Shown piece after piece: positions 1-64,000 of a stretch of DNA of 64,000 nucleotides (positions are counted from its first letter, which is position 1; the number at the start of each line of letters is the position of its first letter). Below the pieces are notes generated by a model. It saw only the letters and a list, made by a program, of their open reading frames with translations. It made no database searches and was not told where the DNA came from. Source of the stretch: Heptranchias perlo (lineage: Eukaryota); NCBI RefSeq assembly GCF_035084215.1, contig NC_090358.1, forward strand, positions 16,058,001 to 16,122,000, read 5' to 3'. The translations under genes and the position numbers were made by a program.

Positions 1-12722: not shown

Positions 12723-14545
12723 AACAAGTAAAAGCACAAGAACAGCACAATTCCACACCATGTCTAGCTACTAACTCCCAGTCCACTGACGACATACTCT
12801 GCTCCTTCGACAGTAATGGCACATATCACCAGCCAATCTCTCACTCGGCACTAATATCATGACAGTTCCTTGAAACATTGTGTTGTTCTTCCTTTTTTCT
12901 GAAAAGGCTGGCATCATTCAGCTATCTTAAAGTTTCTAGGCACAAGACAAGCTTGTAGCTTTTAGCTTTTACAGAGAAAAGAAAATATACAGGCAACGCT
13001 AGCTTTACCCCCCCCCCCCCCCCATCTAAATGAATACAGTGAGGTGACCACTGAAACTGTCACAATAATCAGTATCGCACCACATGGTACATTTCATCAC
13101 TGTACCATTGAGGAAACAAGGACACCTCATGCAGCCGAAATTCAACAATGGAGATTTTTTTTCACAAAACTTTCTAAAGCTTTTCTCTAGGCATGGTGTA
13201 ACCATTCTGCTATTAATGGGAAGTTTGAGATCTTCCAATAATAGCAAGATTATCATTGCTAACAAAAGGCATGCTACAATTAGCTGAATTAGAAATGGAG
13301 ACCCAATTTAATATCGAGGAAGCTCCTAATTTCCCCCATGTAAAACAACTTGTTATTTTAGAATTGTTGTGAGCAGGTTTGATTTAAAACCTTCCTGTTG
13401 GAATCCAAGATTGCCATTTGGCTAACACCCAAATGCACTATTTCGCATCTGTTAGGACTAAGTTCAGTTCAAGATCTCAGTCCATACAATGACAGAATGC
13501 AAAAGAGAGTTCCACATCGTCCAGTAACATTGTAAATAATTGGTTCAAAGTGACACGTAATTCAAGGTATAAATTAAAAGATCGTGTGGACAGTACTGCA
13601 ACACTGGCAGATATTTGCTGGCGGGCAGTACTTGCATCATCAAACTGTGAAACCCTCTGGTAAATGTATTGATTGCAAGAATTAATGTCAGACTCAGACG
13701 TGAGACTGAACAGATTTTTGGCCAAATTTAAAGTGGCATTTTTTTCTTAAAACCTGTGTCTTTGAGCTGATTGCTACTAGATGTAGAATGGAACTATGAG
13801 CAAAATGACTTCATTGGGGAAAACTGAAACTCCTCTTAAAAGATCAAATGCATCGATTGGGGTCATTGACAAATTTGATATGAATCCTGCTGACATTTTT
13901 CATATAGCTGATAATATGGGATCTGATATTGCATTTTGAACACAAATTACTCATGAAAACAAATATCAAGTGGATGAAACAAAATAAAAATAAATGAGGA
14001 AATCATTGTGACTTTTAAGCTGAACCTTTAGGTTGTGTTCGATCGTCTATATGTCAAATTTGACAAAAAGTGACAACTATAAGAGGAGGTATTAGATTAT
14101 GTCGATATTTATTATATATAATACATTAAAGCAACATTTTGACATTAGAAATAATTAAATGTAAAACATTATTACTGAAGATAGCTTTCAAATTCCGGTA
14201 ACTTTTTATTAATCAGGTTATATCTTTGGTTTTATATGTCTTATAAACTGTTGCTAGCTGTGGATATAAATATTCATATACTTTAGAAAACATATTTTAA
14301 AAAAGTATAGATACAAATCCCTTTCATTGAACACTTTATATCAAACCCAGAATACTTGAACTTATAAGTGATGTAACTGTCACTTACAAACCAAGTGACA
14401 ATAATTGCAGACTGTTAATATAATATACACACATGATTTGAACTGTTGCATAGCAAATGAGACCAAAAAGATAGACCTAAGCTATAAAATCTCACGAGAA
14501 AGCTCTGCTTAACTCCTGCCACTGCTTGGAATGAATCTATCCTCA

Positions 14546-14654
14546 CTCTTACTGGCTAATTAGTACAGATTTATTAGCAGTTTGGTGGGAAATTTCAATG
14601 TGCACCTGCTCTTACTGCCTAATTAGTACAAATTCATCAGGAATTTGGTGGGAA
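14546..14654. repeat. Tandem duplication, period about 63 bp
   Basis: ctcttactgXctaattagtacaXattXatXagXaXtttggtgggaa occurs twice. Confidence 0.8.
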
Positions 14655-15291
14655 GTGTCTGCATGTGTTCATCTATGAAATGGATGCCTACACACATGCA
14701 AATGTGTTGAGATTTCCAGCATTCATTAACAGCTAGCCCACCTGTTTTTAGTAAATGTAACAATGTGAAGGGTGGAAAGATTTCCTTATTTTCATTACCA
14801 GCTCTACAGCTGTAGGATTTGCAATCTGAGTGATGAAGCATGCAGTGTGACGTCAGCATGAAAGCTGGAATAACATGCACAGGATCTGGTTTCTTCCAAG
14901 AGTGATGCTGCACTCATATAAAAGGAAATAGCAATGTTTTACATGCTCCTCAATGATGAAAACCACCTGTTTTAATCTGAAATGTGACCATACCTGTCTA
15001 TTGTTGTTCTTTTTAGGTTTTAAATGTAACCTATTCTCCATTTTAAAGATGATGCTCAATGTACTTTTTAAAAAAATGTTGCTCTTCCTCCGTTCACATT
15101 CACTAGTGACGCATCAAGTTTGGCAATGATAAATTCTAGATCTATCTGGCTAACAGTATCATGGCAGGATATTGTTTTTTGAGGCTGAACTTCACCTTTA
15201 AGTGCCCATATTGAAAAAGTTGAGGCTTCATCATTAGGAAAAGCCCAACGGATACCCCTTAATTATTGATCATTACCCCTTAATTACCAAG

Positions 15292-15730
15292 GTGTCAGCC
15301 TTGGCTCAGTGGTAGCACTCTCGCCTCTCAGTCAGAGTGGGTTCAAGCACATAATCCAAGCTGACACTTCGGTGCAGTACTGAGGGAGTGCTGCACCGTT
15401 GGAGGTGCTGTCTTTTGGGCGAGACATTAAACTGAGGTCCTGTCTGCCCTTGCAGGTGGATGTAAAAGATGCCATGGCACTCCTTGTAGAAGAGCAGGGA
15501 AATTCTCCCAGCGCCCTGGAAAATATTTATCCGTCAACCAACATTGCTAAAAAAAAATGATTATCTGGTTGTTTACCTCATTGCTGTTTGTGGGACCTTG
15601 CTGTGCACGAACTGGCTGCCGCATTTCCTACATAACAACAATGACTACACTTCAAAAGTACTTAATGGCTGTAAAGGGCTTTGGGATGTCCTGAGGTCGT
15701 GAAAGGCGCTATATAAATGCAAGTCCTTTC
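15292..15730 (+). mobile_element. Full-length tRNA-derived Deu-domain SINE (SacSINE1-like) with L2-type tail
   Basis: A-box TGGCTCAGTGG, B-box GGTTCAAGC, core gcagtactgagggagtgctgca...gagacattaaactgagg, tail ggcgctatataaatgcaagt. Degenerate copies lie at about 5960-6270, 26370-26590, 42990-43160 and 51590-51750. Confidence 0.75.
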
Positions 15731-17364
15731 CTTTGATCAAATTAAATAAAGGTAGTGTGTTTTTAAATTCACATAAAAGCAATGTATTGTTAAGGCATAA
15801 TGCTGTTTGGTGGGTTGGTGTTGAATACAGTAAAAAACCCAGGTGACCGAATAAATGGGACAGATTGGACTCCATGACTGACCTCAATAGAGGTTCCTGA
15901 AATCCTAAAGCTAGCTCTGTTTTCATTTACTGCTGCCCCAACGCATACTGAATCTCAACTTAAACCGGACTCAAGCTGTTCACTTCTCTTCCATTTCATG
16001 GTGATCTCAGCTGCTAGCTCACTTTCATCTCACTAATCGTGTCTGAAGATTTCTTACTTTATGTATAAAGTTAGATCAGTGACATTACTACATACTCACA
16101 AGTAGAATGTAAATGGCTCCCAGGGGAGAAACATGGGCACTTTGCTAACAATTGCATGTTATTTTGTCAGTGCTACCTAAAGAAGTGTTTAATTATGTAA
16201 ACAGCAGAATCCTAGTATTAACAATCTCCATTTAAACAGGCCTCCATTAAGCAAACAGACTGAAGGATTTTCAACCTTTGTCCTGGGATATGTTTTCTCC
16301 ATGTGGATTCAAAGTTTGGTCTAGTTTTAGTTTGCTTCTGTTTTTCTACAACTTATTTATATTTATTTACATCTACTTTGCCTCATCCTAACCTCAGTCT
16401 CAGAAGAGTACCTCTAATGAAGCTATATGACCATCTCATTCCATATCTATCCTAAAGCAGATGTCACAGTGACTTAGCCAAGTTGGTGCCACAGTGACGA
16501 GTTTGAGGTTAGTATTGTTCTGCAGCCCATGTCTCATGGCAACTGTACTGAAACTTCCCAAACGCTTTTCATCTGGTATCTTGAATGCCGATCAGAGATT
16601 TGTAACTTTTACCTCGCTCAAGCAGTCAGCTTGGCTCTGTTGGTTGCAGTAGGTCATGGGTTTGAGCCCCATCACAGACAAAAGTCTGTCCCTACTTCCA
16701 GCGGAATATTGCACAACCAGAAAGAGGGTTGAAGATCCGGTGTGATCAGTCCTGCCCCAAATCCTTCCCCACACAGCCATAAGGGAGGAAATTCAGGGCT
16801 CAGTTCTCTCAATCAGTTACACAAAAGTCGATTATTTGAAACACTTTGGACCTTCAAACCTTTCCTTTCGATCCTTCTTTGTTACGTTTCTTTTCTTTCT
16901 TTACCCTTTTGTTGGCCAAGCATATAAAGTGATAAGATCAGAACTAACATTGGCAATCTTTACACATAATTCACTTCTGTATGCCTATTCTGTTAAATGA
17001 AGATTTCACTAGATTATATACATCAAAGTTCTATGCAGAATTTAAATTCTCTTCATATTTAATGTTCAGTTATAATCAGAACAATGGCATGGCTGTGATA
17101 ATCACATTCAGTTGCAGTGTTAAACATCAGGCAGTAGCTTACAGAACAGCAACGGACATTCTTTGTCAGTACACATTTTTAGTACACCAACAGCTTTTAA
17201 ACCTCAAGAATAATTTTGTAAAACCCCTTCATGAATTGTAGGTTTTTTTCCCCCAATTATAATCACACTATATATATTTATAGAATTGACTTCAGTTCCT
17301 AAATCAACATAACAAACACAGCAGTTGTAATACAAAATATATATTGATAAATACTGCACTGTCC

Positions 17365-17370
17365 TTTATT
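17365..17370 (-). terminator. MYZAP poly(A) signal AATAAA
   Basis: About 205 nt after the stop, followed on the minus strand by a U/GU-rich tract (tgtgtttgttatgttg). Confidence 0.65.
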
Positions 17371-17575
17371 TAACTCACTTGGACAACAGAAATTGCCTGG
17401 CGCGAGCTAAATAGTACAGACGGCTTTTGTCCTTCACTTTTAATGGTATTGCACTTGTACAATAAAGAAGTCACCTTCATACCGAACCAATTCTGAGCAG
17501 CATCAGCTCTAGTCGAAGTGGCTAAAGGCCTCCACGCACTCAGCTGAACATTGGTATTGTAAAAAGGCAGCATGT

Positions 17576-17660
17576 TCAGGGTGTCTGTCTCTGTAGACTT
17601 AATTCCATCAGCCTCATGTATGGGGTGATTGTATTTTGAATGCTTTTTACTGGAGTAATC
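17576..17660 (-). CDS. MYZAP: MYZAP exon 13 (terminal), ITPVKSIQNTITPYMRLMELSLQRQTP*
   Basis: tatacag|G ATT; TPYxRxxEL motif; TGA at 17576-17578. Confidence 0.9.
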
Positions 17661-20600
17661 CTGTATACCAACAAAATGTAAAGAATAAATTTGTTAGCTT
17701 TTACATACGCGGGAAGCTGAAAAGCAAAAAGTCCTGATTTTGACTTAGGGCCAGAGTCAGAAGGGCAGGGGCCGAGGTGAGCGGCAAACCGTCCTGACCT
17801 TGGCACCGTGAGACCCAGGAGGGTTTAAAACCCAGGCCTCGCCCTGGTCGGTTGCCCACCTAATACCAGCAAGAAGCAGCAGCAGTCCGGCGGGCAGGAA
17901 CATAATGTTGGGCAGCAGGTAAGGTCATGGGGAAGGAGTTTCAGAAGCACTTCATGATCGGGAGGACCCTGCCATTTTCCAGCAGGTGTCCTAACCTGCT
18001 TGCTCAGAAGAGCAGGTTAAAATAGAAGACTGCAGGAAGGGGGTTACGTCAGCGGGTAATTCCCTCAGGTGATTTTAACTGCTCGCTGTCCAAGTTTCTG
18101 CCGAGCAGGCAGGGTTAAAATCAGACCAAAGATATTCAATAGAATGAGGATTACATCAAGCAAAAAAAGAGTACCATGAAAATGAAGAGTGGTAAACAGT
18201 CCCATAAACAGTAAGTGTTTTCAAAGAGTGGCTGAACGAACGTGTAGCACAAACATAGATTCCCAACCAGAGGGCTAGAACTTCAGTCCAGGTAACCAGG
18301 CCATATCAGTGGGACTATGACAGTTCTTCCCTGGGCTGCTTAATGATTTTTAATCACAAATACATATCATTTATTGGCTGATTTCTACATTTTTCCCTCA
18401 GTTATCTCCCTCCAGTTAATATTTCCGCATTAAGCCTTTCATCAGGACAGTTAACTTATCTGTTCTCTCCACAGATGCTGACTGTCAAGGAAGTTATGCT
18501 AAACCTTTATAAATCACTGGTTAGGCCTCAGTTAACTGTGCTAATTGTGTCCAATTCTGGGCATCGCACTTTGGGAAGGATGTCAAGACCTTGGAGAGGA
18601 TGCAGAGGAGATTTACCTAAATGGTGCCAGGGATAAAGGACTTCAGTTATGTGGAAAGACCGATTGTTCTCCTTGCAGTAGAGAAAGTTAGGGGGAAATT
18701 TAATAGGGGCGTTCAAAATTATGAAGGGCTTTGATAGAGTAAATAATGAGAAACATTTCCACTGGCAGGAGAGTCGGTAACCAAAGGACACAGATTTAAG
18801 GTAATTGGCAAAAGAACCAGAAGGGAGATGTGGAGAATTTTTTTACGCAGCACGTTGTTATGATCAGGAATGTGCTGCCTGAAAGGGTGATGAAAGCAGA
18901 TTCAAGAGTGACTTTCAAAAGGGAATTGGATAAATACTTGAAAGGAAAAATTTGCAGGACGATGGGGATAGAGTAGGAGAGTGGAACTAATTGGATAGCT
19001 CTTTCAAAGAGCTGGGACAGGCAGGATGGGCTGAATGGCCTCCATTGTATGATTCTATGACTTGCTGTGTTTCCAGCATTTTCTATTTATGTTTCAGAAT
19101 TTGCAGTTTTTTGCTTTGTATTTAACATAATACAATTAACTTCCATATTTTTGTCAAGTTTTGCATATTTTGTAGCATGTGCACATTTTGAACAACGTGT
19201 GAAAAGCACCACAGTTATCTGCCAGAAGTACAGAAAGTTTACTCAGTAGGGCCAACTCCCCGATAAGGAGCAGTGTTTGCAGGGAGAGATAGTCTGGATA
19301 TCATAGGCCAGTAGACCTCGATTTTCCATCCATTTCAAGGTCTCCCAGCCTGCGATTTCTCACCCAGTGCTCTCAGTGAGTGCTGCTCCTCACAGCTGGC
19401 ACCCAATCAGAACTTAGTTTGCAAACAGTTGTCCTCCTCAAACTTTAAAAAAAATTATGTTCATGGGATGTGGGCATCGCTGGCAAGACCAGCATTTATT
19501 GCCCATCCCTAATTGCCCTTGAGAAGGTGGTGGTGAACCGCCGCAGTCCGTGTGGTGAAGGTTCTCCCACAGTGCTGTTAGGCAGGGAGTTCCAGGATTT
19601 TGATCCAGTGACAATGAAGGAACGGCGATATATTTCCAAGTTGGGATGGCGTGTGATTTGGAGGGGAACATGCAGGTGGTGTTGTTCTCCTTGGATCATT
19701 CACTTTGGATAAGAACAATCTCACACTTTAATTTTGAGTTACTTCTGGTATGTTTCTTTATGCTGAAGAGCACAATTAAACCAGTTTCTAAAATGATGAC
19801 AGAATATAACAAGAAGGGTTATATGTTACCTGATGGGGCTATCATATGACACCACTTGTTCCCTGGTTTCCACAGTCCTTTGTTGATCCAGCGACATCAT
19901 ATAGTTCAGCTTGTCCTGTAGTTCTTTATTCTAGGCATCAAATGCACCATCAGTAATTTATCAGGAAATAAAACTAACATTTATATTGTAGGAACATTTT
20001 TTATATAGAATTCAGGTATGTACCTAATCTATTGTTGAAATCAGTCAGATTAGAGAGTTTTGCCTCAGTAAGGCTTTAAACTTGCATGACTGTCCACTTA
20101 TTTATGTACTCAATTACATTTTATCTGTAAATGATGCCATGGGAGTTCCACTAATAAATATTATAATGTTACTTTATAACCTTACAGTATAGACATAATT
20201 TTTTTTTCTATTTTCTATGATGCTATTTAATGTTATTGATTGTTTCTTGGTTAAAGCACCTCAGCTGCACCTTTTGCACATAACTCCTATTAATGGCCAT
20301 GACAATATTTAAAGCATGACCAAAACCTATTTGGATATTGAAATCATCTGATTAATATTGCAGAAGGAACAGGAGCCAATGCTTTGATTTCTGCCCAAAT
20401 TGGGGTGTATTGGTACATTTGTGCCCTGCATGTCCACCCTCAACTGCTGAGGGGGAAATATCCCTTAAATTCAAATGCACACAACAATGCAAGTGACATC
20501 AAACCTGCCAATGATCATTAAAACCTGGAAGACTTCCTTTATTTCCTTCCCACCCTCAAGGATGAACATGCAAGATGATTGACATATTCAGGATGCACTG

Positions 20601-23600
20601 TCCTATTAAAAGTGAAAATGGACCCAAGCTCCCAAGGAACAAAAACATTTACAATTCATTTTAAACAAGCCTTTAAGAGTTTTTCTTGGGTTGTATTTTT
20701 GTTTACTGAGTATTCACAAACAAAATGTTGACAGATTTTCTTTCTCAGTTCCTGAAGGAGCTGGGGCATGTTGGTGTTTTGTACCAGGAGCCCTGGCACC
20801 AACCAGTACCTTGACTAGGTAACCATTCTTCATGTCTGAGCAGACTGAGTGTCAACAGATTACTTAGATGTGGAAGCAATCCCAGCAGTGCCCAATTCAG
20901 TCTTCCCATTCTCTGCCCTCTAATCTTCAGCTCATCCAAAACTTTGCTGCCAGTTTCCTATCCCACACCAAGTCCTTGCTCATCCATCGCTCCTCGCTGA
21001 CCTACAGTAGCTCCCGGTCCCGCAATACCTCCAACTTAACATTCTTATGCTCACGTTTAACTCCCTTCATGACCACACCCATCTATGTGGCCTCCTCCGG
21101 TCCTACGACTCCCACGGAATACTCACTCACTCACTCCTTCGCCTTCCTCGTTGTTGAAGGGTAGACGACTAGAACATGGTCTTCAGTTACTACACACCTT
21201 TACTCACAAAGATCCATATTATTACCACCACCACACCCTGGATCAGCTCTTATAAATGGATACAAGAGCGTGCCCAATTGATACACACCACCTGACTACA
21301 ATTAACACTAATTTATATACATCGCAAGGATACAATTAATACTCAGCCCCATGCTCTGGAATCCCCTTCCTAACGCCCTCCATTCCTCCTGTTCCTCCTG
21401 TTCCTCCTGTTCCTCCTCCTCCTCCTCCTCCTTCACGAAGCTTTTAGTCATCCCTCCTAATATCTACGTCTTTGGCTCAAGATCCATCCTTTTCCGATTA
21501 CACTGCGATGAAGCACTTTGGGAGTTTTGCTATGTTAAAGATGCTATATAAAAGGGCAAGTTGTTGTTGATCACTCAACATTCAAACATGCACTGTTTGC
21601 AGCAGGGATCACTACATAGCAATCAAGAGCTATAGCCCAGACCAAATCTCCCCTCCTTAGTCCAAGGACACCAAGGATAATCTTGTGCCCCACCACTGTC
21701 CAGTGAGATCATTTAACTCAGTGCAGGATCAAACTTGGGGCATTCCTGGTTTCTGTGACTCAGTATCATACCATGCAGTGCATTTCCCCACTAGGTCATT
21801 GGGGGAGCCCCTGAACGATTATTAAGTAATCTGTAACATTATGTAACTTCTATTTTATAAACTCAGTTGTCATTAGACAAATGGAATGATTTGAAATAAT
21901 GTTATTTTATTGAGACATCTTGGATTTCATTTGCTAAGAAAGATCCAGTAAATATTCCAGAAATAAAATGTTAGTACCAATCATGGGTATTTTTAAATTA
22001 CTTTTATTGCTAAATCAGACCTTCCTTGATACTAAGGTTCTTTCCTTTTTAAATAAAACTTGAAAGTTATAATACTGGGATTGAGGGATTATATACTGTA
22101 TTTGTTAAATTCAAGTTCCAGTATTATAATGGGAAGTCTGTTCAGCCAGTTCAAGTAATAAAAATGAAAGCATGCACAAGCTTTGGAAAGGTGCACTGAC
22201 AACAACAACTTGCACTTATATAGCACCTTTAACGTAGTATAACACCCCAAGGCATTTCACAGGACAATCAGATACGTTGCACCAGAAAATGGTACAGTGC
22301 AAGTTCACAGTAACTATTTTTCTCAGGTCAGGTTTCTGTATCGGGAGGGAGGAAAAATGAGGAGAGTCGTCCCAGACTGTTGTTGTCTACCTCCTAAAGG
22401 CTGACTCAGGAGCAACATTGACTCAGGTCTGGCACGGGCTTATCAGGCCACACTCTTAGCTGAGCAACACTGGTGTGTGAGAGGAGGTGAAAGCCTAAAA
22501 TGAAAAGAGAATTTGTCTTTGAAATGTGTGTGAAAATTAAAACCTTACCTCAGCTTCCAAAAATGAAATCCTTTCCAACAAGTCCTCAATCATTACATCT
22601 TTCTGTTGAATTTTACTCTTCAGAATTTCAATCTGTAAGTTTAAGAAGAAAAAATCTTAGAATGTAGCCCAGAGTTGTGAACCTTAATGCAGCGTTAACA
22701 TTGACAACATTATTACCAGTTAAGTAAACCATTGTGTAATTTGGGATTTTAATAATGAGTTGAACTCATTTTTACTATTTACAGAAAAGGCACCTAAATC
22801 AGCAGAGGGCGCTGTACTGAGATCTGTATCAGGGAGCCAAATATTCCTAATGCACCATATCATATCTGAGCTAGGAATGCTCAAGAGTTAATTTATACAA
22901 GGGCATAAATGCTTTATTCATCAGAATAATTATCCCTGGTCTTAGAGTGAGCACCAATAACTGAGTTGGAGCAGTGCCCGAAGCCACTGAATTCTTGCAG
23001 GATGATGTAAACGCAAGAAGCAGAAACAAGCTGCCTCCCCGTGCCCAATAAGGAGAAAGGAATGTTAAGGCACAGAAATACGGCTCCTCCTTGTGGTCAG
23101 TTGGCAATAACTGTAGTCCCAGGCTAAGTAAAGCCTACATTTTGGCTCAATATAATTGTAAAACAAAATGTAGTGGAGTAGTGTTGAATTAGACTGAATT
23201 TTTCACAATTAGTTAAAAGCATTCATTGTTTCGGCTGTAATTGAGGTTTTCTCTGAAAATGAATTATTTGTTTTTAAACAAGCAGCACATAAGCCAGTCT
23301 TTTTAATTAGACATATTGGTGACCTTAAGCTCCAATTCTGTTTAATAAATGAACGCTCCCCTCAGCTACTTTAGATTTGTAATACAAATAACGAGGCCCA
23401 CATTCTATCCAACTCAACCCCTATCAGTAACGCTCCTGCCAAAACCAAACTGGACCAAACCCTCTGCCTTGTTTCTTTTGTAGCTAAAATGAAAAATGCC
23501 TTCTAAATATTTTGATGATGTAAAAGATAGAAAGTATTTCACTCTTTGCTAGAACTGTTCACAAAGTTTATATATGTGGTTATATAATGTTGGTGAGTGT

Positions 23601-26600
23601 TAAAAGAAACACGGAATGCCGCAATTATTCAAACTGATAAACAGTTGTCTTTTTCTCACCTCTTCAATCATTTGCTTGACTTTCCTCTGTTGACAGTGTA
23701 CCATGTTGTCCAGGTGTCGGATTCTTTCCCGCAGACTGGCAGCTTTCTCCTCCACTTTCTGGGACCTGACACAGCCAGGGATTAACAGAAGTTGTGTCAA
23801 ATGATGCAGAAGATTCCACAAGCCCATAAATCTGTCCGCTGAGGGAGCTCACCCCTGCTCTGCCCCCACATTCCTCACCGTTACTGAAGTGTATCATGAA
23901 GTGCAATATGATTGATTATCAATAGCAAAACCAGATAGGCAAAATTCCAATTAAATAATTGGAGCAAGGTGCAAGAGGCCTAGAGGGATTGAATTCCCTG
24001 AGAGGGGGTAGTATTCCCTGGAGGGGTTTGTATTCCCTTGAGAGACTCTATTCTCTGGAGAGACTATTCTCTGAAGGGACTGTATTATCTAAATTTCTGA
24101 CACCCATTGGAACATTGTTTCAACTATTAAAAATAAAATGAAGCTTCACCTTTTTGTGTCAAAACAGTGAAACGTTCTGAGATTCTTGTCCTCTTCCACC
24201 TGATATATACACAAATTATTTAATATTTCCTCTCCCCATATCTCCCTGCAGCACCTGATATCCTGGTCAACGGGAGCAGGACCTGTCACCTGCCTCTTAG
24301 GCCTGTTCCCAAGTGTCTGCAAATGTCGTTCTGTACTGGTGCCGTTAGAAAAAGTATGGGAGCAGTCGGGACCACTCTCCCTCCATTGAGGTCAGTGCTC
24401 AGACTTGCAGCTCGCCACGTGCCAGTTGGAGCCATCATTCCATATTCTATGTTCCATGAGTTCAAACACTCTGTGCCACTATCTTTTTTATGTTTTGTAT
24501 TTACATACAAACATAGAAAATAGGAGCAAGAGTAGGCCATTCGGCCCTTCGGGCCTGCTGCGCCATTCAAAATGATCATGGCTGATGGTCTAATTCAGTA
24601 CCCTGTTCCCGCTTTTTCCCCATATCCCTTGATCCCTTTAGCATTAAGAAATATATCTATCTCCTTCTTGAATACATCTAATAACTTGGCCTCCACTGCC
24701 TTCTGTGGTAGAGAATTCCACAGGTTCACCATCCTCTGAGTGAAGAAATTACTCCTCATCTCAGTTCTAAATGACATACTCCATATCCTGAGACTGTGAC
24801 CCCTGGTTCTGGACTTCCCAGCCATCGGGAACATCCTCCCTGCATCTAGTCTGTCTAGTCCTGTTAGAATTTTATATGTTTCGATGAGATCACCTCTCAT
24901 TCTTCTAAACTCTAGTGAATATAGGCCTAGTCGACCCAATCTCTCCTCATACATCAGTCCTGCCATCCCAGGAATCAGTCTGGTAAACCTTCATTGCACT
25001 CCCTCCATGGCAAGGACATCCTCAGATAAGGAGACCAAAACTACACACAATACTCCAGATGTGGTCTCACCAAGGCCCTGTACAACTGCAGTAAGACATC
25101 CCTGTTCCTGTGCTCAAATCCTCTTGCAATGAAGGCCAACATACCATTCGCCTTCATAACTGCTTGCTGCACCTGAATGCTCGCTTTTAGCGACTCGTGT
25201 ACAAGGACACCCAGGTCTCATTGCACCTCCCCTTTTCCCAATCTATCACTATTCAGATAATAATCTGTCTTTCTGTTTTTGCAACCAAAGTGGATAACCT
25301 CACATTTATCCACGTTATACTGCATCTGCCATGTTCTTGCCCACTCACCCAACTTGTCTAAATCACATTGGAGCCTCTTTGCATCCTCCTCACAGCTCAC
25401 ATTCCACCCCAGCTTTGTGTCGTCTGCAAACTTGGAAATGTTACATTCCGTTTCCTCATCCAAATCATTGATACATATTGTGAATAGCTGGGGCCCAAGC
25501 ACTGATCCCTGTGGTACCCCACTAGTCACTGCCTGCCACCTGGAAAAAGACCCGCTTATTCCTACTCTCTGTTTCCTGTCTGTCAACCAATTCTCAATCC
25601 ATGCCAGTATATTCCCCCCAATCCCATGTGCTTTAATTTTGCACACGAACCTCTTGTGTGGGACCTTATCAAAAGTCTTCTGAAAATCCAAATACACCAC
25701 ATCCACTGGTTCTCCCCTACCTATTCTACTAGTCACCTCCTCAAAAAACTCCAGTAGATTTGTTAAGCATGATTTCCCTTTCATAAACCCATGCTGACTT
25801 TGTCCAATCCCGTTAATGCCTTCCAAGTGTTCGGTTATCACATCCTTTATAATAGACTCTAGCATTTTCCCCCACTACTGATGTTAGGCTAACTGGTCTG
25901 TAATTCCCTGTTTTTTCTCTCCCTCCTTTTTTTAAATAGTGGGGTTACATTTGCCACCCTCCGATCTGTAGGAACTGTTCCAGAGTCTATAGAATTTTGG
26001 AAGATGACCACCAATGCATCCACTATGCATTGGATAAATTGGTGACAATTTATCCAGGTGTCAGGGAATGGTACATATTTTAATTCTACGAGCCAGCACC
26101 AGCCCATCTCATCTGATGGCGAATAAGGCTCTCCTTACTCTGCTCTAGTAACATGTCTTAATTTCAACATTAGGAGAGAACTTTTTGTGTGATTTTATTT
26201 TTCCATTTCACATTGTTTATGTCTGACAGAGAACCCTACCAATTTGTGCCAAATTATGGCCAGTTTTATGCTAAGGGCCCATGTTCACTGGGAATTGGGT
26301 TGAAATACATAAAGAATAAATCATGATAAACCATCCAATCTGCCTGCTGAGGTGGAAGTAAATAATTGGATGGCACTATTCAAAGAAAAGCAATGCGTTT
26401 TCCTGGGGTCCTGGCCAACATTCTTCCTCAATAAACACCAACAAAAACAGTTTTAACTGGTCCTTGGTTGTGGGACCTTGTTATGTATATTTTTGCTGCT
26501 GCATTTTGCCTCCATAACAACAATGACCGCGCTTCAAAGGTATTCATTGGTTGTAAAGTGTTTTGGAATGTCCAGAGGATGTGATAAGAGTTCAATCTTT

Positions 26601-29600
26601 ATAGAACCTCTATAGACAGCAGAGAGAGTTCAAACCCATCACCCAGAGACAAAAGTATTGTATTCCAACCCAGTGCCCACCTCTTCTCTATTCTAAAACT
26701 TAGCATCGTTAACAATAATAAATGAGGTCAGTGTTATATTAAAATGCCTTCATTATAGAACAACAGTAATTGTGATGTATTAAATATTACTGTTCATTAG
26801 GGATTTTACCACGAGTGAGAGAACTTTAGTCGTAATATACTGGGAACTCATTAATACAGGTCAGTTTACATAACTAAAAGTGTAAATGAATAGTCATTCT
26901 TGAAAAAATAAAAACAGATCTAATTGAATTGTGAGAATATACTGCACATCTATGAACAATGTAGCGCCAAGTTTTATTCAACAGCACCATTCACTGTTCC
27001 GTGAGTCTGTTTCGTCTCTCTGACTGAGCTTCTTCTCTTGTTCCTGTAATCTCTGCTGTAAAAGGTGACGCTCCTGCAACAAAACATCAGACACCGGTCC
27101 AGTATTCAGTTACTTCATTACAGCCATCTACACTGAATACACCCAACACCACACCAAACTTATCCACATTTTAATCAAGTAGAATGTAAATTTAATTTCT
27201 TTAATAGTTAACTCATTCATATATAAATATTGAAGTGATTGATGGTGCCCAATGTCGGCAGATCAACGGAAAAATAGAAAAATATTCACTCGTCTTTTGG
27301 ACATTAACAGCTTATTTTTCGTTCCAATTTTCTCCCTCCTCTGCTGAAGGCACTGACTTATGCTGAGGGGTGTTTCCACAGGTAGTGTCCTGCCTCCTGT
27401 ACCAGCTGGCCATTCTTTAACACACACACACACACACGGGGAACTTTAACTGGGAGCGAGTTTCGGATGGGCAGGGGGCGGGGTGAGTATTAACATCGCT
27501 CCCCTCCCCAATGCCATGAATTTGAGGCCTGGGCTAATTTAACTCCTGGGCCTCATTTACGTTCCGATATGGGTGTAACGAGGCAACATTGGGCGGTCTG
27601 GAAGTCACCCATCACGGCAATCAGATAAGCCCCAGTTGTTGACTAGCTAGGTATGTATTTACTAGCATTTTACTATTAATTATATAATACTTAAAGAATA
27701 TCAATCGTAGTATAAGATTTTCTTTCCCTGCAGTAGTGTACATAAAGACTGGAACAGACTCCCAGTTAAAGCAATCAATGTTATGTCGATTAATTTTTTT
27801 TTAAAAATAGCTGGATAAGTAGCTGGCTATGAATGGGTATATTGTTCTGTGTTGCTGGGATCATGGAAATATTACCTCTGATAAACTGGCCAGGGTGGAA
27901 CAGTGGGCATCATGAGGTCCGATAGATATACTAGAGTTTAGCTCAATTACTTTTCAAAGTCGGAGAGAAATTTTGAAGAACTTACCCTCAACTGATTTAA
28001 CACCGGAAGAAGAATCATCAATGGGGCAGATCAACACTGACCCTCCGAAATGTCTGAACCTGCCTTTTCTCTTTACAGATGCTGACTAACCTGCTGTGCA
28101 TTTCTAGCATTTTCCATTTTTATTATAGGGCAGTTGCATGATCTGTGGAAGGATGGGGTCATGGACCAATTAGCCTTTTCACTCCATGCTTTGTTACATT
28201 CTTAGGTGATGCTGATAAGAGTTATTTGTAATAGACTTCTCCCCTTATATTTGTGCTGAAGCAGCCCACATCTCCAGTATATATCAAATCCCACCAGGGC
28301 AGTTTGAGAATTTGAATTCAGTCTAAAAAATCTGGAAATAAAACACCTGATATCAGTTAAAGTGACCATGAAGCTGTCAGATTGTCGTAAAATCCCAACT
28401 GGTTCACTAATGTCCTTTAGGGAAAGAAACCTTCCATCCTTACCCAGTCTGGCCTATATGTAACTCCAGTCCCACACCAACGTGGTTGACTCTTAACTGC
28501 CTTCTGAAGTGGCCTAGCAAGCCACCCAGTTGTATCAAACTGCTACAGGTTGAAGGAGAAGGCCCACCACCGCCTTCTCAAGGGCAACTAGGGATGGACA
28601 ATAAATGCCAGCTTTGCCAGCGATACAAGAAAGATTAATAAAAATATGTTGGAGTCTAAACCACTATTTCCTGAAACATATTTCCCCGTCAAAACCTGCA
28701 GATTTTTTTCAGTAAATTCTGTTGATGTTATCAGCAAGGCTTTCCTTGTGCCAGCTGTGTTTTGTGACAAAACAAGGGGGCAATGTCCTCGTATATATTG
28801 TACCATGGGTTTCCAATGGAGGTCCCCCAGGCCCTAGGAGATCCTTGAGAGACTCCAGGGGTCTCCCGAGGTCATCATCGTTCTGTACTTCTGTGATCAG
28901 ATTTGGATTTATTAGCATTGTTTACTAATAAAAGCATTTTCTATCATGGTTGCACTGTATCCTTGGGTGTTGCCACTGTTTTTCAGAAATTAGGGTGTGT
29001 CAATATTTGCAAGAATTGCTGTGAATTTGTTAATATTTGCAGGAGATGGCACTCACAAAAGTGTGAAAACCACAGCAGCAAATGATAAGTGGGTACACCG
29101 GAGACAAGTAAGGCAGGAGTTTCATTTTTGGTTTTGCATTTCTACACACACCCAGTGCTTTGTTACTCTCGCACACACTCACCCTACGCCACGTAAGTGT
29201 GTCTGATTCAGCCCTCAGCATCCATTTTTCGAGATGTACTTGTACATGCACTTCTGATAAAGATTGAAGTTTGGTATCTGTGACACTAAATTGGCAATCT
29301 CAGTCTTAAGGGCATGGGGATGGTTGTTGTGGCAAATGGAAAATGTTGGACTAATGTAGGATGAAGTTCTCTTCTGTGGTTGGGGTTAAGACACATTGTT
29401 AAGGCTTTACTTTGCATCTGCTCATGCTATGCCTGAACTCAGTATTGACAATGGATGCCAAACTGGAAAGGCGTTTCATTCCTCAACACCAACATGACTT
29501 GCCTTGAGCAGAAAAGTCAACAGAAATATAATGAAAGTTAATAATACCTCCACCATTCGAGCAATGAGTTGATCCAGCTCTTGAATCCTCTGGTCCCTTT

Positions 29601-32600
29601 CTGCTATTTTCTGCTCTGCTGCCAGAGCCTTCTTGTTGGCTTCTTCAAGTTCTTTGAGGGCCTGGTTTATTCGAGCCTTCATTTAAAAAAAAAGAAATAT
29701 CAAAACATTATCACTCTGTATTCCCAACAATTCAGGTTTCTAGCATTAAGCCATAGCACTGAAATGGAGTAAACACAAAGAGATAGAGATAGAGATAAAG
29801 CTGTCCCAGTTAGCCCATGGACTGCTGAACTTTCTTGACATTTTGTAGCTCACACCTGTTCTCCAAGTTTAGAAGCAACTTTGTCAGTAATGTTATCATA
29901 TTGGTGTTTAATGCACTTGTATCAAATTCCTCTCCTGACTTTCTGGTTTAGAGTCTGTTGTTTAAGTTGTTGAATGAATGTACCCTCAACAAGGTGTAGC
30001 ATTTTGAATTGGAGTAATAAACAGAATGAGCTTTACATTTGTGTAATATATACAGCGTCCATTCAAAATAAACAGTTAATGCCTCCATCAAAATAATGTA
30101 GTGATTAAGCATTGGTACGATAACATTATCATAGGAACATAGGAACAGGAGTAGCCGATCATGGCTGATCTTATCCTAACTCCATTATCGATAGTAATTT
30201 CGCCCTAAAGTTGTTTCTAAATTTGGAGGACAGGTTTGGACACTCTAAACCAGAAAGTTATAAGCCAAAGATCTAGTTCTGCTACTATACCATTTCTGGT
30301 TGTTCACCTACAATTACAAGATCAGAAATGATCATTTGAATATTCATCTGATAACACGTCTTTCTGCATTGCATTAGTGAATGCTGCAGTATTCAAAGTC
30401 ACTTTTAGCTTCAGCATTAATCATGAATGCCATAGTGATTCATTATTAGTTCCAAAATTTCTAATGAATGCTGCAGTGTTAATATTCACCATCAGCACCA
30501 GTATTAATAGTGAATGTTGTAGTGTTAAGATTCACTATCAGCATCATTATTAGTAGTGAATGCTGCAGTGTTAAGATTCACTATCAGCACCACTATTAGT
30601 AGTGAATGCTGCAGTGTTAAGATTCACTATCAGCTCCATTATTAGTAGTGAATGCTGCAGTGTTAAGATTCACTATCAGCACCAGCGTTACTGCTAAAAT
30701 ATAAAGCAAAAATAAGGTTTTGCCCATACTGGATATGGTTGTATTTTTATAGCTTTATCTTCTTGCCAACCTGAAGCTTGCTGGATAATGATCAGAAGCA
30801 GGAACCCAGGCTAATTTCCTCTCCCTAACCAAAGGTCACTGAGGCCAATTGTCGTACCACTATCACCTTGCTGGCTGAGATCAGCTAACTCGACACACAT
30901 CGGCAATCAACCCTGGAATCCTCATGCTCTGCATAGCTCAGCTACTCAGTACCTAAGTTGTCCAAGTCATCGGGGGAGTCTAAGATTAAATCTTCTATTG
31001 GCCTAGTGTAAACCATGAGCATCCAAAAGTTTGAAGCTGATACCTAATAAATAATTAAAGGGTATCATTCTCGTACTCAGTTTTTTTTTTCAATTTTCCA
31101 TTCTACCCTCCTTAAGACTTTCACTCAGGCTGAGGCACAATTTCAAGTTGCCAGCAGCCCTCTGGTTCCCTTTCCCCTAGATAGTGAGGGGGTAATTTTA
31201 ACTTTTTGTGATGGTGTAAAATGAACGATATCGGATCTGCCGCCCGTTATACACCTCGCCGGGTTTTAAAATCCGATCCAATATCGCCCGTTTTACACCA
31301 TCAACAAAAGTTAAAATTATCCCACATGTCAGCAGGCTATTCAACTGTAGAGGGCATAATAGTCTGATTCCCAAATCTGTCCTTATCCAATGTCCACCTT
31401 CATGTCTTGTCCAGCAGTGGGTCGTTCACACCTAGCCAGGATACAAGGCAGTCTGGGACCCTCACCATCCCATATTGCCTTTGAGATGAAAGTGCAGGAC
31501 AAGCTGGGTCATTCATCATCCTGCACACTCTTCATGCTGGATGATGTGAGTTGAGTAGTGATAACATATTTCAAAACTGAAAATGGCAAATGTAAAAGGC
31601 AGGACTTGAACCAAGACCTTCTGTCAGGAAGCTAGTGCTGTTCTACCTCACATGCACTGGGAAACAGGAACACAGCAGTAACATCCATACATACCTGAAT
31701 GGCTTCCTTTTCTGCCTGGTGCAGCTGCTTGGCCTCCTTCAGTTTGGCTTCATATTGGTTATACAGCTTCCTGGTCATATCCTGCATTGCACTGGTATTG
31801 GCTTCCTGAGAAGCTTCGATCTATAAATACGTTGACAGGAAATGAATACAGAAATGAACTACTTAACACAATATGAATTACCGCTAGATTTTGAAATAAC
31901 GTGTGTAAATAACATTCTATTTTTACAAACAGTATGAGGGAAAGGTACACAAGATAGCAGAAATAATGAAACATGCTTATCCTAATAGAAAGAAGGTACA
32001 ATGTGGCCATATTCTAAGATGAACTCAACTCAAGGAGGAGTATCTGTGCTATCCAGTGAAGCTGCCCCAGTTTATATTGCTGGTTGAATAATTGCACTTA
32101 TATGCCTGCTAGTGAGTAGTAAATTGTATACACTAGTGCAACCAAACCACTTAGACGATCCACAGTGGGTCTGGGTCTCTCTGGAAATAGCTATCAGAAG
32201 CTGCTCTCACAGTTTAGGATTGCCCAATAAATAGTTCTAGGAAACCTGTTATTGTTTCTAGAATCACCTGAAGACATTTTTGGTTAAAAGACTTGTTGAG
32301 TTATCAAGTGTTGAAGTTTATTTAAATGTGAATCCTGACACAGCTGTCTGGTGCTGAGGGGGTCCAACTGCTTCAACATAAGCAAACAAGAATTGTACGT
32401 AAGCAAATAGGGTATGGAAGCACAGCAGAACTTATGCGAGAAGGACAGTGCCTGGTCTGTTGCTGCCACCCTCAGTGACAGAGACAGTCCACCAGAACAT
32501 CCATCCACTGTAATCGGATGAAATATATCAGCTGTGCAGTAGCTCCAGAACTCTCCAATCTAAGCAGCGCAGTTGTGGAGGGAGTTTGACCTTAATAGTA

Positions 32601-35600
32601 TTTAAAGGTTCCCTTGTAGTGCATTTCCATCACCACCAACTGCACTTCTGACATCAGCAGCGAAGTTGCAATGTATTGAGCTGGTACCTGTCCCAAGAGA
32701 GGAAACTCACACCAGCAAAAGAGGTGGTTTCAATCCACACCTCCGAAGTCAGCATAACAATAATGCAGCTTGATTTTTCAGTAGAAGTGGATTGAGTGCC
32801 TGAAGCACTCATGCCTACCTCGTACAGGCTATTATACATGTAGACAGGCATCCTCGAGATCACTGTCTACAGTGTAAGCTACTAATTCAGCAATGACCTG
32901 GAGTCTCACCTCACTCAGGATCCAGTGCAGTTGCTGAACCCTGTGCTGAAGAATATTTCCGAAGCACTGTGACATGTTTACAGGGGTTTGGTGTGAAATT
33001 ATTGAGCGAAAAGGAGCTTTTATGACTTCATTTTTACCGTCAATATTTAGCATCTCTTGCCCAGTCATTAGTAAAATAATAGCCTGCAAGTCCCATTAGC
33101 TTGGCAATGTTTAGAATAATCAGTGGAGGCGCTTCACTTAAAGTCACAAACAAAGTTCTACTTCACAGTTCTGACTTAACCTAAAAAGGTAAATATTAAC
33201 TTCAGCTATTTAAGTTGCCTGTGCTCCAATTTTTTTTTTCTGTTCCAGTTTTAGTCAAGAAAAGCAGGCTAGCCTCGAGCTTCAGTCCGCTTTGAAGATG
33301 GCTGCATTGACACTAATGGTTCAAATAACAATTATGTCAGGCGATAGTCAGAAGCACACGACAACTTATGGCATTAATGTAAATTTCAAGAGAAAAATAC
33401 CTGTGAACAATGGGAATCTGTATTTGACCTTTAAATTAAAAGGTGTCCACATCCTTTTCTAGAAGAGACTTTTTTAAAAAGTGCTAAGCTACAGAAAAGG
33501 TCAGAATTTGTTTATCATCAGTTATCATTTGTGCCAAAGGAATCTGTGTAGATAAACTTGTTTGTGTCAACGTCTGATCTTTTTTGGTTATTTCCACATA
33601 CAACTACACTAATTCTTTCAAATTCTCAGTTGATCTCAAAAGCTTGTGAAAAAGATGGATTATTTATTGGCAATAACGGATAAAAATTATCACAAATCAC
33701 CACACAAATCTTCACAATGTTTTTAAAAAAATCAATAATATTTGGAAGTTAATACTCTAATGAAAAAAAAACCTGATGCACTTTGTCAGAACCTCTTTGC
33801 TATGTGATCAAACCTGATTCGAAACAATGTGGCCAAATCAGCTGGATTGGGCTCCTGTTACTACCACCCTCATGTGGTTTTGGCATGAAAAGGGCAGCAT
33901 TACCTGGAAGCTACTGACTCTCGACACACAGTAAAACCAGGCTTGTTCATTGGGCAGCCTGGGAACTTGATAAACTTTTGACTTTTTGATGCTATCAGAG
34001 AACTAACATTCTCACCCTCACAAAGTTAAAAATGAGCAGCATATCCTGGGTCAGCCAGCTGCATATTACACTATATAGAGAGCAGTCTGTTGTATTAACA
34101 GCAACCTACGTGCTGGTTATTCAGAATACTACCGATAATAGTTTATTGTTATTATTAAAGGTTGATGATTTATTTGGGATTTTTTTTCTCCACTCCTCCC
34201 CTGAAGTTTCTGACTCATGCTGGCACATGGTTCCACAGAGGGCATGAGGATAGAGTTAGGACCCCTCACCTCAACTGAGACCAGCTACCTCAGACTGGAG
34301 GCGAAACCTGGGATCTTGGCTCGGAGTCCCACCGAGCAATGCTGTTATACACTGAGTCTGGTCTGTGTTTTTTTCGAAAATTAAATTTCCTTCACATGTT
34401 TCCATGACTTTTTACTGTAGATTCCAAAGGTTGAAAGAAAGTCTTCACTCTTACTGGAAATGGGAACCTCTTTAGATGCTTTGTTCTGGATTATTTATTT
34501 AAAACTGTCACGATGCACAATACACATGCACATCAAAGGGCAATTTGACATTAACTGACAAATTGCCAGGTCACATACTGTTATTAACAGTTTACAAACT
34601 ACTGAACACGGCTACTGATGCCACATTTTACACAAAGATTTTCCAGGTTAATAAGGTCAATTTTCTGTCCTTTATTAGAAAGTTATGCCCAGGAAGTTCA
34701 CTTGCATCAGTTCCTGCAGTAGATACGTAAATATGCTTCACCTCCATTTTATAGTACACTAGCTGATCCCCCATGCCATTGCTTACAGATAGTCTGGAGC
34801 ACAGTTGTGATGTTTAGTTGCTAAGGTACTGCTGTGGTTTAACGTGGGCTGTCCCTTAAGGTCACTGCTCAGGTAACCCCTGTGGGGGAAATGGTCCAAA
34901 CAGAAAATATGAATTAAGGCTAATTGCTATGGGAAATGTCTGCACATAGGCAGCTTCTTGTAAATCCCCAGTTCCTATCCTTAAGGAGAAGTAGGTTACC
35001 AAGGGCAAAAAAAGAAATGACTGGCTTTCTTTCTCTTTATTTATATATTTGACATGTTAAAGTATGATGCATGTGCGATAAATGCAACATTTTTATATGT
35101 AGATATTTGCAATCATACATGGCCATTTATGGAGCCAAATCACATTATTAATGGTGCTCTGCTTCTATATCAGGAAGTGATGTAAAAGAAAGGTTTCATG
35201 CATGCTGAATTCTTTGAATAAGCAGGAAGGGCCTGAGTCAAAAACCTAGCTGACTCACTTGCTGTGAGGGTCAGAAATAACCATGAGGGAAAGGGTAAAT
35301 GTTATGAATGTGGAATCCAGTGTGGGGCCTCGACCACCAGGGCTAATATCAAGAAAAGACAGGCTCAGTCCCACAATTCTCCATCCATTAGTGTTAAGAT
35401 GCAATGTTGCATGTGCTCCATCTTATGTTGATTACCCAATATTGTAGATAATTCTTCAGTATTTAACACTAGTTTATTCCATCAGTGGAGTATCTAGCCC
35501 AATATTCATACTTCAATTAAATAATAGGTGCTGTACCCAGTCTGCTGAACCCAAAGGGACTATTTGCTTGTTTAATGCTTCATTATACGTGTAGTGATGT

Positions 35601-38600
35601 CTCAGACCAATGTTTACCTTAAGTTTCAGGATCTGATTTTCAGTTTGCGCATCGTGTATCTGCTGATTCTTCTCTTTCATTTGCTCCAGTGATTGGTGAT
35701 ATGAATTTCGGAGAACTTCCATTTCCTCCCTCCTCTTGTTGGCCTCTGCTGTTGAATCCAAGAGAGATTTCTGACAAAAGCAAGGCACTCAGTCACATAC
35801 CCTCTCCTGTTGTATACTTTGGAAGCAAATGCTAACCAGGAGTTCGAGAATAGCCGTTTTGACGATTACAAGGATATACAGTTTGTTTCTTTATCTGCTA
35901 ACTTACATCATTTATTTTGTTTTGAAAGAATTGTACAGTTGTATGAGGATGATGCAGCATTCTAAAACTCCAGGGCACTGTGCCAGGTAGGGCCGTACCT
36001 TCAGTAATCCCTAAATGTTGAATTCCTAATCCTCTGCATCCAACTACATTATACCAGACTTAACAGGGGGCAATGGCAACATTGAGGGCACAATTTTAAT
36101 ATGCCGGTGGGAAGAGTCCGGGGTGGGGGAGTTGGGGGGAGGGTGATTTGCAGGCACCAAACCCGGATGGGAACTAGGCGGGAAACCCTAATGAGGCCAA
36201 TCAAAGCCTCTTCCTGGTTTTGATTGACAGGCTGGCTGCCAACAGGAGCTGCACATCCAAGGGGGAAGGGGGAAGGGGGAGGAGAAAAAGAGAGAGTGGC
36301 CTTATCAGCAGTTAGGATAGAGATGGGGGGCTGAGGCGAATAAAGATCAGAGTGGAGACATCGGAATCAGAGTGGGGGATGTCCAAGCAACATTGTTTTT
36401 AAGGTATGTTTATTTAATTTGTTTGCAATGGGAAGTGTAATTTTATTTAATTTATTTGTTTATTTTTCACTGATCCGGCCTTTTCTGCTTGGTTTCACCA
36501 GGCATGATTGGGAAGCCATGGGAAAGCCGTCCAGGTAACATTAAAACCTTTTTAACTATCCAATACACAAAAAATAAACTACCTTACGTACCTCAATGAG
36601 GTACATTTGCTCCTTTAATTATCAGCCCACTGGATTTAAGCAGGGGCGGGACATCCTGGTGACTGCTGTACGCACGCACACAGATTTGCCTGAGTCTCAT
36701 TCAAAAATGTGTGGGTTCCAGCCGAGATGTCTGCCCACTCCCACAGCGATTTTAATTACCCCCACCCCTAACTCACCCATTTTTCCCTTTTAAAATCATG
36801 CCCTGAATGTCTGAAATGGAAAGTATTCCACTCCTAGCACTCGTCTACCTCACTTTAATGAGTATAAAGTTCACACATAGACAAAAGCAACAATATAGGG
36901 TGGTGTTCATGTAGAAATCCTTTTGCGCACTCACAATCCTTGTACGCATCCTGCTTTATTGGGGATTGGGAGGAATCTTGATCCTGGTTGTTCAGCTGGG
37001 ACATCTCCCAGGTGGTCTAACTATCCCCAGCATGTTGGCTATTGGATTAGTTGGAGAGAATGCCTAATGTGATCGGTACCAGTGTGGAGGTTTATGTGGT
37101 CTAGTGATGAATGTGTGCCCCACCCTCCCTGGGAGCCTATGGAGGCTTTCTTAATTTCTTAATTAAGGATCAGGGTATTTCTTGGCATCAAACAAATGAT
37201 AAAAGCAAACTTCAGATTACTTCAGCCTGAGTCACACTGGAGTAGATTTTGATTTTGTGCGATAGTGTAAAATGGGTGATAGTGAATCGGCAGCCGGTTT
37301 TACATCTCTCCTGATTTTTATTTCCATTGCAAAATGGAGAGAGATGTAAAGCGGGCTGCCAATTCACTATCACCCATATTACACTATCACACACAGTCAA
37401 AATCTACCCCACTGTGTTTCTATCCCCTGCTGTTTCCTATGCTTTCAAATTTATTCATAAGAACGTGCTTTGATTTTGCATGTAAACCTTTTGCGTTTCA
37501 ACACAACAGAACATGGATTCATGCAGCACTGATAAAATCGCACGGTTTCACTCTCACGTTTCATGAATCCCTTCAACATGTCACAAGCAAGTACATCGCT
37601 AGGTGCCTGTTACTCCATGTCTACAAGCCCAATACAGCAATGTGACATTTTGCTACGGCAATCAAAGCGAGTGATTAATTTCTACCTGCAAGTCAATCGT
37701 CAAAGTTGTCAGGGAGCTGTTCATCTGGCTGTACTGCTCAAGGGTTGAAGAATTGCTTTTCACCTCCCTCTGCAGGGACTCCTGCCGTGCCTCCGAGACC
37801 TGAAGCAGAACAGATGACAGTTACGCACCATGAAGCTCCGGCCCTGCCACAAGTTTGGAAAAGGTTGCAGATTTTGTACGTGAAAATGTTCTATAAAATA
37901 TTTTGACTCCCTGGTTATTAAGGGAAAAACACCCCATTATGGAAGTTTCATTGTCAGGCAAACCAGGGTTTAGTGAGACATGGAACACAAGTCAACAACA
38001 GAAATGGGAGGAAACATTTAGCAGGTCAGTCAGCATATGTGGAGAAAACAGACAAATTAACATTTCAAGTGTGGACCCTTGATTCAGTTCTGATGGATGG
38101 TCTATAGCTGAATGTTAATTGATCTGTTCTCTCCTCAGAAGCTGACTGGCCTGCTGATCTGACATTTCCTGCATCTGTAGTTTTTATTTCTATGTTTAAA
38201 AAATGACATCAAAGAGTTCAACTTCATGTTTAAATAAAACAGTAGGGTACTGAGTGATGCACTGTGCTGGTTTAGTATCCTGTCACCTCTGAATCATGTT
38301 CAGACTGGTGCGAGTCAGTCTCCGCTTTCTAATCCTGTATAGATTCCAAGTCAAATTGACCAGGCCAATCTAATTCACCTCCTAGTAACTGCAGTTTCAG
38401 AGTAACACCTGCAAATTGGCCTTCAGGGAGTAGGCTTTCTGCCAATTTGTATCACCTCATTCAGTGCAGCAAATAACTGACTTACCAGTTCATCCCATCT
38501 GAAATAATCTGAAGGCCCTCATCAATAAAGTGGGCCTTTCTACGCATTGCTACCCACATGAGCACTCCAACTCATGCACTCCATCACCAGGCTGACACAC

Positions 38601-41600
38601 AGAGCATTATTTATATAACAAACTTGCATTTAAATAGCACCTTTTTAATGTCGTAAGTCATCTCAGCGCTTCACAATGGAGAAACATAAACACAAAGCAT
38701 AAATGAAGGTGTTAGCACAGGTAAATCATGGTCAATTGGATGGGTTTTGAGAAAGTGTTTAAAGATGAGGAGAGAAGAAGTGAGGTGAAAGGGTTTAGGG
38801 AGGGAGTTCCAGAGAATAGGGCTGAGATCACCGAAAGCTGTGCCTTCAATGAAGAGAGAGAGAGAGAGAGAGTGGTGATACACAAGAGCGAAAGAAAAGA
38901 AAGGACTCACAATTATATAGCACCTCTCATGTTCTCAGGATGTCCCAAAGCATTTCACAGTTAATTTATTACTTTTTGGAAGTATAGTCATCCCCCTCCT
39001 CAAAAAGCCCACCCTCAATCCCTCTGTCCTCTAATTACTGCCCCATGTTGTCATGTAGACAAGCAAAAGCATGGGTAAGGGTATCAACTGTGGTGGAAAA
39101 AGATAGGAGGAGAGGCGGCTGACATTGCAGAGGAGAAAGTAAGCAGTCTAGATGATGGGTGGGATATGAGGTTTGAAGCTCAGTTTCAGGTTGAGCAGGA
39201 CTCAGCAGTTATGCACAATCTGGCACCAACCTGAGAGAGCAATCGGAGGCGAAGAAGGAATCAGTGGCAAAGTTACGGAGCTATTGTTGGAGGCCAAATA
39301 TGATGGCTTCAGTCCTCCCAATATTCAATTGGAGGAAACTCAGTTTCACCCACAACTTGAAAGTTGAGCAGAGTTTGACAGCAGAAGTGGTTGTGGAGTT
39401 GAGGAAAGTAGTGGACAGGTAGAGCTGGGCGTCACCGGCAGACAAACCAACCCCAAACCTATGGATGATGTCAGAGTGGCAACATGTAAATGAGGAAAAG
39501 GAGGGGCCAAGGATGGAACTTTGGGGTGCACCAGCGGTGACTGTCCATTGGTACGAGGAAAGCTCACTTTTGGAGATGCACTGGCTGCATTGGGACAGGT
39601 AGGACCGGAACCATATAAGGGCACGTCCATGGAGGTGGGCCCCCAGTAAGAGGTAATGGTAGAGGATGGTATAATCGCCCATGCTGAATGTCACAGAGAA
39701 ACCAAGGAGGACAAGAAGGGATAAGGACCCCAGTCGCAAAAAACACCATTAGTGACTTTGACCAGGACAGTGTTGTGAGCGCAGCAGAATTCTGACTGAA
39801 CAGATTCAAACATGTAGTCGTGGGACAGGGGAGCACGGAGCTGGGACACTTAGGGACCTTCAAGAGGCAGGGGAGGTTGGAGGTGGGCAGTAATTGAGAG
39901 GACAGAGGGCTGAGGGTAGGCTTTTTGAGGATAAGGTGATAATGGCCTAAGAGAATGATTTATGGTGCCAGGGACTGTAAGAACAAGGAAAATTGTTGAG
40001 TGGTCGGCAGTGGGGAGGGGGTCGAGGGAGCAGGAGGTGGATCTCATTGAAAAGATAAGTTTGGAGAAAGCAGTAGGTTAGTAACTACAGAGTGATAAGG
40101 GGTCTGGTCTGTGATGAATGATGAGCTGGGGGGGGGGGGGGGGGGTCAGGGTCAGGGACGGGGGCAAAGGGAGGAGCCAGTGACTGATGCTGCTACGTGA
40201 GTGATCTCAATTGTGGAGATGAAAAGGTCATAAGTTCCTCCCACTTAGTGTTAGAGATGAGCATGGAAGGGGGAAGGGTAGGAGAAGGTGGTTTATTAGT
40301 GAGAAAAGAAATCTAGGATTATCCTTACCCTCCCAGGATAATCCAGCAACAATGGGCAGTTTTGTCTCAGAGATGTGATATCTTTTGACCAAGTTAAGCC
40401 ACATCTAATGGCGGATGGGGGCAAAACCAGTCATGCACCAGGTACATTCGAGAGCCCTCAACTGTAACAAGCTGTAACATGGAGGATAGCACGGCTTGGA
40501 TAGGAACATAGGAACAGGAAAGGCCATTCAGCCCCTCGAGCCTGCTCTGCCATTCAATTAGATCATGGCAGATCTGTACCTTAACTCCATTTACCCACCT
40601 TAGCTCCATATCCCTTGATACCCTTACCTAATAAAAATCTATCGATCTCATTCTTGCAAGCTCCAATTGTCCCCCAGTATCCACAGCCTTTTGGGGGAGA
40701 GAATTCCAGCTTTCTACTACCCTTTGTGTGAAAACGTGCTTCCTGATTTCCCTCCGAAATGACCTGGCTCTAATTTTATTATAATGGGTTAATGGGTGAT
40801 GCAGCGCCATTAGGTTTTTTCCTGATTTGCTGCTCAATCGTGTATTAGTTACAATATATCCGAGCTGCAGGGCGATGTTATTGGATAAATCTCGTGAGGC
40901 TCCATTCCTGGCAAGGAGCCTTGCTCACCAAGAGCATAGATCGGGGACTCGGGTGCTGAGTTGGCATGCTGCATTCACATCGCTGCTGACTGACTGGTGA
41001 GTGAGACTCTGGGCTGGGAACTAAATTTACCATTATGAGTAAACCTGCATTAAAAAGCCAGGAGAAAGCCATTAACTATCATTTAACACACAGTGTGCCA
41101 TACGTTTTAGGAACAGAAGTGCCAATCAAATCCAGCAGGTGGCACTCGTTTCCCATAAAGCTGACTACTGTTGCTAACTTAAGTGCAGCCACTGGGTTTA
41201 GTCGCAATCACCATTATAGGCAGGAATCATATTAATGAGATGCTCCAGTGCTGAGGTGTCTATCACTTCCCTCATAGCTTTTTTTTAAGCTACAGATACA
41301 AATCCAAATTAACATCAACATTACAGCCCATCTGTCTCAATAATTGTGAGCCAGGTATGATGATGGGTCCCCTGGAGAATGTCGTCACTCCACATTTACC
41401 CCACCCCCAGCAGGCTGGCACATCTTTATCTGCCAGTGCACCAATTAAAGGCCATGCCAATATACAGCTTGATATCACTTACTCTGTGATTGGAGAATAG
41501 GCGTGGAAGCTAACTTAAAAGGAATCAGCTTTAATGCCGTAATGTTTAAACAATAATTACTGTAAATCTTCAATTATAATGACCTCCCATGTATATTATG

Positions 41601-44600
41601 ATTCACCTATACCTTGGGCTTTGGTGGTGTACAGATGTACAACAATAGAGTCACTGGCTGCCAGTTCCAGGTCAATGAAGCTAAACTACAACTTTTAAAC
41701 TTGCAGCAGTTTCATCTGTGTCACCATTTCTGAATCTTTTGCAAATAATTTTCATTTTAGGGTCCATGAAATAATAGCACATTGTCTTCTGAACAATATT
41801 TGGAGGAGGGGAAGGTGCATTTTGTACTCAAAGATTATGGAATGTTATCAAGTACAATTATGTCATAACCATAATAACAGAACAGACAATAGTGTGCAGT
41901 TATGAGGCTGTAAATAACATTCATTTCATTCCTGTTGGAGAAATTTTGATGCAATTGTTTAATGCAATTCAGTTCTCTTTAACTGCTTCACTGCAGAGTT
42001 TATTAAAAACTCTGAATATATTAAAAGTGTAGTAAAAAAACCCAAAAAATCTCACCCTGGATTTTTCTGGGATTAGGAATTGAATTAATGGGGTAGAGTT
42101 TGACTGCAATAGTTTAAAACAGATGATAGCGAATCAGCAGTCCGTTTTACATCTCTCCTGATTTTTGTTTCTATTGAATCAATGCAAATAAAAATCAGGA
42201 GATATAAAACAGGTTGCTGACTCGCTATCACCTGCCATCGCACAAAGTCAAAATCTACCCCGATGTCTTTTCTTAGGGAGTTAAACTATTAGATACTCTG
42301 CAGGTAGTACAGCAGTAACATCAGCAGGTACATCGATGGTAAAATGATCACAGACATTGTGAGTTAGCAGGCTGTGTACCGACTTACCCTCATTTCATTT
42401 GTGAGTTGTTTCATTCTCTCCTTCATTCCACTGAACTCGCCAAACATTTGCTGTCTGACTTTCTCCAGTGAATGTCTCATCTGAATATAAGGCAAACAAA
42501 CAATACATCAAAATGTGATAGAATTCTACTGCAACTGAGCACCACTTTCTAAACCAATCACCCATTCTTCACTGTAACTGGCTTTATATCTGCAATTTTC
42601 TCTCAGCCTTTTCCAAAGTTTTTCTTTATTAATTTGTGGATAAACCCAGGGGGTGATTCTGTGCTCGGAGAGACTCCGGATCAGAGAATCAGGGTTACAA
42701 TGTTCTAGCTGTATCTCCAAGCCATACTCCCAGTGAACGCAACTTCCTGCTGGGAGGGTAGGATCACCCGTATAGAGTCCCTATTAACTGGTATATGGAC
42801 ATCCCTACTGGACATCTCCACGCCAATTCATCACCATGCTAAAATGATTTCATAACCCTGATTTCCAGGTACATTGTGCCCAGAAAAAAAATCCTCTGAG
42901 TACACTGGTACTTCCCATTTAAGGAAACCCAATGGGAAGGAATCATAAAACTTCCTGCAATATGCAGTAAATCTCACATCAGTAGCAAGACCAACACCAC
43001 TGAGAACAGATTAACTGGCCAGTCACCTCATTGCTGTACACAAAATGGCTGTTGCGTTCACCAACATAGCATTAGCGGCTGTATTTCAAAGTAACTCATT
43101 AAATGTGAAAGTCCTTTGGGATGTTTCTGAGAGAGCTGATAAGATGCTATATAAATGCCACCCCTTTCTTCCTAATATAATGATCATTGTGTAGAGTATA
43201 GCAGGATTTAGCCCATTTCTTCCCTATAGACCCTTTCAATTTTTCCATTTATATTTCATTCTGTCACTAAAGAAAGAAGAAAGAAAGAACTTGCATTTAT
43301 ATAGCGCCTTTCATGACTTCAGAACATCCCAAAGCACTTTACAGCCAATTAAGTACAGATTCAGAACAAAATAGAATTATTGGGCCGCAGGAGGGCTATA
43401 AGGCTGGAAGAGGTTACACAGATAGGGAGTGGTGAGGCTATGTTATGACAGGAATTTAAAATTGGAGGCATTCGATAACTGCGAGGCAATAGTTGAGCGA
43501 GCACAGGAGTGCATTTATATAGCGCCTTTCATGACTTCAGAACATCCCAAAGCACTTTACAGCCAATGAAGTACTTTTGAAGGTCGCTCAAACAGCCATG
43601 AGATAAACAAACAGCACTCGGGCCAGGATGTGTAATATTGTTGTAGATTTTATAGAATTTTCCCTTTTCAGGACCCTTGTTTCGTCTTGCACTGACGCAC
43701 TTCAGCCAAAAGTGTAGGGTGGCCCTGACTGCAGACTCTCCATAGTTGCCGTCACATCACATTGAGATTGACCAACCTGCTTTGAGGGGAAAGTAACATC
43801 AGTTTGTCTTCCCTGAGTTGATGTGAATTGCTGTCATGTAACTCATCACCCAGTGGCCTGGCCAAAAACTGGTGGAACTGACTCATGGTCGAGCAGCTGA
43901 ACATCACATCACTAAGAATCAAATTCAGGATGGGGTTTGAAGTGCAATTCACTTGGGTCCCTTTTGAATTTTTTGTAGGTTTTAACAAACTGAACAAAAA
44001 CATGCCCATCAGTCATGCAAACTGAATGTTGTCAGGGAATATTAACTATCTCACCTCCGTAATGTAGTTCATTTCCTCTTTCAGTTGGTTAACTGACCAT
44101 TCATACACAACCACCTCAGCCTTATTATCATCAGCTCGCTGCACCACTCCATATATCGTGCCCTGAGGAGATGCCTCTGAACCCATGCCATTGGAAAGAT
44201 GCTGCAAAAAGTAACATGGCATTTAGTTACTTCAGCATTTCAAGGTCGTGCGGGGAAAGATTTATTTTGTGTGCAGCAACATCATTCTTTATAAATGTAT
44301 TTATGATTTCCTTAACTAGAGAAAATCTCACCCATGTGTTGTCACTGCACAGTTACTGCAAGGGCACTTGACTGAAAAGTTAGCAAACTCAAGTCAGCTC
44401 AGCATATGAGACTGGTAAAGTTCCAAGAGCTAAGCAGTGGCAAAGGAGACAACAGACTCCGAGACCTCAATAATTAGGCGGGGATGGTGGAGTGCTTTTA
44501 CAGCAACTTACATTCCTATAGCACCTTTCAACATAGCAACAGAGCTGAGGATCAGAATAGAGATGGAGCAAGAGAGAAATTAAGGGAGGCAGCTGAAGGA

Positions 44601-47600
44601 ATGCTCGAAGAGGTAGGTTTTAAGAATATTTTTGGAAGATGGGAGAGCTTTAGAAATTGTGGAGCGATGAAAATCAGGGAGGAGCAAGAGGCCAGAATTG
44701 GGGGAGCGCAGAGATTTTGGAGGCTTGTAAGGCTGGAGGAGGTTACAGAGATAGGGAGGGGTGAGGCCATGGCGGTTCTTGAAAACAAGGATGAGAATTT
44801 TAAAATGGAGGCGATGACGGAACGGGAGCCAATGTAGGTCAGTGAGCACCGGGGTGACAGGTGAGTGAGACTTGGTGTAGAGTGCAGCTTGGGAGGCTGG
44901 TGAGCAGGGTATTGAAAAAGGCATGAATGAGGGTTCCAGCAGTAGTGAGGGTGAGGTGAGAGATGGAGATGGGAATATGCAAAAATGTTAGAAGAGTTCT
45001 CAAAATGTTAAACTCTGAAATATAGTGCTGCATTCTTATACACAACCATCCCATGTTTTGTGACAGGTGGAAATTTAGGTTTTGCAGAGAACCAGTGATC
45101 GGCAAAGAGCAGCAGGAAGAGATTTAGAGTGACTGACAGGAAGCGATGAGAAATGGGAGTGTTTAAGCCAACGGAAGGGAGCGGCAGAGCGAACAGGAGG
45201 ACATGCTGATAGAAGGACGTGTGCCTTTTATTCACTAGAGTCACTAACCAATACTGGTGGTTCTGTCCTGTTACTTTCAGGATGGGTAAATCCATTGCGT
45301 TTCCTATGATGTCCTGCATTTGTTTTTTCTTCCTGGAACAAGTAAGAAGTTTGACTGGGATGTTAAACGTGTTGAAAACACATTGGTTAACTTTAAATAT
45401 CATTTCTTCTTCGCTCCTTTCAAACCAGATATAAGCCAAAAAAAAATTCCTAATATAAAATATCAAAACCATCAAATATTATAAACTGCATCACTGAAAA
45501 AAATATTGATCGTTATTATACATTTATTTCAGCACTCAGAAGTTTAAAAAAATGCTCAGAGTGCACAGGAGCATACTCTAAATTCTCAAATTGTGTAACA
45601 GGAATGAAATATTTTAGTAAATGTTTACTGGCTTGTGCTTGTCTTATTAATTGTAATGTCCACAAAAGACTCTTGTTGGAGGGATTAACATTACAAGCTT
45701 TGTGACCATCCCACTTTATGACACATTCCATTTTTTAAAAATTCGTTCATGGGATGTGGGCGTTGCTGGCAAGGCCAGCATTTATTACCCATCCCTAATT
45801 GCCCTTGAGAAGGTGGTGGTGAGCCGCCTTCTTGAACCACTGCAATCCATGTGGTGAAGGTTCTCCCACAGTGCTGTTAGGAAGGGAGTTCCAGGATTTT
45901 GACCCAGCGACGATGAAGGAGCGGCGATATATTTCCAAGTCGGGATGGTGTGTGACTTGGAGGGGAACGTGCAGGTGGTGTTGTTCCTATGTACCTGCTG
46001 CTCTTGTCCTTTTGGGTGGTAGAAGACGCGGGTTTGGGAGGTGCTGTCGAAGAAGCCTTGGCGAGTTGCTGCAGTGCATCCTGTGGATGGTACACACTGC
46101 AGCCACTGTGCGCCGGTGATGAAGGGAGTGAATGTTTAGGGTGGTGGATGGGGTGCCAATCAAGCGAGCTGCTTTGTTCTGGATGGTGTCGAGCTTCTTG
46201 AGTGTTGTTGGAGCTGTACTCATCCAAACAGGTGGAGAGTATTCCATCACACTCCTGACTTGTGCCTTGTAGATGGTGGAAAGGCTTCTCTGCACTGCCT
46301 CCAGTGCTTGAATGTCTTCCTTGTGTCTCCGTGATCAGAACGTCACACTGTACCCACGGTGTGGTCTGACCAGAACACTGTACAGTTTCATCACAACTTC
46401 CTTTGGCTTGTATTCTACTCTTTTGATTATATAGTTCCATATTTAATTGGCTTTGTTGATTGCTGCTCTGGTTTTCAGTGATTATGTATCATCTCTGAAA
46501 CAAGCCACAGAAAATGGGAAGCCCTGGGGAGGGAAGCCCTGTCCTTATTTCCATAATGTTTACATCCTTAACGAAGCCTGTGCACCTACAGGCACCAGTG
46601 CAACTCAGATAGAAAATAACAGGCCGTGCACTGCCCACACACTTTTGGGGTAATGATGAGTCCCTCAAATTTTCAACCCAACACCCCCCCTTGCGTTCCT
46701 CCCTCTCCCTTACCCGTGTAGGGTTCAAAACCCCTTTAACAAAAGACATTCGAAGAAAAGGTTTAACTGTCCCCTTTTAAACAAAGGCATTTGAAAACTG
46801 CAAACACAGTAATGTGGTAAACTGTGTTTTTGCAAATCCCATTTTTCCCGCAATGACGCTGATGGCATTAGAGAAGTATGAGTTTCAGGATCGAAGATTT
46901 TAAACTGCGGATAGATATCTAGATTGTTCAATATATAAGCTAGATGGATCATAGTCATCTTAAAGTGATATCAGGCTTTCAAAACATATAGGCTTTTGGA
47001 AACACAAGTTTTTCAACACAGCAGGGGGTAAGGTAAGAAAGGGCATACATCAAAGGCTTCGGGTCAGGAAAGCAATGATAGGTATGAAAAAGCATGGGCC
47101 TCTCGTTTCTATCTGCTAATCTCTTCAAAAAACTGGGATTTGTAAAACATTAAATAGTATTGCATCCAGCATATAGTCAAATGGTATAAGGAATGGATTT
47201 GAAGCCATTGAAACAATCAAAATTGGAGAGATCAGGACCAATAAGAATATCTGGGCATAGAAATGTAAGAGGCTATCTCTACATGAAAGGCCATAAACAA
47301 AGACAGTAAAAGGGCCTTTTACAATCCATGGTTCGAGCACATGGTCTTTTCCACATCAAAAGGGTCTCCGGTCACATGATCAAAGCCTAAACTGTCAATC
47401 ATTGAAGTACGTTAATGATTGAGGCATAGCAACAGGGAACAATTGGACAAAAAGAATGACCCTCCCCAATCCCATTTCCTATTGGTAAAAAAAAACAATA
47501 TAAAAAGACTTTGAGAGAAGAACAGCCTCTTCACCACCCGGCAGTCACAAGGAACGCATACTGCAGTTGAATATCACACAAGAAGAAGAGAAGCTCGAGG

Positions 47601-50600
47601 ACTGAAGAGCTGATCAACCTTCAGGCCCAAAGAGCAAAAACTTTGGTTTAAAGGTTGTTTATGCATTAATGACTAGTCTGGTGTGTGTATGAATTGTTAA
47701 GTCATTACATAATAATGTTGTGAATTATTACGTGTATAACGGGATTTTATAGAGGAAAGTCATATGTATGGTTTGATATTGCTTCATGAATGCTCGTATG
47801 AATGATAACATCATTAAATAATTACTTTTGATTAACAAAACTACCATGAGTGAAGGTGACTTTCTTTGCTTGACTATTCTCCTGTTGTGGGATAACATGA
47901 CCTTTTGGAGGGAGAGCAATAAGGAATTCCCTACACCTAATGGAAAGTTTCCACTTTGGGTCCACTAGTAGCACCGGGATTTTGATGTGGTGTGATGTGC
48001 AGCACTGAACCATACAGGCTAGGAAGATAGTAGATATGGGCACTGGACTGTGCAGAGTTAACTCAACTCACCAGTGGTAGCACCATATTTGGTTCAGCAA
48101 TGCAAAGCTGGAATGGGAAAAAAAAATCAGCCCAGGACTTGCTCTCCTGAAAGCAACTCAGTAACACCTGGTGGAATATTTGTGTGTGCACATCACATAA
48201 GGACAGGATTGTACTTTTTTGATGGTCCCATGAAGGAACATCTGGTCAACACTCATTAGGTAAACTCCTATGTACAGCATGTCCATTTGTGTGCCAACAC
48301 CCATTGAACTGACCCCAGCATCAGTCACTGCCCTCAGGAGAACTGGGGAGAAAAAACACAGTAATATCGATCCTAGTTTTTAAATCATCTTTTTAAACAT
48401 TATGCCTTTTTTCAGCTCTTACCTCAAAAGCTATTTCTTATCTTACTTCAAAAGTTACCTCAAATATTAACTCGAACACTACCTCAGACTTAACCTTGAA
48501 CCTTCCTGTACCAGCTGCATTATTGCCACCTACAATCTCATTGTCAACATTATCTGCACTAGCTCCTCCTTACCAGAGCTACCTTACGTTACTGAATGTC
48601 ACCTTTACTGTTGCACTGTTTGTGATACTAACAAGAATGAAGGCGTGTACAAGCGAAACTTTCCTTTCCTTGGTATGTAGGGAAGAGATAAAAACTTTCT
48701 TTCCTACATGTATATTCACCCTGGAAAATTACTTTCCAACTTCTCCATATTGCTCTCCCTCCAAAAGATCATGTTATCCCACAACAGGAGAAGTGTTTGT
48801 TGAGTTTTAGTCTGCCCACATTATTTATGAGTGGAAATATTTCCAGTACAAACACACAATGACCTTAAAATTAGACTACCATATAGATGTACAAACACTT
48901 TAAAGCATTTGTCAAATTTTGTTTGATAACGCTCCTGTGAAGCATCTTGGGACTTTTAACTACGTTAAAGGCGCTATATAAATGCAAGTTGTTGTTGATA
49001 TTCCTCTTCCTGCTATTTTAACGGAGACATTAACCATTTATATCAAGTGGGTTAACCCTCTATGAAAATAACGAACAAGGAAACTTCACACAAACACGTC
49101 AGGCTTTTGTACACTAATATCACACAGAGAAACTTTAAGTCTGACAGAGTTACAGGAGGTGATCGGATTGTAGGATTACAAAGCTGACACGAAAAGGCAT
49201 TGTAGCTTATTCAGATTGGGGTGAGTGGAAAGGAGAAATAATAAGAATAATTTAGGATATAAATATTATGAAGTACGAGTGGATGTCTTGTGGCATTGCC
49301 CACTGAGAGTCAGGACAAAGCGAATTTCCCTCAGTGCATCAGTGATGCTGTAGGTGGAGGAATGGGAATCTACAGCTCCTGGAGTTTATGAACCGCCATC
49401 TAGTGGTAAGAGTGTGCATCTGCAGGAAAGATTGTGTAGTCGCAGAACGGTGATGCCCAAATAAGGAGTGCATGACATACATAGCAAATTTAATGTATTA
49501 TATTGAAAACAGACGAGTGAATTAAGATAAAATACGTTCCTGAAAGTGGAGAGATCATGGTGAAAAGTGCTGTTTAGCCTCTGATGGTTCACCTGCTTCA
49601 GTCAGTAAGCAGATGAGCTATAGACAACAGGCAAGTTCTAGATTCATCCCTGGTCTGTGTTAAGTTAACTGATCTCAATGAGTGCAGTGGCCAAGGGTCC
49701 TGCAGAGGGGGAACTCAGCAAGGCCCCTGCCCCCGATGGATATACGACAACCCTTGCTGCAAGTGCATGATGTAGCCAGCAGACTGGATTGTGATGTCCC
49801 ACAATTGAATAGCTTATCGAGGTTCATTGTTTAGGTTCACGCTGTTTAGTGCGAATTAGGTTGGACACACATTAAAACCACTGATGTTTGCATGCCTAGT
49901 TATTCATTGTTATCAGTCAAACACAAGTCCATTATTTAATGTGTGAGGACATAGCATGGGTGAAACTCATGTCTTCACTGATTCTAACCAATGCCTTAGA
50001 TTCATGTCAACTTTTTTTACTAAAATTAGTATCATTCACATTTAAAAGGAACTTTAGTTGCCGGGATGTTACAATGTTGTGATGCTATAGCTATCAATTG
50101 AGAAGTAATCTAAATAATGTAATCCGTGATCAACAGCCTGTTTCTGTTGGTTCACAACGCAACTTCCTAGTGGCAGGTGGGACTTGCCATCGACACACGT
50201 CTCCAAGTCTATCCTTCCTTCTCAACCCAAAGATGGTTGTTAGTTCATGGCACAGACACACTAATGTTTAATTAATGGCTGCCTGGCAGTGATTCCACTA
50301 TTGGCACTGAAATTAACACAAAGTTAATGAGTACAGTACATCTCCCTCAATCTCACTTTACATCCTGTTCATGTGGGAAGGTTTAGTTCACTTTACATAC
50401 ATATTGCAGTATGCCTTTAATTATTCAAATATCTGATATGGCAGAATCGACGATTAGGTGGAGTCACTGCACGGGTTAAAAAAAAATTCTAGAGAAGGCA
50501 AAATATCTGGTCTTGCAAGTTTTCTTTTCTCATGATATCATCCCTTGTTTTGGTTATGGTCAGATAGAAAGAAGAATGATTGTAAATGCTCACCACATTG

Positions 50601-53600
50601 AACCTTGCTTTTCTTGTGTGTGGCGTAGTGCATTCAGTGATATAAATCCACTGTACTGGCAAAACCAGATTAACGCCTTTGAACTGGTAGTTGTTTAGAA
50701 GGGATCTGATAGACGGGTGTCTGAGCTAGCTCCCATAGTTTACGCCATTGAATCCTCCTTATCTCGATAGCAGGCTCTTAGATCCATGAAAAATTTGGTC
50801 TATGGGTCTTCCGCCAGGATAAAGGAGACAGGTTTAGTAATGTAAACGGCGGAAACTGGTTCCTGGAAGTCCCAGAATCCGAACGTAAACAGCATTAGGC
50901 TACTTTAGACCAAATAAAACTGAACAGATTTCAAATAGTTTACAAACTGGGAGGAATGTACAGATTGGAAAGGACTGGGAAGCATTTGCACTGGTGCAAA
51001 TATCCCAAAGTGTATCCCTCTATAAATGAGCCCTGAGCTTGTGAAAGATGTGTGGACAGTGGTGTCTATGAACACACTTCTAATCCAGGCCTTTTCTGAG
51101 CAATTGCAGGATTTCAATATGCTGTTTTAATTCACTCCTGCACTTTAGAAGAGATGCTATAATTCTATTCCATGCTTATTTATGTGTTTGCTCCTATTTT
51201 AAAACTTTAATGTACAATCGACGAGTTTATTCATTAGGGCACATTCTTCTTCTGATGACTTCATTCATCTGCCAGAGGCCCTTCCTCGTGTGAAACAGAA
51301 GAATGTGTCAGAGATTGAGCTGGTCATGTCATACATGTAACCATGTCAATCATCAGATCGCTAAAGGAAAAGAAAGAACTTGAATTGATACGGCACCTTA
51401 TCATTCCCTCAGCACATCCCAAAGCACTTCACAAGCAGGGGATTTACTTTTGATGTGTCATCACTGTTGCTTTGCAGGCAAGTAAGGCAACCAATTTACA
51501 CACAGGTAGATTCTCTGAAAAACTTGCTTCTGTTGCTGTTCTTACCAATTAAATATCCTGTTTCAATTGTTCAAATGGATCTTCAAGGTCCTGTGGCACT
51601 GTTTGAAGAGCAGGAAGTTCCCCTGTTGTCCTGACCAACACCCAAACCAACATCACCAAGAGCAGGTTAACTGGACATTTATCTCATTGCTGTTTCTAGG
51701 ATCTTGTGTGCAAAATAACTTGACACATTTGCCTGTGAGATAACAATCGCTGCACTTTGGACTATTCTTGAAACAGGCGTAGCGTCCAGAGGTGTGAAGG
51801 GAGAAGTCTCGTGATCTCGTGACTCCCTTGCTTCTTCCAGGTACCCTGAAGACTTTGCAATCTGCAGAGTCCCACTACCAGGTGTCTTGAGGCACCCCTC
51901 TGTTAGGGTTCCCTATGGTGATAGCAAGAGGAAAGTGCCCGGGGCAGTGGGGGGGGGGTGGAAATCGGGAACATCCCCTCCTGCCTCATTAACATGCATA
52001 CATTGGGACCACCTCTACTGCAGGCTCAGGCCCAGGACACCCAGGAGCATCGTGAGGGCGGAGACCTGATGTAACCCATCTCCAGCCACATTTTCTTGTT
52101 GTTATATCAGGGATCTGAATGTTCCCCAGGCACAACAAAGAGGAAAATCAACCCCATTATCTTCAAACCTCTCAAGAACCGTAACAATCACCAACTCTTC
52201 TGATGACTTTCAAATAATGAGCTCACATAATGAATTTTCAACATACACCTGTAGCATCATAACTCTAACACCTCTAGTCTTCAAGGTGCAATTTTTTATA
52301 TCTGTACAATACAGTTATCACACTTAGCACTTCAATCTTACAAGTGAACTAAAGACGTTTACTGCATAGAAGGAGCCCACTCAGCCCATCTGTTTTAATT
52401 CATTGCCAGCGCAATCCAAAACCAGTCCCACTGCTCTACTCTCTCCTTAGACCTGTATCTTCCTCTGCTTCAAAATATTTATTTACTTTACCCTTAAAAC
52501 GTGCAATGGTCTCTATCTCGACTACTCCATGTATCAAAGGATTCCATGCTCCAACCACCCTCTCAGTAAAGAAATTTCTTCTAACCTGTTCCTTCTCTCA
52601 TCTGGTGACAGTTTTAAATTGATGATCTCTCCTCACTCACTCCATCCACAACCAGAGAGAATGGTCTTTCCTCTTCATAATTTTAAAAACCTCTATTAAA
52701 TCTCCTCTTAGTCTTCTCTGCTCCACTTATAACTTGTTTGATTTTGCAGAAACCCCTCCATGTTCTTAAAAGTCTCTTTTGGCATTTGATATCCTCCATT
52801 TAACTTCAGCCTTGTGATGTTTTTACACCACCCAAGTAAAAAATCTCCAAATTCTTCTCTTTGAGATCAATATTTTGATGGTCCTCTTTTTTGTGAAACC
52901 ACGGACTTCGTCACTGACAAGGGATTATACACATCAACAAATTATTTCTGGGTTAATCAAGATTAAGTTGTGTTACAATAAAAAACAAGTCCAACGAAAA
53001 GGATCCTGATTACAGTCTACAAAACATACTGATTTAACAGTTGTATTTTATTTTTTCGTGTACCTTAAGTACAGTTTGTTCCAAATAAACCAAAATGTCC
53101 TGTCACTGACAGGTTATTATGGCGACCACTTTATCACATAGAAGAGAGCAGGGGAACTCAGATATTGACTGAAACTGGATTTTGCCAGTATCCCTAAGCC
53201 CCTGTGCGTACTTGCTTGCAGTGCACACATGTATTGCAAATTGTGGGATGATCCTCCTGAGATTGGTGATTGATAGGTGTTTTAGTAAACTAGTCTCATT
53301 TGTTATTCCTCACCCGTGTGATGGATGTAATGACCTGATTTTTCAGTACAGCCTCTTCTCTGGAGAAGGCAATGTTGCCACTCCAGTTAGGAGTTTACTG
53401 TCTCAGCCAGCTCAATGTCACTCAGCAAACCCCTTCAAGTGTTGTAAATCTGTGCTTTCTCCACAAATAGGAGCCATCATTCTTTTTAATAGAGACCTTG
53501 ACAAAGTTCCAAGATTCACCTTGTCCGCAGACTTGAAACTAAGGCTTTTCTGTTTATTAGGTTTGGCTCCTTATTATAATTGTCATTGTTTTGCAAGATC

Positions 53601-56600
53601 CTGCTCAGTATTGATTTTGCAGTTTTCAGAGAAAGTGCATTTCCTTTAACAGTTTGAAAGTTCTTTTGTTTTTACATTTTTAATGTTTATCAGACAATAG
53701 AACGAAAAAAAGGTGCAGGGGGAAGAGTATTTATCAAGTAATTAAATAAAGAAAAAAGTGTTGAGTTAGGGCTACCAAGTCCAACCACCTCCCCTTGACA
53801 TTCAACGGCATTACCATCGCCAAATCCATCATCATCAACATCCTGGGTGTCACCATTGACCAGAAACTTAACTGGACCAGCCACATAAATACTGTGGCTA
53901 CAAGAGCGGGTCAGAGGCTGGGTATTCTGCGGTGCCTGCCACTGATAGAACCATCCCATCCGCAAGATGTAACACCTTAAGGAGAGGATGAAGGATAAAT
54001 GGGGAGGAAAGAAAGAACCCACTTTCCAAAAAAAAAAATCCGTGCGCTACCCGAGCTTCATAGTCGGTGTACGAAGACAAAGCAGCTCTATATTTAAACA
54101 ACCGCAGAACTAATGACTGCCAGTATAACAAGGGTGGTTCCTCGATCCCACACTTCCAGTGACTGCTAACATAACAATAGCATTGACACATTTAAGGGGA
54201 AACTTGATGCTTCCACGAGGGAGTAGTGAACAGAGGGAGATGGGGGCAGGGTGGAAGAGGTAACTCGAGTTTAAATGGTGTGCAAACACAACGCTGTTCT
54301 AATTTAACCCTTTCCACATTACTAACAGCTGCCATTTTTGGATTTTCAGCCAAACAACCATGAGTGTGAGGTTTATCTCTTGGATCTGGTGGTCACGGCT
54401 GGGAGGATTTTGTCAATGTTCGGTTTATTCAATGGAGAAAATCGGGGAAAGATTCTTTGTTCTCAGAGGGTTCAGTTTTAAGGACCAATTGCGCTGAAAT
54501 GGTGAGCCTACTGAACTCCTTCGATAGTCCACATTGCCGGAGAGAGCTGCCGACCTCACTGCATCCTACAAGGCCAACTGCTGAAGATCATTCCCCGTGC
54601 ATTTCCCTGGAGAACATGAAATGCAATAACTGCCAGGGGATCGGATATTCCAGTGAGCAGAAGCTCCTAAATGGCTACTGCTCACATTTAATGCTACACT
54701 GTTTTATCAACCCAATATCTGCAATGAAAGATGGCCAAAGGAGGGTGGGCAGATCTGCCTCCTTTGATAAAGATAGCTTAGATGTCCTCCTGCAAAAGGT
54801 GCAGCAAAGGAGCGTAGCCATATTTGGGGCTGAGAGACACCCTCCTATACGCTACAATGTTTAGCAAGCATGGCAGCAGGTGGCATAGATAAGCCTGTTC
54901 CCTCTCAGAATGACATCTGTCCACCCCAATCAGCCTGCCAGGTAGCAGCCCTGAGCAATCAACCAGTGTGTCGTCCAAAAAACTAGTGGCAGCAACTAGG
55001 GTCAACTCCTGACTCAGTATAAGGAGGGACAATGGGCACAGGAATCCCATGGCACCTTACTGAGGAGCAGCAGGCTGCCACCACAATTACACTTCCCACT
55101 GAGTAAGAAATCAGAAGGAGCACTAGAGGAGGAAGCAGAAGACATAACATGCACTATCACCAAGGGGAAGCTCTGGGGAAAGGAAAGCTGATTGCATAAA
55201 CACACAACAGTAACAGGGAAATAAATCTGTTGCAATTTATTTCAATGTAGTTGTGAGAGTTTTTCAGAAAGGGCATATGAATTTAGGGGGGAAAAAATAA
55301 CGGGTATGTAGGATAGTCGAAGTGGATTTGATTGTAATAGATTGAATGGTGATTATAGGTCCACCATCTTGTGCTCAATATGATCAGACTGTTCACACAT
55401 TGGCCTGAGTCACAGAAGTCTAGAAACAGATCACCTTCCCACCTTATTGATCAGTTGGAGAATGACATATTTCAGAACTCAGCAAAGATTTTGTTTGTCA
55501 TAAATTAATGAAACTTTAAAAAAGTAAACAAAGAAATTTGTCCCTTAATATTCCTTAAAAACTCAATAATGGCTGATATCCTCAGAATCTATTCCAGGGT
55601 AGAAATGTTTGTACAAAACGTTTGAGGACTTTCTCTGCGGATAGTGACATGGTTAGCAGTTGGGTGTCAGAGCTCACTGTGTATGAATCAAATGATTACA
55701 CAAGGACTGTAATGTGGAGTTTGGAACAGCGCAGCAATGCTGGATGATGTTCAACTTTATGTCATCATGTTTGCTAAAGTCTATCTCACTGCACCTGGCT
55801 AGATAGGATTACTGCAAAGTACAAAAGGCAAGCCATTAACAAACCCATTCATGAGAGCACCTATTCTATTTCAAACATGTCCAAGAAAAATTTTCTTCTA
55901 CATGTAAATATTGGCTTGTAGCTCACTGCCCTGCTCATTCTACAGTACCTGTCTGTCTTTAACTCCATCACTTCGTGACTCAATAAATCATTTCAGCACC
56001 TGAAGCCATAGACTGATATATTTCAATATGCTTCAATTATTTGTGCCAGGAGAGTCCACTTTTTTTATTTTTTTAAATTGTTTAATTTGATGACTAGAAT
56101 ACATTTTGTTTTAAAAGATGGGACTCCTTCCCTCTAAATGTATTTATTCACTTATGCAGCATACATATGTACATATTTCACTTATGCCTGAGAGGATAGT
56201 TAACCTGCCACCAGCTCTTCTGAAACCAGCATGTGTATCAGAGTGGACTTGGACAATGCTTTGATTTTTCCCACCCTTCAGCAAGTATTTGTCCTCCACG
56301 CAGTGCATCCCCACAGTTGCATGGCTCAAAGCAAGAGCTCAGGATGTAGAGAACTGCACCATAAACCCGGATCCAATTGCTCTACTTGTGACACTTCTAG
56401 AGCTCCAGTGAACGTCAACACCAGCAGTAGTCTCCCAATTGCACCTCCTTTCACATGTACAAGGTGGTGTACATTAACCGTGTGTTCAAAAATACTGGAT
56501 TAACATATCCAGAACAATTTTCTGGATGAACATATCCAGAGGAATTTTCCAGATTTCCCCTTAATCGGCCTGGGATCTGTTTTTTTGCCTCTCTCAGGAG

Positions 56601-59600
56601 ATTACATGGCTCCAGGTGGGTGGGGAGTGTATGTATTGTAATCTACAAGGCATCACAACTGTATGGGACAGGCTGGATGGACCAGCAGATCTTTTCCTGT
56701 CCGTCATTTTTCACATGTTCGTATAATTGCCAGTAAGTGATGTTACCTAGGTCTCCAATCACTCAATTCACTGATCGTTTAACTGAGTGTCCTTCACAGA
56801 CCAGGAATAATAAGGTGTCCAGGGGATTGTCTATATTTGCTTCTTGTAGAAAAACCACTATTATTTTCCTTATATTTCTTTCAGTTTATGGTTTCATTGA
56901 AAATAGTGCACTGAGGAAATCGTCTCACCTCGTGTTCTCTAGTCTTAAATAGCCATTACCATTGATCTGTGATTCAGTGATGTCTCTTTCCTCCACTATA
57001 CCATTAAATATTAGCCATTTGACAGCCAACATAAGGATTGATCAACATTAAAAGCGTAATGCTGCCTTAATCCCTTTTTTGACTATGTTTATTAAATATA
57101 TGTGAATATTAAGCATAAACACTCCCGTCAGTTCCAAAATTCAATGTAGCCCTTCTAAAAATATATATTTTAAATATAAATATACTTGCTGCAGACTTGC
57201 GGATTGAGATGATCTGTGCAAACTGAGATATTTATTGAAAAATATCTAACTCGGGTAGCTATAGGAGAGGGCTAGGCACAGTCGGTGGGTGTGCCGCAGG
57301 TTTAGAACATTAACTCTTCAAGAGTCTTGTAAAAATTCAAGAATATTGCATCAGCTGAATTATTTAGTTGAAAAATGTACACACAGGCCAATCATGGGCC
57401 CAGTGTGACTACATACCATCAGAGTCCACAGTATGACGTTGGTTAAAAAAACACACAGAAAGAAAGATAAGAACGATGTAGTCTGACAACAGGCGCTGGC
57501 TAAACATTGCAATCTAATTTAAAGTAGTAGTCCCTTATTGTGACTGAGTGAAATGTAAGAAAATATGGCTGAGAAAAGAACCACGGTGTAACAGACCCAT
57601 TCCTTCACCTACCATGTACAAATCACTCTACTATTCGTTGAGGAGATTAAACGGATTGGGCGAAGAGAGGTATAGGTGAGAAAAAGCTCTTTGAATGAGA
57701 GGTACAAATGAAGAAAAGCTCTAATGCAGCTCTCTGCCCACCCAAATGTAAAGCAAACCCTGAATACCTATCTAACCCTATACCCTACATTGTACATCCT
57801 TGACCAGTTGCTTTCCTTGGGAGGAGACTTCCATGGCTGTACCAGCTCAGGAAACATCACTTTTCACACCGCATTCTGTAATCTCCTTCTGTATTTATCC
57901 TTAGTATCCTATTCCTGACATAGTCATCCAGATCTTTTCAAAGCTGTGAAGGTGTTATGAACACAGCACTCGCTGCTTTGCTCGATAGTACATTCTACAG
58001 ATCCGGTACCCTGGAGGAGGGGGATCCATCTCATTGTACCCTGATTAAGGCTTGTTAATTTCTTTCCCTCATGACCGCTGATTCTCTGCGCACAACCTAA
58101 GCTGGATCACTAATTGGCATCAGGAGCACAGCTACACCTCAGAAGGTTTGGAACTTTCCCAATCAACATTCTCGGACATAGAAGAGAAAAACAAGACGGA
58201 GCTTTGGAATGTGTGAAGAAATTTGAGATTTGAAAAAAACAAAGATAGATTGAAAGACAAAATCAATTTGCATGATGCAGTGAGATTGGATAAAAAAAAA
58301 CAGGAAAGTAAGTGAAACTGGCCGATGGGGTTAGAGAGGCTGAAACAGATAGAGATGGAGACCGATTAAAAGAGACATATAGATATAGAGAGGGAGGATA
58401 GAAGAGCTTAGAGACAATGTTGCCTGGCAATGCCTAATTTCAGAGTGTGAGAGTAGAGATACTGCACAGAAATTCGGACTATCTGAGCAGTGACTGGGAT
58501 ATACTTTCTCAGCTGTTCCAGGAGTTTGGATCCATTACTGTTAGAATTCTTAAAGATCTGGATCATGTCTCCTGATTTTTATAAAGAAAACAAATTCAGT
58601 TCTATGAGACTCTTCATAACTTGGGAGTTCTAAGATCCAGACTCATTCTTCTTAATTTTCTCTGAACATGCACCGATGCATTAATGGCCTTTCGAAAGTA
58701 GAGTGCCCAAAACTACACACGACATTCTGAATGTGGCTTTTTCTGAGCTCGATGCAAGGTTAGGATAATTTGTTCGACTATAGTCAAACTTGTGGGGACA
58801 AAAAGGGTGTCAGACGAGATTCCTGTGGAATTCCACGAGTTGCTGGCCCTTAGCCAAAGTTTTTCTGCTTATTAGCAGGCACTTCATTCTAGTTCAGTGC
58901 ACTTCATATATCACTCCTGTAGCTTGTGAGCTGTAAATCTGGTGAGTGTATACCGCCACAGTAGAGGAGCCAATATTTTAGAGGAGAATGAGCTCTTCTG
59001 ATGATGGGAGCGTACATTTTGTCCATCATTTTAGTTAGATACATCAGGCATACAGATGGTGTACTTCCACACAAATGGTACACTTCTCTCGTACAAACTA
59101 GATATGGTTCGTACGTAACACATATACGAACAACAACAACTCGCATTTATATAGCATCTTTAATGTAGTAAAAACGTCCCAAGGCGCAGGCACGATGGGT
59201 CGAATGGCCTCCTTCTGTGCTGTATGATTCTATGGCGCTTCACTGGAGCGTTAACAAACAAAATTTGACACCGAGCCACATAAGGAGATATTAGTCCGGT
59301 GACCAAAAGCTTGGTCAAAAAGGTAGGTTTTAAGGACCATCTTAAAGGAGGGGGGAAGAGGTCGAGAGGCAGAGAGGTTTAGGGAGGGAATTCCAGAGCT
59401 TAGGACCTAGGCAGCTGAAGGCGCGGTAGAGCGATTAAAATCAGGGATGCGCAAGAAGCAAGAATTGGAGGAGCGTAGAAACCTCGGAGGGTTGTAGGGC
59501 TGGATGAGGTTACAGAGATAGGGAAGGGCGAGGCCATGGAGGGATTGAAAACAAGGATGAGAATTTTAAAACTGAGGTAGTCAGCGAGCACAAGGGTGAT

Positions 59601-62600
59601 GGGTGAACGGGACTTGGTGCAAGTTAGGATATGGGCAGCAGAGTTTTGGATGAGCTCAAGTTTATGGAGGGTGGAAGATGGGAGGCCGGCCAGGAGAGCA
59701 TTGGAATAGTCAAGTCTAGAGATTGCAAAGGCATGGATGAAGGTTTCAGCAGCAGATGAGCTGAGGCAGGGGCGGAGGTGGGCGATGTTATGGAGGTGGA
59801 AGTAGGCGGTCTTGGTGATGGAGTGAATGGGTGGTCAGGGTCAAATAAGACACCAAGGTTGCAAACGGTCTGGTTCAGCCTCAGCCAGTGGCCAGGGAGA
59901 GGGATGGAGTCGGTGGCAAGGGAACGGAGTTGGTGGCGGGGACCGAAGACATGGGCTTCGGTCTTCCCAATATTTAGTATCCTAAGTGGCAAACAATCGT
60001 CACCCACTGCTCATTAGAGTTAAACTTATCACATGAGCGGTGGGTGATGTTTGTTTACCACTTAGAGCAAATTCCAGGCCAATGATTCAGTACTTGTCCT
60101 GCAAGGTAGTGTGTGAAGAATATACAGCACAACTCTGGTACTGATATACATCTTGTAAAACCACATTCTTTAAGAAAAAAATTCACAGGTATCACAAAGC
60201 AGAGTTCAGATGTCATATGCCTCTGAGGCTACATGGTTACAATTGCTTTTACTATTTGAATAGATAAAATCAGTGACATAGTGATTGCACAAACTATTGC
60301 TGAAGCTCAATCGCAGCATCGGCCCTCCCCCTTCCCTGTCCCGGCCAGATCTTCAGGTTTGAGCCTCATATCAGGCAGGTTAATTGAAGTTAAGATTGTA
60401 AACAATTTTACAACACCAAGTTATAGTCCAGCAATTTTATTTTAAATTCACAAGTTTTCGGAGGCTTCCTCCTTCGTCAGGTGAACGATATTTTCACATC
60501 GTTCACCTGACGAAGGAGGAAGCCTCCGAAAGCTTGTGAATTTAAAATAAAATTGCTGGACTATAACTTGGTGTTGTAAAATTGTTTACAGAAGTTAAGA
60601 TTATGAAGTAACGACTGCCTCAGTCCAGTAACATCTTATGGGAAACTATTTATAGTAAATGTTATTATTATTACTACCACAGCATTGAACTTCTAATCAA
60701 ACATCTACACACAGCTCAAACAAAGAGGACAGGAGGAACCTCTTGTACCTTTTGCTCTCAGAAGAGGTTTAACACCCAAAAGTTCTCACTGAATTCCTAC
60801 TGTAGGCCAATGGGTCAGAGATCACTGAAGACAACACCACGATAATCTTTTTAAAACTCGTATTAACCCATTCTCTGATCTGATGAGAGCTACTGCTAGT
60901 ATTTTTGTTATGATGTGGAATTGCCGGTGATGGACTGGTGATGACTCCATCAGCCTCCGAAAGCTTGTGATTTTCAAATAAAACTGTTGGACTATAACCT
61001 GGTGTTGTAAGATTCCTTAGTATTTTTGTTAGTGAAGGTACTTTGCATGGAGATGAAAGAGTAACCTTTAATGCTGCATTAATTTACATAACAACTAGAG
61101 TGCATTTTTGTTCAGTGATGTGCGCCAGTGAAGGAGTTTCAGGGACACTGACCTCAGTCATCCTAATTAAGTTTTCCTCACATACGGACAAAAGGTAAAA
61201 TAACCTATCCCTAAAAATAATGGGTGTTTCTCACATTATTCATTTGTAAATTATTTAATTGATTTCAGCTGAGATAGATTGCAATGTGTCTTCACGTCAT
61301 TGCTTTGTCCCAGAGTTTCTGTTAATCGGTAAACTCTGGAGGTTAGCAGCCTGAGCACACAAACTGCACACTCCTGAAATCTCGGCTATAAAATCTTATC
61401 TTTCCAACAGATGGTAGGAGGAACACTGGTTTTACAAAACGAGGCTTCCACAGCTCTCACCTAACCATAGAGAAAAAGTGATTTGTAAAAGACTTCCATC
61501 ACGTGGAAAATCAACTATTTTTAAGGTGTGTTCTATCTAAAGATATTAAAGTTTGCATGTTGTTAAATCTGAGACAATTAATCAGCAGCAAATTACAAAG
61601 AGACACTAAAAATCAGCTAGTCACAGGCATTGCCTGTGGGGCCGTGTCACTTTAAACCAGGATGTAATATATGTCTACAAAGAAGTTGTGAATCGATTAC
61701 TCTTAACCATAAAAATGCTATTTTGTGGGGCCATCAATAATGGTACCTTAGCTAAAATGATGAATATAAAACCAAACCTTTCACTTAAATCTAGATTCAT
61801 GGCACAAAAATGACCTGTATTTAGGGTTGCCAACTCTGGTATAACCTGGATGTAGCCCAGGTTTCATCACATGATCTCCTGCCTCCAACTGCCCCACCAC
61901 CACGCACCCGCCATTGGTCACCTGACACGTCTATCCTGCGCCAATTGGAAAGCGAACAGACTCTTTGTTTCCTGATTGGATGTATCTTGACTGTCAGTCA
62001 AACAGCTTTTTTTCTCCTTCTCCAATATTTTTATAACTAATAAACAAAAGTGTTCAAAGAAATTTTTCAAAAACACAATTCTATTAGTGCCCCTATGATT
62101 TTTCTCCCAGGTTTCTTGCAGCAGTGTCTAGGAGATTACTCTTTAATTCCTGGAAACTCCAGGACAATCCTGGGGGGTTGGCAACCCTACCTGTACCATT
62201 AACAAGCCAACACTGGCATTAACACTTGTGGAGGTAACAGAAGCAGTGACATTGCTTAACTTTACTGACCATTTCGGTTTTTCCTTTACTTTTGGTTTCA
62301 TCTCGTGCCGAGGTGGAGTTTCCTTCAGCGTGGAGAGTCAGCCGTACCCTTCGGATGTTACCCTAAGCAATGGAACAACCAGGTGTTTATCTGATTGCAC
62401 TATTTAAGCAGAAGCAAAATAAAAGAACATTTCTGAACACTCAGTTTAAACTGAAATGTTCAATATGCCAAGCAGTTTAGATGAAGTATAAAATACCATC
62501 ACAGATTTAGTCACATTAAATGTTTACATAAGAGCAATAAAATAATAAAATGACTTACCCTCCTTACAGGCTCTGGTGACTTTGTGATTGTGCATGTTGT

Positions 62601-62621
62601 CGCTGTTTTAAATTGTAGCAT
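17576..62621 (-). CDS. MYZAP: MYZAP (myozap, GCOM1 upstream gene), 13 coding exons, 1380 nt, 459 aa coiled-coil protein
   Basis: Exon translations match recalled human MYZAP segments (QLKEEMNYI, SQEAN, EEANKK, SLRERIRHLDxMVHCQQxKVKQMxEE, ISFLExE, TPYxRxxEL). All 12 introns are GT-AG and in phase. Confidence 0.95.
17731..18127. mobile_element. GC-rich MITE-like element with imperfect TIRs
   Basis: GTCCTGATTTTGAC ... GTTAAAATCAGACC, same TIR style as 36086-36803. Confidence 0.55.
18486..19059 (+). mobile_element. CR1 3' fragment nested in an older repeat
   Basis: Degenerate LYKSLVRP / RGNLI / TKGHRFK-type sequence and a GATTCTATGA tail. Confidence 0.85.
19455..19690 (-). mobile_element. Short 3' fragment of the same LINE family as 45740-46290
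   Basis: Near-identical to 45740-45990; SFIVTGSKSWNSLP. Confidence 0.85.
19830..19930 (-). CDS. MYZAP: MYZAP exon 12, NKELQDKLNYMMSLDQQRTVETREQVVSYDSPI(R)
   Basis: gcctag|AAT ... AG|GTAACA (phase 2); 101 nt. Confidence 0.92.
20920..21570 (+). mobile_element. L2 3' fragment interrupted by a ~190-bp insert and a (TCC)n-type microsatellite
   Basis: LQLIQNFAA motif, LWNPLP, tail gatgctatataaaagggcaagttgttgtt. Confidence 0.7.
22549..22632 (-). CDS. MYZAP: MYZAP exon 11, IEILKSKIQQKDVMIEDLLERISFLEAE
   Basis: cttacag|ATT ... GAG|GTAAGG; 84 nt. Confidence 0.93.
23660..23765 (-). CDS. MYZAP: MYZAP exon 10, SQKVEEKAASLRERIRHLDNMVHCQQRKVKQMIEE
   Basis: gtgtcag|G TCC ... GAG|GTGAGA; 106 nt. Confidence 0.94.
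23985..24085. repeat. Degenerate ~18-20-bp tandem repeat (gagagXXXtattcYct)
   Basis: About five imperfect units. Confidence 0.55.
24510..26025 (-). mobile_element. 5'-truncated CR1-clade LINE (RT fragments)
   Basis: ORFs 25218..25865 (QHGF, GVPQGSVLGP, FADD) and 24595..24966 (RRMRGDLIE, RTRGH); CR1 3' UTR near 24510. Confidence 0.95.
26988..27073 (-). CDS. MYZAP: MYZAP exon 9, ERHLLQQRLQEQEKKLSQRDETDSRNSE(W)
   Basis: ttgcag|GAG; the only phase-2 GT at the exon end before the in-frame stop is the weak TG|GTGCTG; 86 nt. Confidence 0.82.
28280..28625 (+). mobile_element. SINE sharing the gggatggXcaataaatgc 3' tail of the LINE at 19455/45740
   Basis: B-box remnant tcaaatcccacc, a non-coding core, and the LINE-type tail. 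Confidence 0.65.
29548..29676 (-). CDS. MYZAP: MYZAP exon 8, ARINQALKELEEANKKALAAEQKIAERDQRIQELDQLIARMVE
   Basis: poly-T tract then aatgaag|GCT ... GAG|GTATTA; 129 nt. Confidence 0.92.
30377..30690. repeat. 46-bp tandem repeat AGTGAATGCTGCAGTGTTAAGATTCACTATCAGCAYCATTATTAGT, about 5 good copies plus degenerate ones
   Basis: Periodic recurrence at about 30464, 30509, 30555, 30601 and 30647. Confidence 0.9.
31190..31323. mobile_element. Palindromic MITE, related family
   Basis: GGGTAATTTTAACTTTTTGTGATGGTGTAAAA ... TTTTACACCATCAACAAAAGTTAAAATTATCCC. Confidence 0.75.
31695..31820 (-). CDS. MYZAP: MYZAP exon 7, IEASQEANTSAMQDMTRKLYNQYEAKLKEAKQLHQAEKEAIQ
   Basis: tttatag|ATC ... CAG|GTATGT; 126 nt. 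Confidence 0.93.
35618..35770 (-). CDS. MYZAP: MYZAP exon 6, KSLLDSTAEANKRREEMEVLRNSYHQSLEQMKEKNQQIHDAQTENQILKLK
   Basis: ttgtcag|AAA ... AAG|GTAAAC; 153 nt. Confidence 0.92.
36086..36803. mobile_element. PIF/Harbinger-type non-autonomous element
   Basis: TIR GGGCACAATTTTAA / TTAAAATCATGCCC; 3-bp TSD TGA on both sides. Confidence 0.7.
37239..37410. mobile_element. Palindromic MITE (GGGGTAGATTTT termini)
   Basis: Long imperfect inverted arms, ACT on both flanks; homologous to 42090-42261. Confidence 0.8.
37686..37799 (-). CDS. MYZAP: MYZAP exon 5, VSEARQESLQREVKSNSSTLEQYSQMNSSLTTLTIDLQ
   Basis: cttcag|GTC ... CAG|GTAGAA; 114 nt. Confidence 0.92.
38615..40050 (-). mobile_element. Degenerate L2 LINE fragments
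   Basis: WFRSYLS, GAPQSSILGP, DAQLY and FLQLNIGRTEAI in ORF 39281..39739. Confidence 0.8.
40500..40778 (-). mobile_element. CR1 3' end fragment
   Basis: ORF with FTQRVVESWNSLPQKAV; taggaacataggaac tail. Confidence 0.85.
42090..42261. mobile_element. Palindromic MITE, same family as 37239-37410
   Basis: Shares gttttacatctctcctgatttt and gtcaaaatctacccc. Confidence 0.8.
42388..42480 (-). CDS. MYZAP: MYZAP exon 4, MRHSLEKVRQQMFGEFSGMKERMKQLTNEMR
   Basis: ttcag|ATG ... AGG|GTAAGT; 93 nt. Confidence 0.92.
44055..44201 (-). CDS. MYZAP: MYZAP exon 3, HLSNGMGSEASPQGTIYGVVQRADDNKAEVVVYEWSVNQLKEEMNYITE
   Basis: tttgcag|CAT ... GAG|GTGAGA; 147 nt. Confidence 0.93.
44500..44960 (-). mobile_element. 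L2 LINE 3' fragment
   Basis: HSPVTPVLTDLHWLP...FKILILVFK...LKTYLF. Confidence 0.85.
45740..46290 (-). mobile_element. 3' fragment of a second CR1-like LINE family
   Basis: ORF IYKAQVRSVMEYSP...LDTIQNKAARLIG...SLHHRR; 3' end gggatgggtaataaatgctggcc. Confidence 0.85.
52365..52730 (-). mobile_element. Degenerate CR1 3' fragment
   Basis: Minus strand reads aggagatttaatagaggtttttaaaattatg and ttctttactgagagggtggttggagcatggaa. Confidence 0.6.
53780..53932 (+). mobile_element. Internal RT fragment of a CR1-like LINE
   Basis: TFNGITI...LGVTIDQKLNWTSHINTVATRAGQRLGILR. Confidence 0.75.
58500..58760 (-). mobile_element. Highly degenerate CR1 RT C-terminal fragment
   Basis: Minus strand resembles the HLEYCVQFW..ERVQ..YEERL coding segment. 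Confidence 0.45.
59130..59975 (-). mobile_element. L2-clade LINE 3' fragment
   Basis: LNIGKTEA, NLGVLFD and FKILILV motifs; (GTT)n tail at 59130-59140. Confidence 0.85.
60397..60590. mobile_element. Palindromic Penelope-like-derived insertion, 93-bp arms, 8-nt loop, 11-bp TSD GAAGTTAAGAT
   Basis: Arms 60397-60489 and 60498-60590 are reverse complements with one mismatch; TSD at 60386-60396 and 60591-60601. Confidence 0.9.
60502..60540 (+). ncRNA. Minimal type-I hammerhead ribozyme motif
   Basis: TTCAC-CTGACGA-A-GGAGG/AAG/CCTCC-GAAA-GC-TT-GTGAA: stem I TTCAC/GTGAA, conserved CUGANGA and GAAA boxes, stem II, and a vestigial palindromic stem III (AAGCTT). Confidence 0.75.
60911..61017 (+). mobile_element. 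Truncated relative of the 60397 element with 14-bp TSD TAGTATTTTTGTTA
   Basis: Shares gcctccgaaagcttgtga...ggactataacXtggtgttgtaa; TSD at 60897-60910 and 61018-61031. Confidence 0.85.
61822..62189. mobile_element. Non-autonomous hAT-type DNA transposon (MITE)
   Basis: TIR TAGGGTTGCCAAC / GTTGGCAACCCTA; 8-bp flanks CCTGTATT / CCTGTACC (6/8 match). Confidence 0.8.
62270..62362 (-). CDS. MYZAP: MYZAP exon 2, GNIRRVRLTLHAEGNSTSARDETKSKGKTEM
   Basis: cttag|GGT ... ATG|GTCAGT; resembles human ANVCRLRLTV. Confidence 0.85.
62559..62621 (-). CDS. MYZAP: MYZAP exon 1 coding part, MLQFKTATTCTITKSPEPVRR
   Basis: GGGACAATGC Kozak context, in-frame upstream TAA at 62640-62642, donor AGG|GTAAGT. Confidence 0.8.
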
Positions 62622-64000
62622 TGTCCCTACGAATATAGTTTATCCAAAGATCCACAACTTTGGCTTTGCCAGCTACTTCCAAAAAGTGAGAGATGCTCTC
62701 CTTACCATCTGTTACTCTTTCTGAAAAAAACTTCTGGCAACAATTCCAGTCCCGGGTTTAGTCTGTGACTTTTACCACTCTTCCTTAATTTTAGGCTTGA
62801 CCTTTGGTAAGAGATTTGAGGATTCGGGGGTTGTAAAAACTGAGAGGATTAACCAGCAGCAAGTTACAAAGGGATGCTGTAATCAGCTTGCCATTGGCAG
62901 TGCACTGCCACATCATAAGCAAATGTCTTCTCAAACAGCCATCTGTTTTCACCCCAGCCCGGAAAGATAGTGAATCCGTTTGTTACTTAGCAACACACCT
63001 ATTATGACACATCTGGGAATACATCCTCGCCCAACTTGTCAAACAGCATTTTACCTGTTCTAGCCCTTCCTCATTAGAATACTTCACATGGGTGTTGTCC
63101 CATTCCACCTTTATCAGGACTGGCTCTATATAATTCAGGTGTTTTTCACCAAGGGTATGAATAGAAATTGTTTCTATTTGCCTAAAGTCGCATCAAAAGT
63201 TCTGCCAGCATCGTACCAGAGACTACACATTACGTTCCATTTATGTCACTCAATTTTCTTCTCTCTCTCTCTCTCGTCCTCCTTCCTTCAACTGCTTTCT
63301 TTCTCAAAAAACACACACAAAGTAGAAATGAAGATTCTAAACAGAACCAGCCTCAAGGGCACTACCGTTTGTTTGTTTAACTGATGTGTACAGCGATACG
63401 CAGCACCTGGACTGGAGGTCTGAGTGTTCACTAACCCTTTGAGAACTGGAGTCAGATTTTGCACCAAAAAGAAAAGGTGTTGATAAATTTTCAGTTAATT
63501 TGGAGAATTTTGTGAATTTTTAAAAAAATGCTATTCTTTATAGCTCTAATTTCAGTTTGTAATATTCAATATAATATTTTTAAAATGAAAGTGTCTCTAT
63601 TCATAACTCAGCCACTCATATCCCTCACTGGCCTACACTGGCTCGGTCCCCCAGTATGTTAAATTTAAAATCCTCATTCACAAAACCCTCTGCAATCTCC
63701 TCCATTTACAGATGCCCTCCTGTACCTTTCAGTCCACTAACTCTGGCCTTTTGTACCTCTTCATCCCACCATTGGTGGCAAAACCTTCAACTGCCTCAAC
63801 CCCACTCTCTGCACCTCCCTCTCTTCTTCTCTCTTCACTTTTAAAAATCTTATCAAAATCCATCTTTTGGACCAAACTTTCAGTCATCCTTCCTAAACTC
63901 TCCCCCATGGCTGGCTGTTAGGAACATAGGAACAGGAGTAGACCATTCAGCCCATTCTTTAAGTGATTTCTGTACATGGAACCCTAAATCTCTGCTCTTC

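Follow-up and report, generated by a model that had tools for sequence, protein, structure and literature searches.

The window analyzed here, 64,000 nucleotides of the Heptranchias perlo contig NC_090358.1, contains within the MYZAP gene an almost perfect 194-base hairpin, which raises the question of what kind of element left it there and how its two arms came to face each other. An earlier note had described 93-bp arms with a single mismatch, an 8-nt loop and an exact 11-bp target site duplication (TSD), and had proposed a young, non-autonomous, ribozyme-bearing fold-back retro-element. The repeat analysis returned all of these structural details: two 93-nt arms (60397–60489 and 60498–60590) differ at one position (T at 60455 versus G at 60532), are separated by an 8-nt spacer (60490–60497) and are flanked by the direct repeat GAAGTTAAGAT. 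The predicted hairpin fold reached −164 kcal/mol (z = −27), and none of 200 shuffled sequences was equally stable. While the length of the loop was correct, it is not a separate sequence. In the parent element described below, a TATA box precedes the hammerhead. Counted from this box, the right arm starts at +29 and the left arm at +37, and the initial 8 nt of the right copy, the longer of the two with 101 nt, therefore make up the "loop". The coordinates of all features are collected in Table 1.

Table 1. Features of the hairpin insertion and its host context, in positions of the window.
Feature	Position	Strand	Remarks
Left TSD	60386..60396		11 bp, exact; 12 bp with the T common to the arm start; family mode 12 bp (37/74)
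Inverted PLE leader copy	60397..60489	-	TATA+37 to pLTR end; no tail; one base off the family norm, in stem III
Minimal hammerhead, MYZAP pre-mRNA strand	60447..60485	-	15.2-16.2 pair broken
Forward PLE leader copy	60490..60590	+	101 nt, inferred start (A, TATA+29) to pLTR end; no tail
Minimal type-I hammerhead	60502..60540	+	predicted cut between 60535 and 60536
Right TSD	60591..60601		direct repeat
MYZAP intron 2, host context	45333..62272	-	bounded by the flanking exon positions

A minimal hammerhead had been claimed for each strand, and a type-I hammerhead descriptor indeed matched both arms (+60502 and −60485) and nothing else on either strand of the window. The right-arm motif is composed of a 5-bp stem I, the core, an extra A after position 9, a 5-bp stem II and a loopless palindromic stem III. 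With its core, helices I and II, the extra nucleotide after position 9 and the G10.1-C11.1 pair, it matches the published features of the minimal type-I class, and the proposed assignment to this class with a palindromic stem III holds for the right arm. The single arm mismatch falls into this palindrome, as had been stated: the 15.2-16.2 pair for the helix III of a dimer is present in the right arm and absent from the left arm, which is the one read on the MYZAP strand, while other members of the family nearly always have the palindrome intact. A covariance-model match, in contrast, was not obtained, as the 27 Rfam matches at E ≤ 10 included no hammerhead family and consisted of generic hairpin models below their cut-offs. 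Among subfamilies, stem II varies as G-C, A-U or G-U, and stem I varies by wobble changes. In the 9-row alignment, 98.8% of the hammerhead stem cells pair, compared to 20–51% when the stems are slid; since 71 of 500 shuffles also reached 98.8%, the covariation is weak. In the predicted best fold of the leader (60490–60590), the first bases pair around the cut site and replace the catalytic stem I, which is possibly an off state.

Both arms are almost certainly pLTR ends of an intact Penelope-like element (PLE). A copy with the arrangement pLTR-ORF-pLTR (L063) carries an AUG immediately after the tail and encodes a 902-aa protein, and the identity of the two arms to its pLTR end amounts to 97.8% and 96.7%. 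Its single ORF contains the YIDD motif of a reverse transcriptase (RT) and matches RVT_1 with an E of 2e-10 (41 bits, with the cut-off at 29.6). A C-terminal GIY-YIG-like motif (VVY...YIG) was recognized by eye and is preceded by a C-X4-C-X2-C linker, in agreement with the CX2-5CxxC linker between RT and endonuclease (EN) that the available text of PMC8557442 gives as the Neptune/Nematis criterion. The expected parent with a PLE RT and a GIY-YIG domain was thus found with regards to the RT; for the GIY-YIG domain, the motif and the PF01541 matches in many relatives agree with the expectation, while Pfam returned no EN match for the protein itself. The proteins closest to it come from sharks, and no PDB entry matched it with an E below 0.86. 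A protein search of the genome yielded 13,569 candidates, and for the 150 that were scored, a count by hand gave 18 in which the 918-codon frame is open throughout. Longer copies of the hammerhead sequence lead into the ORF, and the parent family has a tandem period of 3,081 bp, which at the family level corresponds to the tandem or partial-tandem pLTRs of PLEs. Two end points occur among the copies, the pLTR end and a site about 38 nt beyond it, at the AUG; the segment between them is the PLE "tail". In sum, the claimed Penelope origin, the inverted architecture of head-to-head pLTR ends within a TSD and the youth of the insertion, the arms being 97–98% identical to an intact parent, were all substantiated. 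Two PLE copies (L002 and L003) are nested in other LINE-type RT elements. At a distance of 300 bp from the hairpin, the window holds a further, older insertion of this family (60897–61031, 14-bp TSD), which contains an inverted tail piece (60907–60945, 87% identical to the parent) as well as a forward pLTR end (60952–61014, 90%) that is cut inside stem II; its arm could pair with the left arm of the hairpin (75 nt, 84%).

With a probability of roughly 0.65, we consider the hairpin to be the likely dead-end product of twin priming on a short 5' leader RNA. The pLTR promoter would make an RNA that starts at the A at TATA+29 and contains the hammerhead, the pLTR end, the tail and the AUG within its first ~140 nt. 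The enzyme, probably a dimer, would nick the two strands of the target at positions about 12 bp from each other, and each 3'-OH would prime a cDNA at an internal start site of the leader. As a rule, one of these sites would be the pLTR end and the other the tail end; in the MYZAP-intron copy, both cDNAs would have been primed at the pLTR end. The RT would then pass through the uncleaved hammerhead and run off the 5' end of the RNA, after which the two cDNA ends would be trimmed (with 8 nt lost on the left), joined and filled in. The hairpin itself contains neither the promoter (TATA box) nor the ORF. In the twin priming of L1, both target nicks prime cDNA, which results in an inversion inside a TSD, and such inversions join different parts of one RNA. 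Priming at two nicks and the TSD are the same here, but both arms copy the same leader.

Priming from both ends is supported by 74 distinct short back-to-back insertions, taken from motif-picked loci located mostly at the start of one contig, a sample in which very short arms are under-represented. A tail was present at one end only in 68 of them, at neither end in five and at both ends in one, and the TSD had a length of 12 bp in 37 cases and 13 bp in 16 cases, while none was found in seven. The MYZAP-intron copy is one of the five tailless insertions and, as a member of this minority class, counts against a strict rule of one start site for each cDNA. According to the available text of Frangieh et al. 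(2024, PMC11167929), cleavage and extension by the protein of the Poseidon element PAc of Anolis take place on both strands, RT begins at two internal sites on either side of the tail, the template is uncleaved RNA, and the protein is a predicted dimer, much as proposed here. However, PAc belongs to a different clade, the Cys linker being present in the shark element, and the PAc ORF begins inside the hammerhead, whereas the AUG of the shark element follows the tail.

The lengths of the two arms are coupled. Among 36 pairs, 25 joined leader to leader, five joined leader to a shorter arm and six were read-through pairs, while not a single leader arm was combined with a read-through arm (Fisher p = 5e-7). 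When partners were allowed to run off the locus, two of 92 were read-through, starting from 123 leader-only arms with both arms counted. In four of the six pairs of the long-copy set, a read-through arm is combined with a very short arm. The coupling would also result from fold-back, in which one cDNA from one nick reaches the 5' end of the RNA and folds back to copy itself, or self-primes on antisense RNA, before the distal end is resolved by the endonuclease, with the tail retained at one side. Self-priming on antisense RNA has been proposed for Adineta PLEs (PMC3846280) and resolution of the tail by the EN appears in PMC8557442, as far as the accessible parts of both papers go. Fold-back explains the one-sided tail along with the coupled lengths, and 15 of the 36 pairs are indeed identical. 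However, its arms have to be identical at birth, and yet they differ at subfamily-diagnostic sites in eight of the 36 pairs (table rows that represent 35 sites, as L261 appears twice), in six of these by the same C/G transversion, which counts against it. The diagnostic columns hold nine of 39 arm differences, compared to a chance share of 2.6% (p = 6e-7). Judged from these sequences, the differences point to two RNA templates and against a simple fold-back, and some of them could have arisen by gene conversion. Moreover, the two points at which PAc initiates RT coincide with the termini of the inverted arms. Overall, we regard fold-back as unlikely. As most pairs (28 of 36) share their subfamily alleles, while random pairs drawn from the pool are different in 80% of cases, the indication of two templates is limited to a minority of pairs; this sharing and the identical pairs, which one template or fold-back would also give, count against twin priming. 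Long back-to-back pairs on G000:C1 (e.g., 93887799/93890007 and 27698597/27700763) often have open frames of equal length on both strands, which suggests near-symmetric arms even at the kilobase scale.

The right arm starts on the A of an Inr-like motif. In a sample of 140 arms, 43 extend across the TATA box; of the 97 that do not, 30 have their end at TATA+28 to +31, a position that holds in subfamilies with a TATA-to-core spacing of 39–40 nt or of 46 nt. Genome-wide, 601 of 2,913 subfamily copies (20.6%) lose the match exactly before the A at TATA+29, and 1,747 run at least 5 nt past it. From the TATA/Inr spacing, we infer that this A is the transcription start. A G precedes it in 50 of the first 100 copies listed (hand count), though not in the MYZAP-intron copy, which fits copying of the cap; microhomology joins yield the same letter. 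Twin priming could also have taken place with stops near −100 that mark a stall of the RT at the base of hammerhead stem I, or a microhomology hotspot, and not the 5' end of the RNA. The stop is located 8–17 nt upstream of the hammerhead core, the first bases of the leader can pair with sequence just after the core, and several joins have overlaps of 1–2 nt, all in favor of this explanation. However, the peak tracks the TATA box across subfamilies of differing TATA-to-core spacing, arms without an inverted partner start at the same A, and the copies that continue past the stop are as expected of read-through RNA. A stall or hotspot is therefore distinctly improbable.

Ribozyme cleavage was rejected as the usual source of the 5' ends, since the match was lost at the predicted cut in 166 of 44,320 copies genome-wide (0.37%), and at the neighbouring bases in 221 of 44,541 and 131 of 44,154. 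With stops at the cut being so rare, the template was nearly always uncleaved, as seen for PAc in vitro, and as the stops pile up at TATA+29 and not at the cut, the arms are likely run-off copies of the uncleaved leader RNA. An arm started at the predicted cut in 30 loci, comprising four point substitutions, eight arms without a partner and 18 with one. In 12 of these 18, the start of the partner coincided with the cut or followed it (no more than 3 nt away in seven), compared to one of 18 for the inferred-start arms (p = 3e-4), which served as reference in place of a distant control position. The coupled starts are a weak hint of rare paired cleavage in vivo, as from a dimeric hammerhead; general length symmetry or microhomology in stem I are alternative explanations.

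Finally, the hairpin could be a ribozyme-bearing, non-autonomous retro-element that is transcribed and reinserted as a palindromic unit, as the earlier note had proposed. The genome-wide count suggested there gave 21,529 occurrences of a 33-nt hammerhead pattern in the 3.25-Gb genome (control: 0) and 44,541 of a 31-nt pattern downstream of the hammerhead, and hence at least 44,541 arm copies. The exact 34-nt hairpin junction is found at four sites, the MYZAP intron included, and its presence at three further sites is what a self-spreading unit would produce. However, the outer ends of these three differ (by eye, two have their own TSDs and a right tail, and one has a rearranged left side), and the junctions vary widely between sister hairpins. 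Four junctions with differing ends against such a number of arm copies indicate that the hairpin does not spread as a unit, the hairpin has no TATA box of its own, and a recurrent junction is to be expected from a fixed stop that is used by 601 copies; this part of the earlier proposal is thus very unlikely. Two related classes were rejected as well: a SINE- or MITE-like unit would occur in many copies with a common junction and both ends in common, and a non-LTR retrozyme would consist of head-to-tail tandem units in place of one inverted pair. In six loci (L073, L267, L268, L269, L276 and L281), the junctions contain short repeats templated by arm sequence nearby, a pattern that resembles end-joining with templated insertions. 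An assembly artefact by chimeric fold-back can practically be dismissed: no contig piece listed spans the hairpin centre and the DNA runs may stem from the source sample of the assembly, but the exact TSD of the family's modal length, the single arm mismatch, the unequal arm starts and both host junctions in DNA-run contigs, at a single-copy depth about that of the flanks, speak against it. Among the 15 joints listed of 99 in these contigs, none was an empty-site joint.

A doubtful but possible extension of twin priming is that the palindromic stem III pairs two leader RNAs in one dimeric RNP, in which each protomer, priming one nick at its own start site, would reach the end of its template at the capped 5' terminus. 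Such a run-off would give cDNAs similar to strong-stop products. The pairing of two RNAs in this way would explain the mixed-subfamily arms, the one-sided tail, the coupled lengths and, in the rare cleaved cases, the start of both arms at the cut.

The hairpin is a known kind of PLE footprint. Published units of EN+ PLEs combine an inverted 5'-truncated pLTR, a one-sided tail of 30–40 bp and a TSD (Craig et al. 2021, PMC8557442; Pen2a_Av, Arkhipova et al. 2013, PMC3846280; both from the available text). In contrast to these, both copies are cut here to the ~100-nt leader, without ORF and tail, and the accessible portions of both papers neither tie the stops to a start site nor report two templates. 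Dual minimal hammerheads on opposite strands and the features of the minimal motif are described in the accessible portion of PMC4209133, where sharks are not named; the right-arm motif matches these features, with a helix II of 5 bp compared to 7–8 bp in Schistosoma. Non-LTR retrozymes, as far as the available preprint text goes (bioRxiv 10.64898/2026.07.22.740005), are likewise non-coding, derived from PLE pLTRs and equipped with a type-I hammerhead, and were found in one sampled chondrichthyan. However, they form head-to-tail tandem arrays and are thought to replicate via circles, whereas the present insertion is one head-to-head pair with a TSD. In our search of the openly accessible literature, neither run-off from a start site nor priming on two templates was found described for PLEs.

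With regards to the host gene, MYZAP exon 1 was located at 62621–62559, exon 2 at 62362–62273 and the following exon at 45332–45249, all on the minus strand, which places the hairpin in intron 2 as previously claimed. The exons are 95–100% identical to a protein recorded from Heptranchias perlo; an exon search of the ESM Atlas gave no useful match. Downstream on the same strand, a GCOM2/POLR2M domain (PF15328, E 1e-27) was found at 3849–4586, and database records contain MYZAP and GCOM2/POLR2M fused into one protein of ~980 aa. In the MYZAP pre-mRNA, the insertion would form a 93-bp duplex with a predicted energy of about −161 kcal/mol, compared to about −11 kcal/mol for the hammerhead fold. 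Such a duplex could, as suggested in the earlier note, be a substrate for ADAR or Dicer. Given this difference, the duplex would be predicted to outcompete the hammerhead fold and to keep the hairpin silent as a ribozyme; in addition, it is the mutated hammerhead that is found on the MYZAP strand. None of the RNA runs was listed as containing the hairpin site. Contigs of one sample, guessed to be RNA, match the family sequence and are uninformative on strand, start, editing and the MYZAP-intron locus. Close to the insertion, an unrelated hairpin (59982–60065) has 33-nt arms with 88% complementarity and an 18-nt spacer; its depth in DNA contigs is a few times single-copy, and it has weak matches to miRNA models below the cut-off. 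The end of another high-copy repeat occupies 59900–59987, with a summed contig depth near 1e5.

As many such hairpins exist in the genome, nothing singles out the MYZAP-intron copy as functional, and the locus is probably inert, one of very many. While it is ordinary as a locus, the family is useful as a mechanistic dataset. It bears on the way in which inverted pLTRs and tails arise in PLEs and on the role of the hammerhead, topics of the available text of PMC8557442 and PMC11167929, and the genome offers large countable tests in the form of start-site stops, one-sided tails and two-template hairpins. If two leader RNAs were indeed paired in one dimeric RNP, tens of thousands of shark hairpins would record two-RNA integration and dimeric ribozyme cleavage in vivo in PLEs, and the palindrome of the ribozyme would have a role beyond cleavage.
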